Assembly (NCBI GenBank): GCA_938074435.1
Contig: CALJEH010000090.1
Coordinates: 1-52,439 of the forward strand
Source: an uncultured Alphaproteobacteria bacterium
GTDB taxonomy: Bacteria > Pseudomonadota > Alphaproteobacteria > Rhizobiales > TMED25
DNA length: 52,439 nucleotides
Direction: 5' to 3'
The notes under the pieces are model-generated. The model was given only the letters and a program-made list of their open reading frames with translations. It was not told the DNA's origin and made no database searches. Both the position numbers and the translations under genes were made by a program. Positions 1-52,439 of the stretch are shown in pieces; positions within the stretch are counted from its first letter, which is position 1; each line of letters opens with the position of its first letter.

Positions 1-579
1 GGATCTGATGTAATTGAGAAGATTGGTCTTAGTAAGAATGAGTCAATGTGGTCATTAAATATTACTGAAGTTGTAAATCGGATTAATGAGTTACCCAGGG
101 TAAAGAAATCAGATATTAAGAAAATTTATCCCTCGACACTAGAAATAAATATTTATGAACATAATCCTATCGCAATATGGTTTTTTGATGGGAAAAAATA
201 TCTCGTCGATGACAAGTCAAATATAATAGAAAAATTAAACCCAGCTGATTTTAATAATCTAAAAGTTATTGCTGGTCACAACGCGCTTAGTGAAATCCCC
301 AATATTATAGATATTCTTCAAAAGTTTCCGTATTTCCAAAAGAAAGTAAAATCAATTTTGAGGGTTGGTGATAGAAGATGGACTGTGAGACTGTACAATG
401 GAATTACAATACATTTGCCTGAGAATAAAATTGCTGATTCAATTAGAGATCTTGAGTACTTAGACAATGAGAAATTATTGTTGAGTCGTTACATAGATGT
501 AATTGATATGAGATTACCAGATCGCATTGACATATTACCGAGTCAAATAGGTATTAGAGATAACATTAATACAATATGA
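1..579 (+). CDS. ftsQ: Cell division protein FtsQ, C-terminal part (5' end lies upstream of the window)
   Basis: Frame 1 is open from base 1 (GSDVIEKIGLSKNES precedes the tracked Met at 46). POTRA/FtsQ-like sequence (INIYEHNPIAIWFFDGKKYLVDD). Sits directly upstream of ftsA-ftsZ. Confidence 0.8.
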   Translation, partial: GSDVIEKIGLSKNESMWSLNITEVVNRINELPRVKKSDIKKIYPSTLEINIYEHNPIAIWFFDGKKYLVDDKSNIIEKLNPADFNNLKVIAGHNALSEIPNIIDILQKFPYFQKKVKSILRVGDRRWTVRLYNGITIHLPENKIADSIRDLEYLDNEKLLLSRYIDVIDMRLPDRIDILPSQIGIRDNINTI

Positions 580-588
580 ATATTTAGA

Positions 589-1893
589 ATGCAGTTGATG
601 ACGTTTGATAGAATGTCAGGGAAATTCCCTGTCACAAAGAAACATAAACCAATTAATGCAATTTTAGATATTGGTTCTGATAAAATTGTATGTTTGATTT
701 CTAGGAATACTCTTACGCCAGATAATTTTTTGAATCATGAAATATTAGGATTTGGTCACCATAGATCACAAGGTTTCCAAAATGGAATGGTCACTGATCC
801 AATATTATTAGAACTGGCAATTAGATCAGCAATCGAGGATGCCGAAAAGATAGCATCAGTAACCGTTGATGAAATCGATGTTAATATTACATCACACCAA
901 GTTGAGTCAAATTTGTATGAAATTTCTGTTCCAATAAAGGAGGTGCAGGTAAGTAAGAAAGATTTATCGACAGCATATAATATTATTCAAGAACAGAATA
1001 ACGACAGGAATTTGTATATATTTGATACCATTCCGCTTAGTTTTTCAATAGATGGACAAGATTTTATTGAAGATCCGATTGGTATGTACGGAGATTTGTT
1101 AAAGATCAACTTTAATCAATTAGTTTGTAATAGATCGATAATACAAAATCTAAATAATATTGTTGAAAATGCACATTTGAAAATTGAAAGAATCCATTTT
1201 ACACCGATTGCAAGCGCTATTGCTACCTTATCAAGTGATGAGGCAGATATAGGTTCCATATTGATTGACATAGGCTCAGGAACAACATCCTATTCTATAT
1301 TTTCTGATAATGCTCTTTTATCTGCAGGAGTAATTCCAATTGGAGGCAATAACCTTACAAAAGAAATTGCTAGAACATTATGCACATCAGAGAAAGAAGC
1401 TGAAAAATTAAAAATATTATATGGTGGAGTACTTATGAACTCATATGATAACGGTGACACAATTGCAGTTAAACAGATTGGTTATTCTGAACATGAGAAT
1501 GCGTATAAGGAAATTTCAAAGGTAACAATCGCTGATATATCAAGATTTTACATGGTAGATGTATTTGAAAAGGTAAAAGAGAAAATTGAGAAAATTAATC
1601 CACATCTTACAAAACAAACAAGAATTGTTTTGACTGGGGGGGCTAGTCAATTGATTGGGATTGACGACCTTGCCGAAAAGATATTCAAATCACCTGCAAG
1701 AAGAGCTCTTCCGAATTTGAAATCAAATACATTTGACCTTGCAAGCCCAATTTTTTCCTGTGCCATTGGAATGTTAGTTTATTCACAGAATGAGACTTTT
1801 GTTAACAAAAAAATAACCACTAGAGCATTATCCTACAATCACACCAATAGTTATTTTTTAAAACTGATTGGGTGGTTTAAAGATAGTTTTTAA
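589..1893 (+). CDS. ftsA: Cell division protein FtsA (actin-like ATPase)
   Basis: Motifs ILDIGSDKIVCLI, LIDIGSGTTSYSIF and VLTGGASQLIGI; ftsQ-ftsA-ftsZ synteny. Start is uncertain (ATGs at 589, 598, 613). Confidence 0.85.
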   Translation: MQLMTFDRMSGKFPVTKKHKPINAILDIGSDKIVCLISRNTLTPDNFLNHEILGFGHHRSQGFQNGMVTDPILLELAIRSAIEDAEKIASVTVDEIDVNITSHQVESNLYEISVPIKEVQVSKKDLSTAYNIIQEQNNDRNLYIFDTIPLSFSIDGQDFIEDPIGMYGDLLKINFNQLVCNRSIIQNLNNIVENAHLKIERIHFTPIASAIATLSSDEADIGSILIDIGSGTTSYSIFSDNALLSAGVIPIGGNNLTKEIARTLCTSEKEAEKLKILYGGVLMNSYDNGDTIAVKQIGYSEHENAYKEISKVTIADISRFYMVDVFEKVKEKIEKINPHLTKQTRIVLTGGASQLIGIDDLAEKIFKSPARRALPNLKSNTFDLASPIFSCAIGMLVYSQNETFVNKKITTRALSYNHTNSYFLKLIGWFKDSF

Positions 1894-1944
1894 GTAAAAA
1901 TATAAAGAAATGACAATATTAATGTTAAACACAGGAAGATCATC

Positions 1945-3732
1945 ATGACAATAAATTTAAAGATTCCAGATGCAATGAGTGAATTAAAACCTAGAATTAC
2001 TGTTTTCGGTGTGGGTGGTGCTGGCGGTAATGCAGTAAATAATATGATTCAAGAAGGTTTAGATGGTGTTGAATTTGTTGTTGCTAATACAGATGCGCAG
2101 GCCCTAGCAATGTCTAGTGCTGAAAGAAGAATACAAATGGGTACAAGTCTTACAGAAGGGCTTGGAGCTGGATCCCAACCAAAAATTGGTGCAGGAGCTG
2201 CACAAGAAGCGCAAGCGGAGATTCTAGATTACTCAGCGGGATCACATATGGTATTTATTACTGCAGGTATGGGAGGAGGAACAGGAACAGGGGCTGCTCC
2301 TGTGATAGCTCAATTGTGCAAAGAACAGGGAATATTAACAGTTGCTGTTGTAACAAAACCATTTCAATTTGAAGGTGTCAGAAGAATGCAAATAGCAGAT
2401 GAGGGTATCGAAGAGTTAAGCAAGTACGTAGATACACTCATTGTTATCCCTAATCAAAATTTATTTAGGATTGCAAATGAAAAAACTACGTTTTCGGATG
2501 CTTTTGCAATGGCGGATCAAGTTCTACTATCTGGAGTTTCAGGCATAACTGATCTTATGGTGAAAGAAGGATTGATTAACCTTGACTTTGCTGATGTAAA
2601 ATCAATTATGCAAGGAATGGGTAAAGCTATGATGGGAACTGGAGAGGCTAGCGGTGAAAAACGAGCAGTTGAAGCTGCAGAAGCAGCAATATCTAACCCA
2701 TTATTAGATGATGTGTCTATGAAAGGAGCTCAAGGTCTTCTCATATCAATTACAGGCGGTGAAGATCTAACTTTATTTGAAGTTGATGAAGTGGCAACGA
2801 GGATCAGAAATGAAGTTGATAATAATGCGAATATAATTCTCGGTGCAACTTTTGACTCAAATCTTGAGGGATCGGTTAAAGTATCAGTTGTTGCAACGGG
2901 AATTCAAAGTAATGTCAAAAATATTGACTCAACTAGTTTTACCTATAACAGAAATTATTCAATACCTAGAATAAATCAGAATCAAAATAATTTACATGAA
3001 CCCTCAAAGGTAGAAGAATCAGGGGCATCAGAGCAAATGTATAGTTCACTGGATGATAATAAAGAAGAGGTAAAAAAAGATTCTGAAGTATTAATTAAAA
3101 AAATTGATTCAAACCACAGTTTTTTCAAAGTTAATAGGAATGAAAAATCAAATCAGAAAGAAACGCAGAAAAAAAATTATGGTGACTTTGATCTTGCAAG
3201 TAATTTACAAAACACGGATGAAAATGATGTGCCAAGGGTCAATGAGTTCTTTTCAATAAAAGAAGATAATATTTCTTTTGCTATGAATGAGAGTTTGTTA
3301 GATAAAGATTCAAAAAAAACCAAAAATAGTTTTTTTAGTAAAATTGTGAGCGTTGGTTTTAAGAGAAAAGAGTTGGATGATTATACTGTTAATACAAGTG
3401 AACAATATCCAGAGGTGTCATTGAGCGCTGATTCAATATTTTCATTGGAGGATAAAGATTCAGATATAAATGAGACTCTAGTTAATAATCTATCGAATGA
3501 GAAATTTTCAACCGATGTAGATGACAAATTTGAGAATTTACAATCTGATATTGAAAATGGACTTAATCAAGATCAAATATCTAGCTCATCTGAGAAGGGT
3601 GAACATCAAAAGCAACTCCAAGATGATCTTTTAACTGTAAATACTGATGACAAGCTTGAGTTACAAACAATAGAAGATGAGATTGAGAATGATATTGAAA
3701 TTCCATCATTCTTGAAAAGACAAGCAAACTAA
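1945..3732 (+). CDS. ftsZ: Cell division GTPase FtsZ with a very long disordered C-terminal linker
   Basis: Tubulin signature [20 protein letters not shown], core ending near residue 320, C-terminal peptide [13 protein letters not shown]. Confidence 0.95.
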
Positions 3733-3801
3733 ATATTTTTTCTGTATTGTGCAGAATATATTTGTTATAAAGCTAGCATATTCTATATAAGTCGCTTTAA
3801 T

Positions 3802-4665
3802 ATGCAAAGAACAATCTCAAATGAAATAAGCTTTTCTGGAAAAGGCGTACATACTAACAAAGTTAGCAATTTGACGTTGACACCAGCAAAAGAAGATACT
3901 GGGATAATATTTAGGAGATTAGATGCCTCAGAGGATAAATCTATAATAAATGCATCATATCAAAATGTTATTTCAACACATTATTGTACAGAATTATCAA
4001 ATTCATTCGGCACTTCAATTTTGACTGTTGAGCATCTGCTTGCTGCCTTGAATGGAGCTGGAATTGATAACCTTAAAATAAATATTGATGGACCAGAGGT
4101 TCCAATCCTAGATGGAAGTAGTAGAATTTTCCTTGATGCAATAAATAGTCAAAAAGAAATTCTAAATAAACCAAAAAAAATAATTAGAATTAAAGAAAAA
4201 ATAGAAATTACTGAAAACCATTCATACGCGAGTTTTGAACCAGCAGATACATTGGAAATCAATGCTGAAATAAATTTTGATCATCTTCTCATTGGCAAGC
4301 AGAAAATGGAGCTTTTAATTAATGAAGAAACATTTTATGACGAATTATCAGAGGCTAGAACATTTGGGTTTTTGAAACATGCTGAGAAATTGCATTCAAG
4401 AGGTTATGGATTAGGTGTGAATTTATCAAATGCAATTGTTTTAACTGAAAAAACAATTATGAATATTAACGGTTTAAAATATGACAATGAGTTCATAAGG
4501 CATAAAATTTTAGATATATGCGGTGATCTGAAATTAGCAGGATATGGTATTATTGGTAAATATACGTCAGTATGTGGGGGGCATAACCTAAATTATTTCG
4601 CTTTGAAAAATTTGTTTGAAAATCCAAATGCTTGGGTATTAGAGGAATTAGATGATCAAAAATAA
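3802..4665 (+). CDS. lpxC: UDP-3-O-acyl-N-acetylglucosamine deacetylase
   Basis: LpxC-type motifs TVEHLLAALNGAGIDN, EVPILDGSS, RHKILDICGDL; conserved position after ftsZ. Confidence 0.9.
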   Translation: MQRTISNEISFSGKGVHTNKVSNLTLTPAKEDTGIIFRRLDASEDKSIINASYQNVISTHYCTELSNSFGTSILTVEHLLAALNGAGIDNLKINIDGPEVPILDGSSRIFLDAINSQKEILNKPKKIIRIKEKIEITENHSYASFEPADTLEINAEINFDHLLIGKQKMELLINEETFYDELSEARTFGFLKHAEKLHSRGYGLGVNLSNAIVLTEKTIMNINGLKYDNEFIRHKILDICGDLKLAGYGIIGKYTSVCGGHNLNYFALKNLFENPNAWVLEELDDQK

Positions 4666-4680
4666 TATAGCTCAAAACCT

Positions 4681-4701
4681 AACAATCTACAGAAGATTGT
4701 T
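4681..4701 (+). terminator. Possible weak lpxC terminator hairpin (AACAATCT-acaga-AGATTGTT)
   Basis: An 8-bp perfect inverted repeat with a 5-nt loop, 16 nt after the lpxC stop. It is AT-rich and has no clear U-run. Confidence 0.3.
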
Positions 4702-4755
4702 AATCATTAAATTTACAGTGTATATTATAATATAATACGTTGTATTATATACAGT

Positions 4756-5550
4756 ATGAAAAACTTATTTTTTCTTTTCTTTCTTCTTATACTTATTGCT
4801 TCTTGTACAAGTAGCCCTGATGTTGAACCATACTCACAAGAAAAATTAGATAAAATTTATAATGATGCCGTTTCATATCTTGATAAAAAACAATATGAAG
4901 AGGCTGCTGATAAATTTTTAAGTGTAGAGCGAGAATATCCTTACTCAAATTGGTCTGAGAAAGCTCTTTTAATGGCATCATATTCATTATTTGAAGCAAA
5001 AAAATTTGATGATACAGTTAATCAGCTTACAAGATATATGCAGCTTTACCCAAATAGTAAGGATCTTGCTTATGCGAACTATTTAATTGGATTATCCTAT
5101 TACCTTCAAGTTGCTAATATCGGTAGAGATCAAATAAACGCCAAATTAGCCTTGCAAAGTTTTAACACAATAATTGATAGATTTCCAGAATCAGAATACG
5201 CCAAAGACTCAAGAATCAAAAGAGACTTAGCCGTTGACCATATTGCTGGATCAGAGATGGAAATTGGAAGGTATTATCAAAAAAGAAAACAACATTCGGC
5301 AGCAATTAATAGATTTAAGGTCATAATTTCTGAATATCAAACAACATCACATATTGAAGAGGCGCTTGCTAGATACTCCGAGTCATATATTTCACTTGGT
5401 ATTTTCACCGAAGCTCAATCGTCAGCAGCTATTTTAGGCTATAACTATCCAAACAGTAGATGGTATGAATATATTTATAACCAGCTTGAATATGCTGGTC
5501 TTAGACCAAAAGAAGAGAGAAGTAGCTGGATTAAGGAAGTTTGGAAATAA
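4756..5550 (+). CDS. bamD: Outer membrane protein assembly factor BamD (YfiO) lipoprotein
   Basis: Signal peptide with lipobox LIASC; TPR-like repeats (YPYSNWSEKALL, YPNSKDLAYANYLIGLSYY, YPNSRW). Confidence 0.8.
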   Translation: MKNLFFLFFLLILIASCTSSPDVEPYSQEKLDKIYNDAVSYLDKKQYEEAADKFLSVEREYPYSNWSEKALLMASYSLFEAKKFDDTVNQLTRYMQLYPNSKDLAYANYLIGLSYYLQVANIGRDQINAKLALQSFNTIIDRFPESEYAKDSRIKRDLAVDHIAGSEMEIGRYYQKRKQHSAAINRFKVIISEYQTTSHIEEALARYSESYISLGIFTEAQSSAAILGYNYPNSRWYEYIYNQLEYAGLRPKEERSSWIKEVWK

Positions 5551-5572
5551 ATAGCAAGGTCAAAATACTTCT

Positions 5573-11170
<5,598 letters not shown>

Positions 11171-11345
11171 GATTTTTTCAATATTATTTCATATATTTTT
11201 AATGCAATCATTTTATATATATGTATGCATAAAATGCATATCTATTATAAATTTTTTGTACTACTCATATGCATTTAACTAACTATATATATTGATATAG
11301 CTAATTACAAAACTAAACTAAATAGAAAATATAGAAAGGAAAAAA

Positions 11346-11525
11346 ATGCAGTTTACAAATTACTCAATAAACCTTGCAAATGGTTTTTTTGGTATCAACT
11401 TTAATTCTAATAAGAAAAAGCAAGCTTATTTAAAAGCCGCACGTGAATTCGCTAAGGCAGAAGGTCTGCCTGTAGGTGATGTTCTCGTCTCCATCGGTAG
11501 AGCATCTTATTCAAAGTTAAAGTAA
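11346..11525 (+). CDS. Hypothetical small protein (59 aa, below the ORF-track cutoff)
   Basis: Read by hand: AGAAAGGAAAAAA then ATG, 59 codons, then TAA. Product MQFTNYSINLANGFFGINFNSNKKKQAYLKAAREFAKAEGLPVGDVLVSIGRASYSKLK. The open frame is notable in very AT-rich intergenic DNA. Confidence 0.45.
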   Translation: MQFTNYSINLANGFFGINFNSNKKKQAYLKAAREFAKAEGLPVGDVLVSIGRASYSKLK

Positions 11526-11572
11526 CACCCAATAATATAAATAATACGATCAATAAGGAAGATAATAAAACT

Positions 11573-11785
11573 ATGGAATATATCCTTAACAATTCAGTTA
11601 GTGCCGTTGAAACCATATTCACAACAATTAATAAAGCTTTAAAGGGTTTCTTTAAAAGTTGGGTTTTGGCAAGGCAATACCAAGCAAATTATTATGTTGC
11701 AGAGAAATTAGTAAATACAGAAGACTATAAGGGTTTATCTCTGCAAGACATTGTAGTTAAACTTAATAATAGAACTTCTAAGTAA
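11573..11785 (+). CDS. Hypothetical small protein (70 aa), faint DUF1127-like pattern
   Basis: Tracked ORF with AAGGAAG 11 nt upstream. The W-x2-AR...L-x-DI pattern (KSWVLARQYQ...LSLQDIVVKL) is only loosely reminiscent of DUF1127. Confidence 0.4.
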   Translation: MEYILNNSVSAVETIFTTINKALKGFFKSWVLARQYQANYYVAEKLVNTEDYKGLSLQDIVVKLNNRTSK

Positions 11786-11883
11786 TTATATGATTTATTT
11801 GGATTATTATACGTGATCATCTAAATAGAAATTAATTACATATACATATACATATAGCCTCTATATATATTTTGATAACCTAA

Positions 11884-12765
11884 TTACTTTCTATATTGGT
11901 TACTCTTGCAATACACTAATGTAAGAGTAACCCACTCTGCATACTGAATTTCTTTTATTTTCATAAAACCGATACTCAAAAAATACATAAGTATTGATCT
12001 TTTCTGGGAATAAGTTATGCCCGATAATATTAAGATACCGTCTTTATCTAATAATTTTTTTAAATCAAATCGTACTTTATTGATTACATTAGCCAAGATG
12101 TTAACAATTATAAGGTCATAACCATTACCTTGTAATTTTTTACAATCTCTCATAATATCTAATACTTTATATGTAACTGATGGATTAACATTATTTTTTT
12201 TGAAGTTAATTTTTGTAATTTCAATTGCGACGGGATCATTGTCAATTGCAATCCCACTGCAATACCACAATTTACTTGAAATAATTGATAATATCCCGCT
12301 TCCAGTTCCAATATCAAGAAAGTTATTAATCTTTCTGTTTTTCCTTAAGTCTGATAAGGCTTCAATACACCCATATGTTGTTTCATGATGACCTGTTCCG
12401 AAGGCCATGCTTGCATTAATACATAGATCTATATTTGAATATTTTGATCTTGAATAATTGTCATTATGTATAATGATATCTTTACTTATAATAGGTTTTA
12501 GGTTCTTTTGTGTCTCAAGTACCCAATTTTTTTTTGGAATGTTTTTTATGTTAAAGTTTGCAAATTTTCCAAACACACTCTGAATTATTTTTATAATATT
12601 AGTTTCATTTTTTTTATCAAAATGAAAACTTATGCATTGATCTTTCCCTGTATTTGCTTGTGAAATTGATAGGATACCTTTTTCAAATAAATAATCATCA
12701 TCTAATTCATCTATTGAAAGATCAGACTTGATTATTGCTTCAACATATTTAGTCATTTTTAACAA
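11884..12765 (-). CDS. prmA: Ribosomal protein L11 methyltransferase
   Basis: AFGTGHHETT and SAM-binding DIGTGSGILSI motifs; 293 aa. An alternative start lies at 12756. Confidence 0.85.
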   Translation of the reverse strand: MLKMTKYVEAIIKSDLSIDELDDDYLFEKGILSISQANTGKDQCISFHFDKKNETNIIKIIQSVFGKFANFNIKNIPKKNWVLETQKNLKPIISKDIIIHNDNYSRSKYSNIDLCINASMAFGTGHHETTYGCIEALSDLRKNRKINNFLDIGTGSGILSIISSKLWYCSGIAIDNDPVAIEITKINFKKNNVNPSVTYKVLDIMRDCKKLQGNGYDLIIVNILANVINKVRFDLKKLLDKDGILILSGITYSQKRSILMYFLSIGFMKIKEIQYAEWVTLTLVYCKSNQYRK

Positions 12766-14983
12766 CTTCTAAATACGAAGATAGAACAATTTTCTTACCA
12801 GCTTTATCGAAATCAACTTCAACCCGATCATTTTCATTATCAATTACAATTCCATAACCGAATTTAGTATGAAAAACACGCTGATTTTGCAATACGCTTA
12901 CATCAGTATAATCTGATATATCTTCGAAAGCTTCTATGTTGTTATTGAAATGTCCTGCAGCCTTTAATCTATCAATAGCTGACAACTTCTTCTTTTGATA
13001 ATCAAATGCTGATGTGTTCTGAATACCATTTCCATAGGTATTTATTGTAATTCCACTTAAGGTTGAGTCATCATCAATAAATTCTCTCGAAATTTCAGAA
13101 ATGAAACGAGAAGGAATTGATTGCATCCAATTACCATAAACCCTTCGGTTTTGCGAATGAATTAGGTATAGATATTTTTTTGCTCGTGTCATTCCTACGT
13201 GAGCAAGTCTTCGCTCTTCTTCGAGTCCACTATTACCTTTTTCATCTAATGATCTTTGATTTGGGAAAATGCCTTCTTCAAGACCGGGCATAAAAACACA
13301 ATCAAATTCAAGTCCTTTTGCAGAGTGTAGAGTCATCAAGCTAACTTTGCTAGAACTCTGATCATTTTCAACTTCAAGTACCAATGAGATATGCTCAATG
13401 AATTCATGCAATGAATTAAATTCGGCAATTTGTCCAACAAGTTCCTTAATATTTTCTATTCTCGTTAGACTTGTTGGCGTTTTATCTTTCTCCCACATTT
13501 CTATGTACCCTGAGTCTTCTAAAATTAGTTCAGTGAGAGTAACATGGTCTAACTCATTTAATTTTTGTTTCCAATTTTCAATCATCGCTATAAAGCTACT
13601 AAGTTGAGTCCTTTGTTGAGGTTTTAACTCGTCAGTTTGTATGAGCTTTTTTGAAACATCAAAAAGTGATAGTTTATATATCTTTGATGCGTCATTAAGC
13701 ATTCTGATGGTTGTTTCACCCAAGCCTCTTTTGGGAACATTCAGTATACGCTCAAATTTAAGATCATGATTTTGATTTAATAATAACTGCAAATAAGCAA
13801 TTACATCTCTTATTTCTTGTCTTTCATAGAATTTTGGACCACCAATTACTCTATATGGTATACTGTTTAGTATTAATCTATCTTCAATTTCTCTCATTTG
13901 AAAACTTGCTCTTACAAGGATTGATATCTGATCTAGATCAATTTTTGATATTAATTTTCTATCAATCTCATCTGATATAAACATTGCTTCATCCTCTGCG
14001 CTCCATACAGACACAAGTTTGACTTTGTCACCTACATCATCTGAGCTGGAAGATAATTCTTTCCCCAGCCTATCAATATTATTTGCAATTAGACTCCTTG
14101 CGGCGCCTAGTATATTCACAGTGGATCTATAGTTTTTTTCAAGCCGAATTATTTTTGATCCATCAAAATCTTTTTCAAAGTTTAATATATTATTCACATC
14201 AGCTCCTCTCCAACCATATATAGATTGGTCATCATCGCCGACACATGCAATATTTCTAGTTTTCTGGGATAAAATTCTGAGTAGTTGATACTGAACTGTA
14301 TTTGTATCCTGGTACTCATCAACTAGGATATACTTAAAAGTTGATTGAAACTTATCAAGTATTGCTTCATTTTTTATTAAAATTTGCAAAGGTAACAATA
14401 ATAAATCTCCAAAATCAGCGGAATTTAGTGTCTTTAACCTTTGTTGGTAATTCTTGTATACTTCTATGCTTTTTTCATGAATAAAATTTAGGTCTATTTC
14501 AGTTTTAACATTTTCTGGTGTTAGTCCCTTATTCTTGCATTGATCAATGAATGAAAGAAATAACCTCGGAGGAAATTGCTTTTCATCAATGTCTAGAAGT
14601 CTAATAACTTCTTTTATAACTTTTAGTTGGTCATCGGTATCTAAGATTGTAAAGTCACTTTTTAAATCGACCAGTTCTGCATGCATTCTTAGTAATTTTG
14701 TTCCAATAGAATGAAATGTACCAAGCCAATTCATTCCTTCAACCGCTTTACCAATGATATTTCCAATTCTGAGTTGCATCTCTTTTGCAGCTTTGTTTGT
14801 AAAAGTAACTGCTAAAATATTATTTGGAAACGCTAGTTTTTTATTAATAATGTGTGCAAGTCTTGAAGTTAAGACGCTTGTTTTACCTGTGCCGGCTCCT
14901 GCGAGTATTAATAGAGGACCTTCAGTATGGAGGACAGCAGCTTTCTGTTGTTCATTGAGATAGGATAGATAATCAGTGTTCAT
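12749..14983 (-). CDS. uvrD: UvrD/Rep/PcrA-family SF1 DNA helicase
   Basis: Helicase motifs AGAGTGKT, LAVTFTNKAA, VDEYQDTN, NYRS, TLHSAKGLEF, RRLAHVGMTRA. Confidence 0.9.
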   Translation of the reverse strand: MNTDYLSYLNEQQKAAVLHTEGPLLILAGAGTGKTSVLTSRLAHIINKKLAFPNNILAVTFTNKAAKEMQLRIGNIIGKAVEGMNWLGTFHSIGTKLLRMHAELVDLKSDFTILDTDDQLKVIKEVIRLLDIDEKQFPPRLFLSFIDQCKNKGLTPENVKTEIDLNFIHEKSIEVYKNYQQRLKTLNSADFGDLLLLPLQILIKNEAILDKFQSTFKYILVDEYQDTNTVQYQLLRILSQKTRNIACVGDDDQSIYGWRGADVNNILNFEKDFDGSKIIRLEKNYRSTVNILGAARSLIANNIDRLGKELSSSSDDVGDKVKLVSVWSAEDEAMFISDEIDRKLISKIDLDQISILVRASFQMREIEDRLILNSIPYRVIGGPKFYERQEIRDVIAYLQLLLNQNHDLKFERILNVPKRGLGETTIRMLNDASKIYKLSLFDVSKKLIQTDELKPQQRTQLSSFIAMIENWKQKLNELDHVTLTELILEDSGYIEMWEKDKTPTSLTRIENIKELVGQIAEFNSLHEFIEHISLVLEVENDQSSSKVSLMTLHSAKGLEFDCVFMPGLEEGIFPNQRSLDEKGNSGLEEERRLAHVGMTRAKKYLYLIHSQNRRVYGNWMQSIPSRFISEISREFIDDDSTLSGITINTYGNGIQNTSAFDYQKKKLSAIDRLKAAGHFNNNIEAFEDISDYTDVSVLQNQRVFHTKFGYGIVIDNENDRVEVDFDKAGKKIVLSSYLEVVKND

Positions 14984-15042
14984 AATAAATTATACCTACA
15001 CTATTGTTATGTAATTTGAGTTATGTAAATTGAATTAACCAA

Positions 15043-15252
15043 CTAATTTTTGTTTTTTGTGGAATAATCTAACACATATAATCTAATTGCAGATGCTAAA
15101 TTATCACTTTTCTTTTGGTTTTCAATTAACTCAAGCAATTTGGGGATAGATAAATTCATTTCAAAGGATATTTTTTGAACAAAAAGCCAGAATTCATCTT
15201 CTAGAGCAATACTTGTCCGATGTCCTGCTATACTTACTGACCGCTTTTTCAT
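15043..15252 (-). CDS. Ribbon-helix-helix (RHH_4-type) small protein
   Basis: SVSIAGHRTSIALEDEFW...LASAIRLYVL matches the remembered RHH_4 pattern. Lies 4 nt downstream of fumC. Confidence 0.65.
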   Translation of the reverse strand: MKKRSVSIAGHRTSIALEDEFWLFVQKISFEMNLSIPKLLELIENQKKSDNLASAIRLYVLDYSTKNKN

Positions 15253-15256
15253 TGAT

Positions 15257-16636
15257 TCAAATCATTTTTTTAGGATCAACCAATTCATCAAAGCTTTCTT
15301 CATCTATATATCCAGATTTTATTGCTTCTTCTTTGAGAGTAGTATTATTTTTGTGCGCTTTTTTTGCAAGTTCTGCAGCTTTATCGTAGCCAATATTAGG
15401 AGCTAAAGCGGTAACTAGCATAAGAGATCTATCAACATTCGCTTTTATATTGTCTTCACGTGGCTCAAGACCATCTAAACAATTTATTTCAAACGATTTA
15501 ACTGCGTCAGACATTAATTTAACTGATTGAAGGAAATTATAAGCCATCATGGGATTATATACGTTTAATTGGAAATGTCCTTGACTGCCAGCCATGGAAA
15601 TTCCAGTATTATTTCCAAAAATGTGGATACAAACTTGTGTTAATGATTCACATTGTGTTGGGTTTACTTTCCCAGGCATGATGGATGAGCCTGGTTCATT
15701 TTCTGGCAATGACAATTCACCTAGGCCAGCGCGTGGACCACTCCCAAGAAATCTTATATCATTGGCGATTTTGAATAGCGATGCAGCCACAGTATTAATA
15801 GCACCATGAGCCATAATCATCGCGTCATGCGCCGATAATGCTTCGAATTTATTTAGAGCAGTTGTAAAATTCTTATTTGTTAACTTAGATATTTCTCTTG
15901 CTATTTTTTCACCAAAATCTTTTGGTGCATTTAAACCCGTGCCAACAGCCGTACCACCCTGCGCAAGTTCCATTAATCTTGGCAATGTATTTTCAATTCT
16001 CTCTATTCCAAATTCAATTTGTTTTGCATAGCCTGAGAACTCTTGACCCAAAGTTAATGGTGTTGCGTCTTGTGTGTGTGTTCGACCAATTTTAATAATA
16101 TCATGCCATTTTTTTGATTTTTCATCTAATTTTTTTACGAATGATCTGAGATTGGGTATGAGTTGATCAATTATCTCTGTAGCACATGCAATATGCATTG
16201 CTGTTGGGTATGTGTCATTTGATGACTGGGACATATTGCAATGGTCATTTGGGTGCACAGGGGATTTTGATCCAATTTTACCTCCCATTATTTCTATTGC
16301 TCTGTTGGAGATCACCTCATTAGCATTCATGTTAGATTGAGTGCCTGATCCAGTTTGCCAAACAACAAGCGGAAAGTGATCATTCAGTTTGCCATCAATG
16401 ACTTCCTGTGCTGCTTTTATGATATTTTGTCCAATAGTTTTGTCCAGTTTTTTATAATCCATATTCACTTTTGCAGCTGCAGCTTTTACAACACCCAAAG
16501 CTTTTATTATTGAACTTGGTTGCTTTTCCCAGCCAATTTTAAAGTTTTGGATGGATCTTTGTGACTGCGCTCCCCAATACCTATCGTTATCAACTTCTAT
16601 TTCACCAAAGGTATCGGTTTCAATTCTTTTTTTCAT
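15257..16636 (-). CDS. fumC: Class II fumarate hydratase
   Basis: Signature [15 protein letters not shown]; 459 aa aspartase/fumarase fold. Confidence 0.95.
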
Positions 16637-16655
16637 TTTTGCCTCATAATTTCAT

Positions 16656-17159
16656 TTATTTTTTAAATTCACTTAAAGAAACAATTTCTGCGGATCTTTT
16701 GTTCTCAGGTGTTATTCTTTTTTTTTGCATAGATGTTTCTCTATTGCCTATATTTGTTTTGTTCTCATCATTTTTGTTTTTTGTATTTGTAGTTACTTCA
16801 TTTTGTGCAAGAAAATCAATTCCAAAATTAACTGCTGGATCGTAAAAGCTTGAAATGGCTCCATATGGGATAGTAATTTTCTCAGGTATATTGTCAAAAT
16901 GAAGCGTTACCGAAAAATAATTTTCTTTTATTTCGAGATCTTGGAATTGATGTTGAAGCACTATAGTCATTTTATCCAGGAATTTTTCTTTTAATTTTGC
17001 AGGGATAATTACGTCTTTATTTTTCGTACTGAATGTTATGTAAAGATGATGTTCCCCTGGGATATGATTACTGTCTTTAATGAATGATAACACATCAATG
17101 AAAACATTAATCATTGCTTTATTCATTAGTTTATTATAACCAATCAAATCAGAATTCAT
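16656..17159 (-). CDS. sspB: Alphaproteobacterial SspB-type ClpXP adaptor
   Basis: PGEHHLYITF...MTIVLQHQFQDL...FSVTLHF...ITIPYGAISSFYDPAVNF matches the remembered SspB-alpha family pattern. Basic/acidic C-terminal tail. Directly downstream of ssrA. Confidence 0.75.
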   Translation of the reverse strand: MNSDLIGYNKLMNKAMINVFIDVLSFIKDSNHIPGEHHLYITFSTKNKDVIIPAKLKEKFLDKMTIVLQHQFQDLEIKENYFSVTLHFDNIPEKITIPYGAISSFYDPAVNFGIDFLAQNEVTTNTKNKNDENKTNIGNRETSMQKKRITPENKRSAEIVSLSEFKK

Positions 17160-17305
17160 GTGCTACACCATCGAAATTCTTTTAATTATTAAACAAAATT
17201 TCTTAAATTTAAATCATATATTTTTTTTAATCAGTGAAAAAATTGATAAATTCTACGCATTGACCATAACAAAAAATAACTTTGATGTAATTATTTGGTG
17301 GAGGT

Positions 17306-17336
17306 AAAAAGGGGCGTTCTGTTGCCAGGTGCCCCC
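17306..17336 (-). terminator. Rho-independent terminator of ssrA
   Basis: Minus strand reads GGGGC-ac-CUG-GCAA-CAG-aac-GCCCC followed by UUUUU, with a GNRA tetraloop. Confidence 0.6.
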
Positions 17337-17391
17337 ATACCCCGCCTTGGCTTGCTAGAGACAAGGGCTTAAGTTTCGGTGCTCAAGCTGA

Positions 17392-17430
17392 CTATGCAGC
17401 TACTGCGACCGGAGCATAGTTGTCATTTGC
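17392..17430 (-). other. tmRNA tag reading frame ANDNYAPVAVAA plus UAG
   Basis: GCA AAU GAC AAC UAU GCU CCG GUC GCA GUA GCU GCA UAG. The resume codon lies 84 nt after the mature 5' G. This is an AND-N...AA alphaproteobacterial-type tag. Confidence 0.8.
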
Positions 17431-17526
17431 AACTATAAGTTTAGCCCGATAACGGTGGTACTATACCGAGTAAAAGGTAGCCTTTTACGCTCTCGTCGAT
17501 CCTATTTCGCCCCCATCATAAATACA

Positions 17527-17676
17527 CTATTTGATTAGCTCTAATTTCTCCTGCCAAGCGTCTATGGAAATATCTTTTAGTTCCATTTCTTGGAGCATAA
17601 GAACACCTAAGAACGCCAAAATAACAATTACCTCTAATCCAATAGCGATTTTAATAATATCTTTTATTTTTTGCAT
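17527..17676 (-). CDS. Candidate 49-aa single-pass membrane peptide nested in the ssrA intervening segment
   Basis: AAGG (17687-17684), 7-nt spacer, ATG at 17676, 49 codons, TAG at 17529-17527. Product MQKIKDIIKIAIGLEVIVILAFLGVLMLQEMELKDISIDAWQEKLELIK has one hydrophobic helix and an acidic tail. Confidence 0.4.
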   Translation of the reverse strand: MQKIKDIIKIAIGLEVIVILAFLGVLMLQEMELKDISIDAWQEKLELIK

Positions 17677-17698
17677 TCTATTACCTTTAATGTATTTA

Positions 17699-17771
17699 TG
17701 GTGGAGGCGCCGGGTACCGCCCCCGGGTCCGATAAGTTTATTTTGACGCCAATTTATTACCATAGCTCGAA
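17699..17771 (-). ncRNA. ssrA: tmRNA acceptor piece (P2 3' strand, T-arm, 3' acceptor strand, encoded CCA)
   Basis: UCGGAC box, T-stem CCGGG/CCCGG, acceptor strand CGCCUCC, discriminator A, CCA ending at 17699. The 5' end is guessed from a TATAAT at 17783->17778. Confidence 0.7.
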
Positions 17772-17791
17772 AGCACTATTATAATAGTGCT
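17772..17791. promoter_or_regulatory. Perfect 20-bp palindrome AGCACTATTATAATAGTGCT between divergent ssrA and thyA
   Basis: The sequence is exactly self-complementary. Its centre reads TATAAT on both strands (plus 17780-17785, minus 17783->17778). Weak -35-like hexamers flank it (TTACCA 17757-17762 on plus; TTTAGA 17805->17800 on minus). Confidence 0.45.
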
Positions 17792-17868
17792 AATTAACAT
17801 CTAAAGAAAGTCTATAATAAAATTATTTCTCACTTCATATAGCGCAATGAATCAGTCATAATTTACCA

Positions 17869-18663
17869 ATGCTAGATTATTTAGAACTTTTGGACCATAT
17901 TTTACAAAACGGTGAGAGTAAAAATGATAGAACAGGCACCGGTACCTTATCAATATTTGGTTACCAGATGCGTTTTGATTTATCAAAAGGGTTCCCATTG
18001 GTAACAACGAAAAAGCTGCACATCAGGTCAATAGTTTATGAATTACTTTGGTTTTTATCTGGAGATACTAATATCAGATACTTAAATGATAATGGCGTAT
18101 CGATCTGGAATGAATGGGCAGATAATAATGGTGATTTAGGTCCTGTCTATGGCAAGCAATGGCGTTCTTGGTCTGCACCTAACAATGAAACTATTGATCA
18201 AATTTCGAATTTATTAGTAAATATTAGAGAAAATCCAGACTCAAGGCGTCATATTATATCTGCATGGAATGTCAGCGATGTAGAAAATATGGCGCTTCCT
18301 CCTTGTCATTGTTTATTTCAGTTTTATGTATCAAATAATAAGCTGAGTTGCCACTTATACCAGAGGTCAGCAGATGTATTTCTGGGTGTGCCATTTAATA
18401 TTGCATCGTATGCGCTTTTAACACACATGATTGCACATGTATCCAATTTAAATGTTGGTGATTTTGTTCATACTTTTGGTGACGCTCATATATATACAAA
18501 CCATATTGAGCAAGTTAAATTGCAACTCCAAAGAAAACCGATGAATTTACCAAAAATAGAGCTAAATAGTAGTGTAAATAATTTATTTGATTTCCAATAT
18601 GAAGATATCAAAATAATTGATTATCAGTCTCATCCGCACATTAAAGCAAAAGTTGCCGTATGA
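17869..18663 (+). CDS. thyA: Thymidylate synthase (ThyA type)
   Basis: [12 protein letters not shown] and [21 protein letters not shown] motifs; 264 aa. Confidence 0.95.
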
Positions 18664-19169
18664 TGTTAATTTCACTAATTGTTGCACACTCCGCAAATAG
18701 AGCTATTGGTATAAATGGTCAATTACCCTGGCACATACCTGATGACCTTAGGTACTTCAAAGCAATAACTACTGGCAAACCTATAATCATGGGAAGAAAG
18801 ACATTTGAGTCAATTGGGAAGCCGCTACCTGAAAGATTAAATATAGTCATTACAACAAATGTTGATCTTACAATTGAGAACTGTTTGGTAGTTAATAATT
18901 TAGAAAATGCAATTTTGGAAGCACAAAATTTTTATAAAACTAAGGCAACCGAACAAAAAGAAATATTTATTATCGGTGGTGCTCAAATTTTTAAACAATC
19001 GATGAAATTTGCAAACAGAATATATATAACAGAGATTCATACAGAATATGCAGGAGATGTGTTCTTTGAAGAATTAAGAAGTGACGATTGGGTAGAGGTC
19101 AGCAGAGATATACATAATTCTGAAAATGATATAATTCCATTTTCTTTTGTTTTATATGAAAAAAAATAG
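18660..19169 (+). CDS. folA: Dihydrofolate reductase
   Basis: [38 protein letters not shown] and IIGGAQIF motifs. ATGA overlap with thyA. Confidence 0.9.
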
Positions 19170-19273
19170 AAATATTTATTTAGATCTATTTTTGTTGAAA
19201 GACTTTAAATTAATTTACAGAGTTACTATCTTATAATAGGGTGATCTGTAATAATTCAAGAGGAAAACTATTA

Positions 19274-20374
19274 ATGTCATGGGACAACAACAATAATAAC
19301 GGTCCATGGGGTAAAGGACCAAGCGGTGGTAATTTTGACAATAATGATTTAGATAAATTAATCACTAATTTAAAAAATAGCTTTGGTAGATTTTCACCAA
19401 AATCACCAAATGGAAAAGTAAGTAAAAAGAACTGGGTATTAATCGTATTAATTGCTTTAGCAATTTGGGGCGCCACAGGTGTATATAGAGTGCAACCTGA
19501 TGAACAAGGTATAGTACTCCGTTTTGGTGAATACATTCGTTCAACTTCAGATGGTCTTCATTACCATCTTCCATTTCCAATTGAAACAGTTTTAAAGCCT
19601 AAAGTTACAAGAGAAAATCAAGTAGAAGTTGGAATAAGGACATCAAGTCAGGCTGCGGTTGGAAGAGGTACGGTTGGTAGAGATGTTCCTGAGGAAAGTC
19701 TAATGCTAACAGGCGATGAAAATATTGTTGATGTGGACTTCTCAGTTCAATGGGTAATTAATGATGCAGCTGATTTCCTATTCAACATTGAAAATCAAGA
19801 GTCTACTGTTAAGGCAGTGGCAGAAAGTGCTATGAGAGAAATAGTAGGCGGCGCAGATCTTGAACAGATCCTCACTCAAGGAAGAGAAAGAAATGAATCA
19901 GCAGTTCGAGACTTGATGCAGAAAACACTAGATGAGTATGGTGCTGGTATCTTGATAAGACGTGTTCAACTTCAAAAAGTAGATCCACCTTCTGCGGTCA
20001 TTGATGCATTCAGAGATGTTCAAGCTGCACGAGCTGATCAGGAGAGACTGAGAAATGAAGCTGAAGCATACTCAAATAGAATTATTCCAGCTGCAAGAGG
20101 GGAGGCTGCTCAATTAACAGAAGCCGCAGCAGCATATAAAAATTCAGTCATAGCCGATGCAGAAGGTCAAGCTTCAAGATTTAACGCAATATATGAAGAA
20201 TATTCGAAAGCTCCTGAAGTTACAAGATATCGTATGTATTTAGAAACAATCGAGAGAGTTTATGCTGGAATGGACAAGATAATCATTGATCAAAGTGGTG
20301 AAAGTTCAAATGTTGTTCCATATTTACCTTTGGATCAATTACAAAAGAAACAAGATAATGGGGCGAATCAATGA
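19274..20374 (+). CDS. hflK: FtsH protease modulator HflK (SPFH domain)
   Basis: Gly/Asn-rich N-terminus, one TM segment, SPFH domain, coiled-coil region (RADQERLRNEAEAY). Start moved to ATG 19274, behind AGAGGAAAA; the tracked start at 19241 has no SD. Confidence 0.85.
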   Translation: MSWDNNNNNGPWGKGPSGGNFDNNDLDKLITNLKNSFGRFSPKSPNGKVSKKNWVLIVLIALAIWGATGVYRVQPDEQGIVLRFGEYIRSTSDGLHYHLPFPIETVLKPKVTRENQVEVGIRTSSQAAVGRGTVGRDVPEESLMLTGDENIVDVDFSVQWVINDAADFLFNIENQESTVKAVAESAMREIVGGADLEQILTQGRERNESAVRDLMQKTLDEYGAGILIRRVQLQKVDPPSAVIDAFRDVQAARADQERLRNEAEAYSNRIIPAARGEAAQLTEAAAAYKNSVIADAEGQASRFNAIYEEYSKAPEVTRYRMYLETIERVYAGMDKIIIDQSGESSNVVPYLPLDQLQKKQDNGANQ

Positions 20375-21249
20375 TTAAGAAAATTGGAATAACTGGACTT
20401 ATAATTTTAGTCATCGCTTCTGTTTTTGTATTTCTTAGTGCTGCATTTACAGTGCATCAAACACAACAAGCATTAATACTCAGGTTTGGTGAAGCAATTA
20501 GAATCGTAACAGAACCAGGTTTACACTTCAAAATGCCAATTGCGGATGATGCAGTGTATATAGATAAGAGAATTTTAGACTTGGATTCTGAATCACAAGA
20601 GGTAATTGCATCTGATCAAAAAAGATTGGTCGTTGACGCATATTCTAGATACAAAATAACTGATGCATTAAAATATTATCAATCTGTACAGACATCAACT
20701 AGAGCCAATGCTAGACTTTCCCAAATTTTAAATTCTGCTGTTCGTAGGGTATTAGGTGAATCTACATTTGAAGAAATTGTAAGAGATAAGCGTCCTGAAC
20801 TTATGAAAATTATAACTGAACAAGTAAATAATGAAGCCGCTGCTCTTGGAATGTCAATAGTTGATGTGCGTATTAGACGTGCTGATTTGCCAGAGGCAAA
20901 CAGTCAAGCCGTTTACATGCGTATGCAAACAGCTAGATCAAAAGAGGCAAATGATATAAGGGCTAGAGGTCAAGAACAAGCAAAGATTATCACATCAAGA
21001 TCTGACAAAGAGGCGAAGATAATTATAGCAGAAGCAAATAAAATATCTGAAATTACTCGTGGTGAAGGTGATGCTGGAAGAAATAAAATCTATGCTGAAT
21101 CTTATGGACAGGATCCAGAGTTTTTTAAATTTTATAGATCAATGGTTGCTTATGAAGAGAGTCTTAAATCTGGTGATACAAGATTAGTTATTTCACCTGA
21201 CACTGACTTCTTTTCTTATTTTAAAGACCCGCTTGGCTCAAATAAATAA
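20371..21249 (+). CDS. hflC: FtsH protease modulator HflC (SPFH domain)
   Basis: N-terminal TM segment plus SPFH domain; 4-nt overlap with hflK. Confidence 0.85.
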   Translation: MIKKIGITGLIILVIASVFVFLSAAFTVHQTQQALILRFGEAIRIVTEPGLHFKMPIADDAVYIDKRILDLDSESQEVIASDQKRLVVDAYSRYKITDALKYYQSVQTSTRANARLSQILNSAVRRVLGESTFEEIVRDKRPELMKIITEQVNNEAAALGMSIVDVRIRRADLPEANSQAVYMRMQTARSKEANDIRARGQEQAKIITSRSDKEAKIIIAEANKISEITRGEGDAGRNKIYAESYGQDPEFFKFYRSMVAYEESLKSGDTRLVISPDTDFFSYFKDPLGSNK

Positions 21250-21428
21250 TGGAAATATTTATTCTTGCACTTGCAATTTTCTTATTGTTTGAAGGAGCAA
21301 TGTATGCATTTTTTCCTGAACAAACAAAAAAGATACTATCAACCTTAATGGCAATGGACCCTAATAACCTCAGAGTATTTGGTTTGGTCATGGTCTCTAT
21401 CGGCGTATTATTGTTATGGATAGTATGA
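21249..21428 (+). CDS. DUF2065 (YjeT-like) small membrane protein (59 aa, not in the ORF track)
   Basis: Read by hand: MEIFILALAIFLLFEGAMYAFFPEQTKKILSTLMAMDPNNLRVFGLVMVSIGVLLLWIV. TAATG overlap with the hflC stop. hflKC-DUF2065 is a common arrangement. Confidence 0.7.
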   Translation: MEIFILALAIFLLFEGAMYAFFPEQTKKILSTLMAMDPNNLRVFGLVMVSIGVLLLWIV

Positions 21429-21497
21429 GAACATAATTTTGACAAAATCTTTTAATATTTTTAGCTATAAAATATCTGTGAAAGGATTAATTATACA

Positions 21498-22934
21498 ATG
21501 TTTACCCGCAAGCAATCATTATTTTATATAACAATTTTTACTTTTTTATTAACTTTTCCAGTAGGTGCTAAAGCCTACCCAGATTTTTCGGAGATAGCAA
21601 GTAAGTATGCTGACTCAGTCGTAAATATTTCAACAAAGCAGACGGTCAATAATAATGAAATGTTTCAAGGACTAGATCCTGATGAAATTCCTGATGTTTT
21701 TAGGGATTGGTATGAAAAAAATAAGAACTCACAACAACAGCAAGTACCCAGTTCTTTGGGCTCAGGATTTGTAATAGATGATGATGGGATCATTTTAACA
21801 AATGCTCATGTAATACAAAATGCAGACGAAATAGATGTAATATTTTCAGATGGAATTGTTTTACCAGCTGAGCTGTTAGGTAAAGATACTAAAACAGATT
21901 TAGCAGTGCTCAGAATTGATCCAGAGCCAGGTCAAGAATTGCTAGCTTTAGAGTTTGGTGACTCAGATAATATAAAAGTAGGGGAATGGGTTATGGCTAT
22001 AGGGAACCCTTTTGGATTAGGTGGAACTGTCACAGCAGGTATTGTATCAGCTAAAAACAGAGATATAAGATCAGGTCCATATGATAACTTTATCCAGACA
22101 GATGCAGCAATCAACAGAGGTAATAGTGGTGGACCATTATTCAGTGCTGATGGTAAAGTTGTCGGCATAAACTCTGCAATTATATCAACTACAGGTGGAT
22201 CAGTTGGTATTGGATTCGCTATCCCTTCTAATACAGCAACATCTGTCATAGATCAACTTATTGAATATGGAGAAACTAGACGTGGATGGTTGGGTGTTCG
22301 AATTCAAGAGGTATCAGATGATATCGCACAAAGCTTGGGATTAGATGAATCAAGGGGTGCATTGGTTGTTGCAGTTGATGAAAGTGGTCCAGCTAAGCCA
22401 GCAGGCATTAAATCCGGGGATGTGATTCTTAATTTTGATAATCAACCTATTAACACAATGAGAGAATTACCGCGAATTGTTGCTGAAACAAAAATTGGGA
22501 AAAAAGTAAAAGTTGAAGTTTGGAGGAATAATAATTCTATAACAAAGTATGTTGTCATAGATAGGCTTAATGAAGGTGACATAATTGCATCAATCGAAGA
22601 TGAACCAGTTACAAATTCAGCCAGCTCCACAAGCTTAGATCTAGGATTTTCTCTAAGTACACTTTCTGATGATTTATCAAAAAAATATAATTTGAATGAT
22701 AAGCAAAAGGGACTAGTTGTAACAGAAATTGATTCACAATCAGATGCTTTTATAAGGGGTCTTCGTGAAGGAGATCTCATAAACATTATAAATGAGCAAG
22801 ACCTGTATAGTGTGGATCAATTTCTAAGAATCATAGAAAAATATCGTAGGGCTGATAGAGACCTAATGCTCATTAAAGCTATACGCGGTCAAAATATGAT
22901 AAGAGTTTTTCCAATAAAAGTATCAAACGACTAA
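21498..22934 (+). CDS. Periplasmic serine endoprotease DegP/DegQ family with two PDZ domains
   Basis: Signal peptide; catalytic motifs TNAHV, TDLAVL, GNSGGPL; two PDZ-like regions. Confidence 0.9.
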   Translation: MFTRKQSLFYITIFTFLLTFPVGAKAYPDFSEIASKYADSVVNISTKQTVNNNEMFQGLDPDEIPDVFRDWYEKNKNSQQQQVPSSLGSGFVIDDDGIILTNAHVIQNADEIDVIFSDGIVLPAELLGKDTKTDLAVLRIDPEPGQELLALEFGDSDNIKVGEWVMAIGNPFGLGGTVTAGIVSAKNRDIRSGPYDNFIQTDAAINRGNSGGPLFSADGKVVGINSAIISTTGGSVGIGFAIPSNTATSVIDQLIEYGETRRGWLGVRIQEVSDDIAQSLGLDESRGALVVAVDESGPAKPAGIKSGDVILNFDNQPINTMRELPRIVAETKIGKKVKVEVWRNNNSITKYVVIDRLNEGDIIASIEDEPVTNSASSTSLDLGFSLSTLSDDLSKKYNLNDKQKGLVVTEIDSQSDAFIRGLREGDLINIINEQDLYSVDQFLRIIEKYRRADRDLMLIKAIRGQNMIRVFPIKVSND

Positions 22935-23809
22935 TATATGATATCGGCCTCTTTTAGGCCGATAAAAAATAAGATGCTCGATAGATTTGTGTTATTAATC
23001 TGCGCGTTTGCTCTATTTTTTAATATATTCTTCCCGTAATATGAAACGCCGAGTGCTGAATTACTAATCATCTCAACATCGTTTGCACCATCACCAACAG
23101 AGACCACATCATGTCTATTAATATTCAACTTTTGAGTTATCTTATCTAAGATGTATCTTTTTCCTTTACCATCTATGACTGGGGGGAAAATCTTTCCAGT
23201 GATTATGTTGTCTAGAATTTCAAGCTTATTCGCATAGTTCTCTCTAAAACCAAGTTTCTTTGATAATTTATCAGTAAAGTATGTAAAACCACCTGATACA
23301 AGAACTGTATATATATCCCTCTTACAAAGATTTTTAAGAAGTATCTCGGCTCCATCATTTAGCTCAATATTTAAGTAAATTTTATCAAGCACATTAGCAT
23401 CCATACCCTTTAATAAACCAACTCTTTCAATAAATGCTTCTGTGAAACTTATCTCACCATTCATTGATTTTTCTGTAATTAGACTGACCTCTTCGCGCAC
23501 ACCAGCATAATGAGCCAATTCATCGATACACTCTTGTTTGATGATTGTTGAGTCCATATCAGAGAGGAAAAGTTTTTTATTTCTATTCAGAGTTTCCTGA
23601 ATTGCCCAATCAAACTTGTTTTGATCAAGGTATATGAATAAGTTTGGATCTATTTTTGCTGTTTTATCTTCAAAGTATAGGTCACACGCTAACTCCCTTT
23701 TTAACCATGTATTTGTTGTCTTTGTATTTATCAAGTCTTGAATTGCTTCAAAACTATTATTTGATATTATATTATTTTCATTAGATACAATGGTAAGTAC
23801 TTTTTTCAT
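22931..23809 (-). CDS. serB: Phosphoserine phosphatase (HAD family)
   Basis: HAD motifs LSDMDSTII, VSGGF, GDGANDVEM; N-terminal ACT-like extension. Confidence 0.8.
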   Translation of the reverse strand: MKKVLTIVSNENNIISNNSFEAIQDLINTKTTNTWLKRELACDLYFEDKTAKIDPNLFIYLDQNKFDWAIQETLNRNKKLFLSDMDSTIIKQECIDELAHYAGVREEVSLITEKSMNGEISFTEAFIERVGLLKGMDANVLDKIYLNIELNDGAEILLKNLCKRDIYTVLVSGGFTYFTDKLSKKLGFRENYANKLEILDNIITGKIFPPVIDGKGKRYILDKITQKLNINRHDVVSVGDGANDVEMISNSALGVSYYGKNILKNRANAQINNTNLSSILFFIGLKEADIIY

Positions 23810-23837
23810 TTTTTCATTTATTAAGAGATCACGGTAG

Positions 23838-24734
23838 ATGTCAAATTATAACTCAATACTTATATCAGGTCCAACAGCATCTGGTAAATCAAAATTAGCA
23901 ATGGATATTGCAGCAAAAATTGGCGGAGTTGTTATCAATGCTGACTCTATGCAAATATATAATACAATTTCATTAATCACAGCAAGACCATCAGTTAAGG
24001 ATATGGATATGATTCCACATTTTCTATATGGGTATATTGATCCAAAAATTCGATATTCAGTTGGTGAATGGGTTGGCGATATTGAGCCTCTCATAAATTT
24101 TTTAAATAAAATTCATAAGATTCCTGTAATTGTAGGCGGAACAGGATTGTATTTTTCAGGTTTATTTGGCGAAATTTCTGAAATACCTCAGATTAGTGCA
24201 AAAACTAGATCAAAATGGGAGGATATAAAAAAGCAAAAAGGTACGGAGGCATTATTTCAAAAACTCAAAGAGTTAGACCCAAAGTCTGCAGCTATAACTA
24301 ATTCAACAGATACGACCAGAATTATTCGCGCAATAGAAGTTTTTGATGATACAGGTAAATCAATTAGAGACTGGCAAGCGTTACCTGGCAAAACAATTAT
24401 AAATAAATCTTTGTCAAAAATGATTTATCTATGCCCACCAAGAGATGTTATTAATAACAACATAATAAAAAGAACCAAAGAAATTATAGTTAATAATCAA
24501 CTTTATGAGGAAATAAAGCTATTGAGCAGTCAAAAAATATCAAACTCATGCCCCATTATGAAAGCAATTGGTGTAAAGGATACCATTGCTTACTTAGATG
24601 GAGAAATTTCTATTGAAATACTAAATGATAGAATTATTACAAATACAAAAAAATATGTAAAAAGACAACTGACATGGGCTAGAAGAAAAATGATAGATTG
24701 GGAATGGATTGATGAACCTAAATATTTTCTTTGA
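23838..24734 (+). CDS. miaA: tRNA dimethylallyltransferase
   Basis: P-loop GPTASGKS, DSMQIY, VGGTGLY, and QLTWARR near the C-terminus. Confidence 0.9.
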   Translation: MSNYNSILISGPTASGKSKLAMDIAAKIGGVVINADSMQIYNTISLITARPSVKDMDMIPHFLYGYIDPKIRYSVGEWVGDIEPLINFLNKIHKIPVIVGGTGLYFSGLFGEISEIPQISAKTRSKWEDIKKQKGTEALFQKLKELDPKSAAITNSTDTTRIIRAIEVFDDTGKSIRDWQALPGKTIINKSLSKMIYLCPPRDVINNNIIKRTKEIIVNNQLYEEIKLLSSQKISNSCPIMKAIGVKDTIAYLDGEISIEILNDRIITNTKKYVKRQLTWARRKMIDWEWIDEPKYFL

Positions 24735-24749
24735 GCGGAAACAAAAAAA

Positions 24750-24779
24750 TTGATTAATTTTTTTTTTGTAATATATTAT
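24750..24779 (+). promoter_or_regulatory. Putative promoter of the ilv leader (TTGATT-18 nt-TATTAT)
   Basis: The hexamers are read directly from the sequence and end about 22 nt upstream of the leader ATG. AT-rich context makes this weak. Confidence 0.3.
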
Positions 24780-24801
24780 AAATGTTTAATTTGGAAAATT
24801 A

Positions 24802-24849
24802 ATGTTTTACTTAAATAATAAACTGCTGGTCGTCTTATGTATCACCTGA
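24802..24849 (+). CDS. ilvBN leader peptide MFYLNNKLLVVLCIT (15 aa)
   Basis: ATG preceded by GGAAAA. Seven of 15 codons are Leu/Val/Ile, including the run LLVVL. The stop codon is embedded in a hairpin and a terminator follows, 110 nt upstream of ilvB. Confidence 0.6.
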   Translation: MFYLNNKLLVVLCIT

Positions 24850-24883
24850 GTTCACTTTGGACTCATGATGGTGATACTTTTAT

Positions 24884-24910
24884 AGGGGCAAATGCCCCTT
24901 TTTTATTTTT
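24884..24910 (+). terminator. Attenuator terminator upstream of ilvB (AGGGGC-aaat-GCCCCT plus T-run)
   Basis: A 6-bp GC-rich stem with a 4-nt loop, followed by TTTTTTATTTTT, 50 nt before the ilvB ATG. Confidence 0.7.
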
Positions 24911-24961
24911 AAGTAATGTTTATTTTGGATATTGAAAAAAATTTAACTGGGTTTTTGTATA

Positions 24962-26725
24962 ATGGGAAAAAATATTAGTGGTGCAGAAATAGTAATTCAA
25001 GCAATTGCAGATCAAGGTGTTGATGTTGTATTTGGTTATCCGGGTGGAGCCGTTCTGCCAATTTATGATGCTATATTTCAGCAAGAAGAAGTTAAGCATA
25101 TTCTTGTAAGGCATGAACAAGGAGCTGCTCATGCCGCAGAAGGTTATGCGCGTTCAACAGGAAAAGTTGGTGTTCTTATAGTGACATCAGGTCCAGGAGC
25201 TACAAATGCTGTAACTGGACTAACAGATGCTCTATTAGACTCAATTCCAATAGTTTGTATTAGTGGACAGGTGCCAACACATCTAATTGGAACTGATGCA
25301 TTTCAGGAAGCCGATACAGTTGGTATAACTAGGGCATGCACAAAGCATAATTGGTTAGTTAAAGATATTAAAGATCTTCCAAGGATTATGCATGAAGCTT
25401 TCTACGTCGCAAGATCAGGTAGACCAGGTCCAGTGTTGATCGATATTCCAAAAGATATTCAGTTTGCTGAAGGTGATTATGAAAATTTATCAAAAATCAC
25501 TCATAAAACTTACACTCCGCCTACCTCTGTGGATCATAAAGCAGTTGGTAAAGTAATAGAAATGATCCAAAGATCAAAAAATCCAATCCTCTACACTGGA
25601 GGTGGTGTTATAAATTCAGGTCCAAATGCCTCAAAATTATTAAAAAAATTCGTTGAAACGACCAATATACCAATTACATCAACACTTATGGGATTGGGTG
25701 CATATCCCGGCTCAGGAAAAAATTGGCTAGGTATGTTAGGAATGCATGGAACATACGAAGCAAATATGGCTATGCATGACTGTGACTTAATGATTTGCTT
25801 GGGTGCAAGGTTTGACGATAGGATTACTGGAAAAATAGATCAATTTTCACCAAATTCCAAGAAAGTGCATATTGATATTGATGCGACTTCAATAAATAAA
25901 AATGTTGATGTAGATCTTGCTATTCTTGCAGATTGCCACAAATTTCTTGTTGAGGCTTTAAAAATTATTAAAGATCGTAATATTAAAAATTTTCCAACTT
26001 ATCAAAAATGGTGGACTCAAATTGATACCTGGAAGACCGTCAATTGCCTCAAATATAAAGCGAACCCTGATATAATTATGCCACAATATGCAATTGAACG
26101 TCTTTACGAACTCACAAAAGACAAAGATACATATATAACAACAGAAGTTGGGCAACACCAAATGTGGGCCGCTCAATTTTATAAATTCGATGAACCCAAT
26201 AGATGGTTAACATCTGGAGGGCTTGGAACAATGGGTTATGGCTTCCCTGCAGCAAATGGAGTGCAAGTCGCGTTTCCTGAATCCTTAGTTATAGATATTG
26301 CAGGTGATGCATCAATTTTGATGAATATTCAGGAACTATCTACAGCAGTTCAGTATAGGTTGAATACTAAAATTTTTATTTTAAACAACAGCTATATGGG
26401 TATGGTAAGACAATGGCAACAGCTTCTTCATGGTAACAGAATTTCAGAAAGTTATTCCGAATCACTACCTGATTTCGTAAAGCTTGCTGAGGCTTATGGT
26501 GCTACCGGTATTCTTGCAAAAAAACCAAAGGATCTGGATGAAGCAATCATAAAAATGATAGAGACACCGGGTCCAGTAATTATGGACTGTCAGGTTGCAA
26601 ATCTTGAAAATTGTTTTCCTATGATACCATCGGGGAAAGCTCATAATGATATGTTACTTGGTGAAGATGTTTCAGATGAACAAGTATCAAATGCAATCGA
26701 TGATGATGGAAAAATAATGGTATAA
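24962..26725 (+). CDS. ilvB: Acetolactate synthase (AHAS) large subunit
   Basis: ThDP enzyme fold; motifs GYPGGAVLPIYDA and GGLGTMGYGFPAANG; 587 aa; followed by the small subunit. Confidence 0.95.
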   Translation: MGKNISGAEIVIQAIADQGVDVVFGYPGGAVLPIYDAIFQQEEVKHILVRHEQGAAHAAEGYARSTGKVGVLIVTSGPGATNAVTGLTDALLDSIPIVCISGQVPTHLIGTDAFQEADTVGITRACTKHNWLVKDIKDLPRIMHEAFYVARSGRPGPVLIDIPKDIQFAEGDYENLSKITHKTYTPPTSVDHKAVGKVIEMIQRSKNPILYTGGGVINSGPNASKLLKKFVETTNIPITSTLMGLGAYPGSGKNWLGMLGMHGTYEANMAMHDCDLMICLGARFDDRITGKIDQFSPNSKKVHIDIDATSINKNVDVDLAILADCHKFLVEALKIIKDRNIKNFPTYQKWWTQIDTWKTVNCLKYKANPDIIMPQYAIERLYELTKDKDTYITTEVGQHQMWAAQFYKFDEPNRWLTSGGLGTMGYGFPAANGVQVAFPESLVIDIAGDASILMNIQELSTAVQYRLNTKIFILNNSYMGMVRQWQQLLHGNRISESYSESLPDFVKLAEAYGATGILAKKPKDLDEAIIKMIETPGPVIMDCQVANLENCFPMIPSGKAHNDMLLGEDVSDEQVSNAIDDDGKIMV

Positions 26726-26746
26726 ATTAAAACGAAAGTGTGAATT

Positions 26747-27304
26747 ATGAATGAAAAAAATCCTGCCTCAACTTATGATATTATCAAAGTAAATGAAAAT
26801 GAAGAAAAGCATACACTATCAATTATTGTTGATGATGAACCTGGTGTGCTTGCGAGGGTGATTGGGCTATTCGCAGCACGAGGTTTTAATATTGATTCAC
26901 TTACAGTTTCAGAAACAGAAAGTAAGAACCAATTATCCCGTATAACACTTGTGACATCAGGTTCACCAAGTGTCATAGAAAAAATTAAGGTTCAAGTTGA
27001 TAGATTGGTTCCTGTTCACAGAGTTAGTGATTTAACAGCTCAATATGGACAGTACGGAGCTCTTGAGAGAGAACTTGCTCTTATAAAAGTAAAGGGAACA
27101 GGTAACAAGAGACTTGAGGCATTGCGTCTAGCAGAAGCATTTGATGCACAAACAGTAGATGCAAGCTTAGATAGTTTTATTTTTCAAATAACAGGCAGAA
27201 CCCGTGAAATCGATCGTTTTATTAACTTAATGTCAAGCGTGGGTTTAACAGAAGTTTCACGAACGGGTGTTGCAGCGCTTAAAAGAGGAGCGGATAACAC
27301 TTAA
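26747..27304 (+). CDS. ilvN: Acetolactate synthase small (regulatory) subunit
   Basis: ACT domain HTLSIIVDDEPGVLARVIGLFAARGFNIDSLTV; 185 aa. Confidence 0.9.
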   Translation: MNEKNPASTYDIIKVNENEEKHTLSIIVDDEPGVLARVIGLFAARGFNIDSLTVSETESKNQLSRITLVTSGSPSVIEKIKVQVDRLVPVHRVSDLTAQYGQYGALERELALIKVKGTGNKRLEALRLAEAFDAQTVDASLDSFIFQITGRTREIDRFINLMSSVGLTEVSRTGVAALKRGADNT

Positions 27305-27387
27305 TTCATTTTCTTTTGAATAAAGATGCATTATAAATCTTTAGAGTAAGTCTTTAGAATATGAAATTAATGTAGAAATTTTAATAA

Positions 27388-28428
<1,041 letters not shown>

Positions 28429-28435
28429 TTAGCCA

Positions 28436-29965
28436 ATGACAACAGACGGCAACCATATTAGAATTTTTGATACCACACTTCGTGACGGTGAGCAATCACC
28501 GGGAGCTACAATGACGCTTGATGAAAAGCTTCAAGTCGCGGAGCTGCTTGATGAGATGGGGGTGGATATCATTGAAGCGGGTTTCCCAATTGCATCAAAT
28601 GGTGATTTTGAAGCTGTATCTAAAATAGCTGAAAGATCAAAAAATTCTATCATTGCAGGTCTTGCAAGAGCTATACCCGAGGATATTGATAGAGCTGGTG
28701 AGGCTGTGTCAAGAGCAAAAAGAGGTCGCATACACACATTTGTATCTACTTCGCCCATACACTTACAGCACCAAATGAAAAAAAACGAAGAGGAAGTGCT
28801 TGAAATAATTCAAAAAACAGTCACACAAGCAAGAAATCTTGTAGAAGACGTTGAGTGGTCTGGAATGGATGCAACAAGAACCCCAGTTGATTTCTTATGT
28901 AAATGTGTGGAGGTTGCAATCAGAAATGGTGCCACCACAATAAATATCCCAGATACAGTTGGTTATGCAATACCAAGAGAGTTTAATAACCTTATAAAGA
29001 CTCTAAGAGAGAAAGTGCCTGGTGCTGATGAAGTAATTTTTTCTACCCATTGTCATAATGATCTTGGTTTGGCTGTGGCTAATTCACTTGCTGGAGTTGA
29101 GGCGGGTGCAAGGCAAATTGAATGCACTATAAATGGTCTTGGTGAGAGAGCTGGTAATGCAGCACTTGAAGAAGTTGTAATGGCTATCAATACTAGGTCA
29201 GACGCATTGCCTTTCACTACAAATATTGATACTTCGAAGATCCTTAGAGCGTCTAAGTTAGTGTCTGCAATCACCTCATTTCCTGTACAATATAACAAAG
29301 CAATTGTTGGGAAAAATGCATTTGCACATGAATCTGGCATTCATCAGGATGGTATGCTTAAGAATAGCCAAACATATGAAATTATGAGTCCAGAAAGCAT
29401 TGGTCTCAAAGAATCTTCTCTTGTAATGGGGAAACATTCTGGTAGGCATGCCTTCAAGGAAAAGTTAGCTGATCTAGGGTATGTATTAGGAGATAATGCA
29501 TTTCAGGATGCTTTTGAACGTTTCAAAGCCTTAGCTGATAAGAAAAAAAATATTTATGATGAAGATATAATGGCTCTCGTAGATGATGAGATTTCAAGTA
29601 CCAGCGATAGATTAAAGTTCAAATCTCTTATAGTTCATGCTGGAACACAGGGGCCGCAAAGTGCAGAACTTGAAATGGAAGTTGATGGTAAAATTATACA
29701 TAATAAATCAACTGGTGATGGTCCTGTAGATGCAATTTTCAACTGTATAAAGGCTATTTTCCCTCATAAAGCAACATTACCACTTTATCAAGTACAAGCT
29801 GTTACAGAAGGTACGGATGCACAAGCTGAAGTAAGTGTTCGATTAGAAGATGGTGGAGTCTCTTCAACTGGAAGAGGGGCTGATACTGATACACTGGTTG
29901 CATCTGCACGTGCTTATATAAGCGCATTAAATCGACTTATAATAGTCAAAGAGCGAAGTAAATAA
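28436..29965 (+). CDS. leuA: 2-isopropylmalate synthase
   Basis: IFDTTLRDGEQSPG and HCHNDLGLAVANSLAG motifs; C-terminal LeuA dimerisation/regulatory domain; 509 aa. Confidence 0.95.
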   Translation: MTTDGNHIRIFDTTLRDGEQSPGATMTLDEKLQVAELLDEMGVDIIEAGFPIASNGDFEAVSKIAERSKNSIIAGLARAIPEDIDRAGEAVSRAKRGRIHTFVSTSPIHLQHQMKKNEEEVLEIIQKTVTQARNLVEDVEWSGMDATRTPVDFLCKCVEVAIRNGATTINIPDTVGYAIPREFNNLIKTLREKVPGADEVIFSTHCHNDLGLAVANSLAGVEAGARQIECTINGLGERAGNAALEEVVMAINTRSDALPFTTNIDTSKILRASKLVSAITSFPVQYNKAIVGKNAFAHESGIHQDGMLKNSQTYEIMSPESIGLKESSLVMGKHSGRHAFKEKLADLGYVLGDNAFQDAFERFKALADKKKNIYDEDIMALVDDEISSTSDRLKFKSLIVHAGTQGPQSAELEMEVDGKIIHNKSTGDGPVDAIFNCIKAIFPHKATLPLYQVQAVTEGTDAQAEVSVRLEDGGVSSTGRGADTDTLVASARAYISALNRLIIVKERSK

Positions 29966-29975
29966 CTCATCTTTG

Positions 29976-30051
<76 letters not shown>

Positions 30052-30169
30052 ATTATAGATTTTTAAGGACTTATATAATGTAGTCAGTTATAAAACTGCT
30101 ATAATCTATTGATATTTCTTTAATTTTATTATTTAATGAACTGTTAACTATTTTAAAAGGGAGAATAAA

Positions 30170-31378
30170 ATGTTAAGAATTTTTATGTCTTTACTTGCCC
30201 TTGTTACATTTGGTTTTGGCACAGCCCAAGCTGATGAAATAAAGGTCGGTATGATTATGAGTTTCACTGGTCCCCTTGAGTCACTCGTACCACCAATGGT
30301 GGATAGTGCTGAACTAGCTTTTAATGAAGCAAATGCATCAGGAGAGCTACTTAATGGATCAACTATTACTCTTGTAAAAGGTGATGCTACATGTATTGAC
30401 TCAGCAGCGGCTGTTACAGCAGCTGAAGCAGCGGTAGCAGAGGGTGTTGTTGCTATATTTGGAGCTGACTGCTCAGGTGTTACAAAAGCTGTAACACAAA
30501 ATGTTGGCATGCCAAATGGTATTCCAAATATATCACCTGCAGCGACTTCGCCATCTTTAACAACTGAACCTGACAATGGTTTATTCTACAGAACTGCCCC
30601 ATCAGATGCCAGAGGCGGTGAAGTATTAGCAGCAATTACTGCAGATAAAGGTGTAAATAGTGTTGCCATCACTTATATTAATAATGACTATGGTGTTGGT
30701 CTCGCAGATGTTTTTGAAGCAGCAGTTGAATCAATGGGAATTGAAGTTACAGCGAAAATAGCTCATGAAGGTGATAAAGCAGACTACAGCGCAGAGGTTG
30801 GTGTTTTATCCGCCGCTGGCGGCGATGCACTTGCAGTACTTGGCTATATTGATCAAGGTGGTAATAATATTATTCGTGGTACTTTGGACGCGGGCTCATT
30901 TGATCAGTTTGCTCTTGGTGATGGTATGATTGGAACTTCACTTGAAGAAGCATTTGGTGATGAACTAAATGGTTCTTGGGGTTCTACACCAGGATCTCTT
31001 GGTGAGGCATTCCAAAAATTCCAAGCATATGCATCAGCTAATGACGTAGATCCAAATAGCGTTTATGCTGGTGAGTCATATGATGCTGCAGCTCTTCTAA
31101 TCTTAGCAATGCAAGCTGGTGATTGTGATATTAGCGGTTGTAATGGATCTACTGATGGTAGAAGTATTGCAGATAACATTCAAAAAATTGCTAACGGATC
31201 TGGACCTAAAATCTATGCAGGGGAACTTGCTAAAGGTTTAAGGTTACTAAGAGCTGGTAATTCAATTAACTATCAAGGTGCTACAGATGTTAACTTCACT
31301 GAAGTCGGTGAAGCATTTGGTCAATTCTTAGAAAAAGGTTATGTTGACGGTAAGTTCGTTAATGTAGGTGCTAGATAG
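30170..31378 (+). CDS. ABC transporter periplasmic substrate-binding protein (type I PBP, branched-chain amino acid/LivK-like family)
   Basis: Signal peptide MLRIFMSLLALVTFGFGTAQA, IKVGMIMSFTGPL start typical of the family, SD AAAGGGAG. Convergent with livM-H-F-G-type genes. Confidence 0.75.
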   Translation: MLRIFMSLLALVTFGFGTAQADEIKVGMIMSFTGPLESLVPPMVDSAELAFNEANASGELLNGSTITLVKGDATCIDSAAAVTAAEAAVAEGVVAIFGADCSGVTKAVTQNVGMPNGIPNISPAATSPSLTTEPDNGLFYRTAPSDARGGEVLAAITADKGVNSVAITYINNDYGVGLADVFEAAVESMGIEVTAKIAHEGDKADYSAEVGVLSAAGGDALAVLGYIDQGGNNIIRGTLDAGSFDQFALGDGMIGTSLEEAFGDELNGSWGSTPGSLGEAFQKFQAYASANDVDPNSVYAGESYDAAALLILAMQAGDCDISGCNGSTDGRSIADNIQKIANGSGPKIYAGELAKGLRLLRAGNSINYQGATDVNFTEVGEAFGQFLEKGYVDGKFVNVGAR

Positions 31379-31388
31379 CTTAAATAAT

Positions 31389-31417
31389 ATCACCCCACAT
31401 TTATTATGTGGGGTGAT
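31389..31417. terminator. Bidirectional terminator hairpin between convergent transporter genes
   Basis: ATCACCCCACAT-ttatt-ATGTGGGGTGAT, a perfect 12-bp stem flanked by A/T-rich runs. It sits in the 42-bp gap between the two stop codons. Confidence 0.7.
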
Positions 31418-31420
31418 AAT

Positions 31421-32788
31421 TTAATTTTTAATAATCTTCTCAGGCAATAGGCCTTTTGGTCTATATCTCATAACAACCAATAAACCAAGGCCCATCATTA
31501 AATATCTGAAATAAGGGATGCTATCAATTAGATGCATTTTTAGTTGATTTGTATTATCAATCCCACTCATCAATGTATTAATCACAAATAATGCAAATGG
31601 CGCTGATTCAATCCAAATAAACCACACAACAAATGCTCCGATTATAGCCCCATAATTATTACCTGTTCCACCAAGTAGAACCATAACCCAAATTATGAAG
31701 GTGTACCTTAATGGTTGGTAACTTGCTGGTGTGAAGAGTCCATCATATGTAACGAGCATTGCACCTGAAAAACCTATGATAGCAGAGCCAATCATAAATA
31801 TATGCAGATGTCTTTTTACAACATCTTTACCCATAGCTTTTGCTGCATCTTCATTATCACGTATTGCTCTCATCATTCTACCCCATGGCGATCTGAGGGC
31901 TTTTTCTGAAAATACTAGTAGTGTAATCACTACTATAGAGAAAATTAGGCTAAAACATAATTTTACAAAAATACTTGATGAGGTCATCACTAAGTCATTT
32001 AATAAAATAACTTTTTCTTCAAAATCTGTAATTTTTGATAATCTTCCTTTGAATAAGTATTCAATAAAATTTACAAACCAATCTGAATTTTGAAGGTCTA
32101 CCTCAAATGGTGCTGGTCTCTTCAGTCCGGTTACATTTTTAACGCCCCTTGTAAGCCATTCTTCATGCTTGACGTATGATACAACAATTCCTGAAATTAA
32201 AAGTGTAGAAATTGCAAGATAGTCTGATCTAAGGCCTAAGCAGACTTTACCTATAACAAATGCGATTATTGCAGCAAAAAAAGCTCCAACAAACCATGAG
32301 AGAATTATTGGTAGGTCAAAACCACCCAAAAAACCACTAGTCGCAGCATCAATAGACTCGATTGCAGAAATTGATGGTCCTGCAACTAACTTCATGATTG
32401 GTATTACTGAAATTACTAAAAAGAATAATAAATAGTTTTTGTATTTCGATTGCCATTTTCGATGAACGTAAAAAATGCCAGCAATTAAGATAAACAAAAT
32501 GAGGCCAGATAATATAATTCCAAATCCACCTGCAGACCAAGCCTCAGTGACTGGTGGCACTGATACAATTATAGTAGCAAAGCCACCTATAGCTAAAAAA
32601 CCCATAACACCAAAATTAATTAGTCCTGAGTATCCCCATTGAATATTAACACCCATCGACATTACTGCAGAAATTAAGCAAAGATTGAGAATAGCTAGAG
32701 CAACACCCCAAGATTGGAGAAAACCAATCATAACAAGCAGTAGTGCCATGACTCCAAAAGCAAGTTTTATATCAAGATTATTTCTCAA
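31421..32788 (-). CDS. livM: Branched-chain amino acid-type ABC transporter permease (LivM family)
   Basis: Multi-TM protein in the order LivG-LivF-LivH-LivM; 4-nt overlap with the upstream permease. At 455 aa it is longer than many LivM proteins. Confidence 0.75.
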   Translation of the reverse strand: MRNNLDIKLAFGVMALLLVMIGFLQSWGVALAILNLCLISAVMSMGVNIQWGYSGLINFGVMGFLAIGGFATIIVSVPPVTEAWSAGGFGIILSGLILFILIAGIFYVHRKWQSKYKNYLLFFLVISVIPIMKLVAGPSISAIESIDAATSGFLGGFDLPIILSWFVGAFFAAIIAFVIGKVCLGLRSDYLAISTLLISGIVVSYVKHEEWLTRGVKNVTGLKRPAPFEVDLQNSDWFVNFIEYLFKGRLSKITDFEEKVILLNDLVMTSSSIFVKLCFSLIFSIVVITLLVFSEKALRSPWGRMMRAIRDNEDAAKAMGKDVVKRHLHIFMIGSAIIGFSGAMLVTYDGLFTPASYQPLRYTFIIWVMVLLGGTGNNYGAIIGAFVVWFIWIESAPFALFVINTLMSGIDNTNQLKMHLIDSIPYFRYLMMGLGLLVVMRYRPKGLLPEKIIKN

Positions 32789-33795
32789 ATAACTTTTCCC
32801 TTAAATATTCCGTTTGGTCTGTATATTAGAACTACAACAAGTATCGCAAAAGATATCGCAAATTTATAGTCCGTTGATATGTATTGAACTAAGCTACTTG
32901 GTTCTAATTGCTCTGGCAATAGATATACTAGAAATTTCTTGTATGCATATGTCAGTCCAATCTCTGTGAAAGCAATAACAAAACCTCCATAGAATGCGCC
33001 GAGAGGATTTCCTATGCCTCCTACAATAGTTGCTGCAAAAATGGGTAATAAATTATTCCAATAGGATAATGGTTTAAAGCTTTTATCTAAACCGTATAGA
33101 GAGCCAGCAATCGTAGCAAGTATTGAGACAATAACCCAAGTATATATTATTATTTTTGTTGGATCTATTCCCGACAATAGCGCTAGGTCTTCATTATTTG
33201 AATATGCTCTCATTGATTTGCCAGTTTTAGTTTTATTGAGAAAATAAAATAGTATTGCACATGTTATAATTGTAGTTATGAAAGTAATGACTTGAGTAGA
33301 TTTTAGGGCTATACCCTCATTTAACCCAGTCATTTTCTTGAACTCACCAGCCTTCATAATGAACCTCGCTCCATCCATAAAAATAACATCACCAGGACCA
33401 ATTATAATCCTTACTATTGCATTTAAAATAAACATAACTCCAATGCTGACAACAATTAGGATTACCGGTTCGCTTTTTTTATCTCGGTAATATTTGAATA
33501 CTGTCTTATCAAAAAATAAACTCAATATGATTGTAGCAATTATTCCAATGGGCAGAGCCAGTAAAGCTGTAGGTAAGAAACCAAGGGTAATTCCTAATGA
33601 TTGTAAATACCAAGTAGTTAATATAACAACCATTGTAGCAAAGGCCATTAAATCGCCATATGCAAAATTAGCAAATCTAAGAACCCCATATATGATCGTG
33701 ACACCTATAGCCCCTAATGCAAGCTGTGAACCATATGTCAATGCTGGCACGATAATATAATTGGTCAGAAGTACAATTGCATTTAAAAAATCCAT
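32785..33795 (-). CDS. livH: Branched-chain amino acid-type ABC transporter permease (LivH family)
   Basis: Multi-TM protein of the HAAT family type (GDLMAF, GIGNPLGAFYGG). Confidence 0.75.
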   Translation of the reverse strand: MDFLNAIVLLTNYIIVPALTYGSQLALGAIGVTIIYGVLRFANFAYGDLMAFATMVVILTTWYLQSLGITLGFLPTALLALPIGIIATIILSLFFDKTVFKYYRDKKSEPVILIVVSIGVMFILNAIVRIIIGPGDVIFMDGARFIMKAGEFKKMTGLNEGIALKSTQVITFITTIITCAILFYFLNKTKTGKSMRAYSNNEDLALLSGIDPTKIIIYTWVIVSILATIAGSLYGLDKSFKPLSYWNNLLPIFAATIVGGIGNPLGAFYGGFVIAFTEIGLTYAYKKFLVYLLPEQLEPSSLVQYISTDYKFAISFAILVVVLIYRPNGIFKGKVI

Positions 33796-34497
33796 TTAAC
33801 CACCTAAAAATGACTTTCTAATTTCATCATCGTTGAGGAGATAATCTCCACTACCTTCATAGGCATTTCTTCCAGTAACAAGGATATAACCCCGGTCTGA
33901 TATATCCAAAGCTTGTCTAGCATTTTGTTCAACCATCAGTACAGCTATATTTTGTTTTTTAATATTTAAAATATGTTCAAATATCTCATCCATGACAACT
34001 GGAGATACACCAGCAGTTGGTTCATCTAACATTAAAACCTTAGGATTAGTCATTAGTGCTCTAGCAAGTGCAACTTGTTGACGTTGACCACCAGAGAGTT
34101 CTCCTGCTAACTGATCTTGCTTTTCATTCATTATAGGGAATAAGTCATACATTTCTTTAATGCGAGCACTAATATCACCATCAGTTAAGAATGCTCCCAT
34201 CTCAAGGTTTTCTTGTACAGTTAGTTCAGTAAAAATATTATTAGTTTGTGGAACAAATGAAATACCTGATTTTATCCGCTCTTGTGTTTTTAATTTTGTA
34301 ATATTTTTTCCATCAAGAATTACTTCTCCCGCCTTCAAATCTAAAATCCCCAGCATAGCTTTCATTGCTGTAGATTTACCTGCACCATTTGGTCCTAGAA
34401 TTGATACAATCTCACCCTGATTAACTTCAAAACTACATTCTTCAATGATATTGACGCCACCATAACCTCCGGTTAAATTTTTTGCAGAGAAATACAT
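33796..34497 (-). CDS. livF: Branched-chain amino acid-type ABC transporter ATP-binding protein (LivF type)
   Basis: Walker A GPNGAGKST, signature LSGGQRQQVA, Walker B LMLDEP, and the FVPQTNNIF..LTVQENL region typical of LivF; 233 aa. Confidence 0.8.
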   Translation of the reverse strand: MYFSAKNLTGGYGGVNIIEECSFEVNQGEIVSILGPNGAGKSTAMKAMLGILDLKAGEVILDGKNITKLKTQERIKSGISFVPQTNNIFTELTVQENLEMGAFLTDGDISARIKEMYDLFPIMNEKQDQLAGELSGGQRQQVALARALMTNPKVLMLDEPTAGVSPVVMDEIFEHILNIKKQNIAVLMVEQNARQALDISDRGYILVTGRNAYEGSGDYLLNDDEIRKSFLGG

Positions 34498-35273
34498 TAT
34501 TTTTTTAAACCTCTACCCAAATATGATTCAATAACCTCATCATTATTCCTAATCTCATTAGATGTTCCTTTGAATAGTACTGATCCCTCTGCTAATACAA
34601 TTATAGGATCGCAGAGCCTGCTAATTAGTTCAAAGTCATGCTCAATCATACAGAAAGTATAGCCTTTTTCTTTATTTAATCTCTGTATTGAGTCTGCAAT
34701 ATCATTCAACAATGTTTTATTAACGCCTGCTCCGACCTCATCAAGAAAAACTATTTTTGCATCTACCATCATTGTTCTTGCTAATTCTAAAAGTTTTTTT
34801 TGACCACCAGACAAGTTGCCTGCTAATTCGTTCTTTAAATGATCAATTTTTAGAAATTCAAGTACTTCAAAGGCTTTATTCCTAATGATTTTGTCTTCTT
34901 CATTAATTTTTTTTCTATTTAATAATGAGTAGAGCAAGCTTTCGCCATTTTGATTACCTGGCACAACCATCAAATTTTCTACTACAGTCATATTTGTGAA
35001 TTCATGAGCAATTTGGAATGTTCTCAGCATTCCTAGTGAGAATAGTTTGTAGGACTCAAGTCCGGTTATATCGTCATTGTTATAAAAAACTAAACCTTCT
35101 TCAGGTTTTAAATGACCAGTTATTACATTAAATAAGGTGCTCTTACCTGATCCATTAGGTCCAATGATTCCGGTTATTGAATTTTCTCCGATATCAATAT
35201 TACAATTATTTAATGCAACAAGCCCACCAAATCTCTTGGTCAGGTTTCGAACGCTTAATATCGTTTTACTCAT
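34497..35273 (-). CDS. livG: Branched-chain amino acid-type ABC transporter ATP-binding protein (LivG type)
   Basis: FGGLVALNNCNI, Walker A GPNGSGKST, signature LSGGQKKLLE, Walker B VFLDEV; 258 aa. Confidence 0.8.
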   Translation of the reverse strand: MSKTILSVRNLTKRFGGLVALNNCNIDIGENSITGIIGPNGSGKSTLFNVITGHLKPEEGLVFYNNDDITGLESYKLFSLGMLRTFQIAHEFTNMTVVENLMVVPGNQNGESLLYSLLNRKKINEEDKIIRNKAFEVLEFLKIDHLKNELAGNLSGGQKKLLELARTMMVDAKIVFLDEVGAGVNKTLLNDIADSIQRLNKEKGYTFCMIEHDFELISRLCDPIIVLAEGSVLFKGTSNEIRNNDEVIESYLGRGLKK

Positions 35274-35342
35274 AACAACCCAAAAAATATTTCATATTAT
35301 CTTATCACAATCCTTTTTTTATAGCTTTGATATGAAAGACAT

Positions 35343-35903
35343 TTATACAAGTTTTTTCTTTATGAAGCTCATTATAGATAAGACAAAGCCTATTATTATC
35401 AATGAGATAACTAATATAGAAATAATCCATTTTATCATATTTGAGTAAGAGGCAATTTGTGAGTATAATGTTTGGATAGTTTCTGTTTTGAGATAATTAT
35501 CGGAAATTAAAGCAAGATTTAAATTTTCTATCCAATCAAACAAAACCTGAGCGAATGGTAATAAATTAAAAGTCCTGAGCTTATTCTGGAATGGTCTATA
35601 TAAGTACGATAGCCAGAATGTATACATTACTCCATATAGAACACTAAATAAACTATCCCAGATGAGGTTGAAATTGATATATGAGTGGATCATTTCATTT
35701 GTTCGAACAGATAGATAACTGAGGATTTCTGTCTCTCCAAATCCAAAAGTTGTACCGAGTGACTTCGGCATTCCACCAGTCACATCAAAAGGGACAGATT
35801 TAGCAACTAAAACATTAAGGAGATAGGTGAGAAATATTATAGTTGATAGAATAGCAAGAATGAATGAAGATTTATCATAGAAAAATTTCGACATTTTATT
35901 CAT
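35343..35903 (-). CDS. Hypothetical membrane protein (186 aa)
   Basis: The long ORF is significant in AT-rich DNA. Hydrophobic segments at the N-terminus, centre and C-terminus. No family recognised. Confidence 0.55.
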   Translation of the reverse strand: MNKMSKFFYDKSSFILAILSTIIFLTYLLNVLVAKSVPFDVTGGMPKSLGTTFGFGETEILSYLSVRTNEMIHSYINFNLIWDSLFSVLYGVMYTFWLSYLYRPFQNKLRTFNLLPFAQVLFDWIENLNLALISDNYLKTETIQTLYSQIASYSNMIKWIISILVISLIIIGFVLSIMSFIKKKLV

Positions 35904-35926
35904 TTTGTTACTCCAAAAATATTTTA

Positions 35927-36313
35927 TTAGAAAGTTATCATTTTGTATATCAGAAGATAATAATCAACTTTATTGAATGTCTCCAGTGTTTGAATGTTGA
36001 GTGATATTAAAAATAAATAGATAAAGAAATTAAATAAAGCACTGAAATCAACTATGAAGTGTTTCAATTTAGTTTTGTGATTATAAAAATAATAATTAAT
36101 AGTAGCTAGAATCAAAATTGTGGCAATTAATGCCCAAATACATCTTAATACGCAATAAATTAGGCAAACAGATATCAATACAATAATTAGATATCTGAAC
36201 TGTTCGTTGTACGTATTTACGAAAAAAATATTGATGGAATATATAAACAGGTAAATAATAATTGCATCACGAATGCATGTAAAAATATGTCTTTTGCTAA
36301 AAGATGGCATCAT
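35927..36313 (-). CDS. Hypothetical polytopic membrane protein (128 aa, about 4 TM)
   Basis: Very hydrophobic ORF. Its ATG overlaps the stop of the upstream DUF4174 gene (ATGA), suggesting translational coupling. Confidence 0.5.
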   Translation of the reverse strand: MMPSFSKRHIFTCIRDAIIIYLFIYSINIFFVNTYNEQFRYLIIVLISVCLIYCVLRCIWALIATILILATINYYFYNHKTKLKHFIVDFSALFNFFIYLFLISLNIQTLETFNKVDYYLLIYKMITF

Positions 36314-36636
36314 TGATTTAGATACCCTTTTCTCATTGGCATTGCATCAATAATATTAAATAAATTATCAATAATATCAGTGCTTTGTGAGTATTTTTTA
36401 ATAGATCCATCAAGCCCAATTAGATAAAGTCCATACCCATTTTTATTGATTGTAAATGATAAATCTCCTGCAACTTTACAATCAAATATTTCTATGTATT
36501 TAATTTTTCTCTCCTCTATATCTATGGAATTTTTTTCAAAAAAATCGTTTATATATTTCTGGATATTTTGGTGTTGGTCAGAGTTGTCACGATAGTGAAC
36601 GACAAGTCTTTTGTCCCATTTATATTTATCAAACAT
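36310..36636 (-). CDS. DUF4174 domain protein
   Basis: W-x-KRLVV near the N-terminus and LYLIGLDGSIK...LFNIIDAMPMRKG at the C-terminus match the remembered DUF4174 pattern (LIGKDG...IDxMPMR). No signal peptide is evident. Confidence 0.65.
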   Translation of the reverse strand: MFDKYKWDKRLVVHYRDNSDQHQNIQKYINDFFEKNSIDIEERKIKYIEIFDCKVAGDLSFTINKNGYGLYLIGLDGSIKKYSQSTDIIDNLFNIIDAMPMRKGYLNQ

Positions 36637-36704
36637 GAGAAATTATAAGTTACAAATTTTGAATTTAACTGTTATAAATGTATCAGAAACGAAAGGATAT
36701 TAAC

Positions 36705-37682
36705 ATGATTAATGCTGTAATGATTGGACTTGGATGGTGGGGTAAACATTCTATTGACTCGGTAAAAGGAAAAAGTGAGAAAATCAATATAATAGGTGCG
36801 TGTTCAAAAAACACAGATCAACATGCTGAATATCTAAATAAAAATGCGTTAAAAATCTACAATAATTATGATGATGTCTTGAGAGATGAAGCAGTTGACG
36901 CTGTAATACTTACAACACCTCATTCTATGCATACTGAACAAATTCTATCAGCAGCAAACCATAATAAACATGTTTTTGTTGAGAAACCAATTACACTAAC
37001 AAAAGATGATGCAATAAAATGTGTCAATGCATTGAAAGAAAAAAACTTAAAACTTGGAGTGGGTTTTAGTAGAAGATTTCAACCAGCATATATTGATCTC
37101 TTAAAAATGCTTAAAGCTGGTGATATTGGTGAAGTCCTCCATATAGAGGGTGAACAATCAGGTCCTAGTGCCTATAAATTAAAAGAAGGCATGTGGAGAG
37201 CTGAAAAATCTGAGAGCCCAGGTGGTGCAATGGCAGCTAGAGGTATTCATGTCATGGATGCAATGATCAGTATGGCAGGAGAAGTAGAGAGAATCTCATG
37301 TATCAGTGAAAGAAGAGTGTTGGATATTGATCTTGATGACACAACGTCAATGTTAGTAAAATTCAAGAGTGGTGTGTCTGGATATCTTGGCACCATATAT
37401 GTGACAGCAGATATATGGAGATTACATGTTTATGGTTCAAAAGGTTATCTTCTGATGGATGGTGAGACTAGATTGATTAAAAAATTATTGGATAATACTG
37501 AAACTATCACTAATTATCCAAATACTAATATTGTTGGTCTTACATTAGAAGCTTTTGCAGATGATATAGAAGGTAAACAATCATTCCCTGTAACATCTGA
37601 AGAGGCTATTCACGGAGTTGCTGCTTTTGAAGCAATGGTAAAATCAGCTAAAAATGATTACGAGTGGGTTAAACTGGATTAG
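36705..37682 (+). CDS. Gfo/Idh/MocA family NAD(P)-dependent oxidoreductase
   Basis: Rossmann start MINAVMIGLGWWGK, EKP motif (VFVEKPITL). Start moved to ATG 36705, behind AAAGGA. Paralogous to 47384-48376. Confidence 0.8.
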   Translation: MINAVMIGLGWWGKHSIDSVKGKSEKINIIGACSKNTDQHAEYLNKNALKIYNNYDDVLRDEAVDAVILTTPHSMHTEQILSAANHNKHVFVEKPITLTKDDAIKCVNALKEKNLKLGVGFSRRFQPAYIDLLKMLKAGDIGEVLHIEGEQSGPSAYKLKEGMWRAEKSESPGGAMAARGIHVMDAMISMAGEVERISCISERRVLDIDLDDTTSMLVKFKSGVSGYLGTIYVTADIWRLHVYGSKGYLLMDGETRLIKKLLDNTETITNYPNTNIVGLTLEAFADDIEGKQSFPVTSEEAIHGVAAFEAMVKSAKNDYEWVKLD

Positions 37683-37687
37683 TTTAA

Positions 37688-38518
37688 TTATTGTTTTGTG
37701 GTACTAATTTTATTTGAAACAAATAACAAATAAGAAAGTACAAAGTTAATAGACATAAATATTACAATTGTGGGGGCTGGAGCGCTGTCAATATAATATG
37801 ATCCAAAAACACCCAGGATTGAAGACAAAACCGTAGAGGATACTGCAACTAATAACATTCTTTTAAAATCCTTTGATACCAAAAATCCAGTTGCACCCGG
37901 TATTATCAAAAGAGCAATAGATAATATAATACCAACAGCTTTTAGATTTGAAACGATTACTAAAGATAAAATTACAAGAAGACCATAATGAAGAGTGGAA
38001 ATGTTTAGCCCAATTGATTTTGCGTGGATAATATCAAAACAAAAAACTAAAAGGTCCTTCCATTTTGCAAGTAAAATTATGATAATAAACAAGGATATCA
38101 GGGTTGAGAATATTAGGTCAGAATCATTAATCCCTAGTAAATTACCGAATAATATTTCATCTAAATGCACATTAGTTTCTACTTTTGTATATATGACAAT
38201 ACCGAGCGCAAACATTCCAGAAAATACAACACCCATAACTGTATCTTCTTTTATTCGTGAGTTGTTTTTTAAAAATCCAGTAGCTAAAGAACAAAACAAA
38301 CCAGCTATAAAAGCCCCAATAAACAATGGTAAATTAAGTATATAGGCAATAGCGATACCCGGTAACACTGCATGTGAGATTGCATCACCAATTAGTGACC
38401 AACCTTTTAATACTAGAAAACATGATAATATTGATGCTGGAATTGATATTAAAATAGCAATTAATAAAGCATTTAACATAAATTCATACTGAAATGGATA
38501 TATTAATAAATCAAACAT
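37688..38518 (-). CDS. sitD: Metal (Mn/Fe/Zn) ABC transporter permease, ABC-3 family
   Basis: ABC-3 permease pattern (KGWSLIGDAISHAVLPGIA). Fourth gene of an SBP-ATPase-permease-permease operon. Confidence 0.75.
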   Translation of the reverse strand: MFDLLIYPFQYEFMLNALLIAILISIPASILSCFLVLKGWSLIGDAISHAVLPGIAIAYILNLPLFIGAFIAGLFCSLATGFLKNNSRIKEDTVMGVVFSGMFALGIVIYTKVETNVHLDEILFGNLLGINDSDLIFSTLISLFIIIILLAKWKDLLVFCFDIIHAKSIGLNISTLHYGLLVILSLVIVSNLKAVGIILSIALLIIPGATGFLVSKDFKRMLLVAVSSTVLSSILGVFGSYYIDSAPAPTIVIFMSINFVLSYLLFVSNKISTTKQ

Positions 38519-39371
38519 TCTTGCTGTTTTTATTATTTTGTGAGATTACCTTCCAAATATAACCATATTTTGGTGAGAAGAAGAAAGCCAAAAGAAATAA
38601 GATAGTTTGCACTAATATAATAACACCGCCTGTCGCTCCATCAATGAAGTAACTAATGTACGTTCCAAATGCACATGAAAATACTCCAACGAATATACTT
38701 ATGAGTATTAATTTTGAGAATTTATCTGTTATTAGATATGCCGTTGCTCCTGGTGTAACAATCATTGCAATAACAAGAAACGCACCAACTGTTTGCATAG
38801 CAGCAACGGTAGAAACTGATAGTAATACAAAGAATATAAGTTTTAAAAATTTTATATTTAACCCCACTGTTTGTGCATGGTTTTCATCATAAAACAAAAG
38901 CATTAGATCTTTCCATTTCAATATTAATATTGAGAGTGTTATCACTGAAATTATGATTAATTGAAGGGTGTCTTGGGGAGTGATTGACAGAATATTTCCT
39001 AGAATTATTGTTTGGATATTAATTGGAGTAGGTGAAATTGAGATAATAAATAAACCAATTGCAAAAAATGAGGTAAAAATTATACCAATAATAGAGTCTT
39101 CTTTTAGATTTGTTTTTTCATTTAAATAGAGCATAGCAACTGCTGCAGCTGTTCCAGATATAAACGCACCTATTGTGAATGGAAGCCCTAAGATATATGC
39201 TCCAGCAACTCCAGGAACTATTGAATGGCTTAATGCGTCACCGATAAGTGACCACCCCTTCATTATTACAAAGCAGGATAAAAATGCACAAATCGCCCCT
39301 ACTAATGAACTAACAATAATTGCATTTCGCATATAAGAATAGTTGAGTGGCTCTAGGACTAAATCTATCAT
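38511..39371 (-). CDS. sitC: Metal (Mn/Fe/Zn) ABC transporter permease, ABC-3 family
   Basis: KGWSLIGDALSHSIVPGVA; paralogous to the downstream permease. Confidence 0.75.
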   Translation of the reverse strand: MIDLVLEPLNYSYMRNAIIVSSLVGAICAFLSCFVIMKGWSLIGDALSHSIVPGVAGAYILGLPFTIGAFISGTAAAVAMLYLNEKTNLKEDSIIGIIFTSFFAIGLFIISISPTPINIQTIILGNILSITPQDTLQLIIISVITLSILILKWKDLMLLFYDENHAQTVGLNIKFLKLIFFVLLSVSTVAAMQTVGAFLVIAMIVTPGATAYLITDKFSKLILISIFVGVFSCAFGTYISYFIDGATGGVIILVQTILFLLAFFFSPKYGYIWKVISQNNKNSKNV

Positions 39372-39378
39372 TTTATGA

Positions 39379-40119
39379 TTAGCTAACTTTTAAATTAAAG
39401 AAGTTTATGTGATTACCAAAAGTTTTAGTTAAATTTTCTTTTGTAAAAACTTCTCCTGTGGAGCCTTCTTTTTGTATTGTCCTATTTATCAAGATTGTTC
39501 TATCGCAGATATCTGGAACAATATTAAGATCATGTGTTGAAATGAGTATAATTTTATTTTTCTTTCTTTCTTTTTTGATGAGTTCAAGTATCGTTTCTTG
39601 TGTGTTAGTATCCACTCCTGTAAATGGTTCATCCAATAATAAGATCTTGCTTTCCTGAGCAAGCGCACGTGCGAGGAATACTCTTTTTTTCTGCCCTCCC
39701 GAGAGTTCACCAATTTGCCTGTCCTGTAATTTTTCCATTCCAACCTTCTGTAATGACTCTTTGACAATCTTAAAGTCATTAAATTTTGGCTTTCTCATAA
39801 AGTTCATATAAGAATATCTTCCCATCATAACTACATCTTTTACAAGTATAGGAAAGTCCCAATCGATTTCATCATTTTGAGGGACGTAAGAGATAAGATT
39901 GTTTTTTATAGCTAAGTCTATTGGATAATCATCAATGATAATCGAACCTTGATGAATTTTCAATATCCCCATAATTGAACGAAATAATGTAGTTTTCCCA
40001 GAACCATTAACTCCCAATAATGCTGTTATTGAGCCATTAGGAATGGAACAGGTGGCATCATGTAATGCCTCATGTCCATTCTTATAGAATACGCTCACAT
40101 TTTTAATTTCAATACTCAT
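39379..40119 (-). CDS. sitB: Metal ABC transporter ATP-binding protein
   Basis: Walker A GVNGSGKTT, signature LSGGQKKRVFLARAL, Walker B LLLDEPFTGVD. Confidence 0.8.
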   Translation of the reverse strand: MSIEIKNVSVFYKNGHEALHDATCSIPNGSITALLGVNGSGKTTLFRSIMGILKIHQGSIIIDDYPIDLAIKNNLISYVPQNDEIDWDFPILVKDVVMMGRYSYMNFMRKPKFNDFKIVKESLQKVGMEKLQDRQIGELSGGQKKRVFLARALAQESKILLLDEPFTGVDTNTQETILELIKKERKKNKIILISTHDLNIVPDICDRTILINRTIQKEGSTGEVFTKENLTKTFGNHINFFNLKVS

Positions 40120-40124
40120 GTTAT

Positions 40125-41039
40125 TTACTGTGCTGTAAGTCCTTTAATTACTGTAGAATATGTTATTGCAAGTAGGTCCAAATATGTTGGAACAGGGCCA
40201 TCCAATTCAGTTAAAGAGTCCACATATAGAATACCTCCATAGGAAATATTTGTTTCTCGCGCAATTTGCTGGGCAGGTTTTGGAGAAATAGTACTTTCAC
40301 TGAAGATAACTTTTATACCATTTTTATTTATGCTATCGATCACGTTCTTAACTTGTTTAGGTGATCCTTGCTGGTCTGCATTTATAGGCCATATAAATAA
40401 CTCATTTAACCCAAGATCTCTTGCAAGATAACTAAATGCACCTTCGCTTGTAACCAGCCATCTCTCTTTGGGATTAATTATGTCAATTTTTTTTGATAGA
40501 GGTAAGAGTACACCTTCAATTTTTAGAATATAATTTTCAGCATTTTCTTGGTATTGTTTACTATTTGACTCATCATATTCAATGAGCGCCTCTGTAATGT
40601 TTTTTACATACGCACGTGCCGAATCCATTGCCATCCAAGCATGAGGATTTGGTTTTCCGTTATAAGGTCCAGTGGATATTCCAATTGGCTCAATCCCCTT
40701 AGTTGCTAAAACAATTGGGACTTCATCTAAGCTATCATAAAATTGATCAAACCATAATTCTAATCCCATTCCATTATGAATAATAAGATCAGCGTCCTGA
40801 GCCTTAATAATATCTCTTGGTGTTGGTTGGTAATTGTGGATTTCTGCTCCTGGCTTTGTTATAGATTCAACAATTGCTAAATCACCAGTAATATTTTTTG
40901 TTATATCTGCAATAATAGTAAAGGTGGTAACGACCTTTAATTTTTCTGCTCTTGATACATCAGATAGAAGTAAAGTTAGAGATAAAAAAACAAAAAGACT
41001 AGCTTTAATATATTTGGTGATAGTGCGATGTAATTTCAT
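40125..41039 (-). CDS. sitA: Metal ABC transporter substrate-binding protein (TroA/PsaA/SitA-like cluster 9)
   Basis: Signal peptide MKLHRTITKYIKASLFVFLSLTLLLSDVSRA; motifs HNYQPTPRD, NPHAWM, FSESTISPK. The tracked start (41081) is a TTG 14 codons upstream and was replaced by ATG 41039. Confidence 0.8.
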   Translation of the reverse strand: MKLHRTITKYIKASLFVFLSLTLLLSDVSRAEKLKVVTTFTIIADITKNITGDLAIVESITKPGAEIHNYQPTPRDIIKAQDADLIIHNGMGLELWFDQFYDSLDEVPIVLATKGIEPIGISTGPYNGKPNPHAWMAMDSARAYVKNITEALIEYDESNSKQYQENAENYILKIEGVLLPLSKKIDIINPKERWLVTSEGAFSYLARDLGLNELFIWPINADQQGSPKQVKNVIDSINKNGIKVIFSESTISPKPAQQIARETNISYGGILYVDSLTELDGPVPTYLDLLAITYSTVIKGLTAQ

Positions 41040-41046
41040 AAAGAAT

Positions 41047-41081
41047 AGTATAATGAAAATGAGAATGATTTGCAACTGCAA
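41047..41081 (-). promoter_or_regulatory. Candidate sitA promoter with overlapping inverted repeat and Fur/Mur-like A/T-rich operator
   Basis: Minus strand reads TTGCA-GT-TGCAA (41081->41070). TTGCAA serves as -35, then a 17-nt spacer ATCATTCTCATTTTCAT (Fur-box-like AATCATT), then TATACT (41052->41047), then 7 nt to the ATG. Confidence 0.35.
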
Positions 41082-41189
41082 CTATAATTTATTGTAATAA
41101 TTATTAGAGGTAGTATTAAAATTAATAGTTAATTGTCTTTTTGATCTTTTTCAGATCATAAATATTAGCCGCTTGTTTATGATTGATAA

Positions 41190-42353
41190 TCAAATCTGGG
41201 TATTACATACCCAATCTCTGATATTGTCTCCAAAGGCTTCGTATCCATTTTCACGTACAATTACTGTATCTTCAAGTTTTACAAAACCTACACCATCATA
41301 TTTTAGATCTGTTTCTATCGATAATACCATACCTGCTTCTAGAGGTTTTTCTTTATATGGTGCAGGATAGGGGATAACACCTTTATCGTATAGATGAGGC
41401 GCTTCATGTTGGATCATTCCCATACCATGAGCGACAAATTTATAATCAAGAGAATTATCGCATTTACTCAATTCATTATTAGCTGCTTCTAAGATATCAT
41501 TTCCAGTTATTCCAGCTCTAATAACTTTACGGGGTGCATCATTTATTGCACGAACTTGGGATAATAGATCTTTCATTAACTCAGTTGGTTCTCCCATCAC
41601 CGCCATTCTGCATAGATCTCCAAGATAACCGTCAAGATTTGCGCCAGAGTCAAGGGATAAGATATCTCCTTCATTCCAGAATAATTTTTCTGAAGGCGTT
41701 CTATTATAAGATGTTCCTGCTGCAATCAAACAATATTCAAAATTCATTCCTAGTGATGTTTCTTCTTCTTTTAAGGCTTGTGCAATTGATTTAGTTGATG
41801 ATCCTGGCTTTGCACTCTTCATCACTTTTTCCATTGAGTTTGTGATATTATCTGATGCTGTTTTAAGTAGTTTTAATTCATGATCTGTTTTTATTACTCT
41901 AAGTTCTTGCATTAAAACTAAAACATCTACAAATTCAGCATTTGGGAGGAGTTTTTGCAACATTAAAAATGTATCAGTAGGCGTATTACAAAATTCAATA
42001 CCTATTCTTTTATTTGAATAACCAAGTTTATAGATCAGTTTAGCTGCTTCTTCACCTGCCTGCTTCGTATTCCATTGGATGTTTTGGATATTATTTATCC
42101 AAAGAGGTTCAACTTCTTGTTGTTGTGGCTCGAGCATATGCCCTATATAAAATGCATCTTCAGGTTTCCCTTTTGGGTATCCAATTGTTGGTAAATACCT
42201 ACTGATACCGATTGCATCCTTTTGGGCAAAAAAGAAAAATTTATAGCCACCAAGTAAGTACTGAGCTGTATTTTTATCATTTATTAGTAAAAAATCTATA
42301 CCCTCATTATCTAGTAGTTTATCAAGTTTATTTTGATTAAATGGTAGTTCCAT
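41190..42353 (-). CDS. M24-family metallohydrolase with creatinase/prolidase N-terminal domain
   Basis: Metal ligands are retained (LDSGANLDGYLGDLCR, AHGMG, LSIETD, KLEDTV). Start moved to ATG 42353, behind AGGAACAAG; the tracked start overlaps the upstream gene by 26 nt. Confidence 0.7.
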   Translation of the reverse strand: MELPFNQNKLDKLLDNEGIDFLLINDKNTAQYLLGGYKFFFFAQKDAIGISRYLPTIGYPKGKPEDAFYIGHMLEPQQQEVEPLWINNIQNIQWNTKQAGEEAAKLIYKLGYSNKRIGIEFCNTPTDTFLMLQKLLPNAEFVDVLVLMQELRVIKTDHELKLLKTASDNITNSMEKVMKSAKPGSSTKSIAQALKEEETSLGMNFEYCLIAAGTSYNRTPSEKLFWNEGDILSLDSGANLDGYLGDLCRMAVMGEPTELMKDLLSQVRAINDAPRKVIRAGITGNDILEAANNELSKCDNSLDYKFVAHGMGMIQHEAPHLYDKGVIPYPAPYKEKPLEAGMVLSIETDLKYDGVGFVKLEDTVIVRENGYEAFGDNIRDWVCNTQI

Positions 42354-42363
42354 ATTCTTGTTC

Positions 42364-43566
42364 CTAAAATGTTGGGCTTTGAAAATCATTTTTTAGCCTG
42401 TTTTTACCCCATTGGCTAAATTGAAGGTCCTGATTGAAATGAATGTGACTAGAGCATGCTTGCACGTCCATAATTGCATTTGTGATAGGATGTCTATTAT
42501 AAATCCCATTTGCTCCTGAAACTTGTTGAATGATTGAGATTGCTTCCAATGTTATTTGAACGGCATATGCAGCATTTCTTTTATATTTTAATTTATTGTC
42601 TGTTGATATTTCGCCATCTTTATTCATAAGTTTTTCAGCTTCGATGCAGTCATTTCTCAATAATAATTTTGCAGCATCAATTCTTGATGCAATTTCTCCT
42701 ATGCGATTATGGACTGTTGGTATATCAGACATTTTCATATTTGAGGTACTTGTTGATCTCTTTTCTATCCATTCTACGAGTAAATCAAGACAAAGTTGAG
42801 CCCCCCCAATAGCACATCCAGCAAGACCGTGTCCACCTATTGCGGGTGTTGGGATTTGGTACATCAAATTAGGATTAGTGGGGACCCCTTTAAAGGAATG
42901 ACCCTCTTTATTTACCGTGAAAGATTGAAGTTTATATTCAGGAACAAAGAGTTCATTTATTCGAACAGAACAACTGCCAGTTTGCTTCATTCCATAGGTA
43001 TCCCAATCATTTAGTATCTCATAATCACTTTTATGAAGCACACATTGATGCCAATCTTTTTGACCATTATCATCCAATATGAAAGCAAATATACACCAGT
43101 CAGATATTTGAATACCTGAGCAAAAGTTCCATAGTCCTGTTAGTATAATTCCATCATCAACTTTTTTTGCATGACCTTGTTGGTAAATATTTCCAGCAGC
43201 AATTAGTGCATCTGGATTCTCTGACCATATTTCTTCTTGTATTTCAGGGCTGAAGAGGGCTAATGTTCTGTGATGTGATGCCATATTTGCCACTATCCAA
43301 CCCGTACTACAATCACCTCTAGATATGATCTCAGGGATGTCTAACCATGACTCAAAACTCAATTCTAATCCGCCCCATTGCTTCGGTTGGACATATCTAA
43401 ATAATTTTTCTTTGTGAATTAAATTTAATATATCATCTGAAATGTTTGTATTAGTATTATCAATATCTGAACGAATTTTTCTAATTTTAGGAACTAAAGA
43501 TAAAGCTATATTATTCGCTTGATCACTTGTAATAGGATTTAGTTGTTCAATATGTTTTTTTAGCAT
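42364..43566 (-). CDS. Acyl-CoA-dehydrogenase-fold flavin-dependent monooxygenase (HsaA/HpaH-C2/DszC-like oxygenase component)
   Basis: 400 aa. The N-terminal region (LFRYVQPKQWGGLELSFESWLDIPEIISRGDCSTGWIVANMASHH) matches the remembered group D two-component monooxygenases, which lack the ACAD catalytic-base context. Confidence 0.6.
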   Translation of the reverse strand: MLKKHIEQLNPITSDQANNIALSLVPKIRKIRSDIDNTNTNISDDILNLIHKEKLFRYVQPKQWGGLELSFESWLDIPEIISRGDCSTGWIVANMASHHRTLALFSPEIQEEIWSENPDALIAAGNIYQQGHAKKVDDGIILTGLWNFCSGIQISDWCIFAFILDDNGQKDWHQCVLHKSDYEILNDWDTYGMKQTGSCSVRINELFVPEYKLQSFTVNKEGHSFKGVPTNPNLMYQIPTPAIGGHGLAGCAIGGAQLCLDLLVEWIEKRSTSTSNMKMSDIPTVHNRIGEIASRIDAAKLLLRNDCIEAEKLMNKDGEISTDNKLKYKRNAAYAVQITLEAISIIQQVSGANGIYNRHPITNAIMDVQACSSHIHFNQDLQFSQWGKNRLKNDFQSPTF

Positions 43567-43601
43567 TAGATAAAATAAGATTTAACATAATTACTTGGGC
43601 T

Positions 43602-44690
43602 CTATTTAAAGTCGTCCTCAGATAAGTTTAGTAACCTCAATGCATTAAGTCCACAAATCTTCTCCCTTTCTTCTTCAGAAATACTTTCTATTTGATATAC
43701 ATGTTCCACTGGATCATGTTCTGCCATATCAGCTGGATAATCAGTTCCTATTGCAATATGATCAGCTCCATATTTTTTAATCAGAAATTCTAACTGATCA
43801 ATAGAGAATACTAGAGTATCAAAATAAAATTTCTTGAGATATGTTGTAGGTTTTTTAAATATCTTTTGACGACAATCGATTCTTGCTCCATATGCATGAT
43901 CCATTCTCGCAGCATAGCTTGCTGGAAATGCACCACCGTGTGATAAATAAAATTTAATATTCGGATATCTTTCCATAACACCATCGAAGATTAGATAATG
44001 AATGGCAACTGTTGTGTCTAATGGATTACCAATGACATTTAGCATGTAATGTTCGCCAAATCTGTCACTATAAAATGAAGATGGATGGATGAATATTAAG
44101 ATGTCTAACTCTTCGCACCTTTTCCAGAATGGTTCGAGCCTTTCAGCAGATAATTCATCTTTTCCAACTCTTGCTCCAATCTGAATTCCCCTAAAGCCTA
44201 ATTCATTCACGCATCTATCAAGTTCTTTTAGAGCTAAATCTGTATCTTGAAGAGGAACAGTCCCAAGTCCAGTGAGTCTTTTAGGGTGTATTTTTACTGT
44301 AGAAGCAATGTTATCGTTGATGATTTCAGAAGATTCAGCACAAAGATTTTTGTCTACCATGTAGTAGAATTGTTGTGGAGAACAAGATAGAGCAGAGACA
44401 TCAAGTAGGGATTTATTCATTTGGTCTAATCTTACATTTATATCTGTGAATGGAACCTCTCTATCCTCAAATTGTTTTTTATTTACTTGCTTTGTTAATT
44501 CGCTTGCCACGCCAACAGAAGGATGGAAATCTTTGGGCAAATGTGGTTTTACCAAATCATCAGCCGCAGGTGTTCTAACATGATTATGCAGATCAACAGT
44601 TAACGTTTTTGGCCTTTGAGATATACCACTTACGTGATCTCTCCCTGCTGTTGGACCATATGGTCTTATTTCAATATCATGTTTTGTCAT
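43602..44690 (-). CDS. Amidohydrolase_2 (ACMSD-type) metal-dependent decarboxylase/hydrolase
   Basis: Metal-ligand pattern VDLHNHV...IHPS...SHGGA...GTDYP is typical of the ACMSD, gamma-resorcylate decarboxylase and LigW family. SD GGAGAAG. Confidence 0.7.
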   Translation of the reverse strand: MTKHDIEIRPYGPTAGRDHVSGISQRPKTLTVDLHNHVRTPAADDLVKPHLPKDFHPSVGVASELTKQVNKKQFEDREVPFTDINVRLDQMNKSLLDVSALSCSPQQFYYMVDKNLCAESSEIINDNIASTVKIHPKRLTGLGTVPLQDTDLALKELDRCVNELGFRGIQIGARVGKDELSAERLEPFWKRCEELDILIFIHPSSFYSDRFGEHYMLNVIGNPLDTTVAIHYLIFDGVMERYPNIKFYLSHGGAFPASYAARMDHAYGARIDCRQKIFKKPTTYLKKFYFDTLVFSIDQLEFLIKKYGADHIAIGTDYPADMAEHDPVEHVYQIESISEEEREKICGLNALRLLNLSEDDFK

Positions 44691-44721
44691 ATAACTTCTC
44701 CAATTTTTCTATCATGTTATG

Positions 44722-44752
44722 TTGCCCAGTCAAATTAAGTGTGACTGGGCAA
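44722..44752 (-). other. Intercistronic stem-loop (TTGCCCAGTCA-9 nt-TGACTGGGCAA)
   Basis: A perfect 11-bp GC-containing inverted repeat between the alpha/beta-hydrolase stop (44761) and the amidohydrolase start (44690). No U-run follows on the transcribed strand. Confidence 0.6.
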
Positions 44753-44760
44753 TAAGTCTA

Positions 44761-46005
44761 TTATTCCCACCAATGCAAGGCATCTTTATTTTCACCTTGT
44801 TTAGCATTTGGTCCACTGCCGTTTGTTCTGAGATACATTTTCTTATCATGACCTGCTTTTATTTTTCCATTAAAAACATCTACAAGCCAATCCATACACA
44901 TCATATGACAGTCATGTCGATCTTGCCCTGTACCTTTGAACATAACTGCTTGGTGATATGTATCCTCATAAACCCACAATTCTTTTGGCGCAGTAACTTT
45001 ATCATAGAAATTATAGACCAATTCAACAGGACTTCTTGAATCATATTCTCCAACTGTAAGAAGAATTGGACATTTAATATCTTTTTCTCTTCCTTCAACG
45101 GTCATTTGTGCAACAATTTTATCAAGTTCTTCTTCACTTTGAGTGCCTGTGAGATAGCCAAATAATTGTTTATATCTTGGTGAAAAAGTATCCAGAATAT
45201 AATATTTATCTAGATAAGAGGCCCATGGTCCTACAACACCCTTAATTCTAGGATCACCAGATGCAGCAACTTCAAGGCCCCAATGCGAACCCATTGATAC
45301 AGCAAATATACCAATTTTATCTTTATCAACCTCTGGTCTTGTTTCTAACCAATCAACAATACTTAATACAGCTCGTTCATAATTGCCATGTGTAAGTTTT
45401 TGATTTCGGATGTTACTCATGCCCTGTCCAGGTCCATCAATAACAAGTAGGTGCATACCCCTTGCATGCGCTTCAACAACTTTTGGATCTGGCCACATTT
45501 CCTTAGTCATATCACATCCGGGAATGAATATCATTGTTGGCGCGACATCCACGCCAGGACATAAAAAGAAATTACATTGTAATTGCATATCTTCAAAAGG
45601 AACTTCAACTCTTTCAATTGTGTAAGGTGCTAGTTCGATTACTTTCTCAAAATTAGCAATACATCTACCATGCAGGTATCTTTTTTCATCATTTGTTTCT
45701 AAAACTGGATGCTGTGCAGCAGCAAATTTTGCAGAAGCCCTGTAATATAAATCAAAAGCAGTTGATTTATGACCTGCTACTTCTTCTTCTTGAGCAACTT
45801 TTTCTAGCCTCTGGCCTTGTCTACCTAGATGCTTGGAGATCTGACCATGGCTTTTAACAGTGCCAGGTAATTCTCTTCCTTCTTCATCCCAGTGAAAAAC
45901 ACGACCTGTTTCCTTAACAATCCAGTCATATATCCACTGATGTCCGTCTCTATTTAATCTTGGTGTACGCATCAATAAATCTCCCATATTTTGCTTGAGT
46001 TTCAA
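44761..46005 (-). CDS. Alpha/beta hydrolase with an N-terminal helical extension of about 130 aa
   Basis: Nucleophile elbow FAVSMGSHWG and an acid/His region near the C-terminus (VGEYD, YEDTYH). The overall layout recalls the 2,6-dihydropseudooxynicotine hydrolase/FrsA-like group (from memory, not searched). Start may be 45987 or 45972. Confidence 0.6.
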   Translation of the reverse strand: MKLKQNMGDLLMRTPRLNRDGHQWIYDWIVKETGRVFHWDEEGRELPGTVKSHGQISKHLGRQGQRLEKVAQEEEVAGHKSTAFDLYYRASAKFAAAQHPVLETNDEKRYLHGRCIANFEKVIELAPYTIERVEVPFEDMQLQCNFFLCPGVDVAPTMIFIPGCDMTKEMWPDPKVVEAHARGMHLLVIDGPGQGMSNIRNQKLTHGNYERAVLSIVDWLETRPEVDKDKIGIFAVSMGSHWGLEVAASGDPRIKGVVGPWASYLDKYYILDTFSPRYKQLFGYLTGTQSEEELDKIVAQMTVEGREKDIKCPILLTVGEYDSRSPVELVYNFYDKVTAPKELWVYEDTYHQAVMFKGTGQDRHDCHMMCMDWLVDVFNGKIKAGHDKKMYLRTNGSGPNAKQGENKDALHWWE

Positions 46006-46125
46006 AACTCAAAAAATTAATTTTACTAACTATAATTTATAGGGTAAAAAACATTTATTTGGAACATAAAAATAAGAAATACTCTCTGTTAGACTACTTA
46101 ATATCCAAAGTTTAAGATAAAAAAA

Positions 46126-47343
46126 ATGAATCTATCAATCAGTTTCCCTTCTTTCCAAAGTAAGGAATTTCAAAAATATACTGCAGGTAATTTCTTTGCA
46201 ATGAATGGGCTATGGATTAATAGAGTGATTATTGGATGGCTTGGCTGGGAATTAACAAATCTTGCATCTTGGGTTGGTTTTTTATCTTTTCTACTTTTTG
46301 CCCCAACAATTTTTGCAGGTCCCATATTTGGGGTGATAGTTGATCGTATTGATATAAAAAAATTCGCAATCTATACACAGTCTATTATTTCAGCGACAGT
46401 ACTATTCTTGTGGGTACTATATTTTTTCAATTTATTGAATATTATTAATTTATGCATTATAGCACTTGTAATTGGTATATTTACAAGCGCGGATAGAATT
46501 ACTCGACACACCCTTGTTCCAAGAATAATTGAAAAAAAAAATCTTGTTAATGCATTAGCGATACACGGGATTAATTTCAATACTGCTCGACTACTTGGTC
46601 CTGCATTTGCAGGTGTTTTAATTCAATTCACCAGTTTTTCATTTACAATTTTTATAAATTTCTTGTGTTTGTTAGCTATGCCAATTGCACTGATCACTAT
46701 TAAAGTGGCTGAAAAAGTTTCAGAAGAAAAAGAAAGAAAGAATATTTTATCAGAGTTTTTTGATGGTGCAAAATTTGCTATTAGTCACAGTGTCATTTTA
46801 GAGGCTTGCGCAATTACAGCGCTCTATTCTCTTTTTGCTCGTGGAGCAATTGAAATTCTTCCAGCTGTAGCAGGAGGGATTTTTAGTGTTGGTCCCGAAG
46901 GCCTTGGCCATATGATGGCAACTGCTGGTGCAGGCGCGCTTGTTGCAGCCATATTTATTGCTATGAGAAGGTCAAAAAATCAGGAAAGGGGGATTCCCTT
47001 TAGAGTTTATTTTTCATCATTTCTTGGCTTATTGGCTGTTATAATTCTCGGTATATCTTCTAATTGGTATGTCGCACTTTCTGCTATATTCATAATGGGA
47101 TTCTGTATGACTATAAATGGAATAGATCTTCAGGCTGTTGTTCAACTAGAGCTTAATGACACATACAGAGGCAGGGTTATGAGTCTATGGATTCTTCTTG
47201 TTATTGGTCTTGCAGCAATTAGCTCTATTCTGATGGGTGCTTTTGGTGACATTCTAGGCATAGAGAATACCCTAATATCATTTTCAATTTTTGGGATTAT
47301 TTCGTTGATAACGCTATTATTAACAATAAATAAAAAATATTGA
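46126..47343 (+). CDS. MFS transporter (MFS_3/EntS-like)
   Basis: About 12 hydrophobic segments; the N-terminal FRxYxxGxxxSxxGxW-like pattern (FQKYTAGNFFAMNGLWINRV) is typical of that subfamily. Confidence 0.7.
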   Translation: MNLSISFPSFQSKEFQKYTAGNFFAMNGLWINRVIIGWLGWELTNLASWVGFLSFLLFAPTIFAGPIFGVIVDRIDIKKFAIYTQSIISATVLFLWVLYFFNLLNIINLCIIALVIGIFTSADRITRHTLVPRIIEKKNLVNALAIHGINFNTARLLGPAFAGVLIQFTSFSFTIFINFLCLLAMPIALITIKVAEKVSEEKERKNILSEFFDGAKFAISHSVILEACAITALYSLFARGAIEILPAVAGGIFSVGPEGLGHMMATAGAGALVAAIFIAMRRSKNQERGIPFRVYFSSFLGLLAVIILGISSNWYVALSAIFIMGFCMTINGIDLQAVVQLELNDTYRGRVMSLWILLVIGLAAISSILMGAFGDILGIENTLISFSIFGIISLITLLLTINKKY

Positions 47344-47383
47344 TGGGTATACTTATAAGTAAAATTATGAAGGAGATTTCTCT

Positions 47384-48376
47384 ATGAAAGCAGCTGTAAT
47401 TGGCTTGGGTTGGTGGGGTAAGGTAATTGTAAAAAACCTTATTAAAAGTAAAAAAATAAATGTTATTTGTGGTGTTGATCAGGACTTATCCAACCTTTCT
47501 GATTTTGGAAAAGAATACAACATTGAACTGAGGAACTCATATGAATCTGTTCTTGAAGATCAAAATATAGATGCTGTAATTCTTGCAACGCCTAATCGAC
47601 TTCATCACATTCATATTATTCAAGCTGCGGAAGCTGGAAAACAAATTTTTTGTGAAAAACCACTCTCATTAAGTTCGCAAGATGCCAAAGATGCAATAGA
47701 GGTATGTAATAACCGAGGAATTGTTCTTGGTTTAGGGCATGAGAGACGCTATGAATCTGCAATGAAAAGTTTATTTCAACATGTAAGAAATGGTGATATC
47801 GGAAATGTGCTTCATGTTGAAACTAACTTCAGTCATGATTTGTTTAAAACACTTGATAAAGACAATTGGAGATTCAGTCCAATAGATGCGCCTGGAGGAG
47901 GCTTTACTGCAAGAGGAATTCATTTAACAGATTTTATGGTCCATATGTTTGGCAGAGCAAAGAAAGTGTATTCAACCATGTCAAGTATTGCATACGAAAA
48001 GCCAAGGATTGATACAATGTCTGCAAATATAGAGTTTTTGACTGGGATTACAGGTATTGTTTCGGTATCTATTGCCACTCCCTTTTATGGTAGATATACC
48101 GTATTTGGTGATAAGGGTTGGATTGAAGCGAGAGAAATTAATAATTTTGAACATGATGATCCAGGCGAGCTCGTTCTTTGTAAAGAAGGGGGTGATAGAA
48201 TTATAACTACACATACTCACACAAATACTGTACTTGAAAATTTTGAGTGTTGGCATGATGCTGCAGTTAACGGCGAAAAATATCCAATTTCAACTGATGA
48301 GATGATTGCAAATATTGAGATATTTGAAGCGATTGTAAAATCAGGTGATTCAGGAGAGGTTGTAGAAATTATTTAG
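47384..48376 (+). CDS. Gfo/Idh/MocA family NAD(P)-dependent oxidoreductase (paralog of 36705-37682)
   Basis: MKAAVIGLGWWGK, FCEKPLSL, APGGGFTARGIHLTD. SD AAGGAG. Confidence 0.8.
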   Translation: MKAAVIGLGWWGKVIVKNLIKSKKINVICGVDQDLSNLSDFGKEYNIELRNSYESVLEDQNIDAVILATPNRLHHIHIIQAAEAGKQIFCEKPLSLSSQDAKDAIEVCNNRGIVLGLGHERRYESAMKSLFQHVRNGDIGNVLHVETNFSHDLFKTLDKDNWRFSPIDAPGGGFTARGIHLTDFMVHMFGRAKKVYSTMSSIAYEKPRIDTMSANIEFLTGITGIVSVSIATPFYGRYTVFGDKGWIEAREINNFEHDDPGELVLCKEGGDRIITTHTHTNTVLENFECWHDAAVNGEKYPISTDEMIANIEIFEAIVKSGDSGEVVEII

Positions 48377-48932
48377 AAGTTATCTGCGCTCTTTTGTTTG
48401 CTTCATCAAAGACTTTATGCGAGTGTTCAACTTTATATTCACTTTCAACCAATGTCTCGGGTTCCCATTCACTCTTAGGAGTGTCAAAAAAATCACCGCC
48501 ATACACATGTAAAGCACAAGTAAATTTATTTGTTGGATTAATTACAGAATGAATAATATCACTGCCGAGTGGAACAGTATCAAATTTTTCGAGTGATTTT
48601 GCGCCGGCTGCTTCAATTTTACCGTGTTCTTTATTATCTAATCGTCGCCAAAAAATATTATCCTCACGTCCTGAGTAAACACCAATTGCAGCCCACATAT
48701 TATGATTGTGGGGCATGATTGTCATATTTGGCGTCCAAATTACATTTATTATTGAAAATTTATCAGATTGGTAAAGTTTTTGAATCCCACCTTTTGTTGG
48801 CTCACCAAGTTTCTTGAATATACCAATTGGATCTTCTACTGCTTTTGAGAGTATATCAATGACAGCCTTGTGGTTGTTTATTTTATCGATACGGGCATCA
48901 CATTCTTCAATAAAATTTTCTAGATCAAACAT
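48369..48932 (-). CDS. Cupin-fold metal-dependent protein (COG5553/cysteine-dioxygenase-like group)
   Basis: PHNHNMWAAIGVYSGREDNIFWRR plus a second His region (IHSVINP) fit the remembered pattern of this double-stranded beta-helix family. Confidence 0.5.
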   Translation of the reverse strand: MFDLENFIEECDARIDKINNHKAVIDILSKAVEDPIGIFKKLGEPTKGGIQKLYQSDKFSIINVIWTPNMTIMPHNHNMWAAIGVYSGREDNIFWRRLDNKEHGKIEAAGAKSLEKFDTVPLGSDIIHSVINPTNKFTCALHVYGGDFFDTPKSEWEPETLVESEYKVEHSHKVFDEANKRAQITSK

Positions 48933-49028
48933 ATGTATAACTTGTATTTTTTTTCTTAAGTATTTACTATATCAGAAAATCAAATATTGTTAACTTTGAA
49001 TATACTTATTTAATCCAAATTTAATTTC

Positions 49029-50195
49029 ATGAAAAAAAAGCCAAGAATATTAAATAAAGTTTTTGCACTAGATGATCTAGAGTATCATGCAATGAGACAT
49101 TTACCAAGGCCAGTTTTTGGTTATATTTCAGGTGGTTCTGAAAGAAATCAAACACTTGACATGAATTTACATGACCTGCAAAAAATAAAATTTATACCAA
49201 ATATCTTGAGGGATGTTTCGGAACGATCAATCATTACATCACTGTTCGGTAATAAATGGAATGCGCCATTTGGTATCTCACCAATGGGGGTCAGCGCGCT
49301 TGCCGCATACAGGGGTGATATAGTTCTAGCAGAAGCTGCTAGAAATATGAATATACCAATGATCATTAGTGGATCATCCCTAATACCAATGGAAGAAATT
49401 ATAAAATTAGCACCTGAGACATGGTTCCAAGCTTATTTACCAGGTGATCATGATAAAGTTGAAAAGTTAGTTCTTCGTGTTAAAAATGCAGGTTTTAAGA
49501 CACTCATTCTAACAGTGGATGTATCAGTCTTAGCGGGTAGAGAAAATAATCTTAGAAATGGTTTCTCAACTCCTTTAAGACCCTCTTTTAGATTAATGTA
49601 TGATGGAATGATCAGACCCAAGTGGACTTTAAATACATTTTTAAGAACGCTTTTAATCCATGGTATGCCTCACTTTGAGAATTTTCTTGCTGATAGAGGT
49701 GAGCCAGTTTTTTCAGCTTCCATAAATCGTGATTTTGGTAAAAGGTCTAACTTGAACTGGGAGCATCTAAAGCAAATAAGAGACTTATGGGATGGTAATC
49801 TTATAGTAAAGGGAATATTAAACAAAGATGATGCGATTAAAGCGCAGAGCATGGGTGCAGATGCTATTATAATATCAAATCATGGCGGCAGACAACTTGA
49901 CTCAGCCATATCATCAATCAAAGCTCTCGAGAACATAAAGCCAGTAATCAAAGGTGACTTTAAAATATTTGTTGATAGTGGTTTTAGGAGAGGTACGGAT
50001 GTCATTAAAGCCTTGGCTATTGGAGCAGATTTTGTCTTTATCGGGCGACCATTTTTATATGCAGCTTCTATAGCAGGTCAAGAGGGGGTTGAACACTCTA
50101 TACAATTATTAATGGAAGAAATTGATAGGGATATTGCCCTATTGGGAGTTAATTCTATTGATGAATTGAATACAAATTTATTGTACAAAGACTAA
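49029..50195 (+). CDS. FMN-dependent alpha-hydroxy acid dehydrogenase/oxidase (LldD/mandelate dehydrogenase family)
   Basis: Signature SNHGGRQLD, TIM-barrel motifs (VDSGFRRGTDVIKALAIGADFVFIGRP); 388 aa. Confidence 0.85.
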   Translation: MKKKPRILNKVFALDDLEYHAMRHLPRPVFGYISGGSERNQTLDMNLHDLQKIKFIPNILRDVSERSIITSLFGNKWNAPFGISPMGVSALAAYRGDIVLAEAARNMNIPMIISGSSLIPMEEIIKLAPETWFQAYLPGDHDKVEKLVLRVKNAGFKTLILTVDVSVLAGRENNLRNGFSTPLRPSFRLMYDGMIRPKWTLNTFLRTLLIHGMPHFENFLADRGEPVFSASINRDFGKRSNLNWEHLKQIRDLWDGNLIVKGILNKDDAIKAQSMGADAIIISNHGGRQLDSAISSIKALENIKPVIKGDFKIFVDSGFRRGTDVIKALAIGADFVFIGRPFLYAASIAGQEGVEHSIQLLMEEIDRDIALLGVNSIDELNTNLLYKD

Positions 50196-51160
50196 ATAAT
50201 ATCAAATAATCCCGTACTTTTTAGATCTTCTTTTAATTCCTGTTTTTTTTCATCACTTATTTTAATAACTGGTGGCCTTGTCCTTCCACCTTTCATACCA
50301 ATGAGTTCTTGCCAATATTTCATTTCACTGATAGGCATTCTGCCACTATTCCAATATCCCATAATCCATTTTGCATGGAGTTCCCTGAGTGGCTGAATTG
50401 ATTTAGCTATCTCAGTGGCTCTATTTATCTCACCATTTAATGCAGCATCTGTATAATCTTTTAGAGGCAACCAACCTTTTGATTGATATAGATGTGGATT
50501 GTAATTTACAAGCCACTGCAGTCCGAGTTGAGTCATACTGGTTAGCCATGGCGCTTCATCTGCTACAGATATCACTATATCTTTTCCTACAGAGTCTATT
50601 ATTGAGTGAGTAGAAGCTGGCGACCCATCAGCTTGCTTATATCCGCAGATATTTGGAAGTTTTGATAGCCGTTTTGCGAGATTAGCATTTATTGGATGAC
50701 AATTTTGAGGAACATTGAATAGGATTATACCAATGTCAACTCTTGAGCAGATGTATTCATAAAATTGATAGACAGTTTCGTCGTCTCTGGCTGCAACATA
50801 TGGTGTGAGCACAATTACAAAATCATAACCAATTTCTTGAGCATGTTTTGCTAGTGTAACTACTTGCTTTACTGACTGATGGTGACAACCTGCAATCATA
50901 GGGATCCTATTTTGTGCTTGGTCAAGCATTACTTCATGTGCATGCATTCTTTCATTATCAGGCATTGACCAAAATTCAGCAATATTACCTGAACAATAGT
51001 GCCCATCAACTTTTATGTTCTCGATTATATGATCCATATTTGATCGATTAGCAACATCATCAAAATTATCATCTTCATCCCAGCAATATGGCATGGCAGT
51101 CCATATTCCCTTCAATAACTCTCTAGCTGCTTCTTTAGATTCTTTCTTCGAATATTTCAT
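50192..51160 (-). CDS. DapA/dihydrodipicolinate synthase-family (class I aldolase/dehydratase) protein
   Basis: Family pattern IPMIAGC...VLTPYV...ILFNVP...ICGYKQADG, with the Schiff-base Lys position. The sequence is divergent, so the substrate is unknown. Confidence 0.6.
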   Translation of the reverse strand: MKYSKKESKEAARELLKGIWTAMPYCWDEDDNFDDVANRSNMDHIIENIKVDGHYCSGNIAEFWSMPDNERMHAHEVMLDQAQNRIPMIAGCHHQSVKQVVTLAKHAQEIGYDFVIVLTPYVAARDDETVYQFYEYICSRVDIGIILFNVPQNCHPINANLAKRLSKLPNICGYKQADGSPASTHSIIDSVGKDIVISVADEAPWLTSMTQLGLQWLVNYNPHLYQSKGWLPLKDYTDAALNGEINRATEIAKSIQPLRELHAKWIMGYWNSGRMPISEMKYWQELIGMKGGRTRPPVIKISDEKKQELKEDLKSTGLFDII

Positions 51161-51171
51161 AATAATTTTAA

Positions 51172-52104
51172 CTATTTTGGATCTTTTTTACCAAAGGGTA
51201 CATCATCTATTCCTTCGCGTTCTTCAAGCCCAGCCATACCTCTGAGAATTTCATAAAATGATACAGTATCCTTTTCAGCATATCCTTTTTCATATGCGGC
51301 TTGATAGATCTGTGATAGAACGGATGTCATTAATGTAGGTGACCCAAGTATCTGTCCTTGTTCAATCATCAGTCTGTTATCTTTGAGTGAAGTCTTTATT
51401 TGACCTTGTTTTGAGTAGTCAGCATTTATCATTTTTGGACCTTTATCTATCATTGTTTTTGATGATGCTGCGCTGTCCTTTAACACTTCTAATAAATTTT
51501 CTTGTTCAAGTCCCGCTTTGTGTCCAAGAACCAATCCTTCTGCAAGAGCAAGTCTATTTCCAGCAAGTATAAGATTAATAACTAATTTGGTTCTTGCGCC
51601 TGATCCTACAGGCCCCATGTAGTAGGCGGCTCTACTAAAGCCTTCAAAATATCCCTTACATACATCGAAGTCTTCTTTTTTACCACCCGCGATTACTATT
51701 AAATCACCGGCTCTTGCCATTGTACTCGTTCCACTAACTGCTGAATCCAAAAATTTTATTCCTTTTTCTGCAAGATCTTTTGAGAGGGATATAGAATCTT
51801 CTGGTCTAGAAGTGGTAGTGTCACAAATATAAAGATTATCTGATGTCACTCCTTCTGCAATCCCATTAGACCCTACAGCTGCATCTCTTGCAATTGTACT
51901 GTTTGGGAGTGACATTATTACACAATCAACATCCTTAGCTGCATCAGCTGGAGTATTGACCGGAGTTCCTCCTTGTTCTCTTAATTCATCCATTCTGTTG
52001 GGGTCAACATCAAATCCTTGAATAATAAACTGTGATTTTCTCATATTTAGAATGAAAGCTTGCCCCATCAGACCCATACCTACAATACCAACTTTTTTAA
52101 CCAT
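51172..52104 (-). CDS. NAD(P)-dependent beta-hydroxyacid dehydrogenase (3-hydroxyisobutyrate dehydrogenase family)
   Basis: VGIVGMGLMGQAF Rossmann motif and a 6PGDH-type C-terminal domain. Start moved to ATG 52104, behind GGAGAGAG. Confidence 0.8.
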   Translation of the reverse strand: MVKKVGIVGMGLMGQAFILNMRKSQFIIQGFDVDPNRMDELREQGGTPVNTPADAAKDVDCVIMSLPNSTIARDAAVGSNGIAEGVTSDNLYICDTTTSRPEDSISLSKDLAEKGIKFLDSAVSGTSTMARAGDLIVIAGGKKEDFDVCKGYFEGFSRAAYYMGPVGSGARTKLVINLILAGNRLALAEGLVLGHKAGLEQENLLEVLKDSAASSKTMIDKGPKMINADYSKQGQIKTSLKDNRLMIEQGQILGSPTLMTSVLSQIYQAAYEKGYAEKDTVSFYEILRGMAGLEEREGIDDVPFGKKDPK

Positions 52105-52118
52105 TTCTCTCTCCATTT

Positions 52119-52439
52119 CTATAGTGTTATTACAATTTTACCAATTTGACTATTACTCATCATGTATTCACGACCTTGATCTATCTCATCAAAGTGGAAT
52201 ACCTTATCGATTATTGGTTTGTTATTATCTGAATCAAGGTGAGGGAGTATATCTCTTTTAAAACCTTCAACTGTTTGAATAATATCATCCTTTGTTACAA
52301 AAGCATTTGATATACCATGTATACTGTATCTCTGTGCGTGAACTTTTCGAATGTTTATTGGAACAGTATCCATTCCATCCATGTAGCCTACATTAACAAT
52401 AATTCCCTTAAATGATAGAGCATTCATAGCATCATTAAA
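52119..52439 (-). CDS. Zinc-type alcohol dehydrogenase/quinone oxidoreductase family, C-terminal part (5' end beyond the window)
   Basis: The frame stays open to the window edge (FNDAMNA...). The C-terminal ...GKIVITL ending is typical of MDR/QOR proteins. Confidence 0.6.
   Translation of the reverse strand, partial: FNDAMNALSFKGIIVNVGYMDGMDTVPINIRKVHAQRYSIHGISNAFVTKDDIIQTVEGFKRDILPHLDSDNNKPIIDKVFHFDEIDQGREYMMSNSQIGKIVITL

What the first reader, a model, noticed from the sequence alone, without database searches (positions are those of the whole stretch)
17303..17771. Permuted two-piece ssrA whose stem-closed intervening segment is almost filled by a 49-codon membrane-peptide ORF
On the minus strand the gene order is T-arm plus 3' acceptor strand ...UCGGACCCGGGGGCGGUACCCGGCGCCUCCACCA (17737->17699), then 184 nt, then GGGGGCGAAAUAGGAUCGACGAGAGCG (from 17514). 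GGGGGCG pairs with CGCCUCC over 7 bp including a G3:U pair. Eighty-four nt after the 5' G lies GCA AAU GAC AAC UAU GCU CCG GUC GCA GUA GCU GCA UAG, which reads ANDNYAPVAVAA*. This is the circular permutation known for alphaproteobacterial tmRNA. The segment that must be excised between CCA and the mature 5' end is what stands out. Its ends pair perfectly: UAAAUACA (17698->17691) with UGUAUUUA (17526->17519). The enclosed 164-nt loop consists of AAGG (17687-17684), a 7-nt spacer, AUG (17676) and 49 sense codons. The UAG (17529-17527) directly abuts the closing stem. The product MQKIKDIIKIAIGLEVIVILAFLGVLMLQEMELKDISIDAWQEKLELIK has one hydrophobic helix and an acidic amphipathic tail. From base composition I estimate stop codons at roughly 1 in 13 random codons, so an open frame this long (78 codons including the part overlying the acceptor piece) is not trivial. 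If it is real, a protein-coding message is released from the tmRNA precursor during maturation, coupling its expression to ssrA transcription. I am not aware of such a case, but I cannot check.
Basis: partly seen in the sequence, partly recalled or inferred. Interest (0 to 1): 0.75.

Follow-up and report, generated by a model that had tools for sequence, protein, structure and literature searches.

The report
Phage-type peptide gene inside split tmRNA
The piece of RNA that is cut out when this marine bacterium's two-piece tmRNA matures carries a real, selected but dispensable 49-codon membrane-peptide gene; the same gene occurs in marine T4-like phages, where such stem-closed spacers of tmRNA genes commonly hold small genes.

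Summary
Window 17813-17308 (minus strand) is a complete permuted alpha-type ssrA gene. Its 184-nt intervening segment (IVS, 17698-17515) is closed by an 11-bp stem and filled by an SD-ATG-49-codon ORF.

The ORF is a genuine gene:
- It belongs to a family of 52 clusters (45-98% identity).
- dN/dS is 0.16-0.39 in the real frame only; in the bacterial copies alone omega is about 0.3 (p = 0.015-0.04).
- The model is one long helix: a membrane span plus an acidic tail.

The family is mostly a stand-alone gene of marine T4-like myophages. In one phage group it sits inside the IVS of a phage tmRNA gene, homologous end to end with the window's IVS. In viral contigs, long stem-closed tmRNA IVSs are usually ORF-filled (21 of 32 versus 2.9 expected), with several selected ORF families.

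In the host the cassette is accessory. The sister lineage and some close strains have a 10-11-nt IVS. Nonsense, frameshift and deletion alleles exist. Alleles move between lineages through the invariant tRNA-like arms.

Expression from the precursor is inferred, not shown, and no precedent was found in the literature searched. I rate it a new variant of a known kind (ORF-bearing intervening sequences of stable RNAs).

The parts
17778..17805 (-). ssrA promoter-like site (TTTAGA, 16 nt, TATAAT)
   Evidence: Consensus scan, 10 of 12 matches. It lies just upstream of the acceptor piece. A consensus match only.
17699..17771 (-). Acceptor piece of the two-piece tmRNA: upstream helix strand, T-arm, 3' acceptor strand CGCCUCC and ACCA. 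The 5' end is approximate.
   Evidence: Rfam RF01849 and RF04321 alignments; ARAGORN; sequence.
17515..17698 (-). Intervening segment (IVS), 184 nt, absent from mature tmRNA: the exchangeable cassette
   Evidence: It is an insertion relative to the Rfam model. Relatives carry 10-11 nt instead. It is homologous end to end with the IVS of the phage tmRNA genes in L022/L023.
17688..17698 (-). 5' arm of the closing stem, UAAAUACAUUA
   Evidence: MFE and consensus folds. Compensatory U-A to C-G change in L003, L009, L022 and L023. 93% pairing with 3-6 pair types per position in 79 viral IVSs.
17684..17687 (-). Weak Shine-Dalgarno-like AAGG, 7 nt before the AUG, unpaired in the predicted fold
   Evidence: Sequence; fold. 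AAAGG is conserved in all bacterial copies and AGGAAAG occupies the same place in the phage copies.
17527..17676 (-). 49-codon gene plus UAG: MQKIKDIIKIAIGLEVIVILAFLGVLMLQEMELKDISIDAWQEKLELIK, a single-helix membrane peptide
   Evidence: Profile hits down to 45% identity. dN/dS is 0.16-0.39 in the real frame versus 0.4-3.6 in control frames. GY94 LRT. Best hydrophobic 19-mer is residues 10-28, with N-terminal charge +2 and C-terminal charge -3. AF2 gives one helix, residues 2-48, pLDDT 92.9.
17519..17529 (-). 3' arm of the closing stem, UAGUGUAUUUA (includes the stop codon)
17515..17518 (-). UGAU leader before the mature 5' G; pairs with ACCA (A-U, C-G, A-U, one C.A mismatch)
   Evidence: Consensus fold. 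UAUGAU was part of the search pattern that recovered more than 120 viral tmRNA genes.
17308..17514 (-). Coding piece of the tmRNA: 5' acceptor strand GGGGGCG with the G3:U pair, the tag frame, and the 3' hairpin followed by a U run
   Evidence: Rfam; ARAGORN.
17392..17430 (-). Tag reading frame GCA...UAG encoding ANDNYAPVAVAA*
   Evidence: ARAGORN coding part 362-400 of the gene that starts at 17791; sequence.

Best explanation
The 184-nt intervening segment of this chromosomal two-piece ssrA gene is a phage-type IVS cassette. An 11-bp stem prolongs the acceptor helix and encloses a weak SD, an AUG and a 49-codon gene for a one-helix membrane peptide.

Shown:
- The gene is real and under purifying selection.
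- The same peptide family is a stand-alone gene in marine T4-like myophages.
- It also sits in the homologous IVS of phage-borne tmRNA genes.
- The short (10-11 nt) IVS is the ancestral state in this bacterial group.
- The cassette is exchanged between tmRNA genes through the nearly invariant tRNA-like flanks.
- It is dispensable and often decays.

Inferred:
- The cassette entered the bacterial ssrA by recombination with a phage tmRNA gene.
- It is transcribed only as part of the ssrA precursor from the ssrA promoter.
- The peptide is translated from the precursor or from the excised stem-closed fragment.
- That fragment is released by RNase P cleavage at G1 and 3' maturation at CCA, possibly helped by RNase III acting on the ~22-bp helix.
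- The peptide inserts N-in/C-out in the inner membrane.

Its cellular role is unknown. My best guess is a phage-derived accessory membrane function of conditional benefit, such as interference with related phages.
For: Gene anatomy.

Protein family:
- 15 close relatives, 11 representative clusters by full HMMER and 52 clusters by profile.
- Substitutions are protein-like, with G13, L20 and W41 invariant.

Selection:
- NG86 w is 0.16-0.39 in every informative pair in the real frame, versus 0.4-3.6 in shifted frames.
- The antisense frame loses its low w against the phage copies.
- GY94 LRT against omega=1: bacterial-only contrasts give omega 0.27-0.37, p = 0.015-0.042; window versus phage gives omega 0.31, p = 0.012.

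Phage link:
- P0019, P0024, P0046 and P0018 are tightly packed genes in T4-like contigs. Neighbours are a gp31/GroES-like gene, MazG, UvsX, a clamp loader, ThyX and PhoH.
- P0017 lies inside a full-length permuted tmRNA on contigs that carry a gp5-like baseplate hub.
- That IVS has the same ends and the same arrangement as the window's.

Generality in viral contigs:
- 64 of 90 viral IVSs of at least 30 nt have an unbroken closing stem of 8-15 bp; 79 of the IVSs, those of at least 40 nt, were scored for pairing and show 93%.
- 21 of 32 long IVSs have an ORF of at least 30 codons, versus 2.9 expected.
- The ORFs run from arm to arm.
- Other IVS ORF families have w of 0.06-0.35.
- 10 of 10 tested loci are complete tmRNA genes.
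- The isolate phage Melnitz has the same architecture.

Ancestral short state and mobility:
- Outgroup lineage D and L013, L156 and L158 have related 10-11-nt IVSs.
- L007 carries a clade-A allele, including its TAA stop, in a clade-B chromosome.
- The IVSs of L022 and L023 are 181/182 identical inside diverged tmRNA genes.

No promoter-like site on the ORF's strand lies inside the IVS.
Against: - There are no expression data of any kind.
- The SD is weak (AAGG) and the AUG is partly paired in the predicted fold.
- Among loci sampled without regard to the ORF (clades A and B), only 3 are intact (L012, L014, L154). Three share one nonsense allele at codon 42, one has a 130-nt deletion, three lack the cassette and one is an assembly gap. 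L007 and L008 carry frameshifts. The host clearly tolerates loss.
- The bacterial-only selection signal rests on few substitutions (p about 0.02-0.04).
- The direction of transfer is not proven. No phage with a near-identical IVS was found; the closest, L023, has dS 0.82 to the window. A stand-alone copy also exists in another bacterial chromosome (L147).
- The ORF's dS between clades A and B (0.29) is lower than that of the neighbouring genes (0.53-0.86). This could reflect RNA-level constraint or later exchange.
Confidence: 0.7

Rival explanations
1. Decaying passenger. The cassette is a real phage gene that was copied into the host ssrA. In the bacterium it is neutral or selfish and is not translated to any useful extent, as reported for the S23p ORF in the Coxiella 23S rRNA intervening sequence. 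The low dN/dS would reflect time spent in phages, or repeated re-introduction.
For: There are four independent disruptions in a shallow sample: a nonsense codon 42, a 5-nt deletion, a 10-nt duplication and a 130-nt deletion. Cassette-free alleles occur in near-identical backgrounds (L007 and L156 flanks are 99.9% identical). A broken allele was still transferred between lineages. The SD is weak. The Coxiella precedent is PMC4990558.
Against: Contrasts confined to bacterial chromosomes still give omega 0.27-0.37 with p = 0.015-0.042. The frame has stayed open across the clade A/B split (dS about 0.3-0.4). Intact variants sit on about 65 contigs in the large collection (contig counts: P0001-P0010, P0014 and P0015), against a handful of broken ones. 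The SD-like AAAGG and the AUG are conserved in all copies.
Confidence: 0.2
2. Toxin-like or addiction module. The peptide is a small membrane toxin comparable to type I toxins. The closing stem and internal pairing limit its translation, and its embedding in an important, highly transcribed gene favours retention.
For: It is a roughly 50-aa single transmembrane helix with a conserved polar residue (E/Q15) and a conserved helix face (G13, I17, L20, L23/G24). The AUG is partly paired in the predicted fold. Its distribution is patchy and mobile.
Against: No antisense promoter-like site faces the ORF. There is no match to PADLOC, Pfam, NCBIfam or PHROGs families. In lytic T4-like phages it is an ordinary operon gene. 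Frequent clean loss argues against addiction.
Confidence: 0.08
3. No gene at all. The segment is only a structured processing spacer and the open frame is a chance product of AT-rich sequence.
For: P(49 open codons) from composition is 0.022, which is not extreme. The fold z-score is only -1.8. An antisense frame is also open.
Against: Homologues at 45-70% identity are encoded as tightly packed stand-alone genes in phage operons. The synonymous bias is specific to the real frame. The protein profile gives E-values down to 1e-27.
Confidence: 0.02

Closest known systems
Intervening sequences of bacterial 23S rRNA that carry the S23p ORF (Leptospira, Coxiella; PMC4990558 for Coxiella; Leptospira from my own knowledge)
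   Same: An ORF sits in a stem-closed segment that is cut out of a stable-RNA precursor, leaving a fragmented but functional RNA. The element was acquired horizontally, is patchy among relatives, and its ORF is prone to decay.
   Different: The host RNA is tmRNA, not rRNA. The segment lies between the two halves of a circularly permuted gene, so some intervening sequence must exist there in any case. The product is a 49-aa membrane helix, not the S23p four-helix bundle (no Pfam hit). Excision here needs RNase P and 3' trimming, and any role for RNase III is only conjecture. The cassette is shared with phage tmRNA genes and comes in many ORF families.
Two-piece (circularly permuted) tmRNA of Alphaproteobacteria and of marine myophages such as Melnitz (Rfam RF01849/RF04321; PMC9004378; PMC11915505)
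   Same: The window's gene is a full member: permuted order, G3:U pair, tag frame and alpha-specific helices.
   Different: Published descriptions treat the IVS as a spacer. The 2025 database paper notes only one IVS holding a tRNA-Ala gene and one holding a repeat element. The Melnitz annotation has no CDS in its IVS. Protein-coding cargo is not described in the literature I could search.
Group I introns with ORFs in tRNA, tmRNA and phage genes
   Same: Both are an ORF inside a removed segment of an RNA gene, are common in phages, and spread between homologous genes through the conserved flanks.
   Different: No ribozyme is present (the only Rfam gathering-score hits in the window are the tmRNA and one tRNA) and there is no homing endonuclease. 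Removal is by host RNases without ligation. Spread appears to be by ordinary homologous recombination.
mRNAs co-transcribed with tRNAs and released by RNase P/E (for example tufB in the E. coli thrU operon; own knowledge)
   Same: A message is made from the same primary transcript as a stable RNA and separated from it by tRNA-processing enzymes.
   Different: Here the message lies inside the stable-RNA gene, enclosed by a helix that is coaxial with the acceptor stem. Both of its ends would be defined by tmRNA maturation.

Membership tests
Permuted alpha-type tmRNA (Rfam RF01849 / RF04321) | Full-length covariance-model match above the gathering score | tested here: met
   278.7 bits (gathering score 50), model 1-355/355; 146.6 bits (gathering score 47), model 1-213/213.
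Permuted alpha-type tmRNA (Rfam RF01849 / RF04321) | Gene order: T-arm and 3' acceptor strand with CCA lie upstream of the 5' acceptor strand; 7-bp acceptor stem with a G3:U pair | tested here: met
   CGCCUCC-ACCA at 17709-17699 and GGGGGCG at 17514-17508. Compensatory acceptor changes occur in the phage homologues.
Permuted alpha-type tmRNA (Rfam RF01849 / RF04321) | Tag reading frame with an alanine resume codon and a C-terminal degradation tag | tested here: met
   ANDNYAPVAVAA* at 17430-17392.
Permuted alpha-type tmRNA (Rfam RF01849 / RF04321) | The precursor is processed into two base-paired RNAs | not testable with these tools
   Needs Northern blotting, RACE or RNA-seq.
Unnamed ~50-aa membrane-peptide family of marine T4-like phages (P0016-P0052) | Significant profile match over the full length and shared invariant residues | tested here: met
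   Profile E-values range from 1e-27 to 7e-7. G13, L20 and W41 are invariant; M1, K5, I8, I12, I17, L23, G24, L33 and I38 are at least 90% conserved.
Unnamed ~50-aa membrane-peptide family of marine T4-like phages (P0016-P0052) | Encoded in a phage genome | tested here: not met
   The window copy is in the native chromosomal ssrA between thyA and sspB. This synteny is shared with cassette-free relatives. It is a homologue in a different host context.
23S-rRNA-type IVS with S23p ORF | Located in a 23S rRNA helix and encoding an S23p-family protein | tested here: not met
   The host gene is ssrA and the peptide has no Pfam match. It is an analogue only.
23S-rRNA-type IVS with S23p ORF | Excised by RNase III at the closing stem | not testable with these tools
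   A ~22-bp continuous helix is predicted. Cleavage has not been tested.
Type I toxin-antitoxin | Small hydrophobic membrane peptide | tested here: met
   Residues 10-28 have mean hydropathy 2.8. The model is a single helix.
Type I toxin-antitoxin | Cis- or trans-encoded antisense RNA antitoxin | tested here: inconclusive
   No promoter-like site on the plus strand faces the ORF; the plus-strand sites at 17757-17862 point away from it. A consensus scan is a weak test.
Genomic island or prophage integrated at ssrA | An integrase and island genes next to ssrA, bounded by a duplicated tmRNA 3' fragment | tested here: not met
   The neighbours are thyA/folA/hflKC and sspB/fumC in all relatives. 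The window contains no duplicated tmRNA fragment.
Dispersed palindromic insertion element (RPE/MITE-like) | Multiple copies in the genome | tested here: inconclusive
   No second copy occurs in the 52-kb window. Whole genomes were not scanned. All peptide hits in this clade map to ssrA.
Group I intron in tmRNA | Ribozyme core inserted in the T-loop | tested here: not met
   No intron family matches at gathering score. The segment lies between CCA and G1, not in the T-loop.

The most novel reading that the evidence does not exclude
The intervening segment of alpha-type two-piece tmRNA genes is a dedicated, stem-bounded expression slot for interchangeable small-protein gene cassettes, traded among marine T4-like phages and between phages and their streamlined hosts. 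The peptide message is produced by, and its translation is mechanistically tied to, tmRNA maturation. Both of its ends would be defined by tRNA-processing enzymes, stop codons lie at or within 16 nt of the mature 5' G, and some start codons sit in the 5' arm. In the host, the captured phage peptide would act at the membrane against related phages or on the fate of tagged proteins.
Probability: 0.25. Interest if true: 0.85.

Novelty: new variant of a known kind. Interest (0 to 1): 0.64.

Why it matters
**tmRNA biology.** tmRNA genes are among the most studied small-RNA genes, yet the spacer of the permuted form has been treated as junk. This work shows that the spacer can carry selected protein-coding genes. 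It also shows that the same stem-closed cassette is shared by phage and host tmRNA genes, and that it is exchanged through the conserved tRNA-like arms.

**Consequences if the inferences hold.**
- There would be a previously unrecognised hiding place for small proteins, missed by annotation because the locus is labelled as an RNA gene. In phage Melnitz no CDS is annotated in the spacer.
- There would be a concrete route for gene flow from phage to host in abundant streamlined marine bacteria.
- There would be a tractable system for asking how translation and stable-RNA processing share one transcript.

**Practical point.** It also cautions that tmRNA-based phylogenies and searches for island integration sites should treat the IVS separately from the mature parts.

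Tried and rejected
- **Repeat element (my first guess, by analogy with Rickettsia palindromic elements).** No second copy occurs in the window, so this is not supported.
- **Integrated island at ssrA.** Rejected from the neighbours and the conserved synteny.
- **Antisense 71-aa ORF as the real gene.** The frame is open but loses its low dN/dS in the phage comparisons, and the homologues are co-oriented operon genes on the sense strand.
- **The 78-aa ORF as the product.** Rejected: homologues start at the inner Met, and an in-frame TAA precedes that ATG in the phage copy.
- **Search for a closer viral donor.** The search for related loci with the peptide alignment in IMG/VR returned none. The DNA pattern CTTATGCTNCARGAAATGG gave 6 chance hits with no peptide and no tmRNA. 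The pattern ATTGGATTAGARGTRATTGT gave no hit. tblastn of the window peptide and of P0024 against INPHARED phages gave no match.
- **Function by family search.** Pfam, PHROGs, PADLOC and NCBIfam gave nothing significant. The best hit was AmaP membrane anchor at E = 0.005, which I discount.
- **Fold search.** Not run, because the model is a single helix and matches would be meaningless.
- **Technical failures.** One literature query was malformed.
- **L015.** Its IVS is a run of N (an assembly gap) and could not be scored.
Full report
**1. The observation**

The minus strand of the window between 17813 and 17308 is a complete circularly permuted alpha-type ssrA gene.
- ARAGORN reports a permuted tmRNA with tag ANDNYAPVAVAA*.
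- Rfam alpha_tmRNA matches full length at 278.7 bits and tmRNA_permuted at 146.6 bits.

The Rfam alignment shows about 140 extra nucleotides between CCA (ending at 17699) and the mature 5' GGGGGCG (starting at 17514).
- UAAAUACA/UGUAUUUA at the ends of the segment
- AAGG followed by a 7-nt spacer
- AUG at 17676
- 49 sense codons
- UAG at 17529-17527

- The T-arm/acceptor string starts at 17732, not 17737.
- The closing stem is 11 bp and includes the stop codon.
- ACCA pairs with the UGAU leader, so acceptor stem, leader pairing and closing stem form about 22 bp of continuous helix.

From composition, P(stop) is 0.075 per codon and P(49 open codons) is 0.022. Chance alone is therefore not excluded by the window itself, and comparative data were needed.

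**2. Who carries it**

The same ORF occurs on many marine contigs. The synteny hflC-hflK-folA-thyA-ssrA-sspB-fumC is conserved, including three single-contig MAGs of 1.36-1.38 Mb. NCBI titles call these Hyphomicrobiales or Rhodobiaceae bacteria. Window GC is 33.6%.

**3. Is the ORF a gene?**

Yes, on the following grounds.
- A full HMMER profile search found representative clusters down to about 45% identity, and a second profile search found 52 clusters.
- The alignment looks like a protein. I/L/V exchange in the hydrophobic core, D/E and K/R exchange elsewhere, and G13, L20 and W41 are invariant.
- NG86 dN/dS is 0.16-0.39 for every informative pair in the real frame, against 0.4-3.6 in the two shifted frames.
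- The codon-aligned antisense frame is open, but its ratio rises to 0.56-1.09 in the bacterium-phage comparisons, while the sense frame stays at 0.27-0.36.
- A GY94 likelihood-ratio test rejects omega=1. Contrasts confined to bacterial chromosomes give omega 0.27-0.37 with p = 0.015-0.042. Window versus phage gives omega 0.31 with p = 0.012. Phage versus the stand-alone bacterial copy gives p = 4e-7, although the optimiser's omega estimate there is unreliable.

The real product is the 49-aa form. All homologues outside this bacterial ssrA locus start at that Met, and the phage copy has an in-frame TAA just before the ATG.

The peptide has a +2 N-terminus, a 19-residue hydrophobic span (residues 10-28, mean hydropathy 2.8) and a -3 tail. 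AlphaFold2 with the family alignment gives one continuous helix, residues 2-48, at pLDDT 92.9. By the positive-inside rule I infer an N-in/C-out orientation. No named family matches.

**4. Where the family lives**

The contexts were unexpected.
- P0019, P0024, P0046 and P0018 are tightly packed operon genes on T4-like myophage contigs of up to 139 kb. They lie directly after a gp31/GroES-like gene or after uvsX, and before MazG. Other neighbours are a clamp loader, ThyX, PhoH and radical SAM genes. No tmRNA gene was detected in any of the fetched stretches.
- P0017 (67% identical to the window peptide over the aligned length) lies on phage-like contigs L022-L024, which carry a gp5-like baseplate hub (E = 1.7e-23) and phrog_420. 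There it sits inside a full-length permuted alpha tmRNA gene with tags ANDNYAPEMALAA or ANDNRAPAMAIAA.
- That IVS is homologous end to end with the window's: CCA-UAAACACAC, SD AGGAAAG, AUG, 49 codons, UAG, (C/U)GUGUUUAUGAU, GGGG. The acceptor stem shows compensatory changes.
- P0016 (69% identical) is a stand-alone gene in another bacterial chromosome, between rpsI and a fabA-like gene, with no tmRNA nearby.

Marine myophages are already known to encode alpha-type two-piece tmRNAs (PMC9004378).

**5. A general architecture in viral tmRNA genes**

- *IVS length:* 20 to about 270 nt.
- *Closing stem:* 64 of 90 unique IVSs of at least 30 nt have an unbroken closing stem of 8-15 bp, built on at least 35 different arm sequences. 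In the 79 unique IVSs of at least 40 nt, stem positions 4-11 pair in 93% of cases, against 27-52% when the partner is slid, with 3-6 pair types per position.
- *ORF enrichment:* among 32 IVSs of at least 120 nt, the longest sense ATG-ORF covers 67% of the segment. Twenty-one have at least 30 codons, against 2.9 expected from shuffled loops (maximum 9 in 500) and 5 on the antisense strand.
- *ORF placement:* of the 25 ORFs with at least 25 codons, 23 start within 30 nt of CCA. All 25 stop within 16 nt of G1, and nine use the UGA of the UAUGAU leader.
- *Selection:* the recurrent ORF families are mutually unrelated. Five are diverged enough to test and each shows purifying selection, lowest in its own frame: 77 aa w = 0.06, 62 aa w = 0.13-0.24, 37 aa w = 0.23-0.35, 43 aa w = 0.24, 37-41 aa w = 0.27. 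The 29-aa and 52-aa families have too few differences.
- *Gene identity:* ten of ten loci tested are complete tmRNA genes by Rfam.
- *An isolate phage:* Melnitz has the same stem, SD and AUG. Its unannotated IVS ORF is 68% identical to those of L079 and L107.
- *Stand-alone versus IVS:* Melnitz's annotated gene 85, just upstream of ssrA, is 67% identical to the ORF that fills the IVS in L071 and, by eye, L042 and L145.

So the same small genes occur either as stand-alone genes or as IVS cargo, exactly as the 49-aa family does.

**6. History in the host**

Flank identities define three groups.

| Group | Loci | IVS state |
|---|---|---|
| Clade A | window, L012, L153-155, L008, L011 | always the long IVS |
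| Clade B | L003, L007, L009, L010, L013, L015, L156, L158, L159 | mixed |
| Outgroup D (flanks about 70% identical) | L152, L157, L160-163 | 11 nt, (A/U)UAAAAAUUAU |

- L013, L156 and L158 in clade B have the closely similar 10-nt AUAAAAUUAU. The short form carries no trace of the stem arms. I therefore take it as ancestral and the long form as a replacement.
- Decay alleles are a TAA at codon 42 (L011, L153, L155), the same TAA plus a 5-nt deletion (L007), a 10-nt tandem duplication (L008), and a 130-nt deletion between AAGAGAA repeats that keeps the stem (L159).
- L007 carries the clade-A nonsense allele in a clade-B chromosome. Its downstream flank is 99.9% identical to that of cassette-free L156.
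- In phages, the IVSs of L022 and L023 are 181/182 identical although the surrounding tmRNA sequence differs at dozens of positions.

Both cases show exchange of the IVS alone, most simply by homologous recombination in the nearly invariant T-arm/acceptor and 5' coding-piece sequences. Host and phage L023 share 23+8 and 4+15 identical nucleotides there.

ORF dS between clades (0.29-0.41) is of the same order as, though lower than, that of the neighbouring genes (0.53-0.86). Within clade A the two agree (0.155 versus 0.12-0.19). The cassette has therefore been resident for a long time, with occasional lateral exchange.

Among loci sampled without reference to the ORF, 3 are intact, 3 carry the codon-42 stop, 1 is deleted, 3 lack the cassette and 1 is an assembly gap. 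In the large protein collection, intact variants sit on about 65 contigs (contig counts) against very few broken ones.

**7. Mechanism**

Shown by sequence and comparison:
- The only promoter-like site on this strand upstream of the ORF is the ssrA one (TTTAGA-16-TATAAT, 17805-17778). None lies in the IVS.
- The SD-like AAGG is unpaired in the predicted fold, directly after the 5' arm, and the AUG is partly paired.

- RNase P cuts at G1 and 3' maturation trims to CCA.
- This would release a 184-nt fragment whose ends are paired, with the ORF in the loop.
- The peptide would be translated from the precursor or from this fragment.
- The roughly 22-bp helix could also be an RNase III substrate, as in 23S rRNA intervening sequences (PMC4990558).

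None of these steps was tested. The direction phage to host is inferred from three points: the ancestral IVS in this bacterial group is short, the stem-plus-ORF architecture is typical of viral tmRNA genes, and the peptide is most diverse as a stand-alone phage gene. No near-identical donor was found.

**8. Comparison and novelty**

The gene is a full member of the permuted alpha tmRNA family. The cargo-bearing IVS works like the S23p-carrying intervening sequences of 23S rRNA and, more loosely, like ORF-bearing group I introns and tRNA-linked mRNAs. It is not a member of any of these (see the membership table).

In the literature I could search, tmRNA IVSs are noted to contain a tRNA gene once and a repeat element once. 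I found no report of protein-coding cargo, though the library lacks most subscription-journal papers.

I rate it a new variant of a known kind. It would interest tmRNA and marine-phage specialists, and it needs expression data before stronger claims can be made.

Noticed in passing
window 16656-17159 (-): sspB, the adaptor for ClpXP degradation of ssrA-tagged proteins (Pfam SspB, E = 2.8e-37), lies about 150 nt downstream of the end of the ssrA gene on the same strand (Rfam end 17308, ARAGORN end 17301). The pairing is conserved in all relatives, including the cassette-free ones.
   Followed up: partly
L025 (phage Melnitz MZ577097) 1237-1377; ORF from 1256: The IVS of the Melnitz ssrA holds an unannotated SD+ATG ORF (MFKWLSKTRLVVITRDYFRERNRKADAKIPKYLSG...). 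It is 68% identical to the IVS ORFs of viral contigs L079 and L107. In Melnitz it has no stop before the coding piece and runs about 40 nt into it.
   Followed up: partly
L025 939-1139 versus L042, L071 and L145 IVS: Melnitz gene 85, a hypothetical protein just upstream of ssrA, is 67% identical (E = 1e-32) to the 62-aa ORF that fills the tmRNA IVS of L071; the ORFs of L042 and L145 look the same by eye. The same gene is therefore either next to or inside the tmRNA gene.
   Followed up: partly
L147 2320-2350 and 2715-2750: The stand-alone bacterial copy (P0016) is flanked by GTAGCACA(C/T)TT repeats. Upstream there is a small hairpin, CACACT-TTT-AGTGTG-TTTCTG, that resembles the IVS 3' arm plus leader (UAGUGUGUUUAUG). 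It may be a footprint of an IVS-type cassette outside a tmRNA gene.
   Followed up: no
L027-L146 (IMG/VR tmRNA loci): Nine of the 25 long IVS ORFs terminate at the UGA inside the conserved UAUGAU leader, 1 nt before the mature tmRNA 5' G. Five have their ATG inside the 5' arm with no SD, so they would be nearly leaderless after 3' processing at CCA. The IVS nearly always begins with UAA immediately after CCA.
   Followed up: partly
L015 (JAYPSX010000002.1), IVS position: This species-representative MAG has a run of about 100 N exactly at the IVS. An assembly break there is consistent with presence/absence polymorphism of the cassette in the sampled population.
   Followed up: no
L048 1019-1072 (-): A glutamine riboswitch aptamer (RF01739, 60 bits) directly follows the viral tmRNA gene, as reported for phage Melnitz.
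   Followed up: no
L005 (GCA_038143635.1) 1593-2101: folA is split into 55-aa and 72-aa ORFs in this closed MAG but is intact in its near-identical relatives L003 and L004. This is either a frameshift or a consensus error of the long-read assembly.
   Followed up: no
window 17531-17746 (+): A 71-aa antisense ORF spans the IVS and the acceptor piece and is open in all relatives. Its low dN/dS disappears in the bacterium-phage comparisons, so it looks like a shadow of the sense frame.
   Followed up: yes
window 29976-30051 (+): tRNA-Lys (CTT), the only other RNA gene that ARAGORN and Rfam detect in the window.
   Followed up: no

Follow-up and report, generated by a model that had tools for sequence, protein, structure and literature searches.

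A putative four-enzyme catabolic block in one genus of marine OCS116 bacteria, possibly fused from two older gene pairs

In the gamma-resorcylate (gra/tsd) pathway of Rhizobium and Rhodococcus, non-oxidative decarboxylation by an Amidohydro_2 enzyme precedes hydroxylation by a two-component flavin enzyme, the reductase of which can be encoded separately, and ring fission is carried out by an intradiol (hydroxyquinol) dioxygenase. The pic system of Alcaligenes faecalis and the nicotine toolkit of Paenarthrobacter nicotinovorans draw on a molybdenum hydroxylase and a monooxygenase, on PicC as Amidohydro_2 decarboxylase, and on steps run by an alpha/beta hydrolase and an amidase; in the nicotine pathway DHPON hydrolase acts directly after the molybdenum hydroxylase. 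In marine oligotrophs, catabolism of N-heterocyclic osmolytes is represented by the homarine operon homABCDER and the trigonelline tgn genes (PMC13236597).

Here we analysed a 52,439-nucleotide stretch of DNA (the window) from an uncultured marine bacterium of the OCS116 cluster (Hyphomicrobiales). Its genome is 1.26 Mb, and genome-wide absences given below were scored on this genome at 90% completeness. The window contains a real, expressed-looking catabolic gene string encoding an alpha/beta hydrolase (ABH), an ACMSD-like amidohydrolase (AH2), a flavin monooxygenase (FMO) and an M24-family hydrolase (M24) (Table 1). An earlier sequence-only reading had described four close-set minus-strand genes; its gaps of 70, 35 and 10 nt were reproduced with the listed starts, and its enzyme types proved correct for all four in Pfam and PDB matches. 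Catalytic residues appear to be retained in every enzyme, and dN/dS values of 0.006-0.08 indicate strong purifying selection. Among characterised homologues none was closer than ~35-40% identity, and no characterised orthologue was found for any of the four proteins. The earlier view that no characterised operon matches the block also held, with hom using other families and every NCBIfam equivalog score of the block proteins far under its cut-off.

Table 1. Features of the block and its surroundings, numbered from the first nucleotide of the window.
Feature	Position	Strand	Basis or remark
M24, metal-dependent pita-bread hydrolase with Creatinase_N domain, 387 aa	41190..42353	-	Pfam
M24, longer ORF call	41190-42389	-	alternative start
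FMO, ACAD-fold (group D) oxygenase component of a two-component flavin monooxygenase, 400 aa	42364..43566	-	Acyl-CoA_dh_2
AH2, ACMSD-like Amidohydro_2 metal-dependent decarboxylase or hydrolase, 362 aa	43602..44690	-	PF04909
Perfect 11-bp hairpin between ABH and AH2, without U-run	44722..44752	-	-17.8 kcal/mol
ABH, alpha/beta hydrolase of the FrsA / DHPON-hydrolase / Ayg1-AntI clade, 403 aa	44761..45972	-	Pfam, PDB, Foldseek
ABH, ORF as originally listed	44761-46005	-	TTG start at 46005
AT-rich divergent intergenic region, ABH to MFS gene	45973..46125		sequence
MFS_3 (EntS-like) transporter, divergent from ABH	46126..47343	+	Pfam MFS_3, 124 bits
FMN-dependent 2-hydroxy-acid dehydrogenase (+); DHDPS-like, HIBADH-like and QOR-like genes (-, truncated by window end)	49029..52439		Pfam, NCBIfam

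For ABH, the ATG at 45972 is more likely to be the start than the TTG at 46005, because GGGAG lies upstream of it and homologues are 402-404 aa long. The protein matches FrsA-like, Hydrolase_4 and AXE1 in Pfam, and DHPON hydrolase heads its PDB matches (2jbw, 7.7e-15), at an identity of only about 22%. A Foldseek search with the AlphaFold model (pLDDT 86.3, pTM 0.89) again placed 2jbw at the top (8e-21, TM 0.72/0.80), followed by FrsA, Wdyg1p/Ayg1p and AntI. The model predicts an alpha/beta core with an N-terminal helical domain, its nearest folds lying within the FrsA/DHPON/Ayg1-AntI clade. What had been called a long N-terminal extension is present, but it is the helical N-domain that defines this clade rather than an addition. 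The triad of S226 (VSMGS), D311 and H340 shows no variation among 35 homologues, with the Ser and Asp aligning with S217 and D300 of 2jbw, and dN/dS for the gene is 0.006. ABH is predicted to be a serine hydrolase from the clade of retro-Claisen C-C / lactone hydrolases, whose retro-Claisen reaction is C-C cleavage of an aryl beta-diketone; to our knowledge, FrsA itself has no agreed activity. At this position most congeners, and the sister genus too, carry a strong hairpin of unrelated sequence, which is weak in three, and the element between ABH and AH2 is likely to serve mRNA stability or partial termination. Since the hairpin follows ABH in most species, this gene may be expressed independently of AH2, FMO and M24.

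AH2 matches PF04909 at 134 bits, has no match in NCBIfam, and finds human ACMSD as its best PDB match (2.7e-54). Residues H35/H37, H202, H251 and D317 align with the HxH...H...D metal site and catalytic His (ACMSD His224/228) and, together with R262 and R77, are invariant among 29 homologues. Of the substrate-carboxylate arginines of human ACMSD, R235 corresponds to R262. The fold, metal site, catalytic His and second-subunit Arg are those of ACMSD from the kynurenine and 2-nitrobenzoate pathways; unlike ACMSD, AH2 has Glu75 at the R47 position, with invariant R77 two residues downstream, and an extra 30-residue N-terminus carrying invariant R17, H19 and R26. On this alignment evidence AH2 is probably an ACMSD-type metal-dependent decarboxylase. 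Amidohydro_2 genes number 7-9 per genome in the host genus.

FMO matches PF08028 (Acyl-CoA_dh_2) at 89 bits and, over its full length, the C2 component of p-hydroxyphenylacetate hydroxylase and HsaA as best PDB entries (2jbr, 3afe, 2rfq; ~1e-36). It was rejected as an orthologue of either, scoring 211.6 bits against the NCBIfam cut-off of 450 for HsaA and 172 bits against 650 for HpaH-C2. C2 residues His120 and His396 correspond to H98 and H374, both invariant in orthologues, and Ser146 to an invariant Gly125. FMO, a single-copy gene in the genome, appears to encode a reduced-flavin-dependent hydroxylase. As the sequence-only reading had noted, genes for a flavin reductase, a ring-cleavage dioxygenase and a regulator are all absent from the block itself. 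The reductase is missing only locally: none was found in the block or the window, and PF01613 occurs in three candidate partners elsewhere in the genome, on contigs C87, C74 and C113. At Burkholderiales loci with FMO homologues, TctC carboxylate receptors were found in 35/65; VOC dioxygenases occur at 9 of the 65 FMO-homologue loci and molybdenum hydroxylases at 9.

The shorter M24 frame begins at an ATG preceded by AGGA and coupled to the FMO stop (TAGGAAC...ATG), and its homologues are 385-387 aa long. The protein matches PF00557 (Peptidase_M24) at 107 bits and PF01321 (Creatinase_N) at 47 bits. All five metal ligands (D, D, H, E, E) align with prolidase 3q6d, which bears out the claim that it is not a metal-free creatinase; a 9-residue insertion precedes the fourth ligand. 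Assignment to a named member (PepQ, PepP, DoeA, DddP or MetAP) was rejected, with 72 bits as the highest score and cut-offs of 420-850 (DoeA, 43-45 against 575-613; DddP, 38 against 600). M24 is a predicted metal-dependent C-N hydrolase.

The four genes are intact in at least 13 congeneric genomes and contiguous in 13 of 15 congeners. Contiguity was found only in this OCS116 genus; outside the family, the four-gene unit was absent at the 65 FMO-homologue loci and at sampled ABH, AH2 and M24 homologue loci. In the sister genus (G015, G018), a 4.85-kb opposite-strand insert with a molybdenum hydroxylase (LSM subunits) and a TauD dioxygenase separates ABH-AH2 from FMO-M24. In two deeper, larger-genome genera (G016, G017) the block is two separate operons. 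There the order is QOR-HIBADH-DHDPS-RidA-M20-PcaC-AH2-ABH, a tight eight-gene operon with FMNdh adjacent, in which the ABH-AH2 pair is retained with its order swapped; the PcaC directly ahead of it in G017 is a bona fide 4-carboxymuconolactone decarboxylase, which at 162.5 bits passes the TIGR02425 cut-off of 155.7. FMO and M24 are neighbours in all four genera, and in G017 they follow an arylformamidase-like cyclase (Cyclase-FMO-M24), away from the AH2-ABH operon. The host genus has lost the PcaC, RidA and M20 partners; the gene group at the end of the window is the ancestral partner cluster of ABH-AH2. The block is no anciently conserved four-gene unit, being split or separate in relatives; the sequence-only reading had made its case depend on the block being kept as a unit, and it is so kept within the genus and not beyond.

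Our preferred reading, tentative and with somewhat less than an even chance of being right, is that the block arose in one OCS116 genus by recent fusion of two older two-gene modules, ABH with AH2, which stay paired through rearrangements, and FMO with M24, and that the four enzymes may serve a shared catabolic pathway. Against it stand the separate transcription of the two modules in every genus except the host's and the nature of the case for one shared pathway, which is suggested solely by proximity and family recurrence. The block is one of three islands (contigs C90, C79 and C29) in which one family toolkit of ABH, AH2, M24 and a flavoenzyme is assembled, the flavoenzymes of the C79 and C29 islands being a luciferase-like monooxygenase and an ACAD. 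The ABH, AH2 and M24 families fall within 12 genes of one another three times (0/5000 label shuffles), and four ABH-AH2 pairs were observed against 0.37 expected (label shuffles, p about 0.0008). The family combination is not random, although the shuffle test overstates its specificity because catabolic genes cluster in general. The three islands point to parallel pathways for related substrates.

It is unlikely, though far from implausible, that the modules have no functional relation and that their adjacency reflects nothing more than the near absence of spacer in a streamlined genome, the 35-nt junction being a deletion scar, with ABH-AH2 working in the QOR-HIBADH-DHDPS-FMNdh pathway and FMO-M24 in another. 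The separate operons of the deeper genera and the opposite-strand genes flanked by the modules in the sister genus agree with this, as do the nearest outside relatives of each gene, which come from different phyla and contexts, and a very unequal conservation (to the same relatives, ABH is 87% and 75% identical and FMO 59% and 46%). It accords poorly with the three islands of the host genome, with the <5 kb that still separates the modules in the sister genus, with M24 homologues whose neighbours in Labrys and G034 are Amidohydro_2 genes and molybdenum hydroxylases, and with G007, which lacks all four genes, though that genome is only 75% complete.

Upstream of ABH, promoter-like hexamers occur on the minus strand (46048-46020), in a scan that as a whole was no better than shuffles. 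The divergent MFS gene reported earlier beyond the block was confirmed as MFS_3; it is syntenic across the genus and sister genus, has paralogues near the AH2-family gene of contig C24 and within the C29 island, and is a candidate substrate importer. Throughout the genus and the sister genus, M24 is invariably followed by a metal ABC transporter operon, including cases in which that operon is a non-orthologous paralogue. The adjacent cupin is a relative of thiol dioxygenases, not a ring-cleavage enzyme, and the island therefore mixes functions.

Under the fusion reading, the substrate is best read as a small carboxylated acid of (hetero)aromatic or enolic type. A small carboxylated and hydroxylated aromatic, N-heteroaromatic or enolic acid would enter, possibly via MFS_3; ABH would hydrolyse an acyl or lactone bond, after which AH2 would decarboxylate the product. 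FMO would then hydroxylate or open the ring with FMNH2/FADH2 from one of the three distant flavin reductases, and M24 would cut the remaining amide or amidine bond. Were ring fission dioxygenolytic, the step could be taken by the one intradiol dioxygenase of the genome, encoded on another contig; both flavin reductase and ring cleavage would thus come in trans. The earlier idea of a (hetero)aromatic acid is kept alive by the threefold recurrence of the family set and by the molybdenum hydroxylase, PcaC and arylformamidase-like cyclase in relatives. Its specific guesses of picolinate, nicotinate or resorcylate are unsupported or weakened: in the 90%-complete genome there was no match to NicX/PicD-type Peptidase_M29 (PF02073) or to 3-hydroxyanthranilate 3,4-dioxygenase (3-HAO, the ACMS supplier; PF06052), and neither LigB nor a clear maleylacetate reductase was found.

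A pyridine-carboxylate pathway of picolinate, nicotinate or quinolinate type, the first two of which the sequence-only reading had named, is improbable. In such a scheme, a molybdenum hydroxylase acting in trans would hydroxylate beside the ring nitrogen, FMO would add a second hydroxyl or open the ring, AH2 would take off the carboxylate as PicC does, and ABH and M24 would deformylate and deamidate the ring-fission product. The molybdenum hydroxylase inside the block of the sister genus fits, and its orthologue is retained in the host (80% identity), but among unrelated genes on C104. Such enzymes also adjoin M24 and AH2 in Labrys and lie near FMO homologues at the 9 loci mentioned, and the cyclase ahead of FMO-M24 in G017 and the place of DHPON hydrolase, ABH's closest solved relative, directly after a molybdenum hydroxylase in nicotine catabolism point the same way. 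Against these stand the missing Peptidase_M29 2,5-dihydroxypyridine dioxygenase, a known homarine route built from other families, and the position of ABH, presumably outside the alpha/beta clade of the NicD/PicE deformylases. Processing of catecholate xenosiderophores for iron release (ABH as ester hydrolase, M24 as DHB-amino-acid amidase, AH2 as 2,3-dihydroxybenzoate decarboxylase, FMO as catechol hydroxylase) is very improbable: it would suit the EntS-model match of MFS_3 (107 bits), the constant metal ABC operon and the AH2 match to 2,3-DHB decarboxylases (about 1e-16), but AH2 is far nearer ACMSD, ABH lies outside the Fes/IroE clade in Foldseek, EntS-type proteins are exporters, no metal transporter lies near FMO-M24 in G017, and neither a TonB receptor nor a siderophore-binding protein was seen.

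Set against described systems, the fused block has partial counterparts in several. With gra/tsd it shares an Amidohydro_2 enzyme and a two-component flavin hydroxylase, in a host with one intradiol dioxygenase in trans; it differs in an AH2 much nearer ACMSD than gamma-RSD (about 1e-21 to 1e-24), in having no clustered reductase or dioxygenase and no clear maleylacetate reductase in the genome, and in ABH and M24, which have no counterpart in gra. [quoted passage not shown] The homarine operon has an FAD-binding HomA adjoining HomB, the homC peptidase and an aldehyde-dehydrogenase-like HomD but, set apart by family descriptions, no alpha/beta hydrolase or Amidohydro_2 (PMC13236597); by Pfam, no aldehyde dehydrogenase or FAD-binding reductase-type gene lies in or beside the block. 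The protocatechuate enzymes PcaC and PcaD offer a similar logic, in which an alpha/beta (enol-)lactone hydrolase acts after a decarboxylase, with PcaC preceding AH2-ABH in G017. ABH, however, reaches only 32 bits on the PcaD model, whose cut-off is 256, PcaC is gone from the host genus, and no PcaHG or PcaB was seen. The pic and nicotine systems share their toolkit with the block, down to the DHPON hydrolase likeness of ABH; the block differs from them in that a molybdenum hydroxylase lies inside it only in the sister genus, in the host's want of a NicX/PicD-type dioxygenase, and in an M24 enzyme that takes the place of the nitrilase or isochorismatase-type amidase.

Four tightly spaced genes occupy the minus strand of the window, contig C90 of an OCS116 cluster genome (G000; 1.26 Mb, 90% complete). 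They encode a FrsA/DHPON-hydrolase-type alpha/beta hydrolase (ABH; DHPON, 2,6-dihydroxypseudooxynicotine), an ACMSD-like Amidohydro_2 enzyme (AH2), the oxygenase component of an ACAD-fold two-component flavin monooxygenase (FMO) and a metal-competent M24 hydrolase (M24). The ORFs confirmed this block, and the intergenic gaps of 70, 35 and 10 nt reported by the sequence-only reading were reproduced with the favoured starts listed in the table. The window has a G+C content of ~33% and encodes an alphaproteobacterial two-piece tmRNA; near-identical loci belong to MAGs and SAGs that carry the labels OCS116 cluster, Hyphomicrobiales or 'Rhodobiaceae'.

Coordinates of the block, its surroundings and related loci (contigs of G000 unless stated)
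Feature	Contig	Position	Strand	Remarks
ABH	C90	44761-46005	-	ORF call
ABH, favoured start ATG 45972	C90	44761-45972	-	403 aa; homologue lengths and Shine-Dalgarno site
AH2	C90	43602-44690	-	ORF call
FMO	C90	42364-43566	-	ORF call
M24	C90	41190-42389	-	ORF call
M24, favoured start ATG 42353	C90	41190-42353	-	387 aa; homologue lengths and Shine-Dalgarno site
MFS_3 transporter gene	C90	46126-47343	+	Pfam; divergent from ABH
Cupin	C90	48369-48932	-	187 aa; no Pfam match
Metal ABC operon	C90	37688-41081		sitABCD-like; downstream of M24
QOR-like gene	C90	52119-52439		cut by window end
C79 island	C79	173-17277		molybdenum hydroxylase-SDR-M24-unknown-NIPSNAP-ABH-AH2-GMC-unknown-luciferase-like monooxygenase-BKACE-TauD-2HADH-CMD-GFO-AH2-GFO
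C29 island	C29	2052-21176		AH2...ACAD-GST-2HADH-ABH-cyclase-TPP enzyme-M24-E1ab/E2-HIBADH-MFS_3
Intradiol dioxygenase	C63	1100-1978	-	292 aa
G017 operon (L017)	C4 of G017	2631-10934	+	QOR-HIBADH-DHDPS-RidA-M20-PcaC-AH2-ABH

Within the block the start of M24 is coupled to the stop of FMO, and GGAGAAG serves as the ribosome-binding site of AH2 itself. A perfectly paired 11-bp hairpin that lacks a U-run lies 3' of ABH, and most congeners and the sister genus carry a strong hairpin of unrelated sequence at the same position, which suggests differential stability or partial termination there. A scan for consensus promoters and terminators returned nothing better than shuffled sequence.

The four genes are contiguous in 13 of 15 genomes of the genus, inside a larger syntenic island with the order QOR-HIBADH-DHDPS-FMNdh-cupin-GFO-MFS-ABH-AH2-FMO-M24-metal ABC-GFO. 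The QOR-like gene at the window end runs on into contig C51, where the island continues with genes for a small alpha/beta hydrolase and a second M24 paralogue; the island order across C90 and C51 agrees with the closed genomes G005 and G013. Across loci L036-L049 the metal ABC operon is of the sitABCD-like type (80-93% identity) in some species of the genus, and in others the same position is taken by a paralogous metal ABC operon with only 26-42% identity.

Beyond the genus, the loci of relatives do not bear out the expectation that the block is a conserved unit. In the sister genus (G015, G018) AH2 is separated from FMO by 4.85 kb of opposite-strand genes encoding three molybdenum hydroxylase subunits and a TauD-family dioxygenase. 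In two deeper genera (2.2-Mb and 4.1-Mb genomes) AH2 and ABH still neighbour each other, in swapped order; in the larger of these genomes (G017) they end a tight operon whose PcaC (4-carboxymuconolactone decarboxylase) passes the equivalog cut-off, and FMO and M24 lie on a different contig, immediately 3' of an arylformamidase-like 'cyclase' gene. The quinone oxidoreductase (QOR) of the G017 operon is an unusual 532-aa fusion with C-terminal ankyrin repeats. FMO and M24 sit side by side in each of the four genera, and the ABH-AH2 adjacency survives inversion. From the distribution across genera, the four-gene operon is a young joining of these two older pairs. Historically, ABH-AH2 goes with the hydroxy-acid and aldolase genes nearby, which had earlier been treated as a cluster of their own.

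Close homologues of ABH, AH2 and FMO were absent from the 42 other families of the order. Scanning one genome per prokaryotic species yielded 514 loci related to FMO, of which 80 were retained, 65 of them from outside the family (mainly Burkholderiales MAGs; 39-49% identity). With two or three exceptions, these 65 loci lack M24, AH2 and ABH. Recurrently encoded nearby are TctC carboxylate receptors, at 35 of them, VOC-type dioxygenases, at 9, and large subunits of molybdenum hydroxylases, also at 9; only the TctC receptors qualify as a recurring partner of FMO outside OCS116. In the protein collection ABH, AH2 and M24 each have homologues numbering from hundreds to thousands, mostly metagenomic; loci with homologues at 47-71% identity show variable surroundings and no fixed operon. 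Elsewhere, in Labrys and G034, M24 homologues adjoin molybdenum hydroxylases and Amidohydro_2 genes, and in Nitrospinota they adjoin ACADs and TPP enzymes; the G034 locus is rich in GC, and most ORF calls there were uninformative.

The combination itself recurs within the genome. With HMMs made from paralogues of G000 itself, we counted 8 AH2-family, 5 ABH-family and 8 M24-family genes among its 1266 ORFs. In three places (C90, C79 and C29) members of all three families lie no more than 12 genes apart, an arrangement seen in none of 5000 label shuffles, although this test overstates specificity since catabolic genes generally lie in clusters; ABH-AH2 pairs within 10 genes numbered 4 against 0.37 expected. 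The C79 and C29 islands each add a flavoenzyme to their ABH-family, Amidohydro_2 and M24 genes, and in C79 the ABH and AH2 paralogues overlap by 34 nt. A toolkit that recurs three times within 1.26 Mb is hard to explain by chance, and the four-enzyme combination is probably meaningful despite its young contiguity. Genomes of the OCS116 genus (1.0-1.6 Mb) encode 7-9 Amidohydro_2 genes and the 2.2-4.1-Mb relatives 14-16, compared with 0-11 (median ~1) in the 2-8-Mb genomes of the 42 other families; per Mb, this streamlined lineage is enriched about tenfold. The threefold toolkit and this enrichment are the more notable results.

The four proteins were compared with characterised enzymes by PDB and NCBIfam scores. 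ABH matches FrsA-like and generic alpha/beta models in Pfam, and its closest solved relatives by sequence are DHPON hydrolase (2jbw; 7.7e-15) and then an Ayg1-like polyketide-shortening hydrolase. Its AlphaFold model (35 sequences; pLDDT 86, pTM 0.89) best matched 2jbw (TM 0.72/0.80), followed by FrsA, Wdyg1p/Ayg1p and AntI; the long N-terminal extension noted earlier is present, and is therefore the helical N-domain typical of this clade. S226, D311 and H340 are invariant in 35 of 35 homologues, and the N-domain contains many invariant histidines (H27, H42, H48, H68, H88 and H101). ABH is conserved far above its neighbours, with 95-99% identity among congeners, whose synonymous sites are saturated; its identities to other genera are 87% and 75%, those of FMO 59% and 46%. 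Compared with one congener at a synonymous divergence of 0.4-0.8, dN/dS was 0.006 for ABH, 0.014 for AH2, 0.076 for FMO and 0.040 for M24.

AH2 is closest to human ACMSD (2.7e-54) and keeps the HxH motif, His, catalytic His, Asp and second-subunit Arg of that enzyme; ACMSD R47 aligns with Glu75, followed by an invariant Arg77. FMO is closest to C2 of p-hydroxyphenylacetate hydroxylase and HsaA (~1e-36), scores far under both NCBIfam equivalog cut-offs (HsaA, HpaH-C2), and retains C2 His120 and His396, with Ser146 replaced by Gly. M24 combines Creatinase_N and pita-bread domains and scores far under every named M24 equivalog; all five metal ligands are present, as the sequence-only reading had stated.

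Judging from these families, ABH would hydrolyse an acyl, beta-diketone or lactone bond, AH2 would non-oxidatively remove a carboxylate that adjoins a hydroxyl or enol, FMO would hydroxylate or open a ring with free reduced flavin, and M24 would perform metal-dependent amide or amidine cleavage. The partners in relatives (molybdenum hydroxylase, PcaC, arylformamidase-like cyclase) and the TctC receptors beside FMO homologues suggest that the substrate is a carboxylated (hetero)aromatic or enolic acid. Part of what the block lacks is encoded in trans, including three flavin reductases. The single intradiol dioxygenase of G000 scores 178 bits on the catechol 1,2-dioxygenase model (cut-off 392) and is not that equivalog; its neighbours are a DAO-like FAD oxidoreductase and the housekeeping genes rpoZ, smpB and dapA, with no catabolic cluster.

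The nearby cupin was considered as a ring-cleavage dioxygenase for the block and rejected. Its first AlphaFold model was unusable (pLDDT 44), and the assignment comes from a profile of 27 homologues (family of 1544 representatives), which matched bacterial cysteine dioxygenase type I, 3-mercaptopropionate and mercaptosuccinate dioxygenases (1.5e-18 to 4e-13); H75, H77, G88 and E90 are invariant and H128 and H142 nearly so. The cupin is thus probably a thiol dioxygenase, and the island would mix organosulfur with other catabolism.

OCS116 is an uncultured oligotroph. After convective mixing it blooms in the upper mesopelagic, and semi-labile or recalcitrant DOM is thought to be what it uses (PMC7575717, PMC8957919). 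Among the 74 papers searched that mention OCS116, we found no genome-centred study of the clade. Seven to nine Amidohydro_2 genes and three same-toolkit islands in 1.3 Mb represent scarce coding space devoted to one substrate class; naming that class would tie a defined portion of the marine carbon/nitrogen pool to a bacterial lineage and assign function to four uncharacterised enzyme subfamilies. A joint reading, which we consider unlikely, is that a lineage-specific modular toolkit (expanded ACMSD-like Amidohydro_2, FrsA/DHPON-type and M24 hydrolases, each with a flavoenzyme; three islands per 1.3-Mb genome) degrades semi-labile marine dissolved organics, such as carboxylated N-heterocycles or phenolic acids, and that the block is an undescribed pathway for an abundant unrecognised marine metabolite, in which the ACAD-fold monooxygenase rather than a dioxygenase opens the ring. 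As yet the block is not a discovery of new biology; it is unsurprising in kind, yet it comes from an uncultured oligotroph of ecological relevance and makes a clean, testable and well-defined target for expression work and substrate screens.

The observation of the block is confirmed, and its earlier interpretation is partly supported. Among known systems, the gamma-resorcylate pathway offers an Amidohydro_2 decarboxylase, a two-component hydroxylase and an intradiol dioxygenase; the picolinate and nicotine pathways a molybdenum hydroxylase, a PicC-type decarboxylase and DHPON hydrolase; and the PcaC/PcaD pair is the third closest analogy. Each has at least one defining component that is absent here or under cut-off. 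G000 encodes no NicX-type enzyme, LigB or 3-hydroxyanthranilate dioxygenase and no clear maleylacetate reductase, which argues against the textbook picolinate/nicotinate, kynurenine and gamma-resorcylate routes. A kynurenine-pathway ACMSD identity for AH2 was rejected because the 3-hydroxyanthranilate dioxygenase is missing. The recently described homarine/trigonelline operon (hom), compared by family, is built of other enzyme families (PMC13236597). The view that the block matches no nameable operon stands, and we class the block as a putative (hetero)aromatic-acid catabolic cluster, assembled from uncharacterised subfamilies of four known enzyme families.
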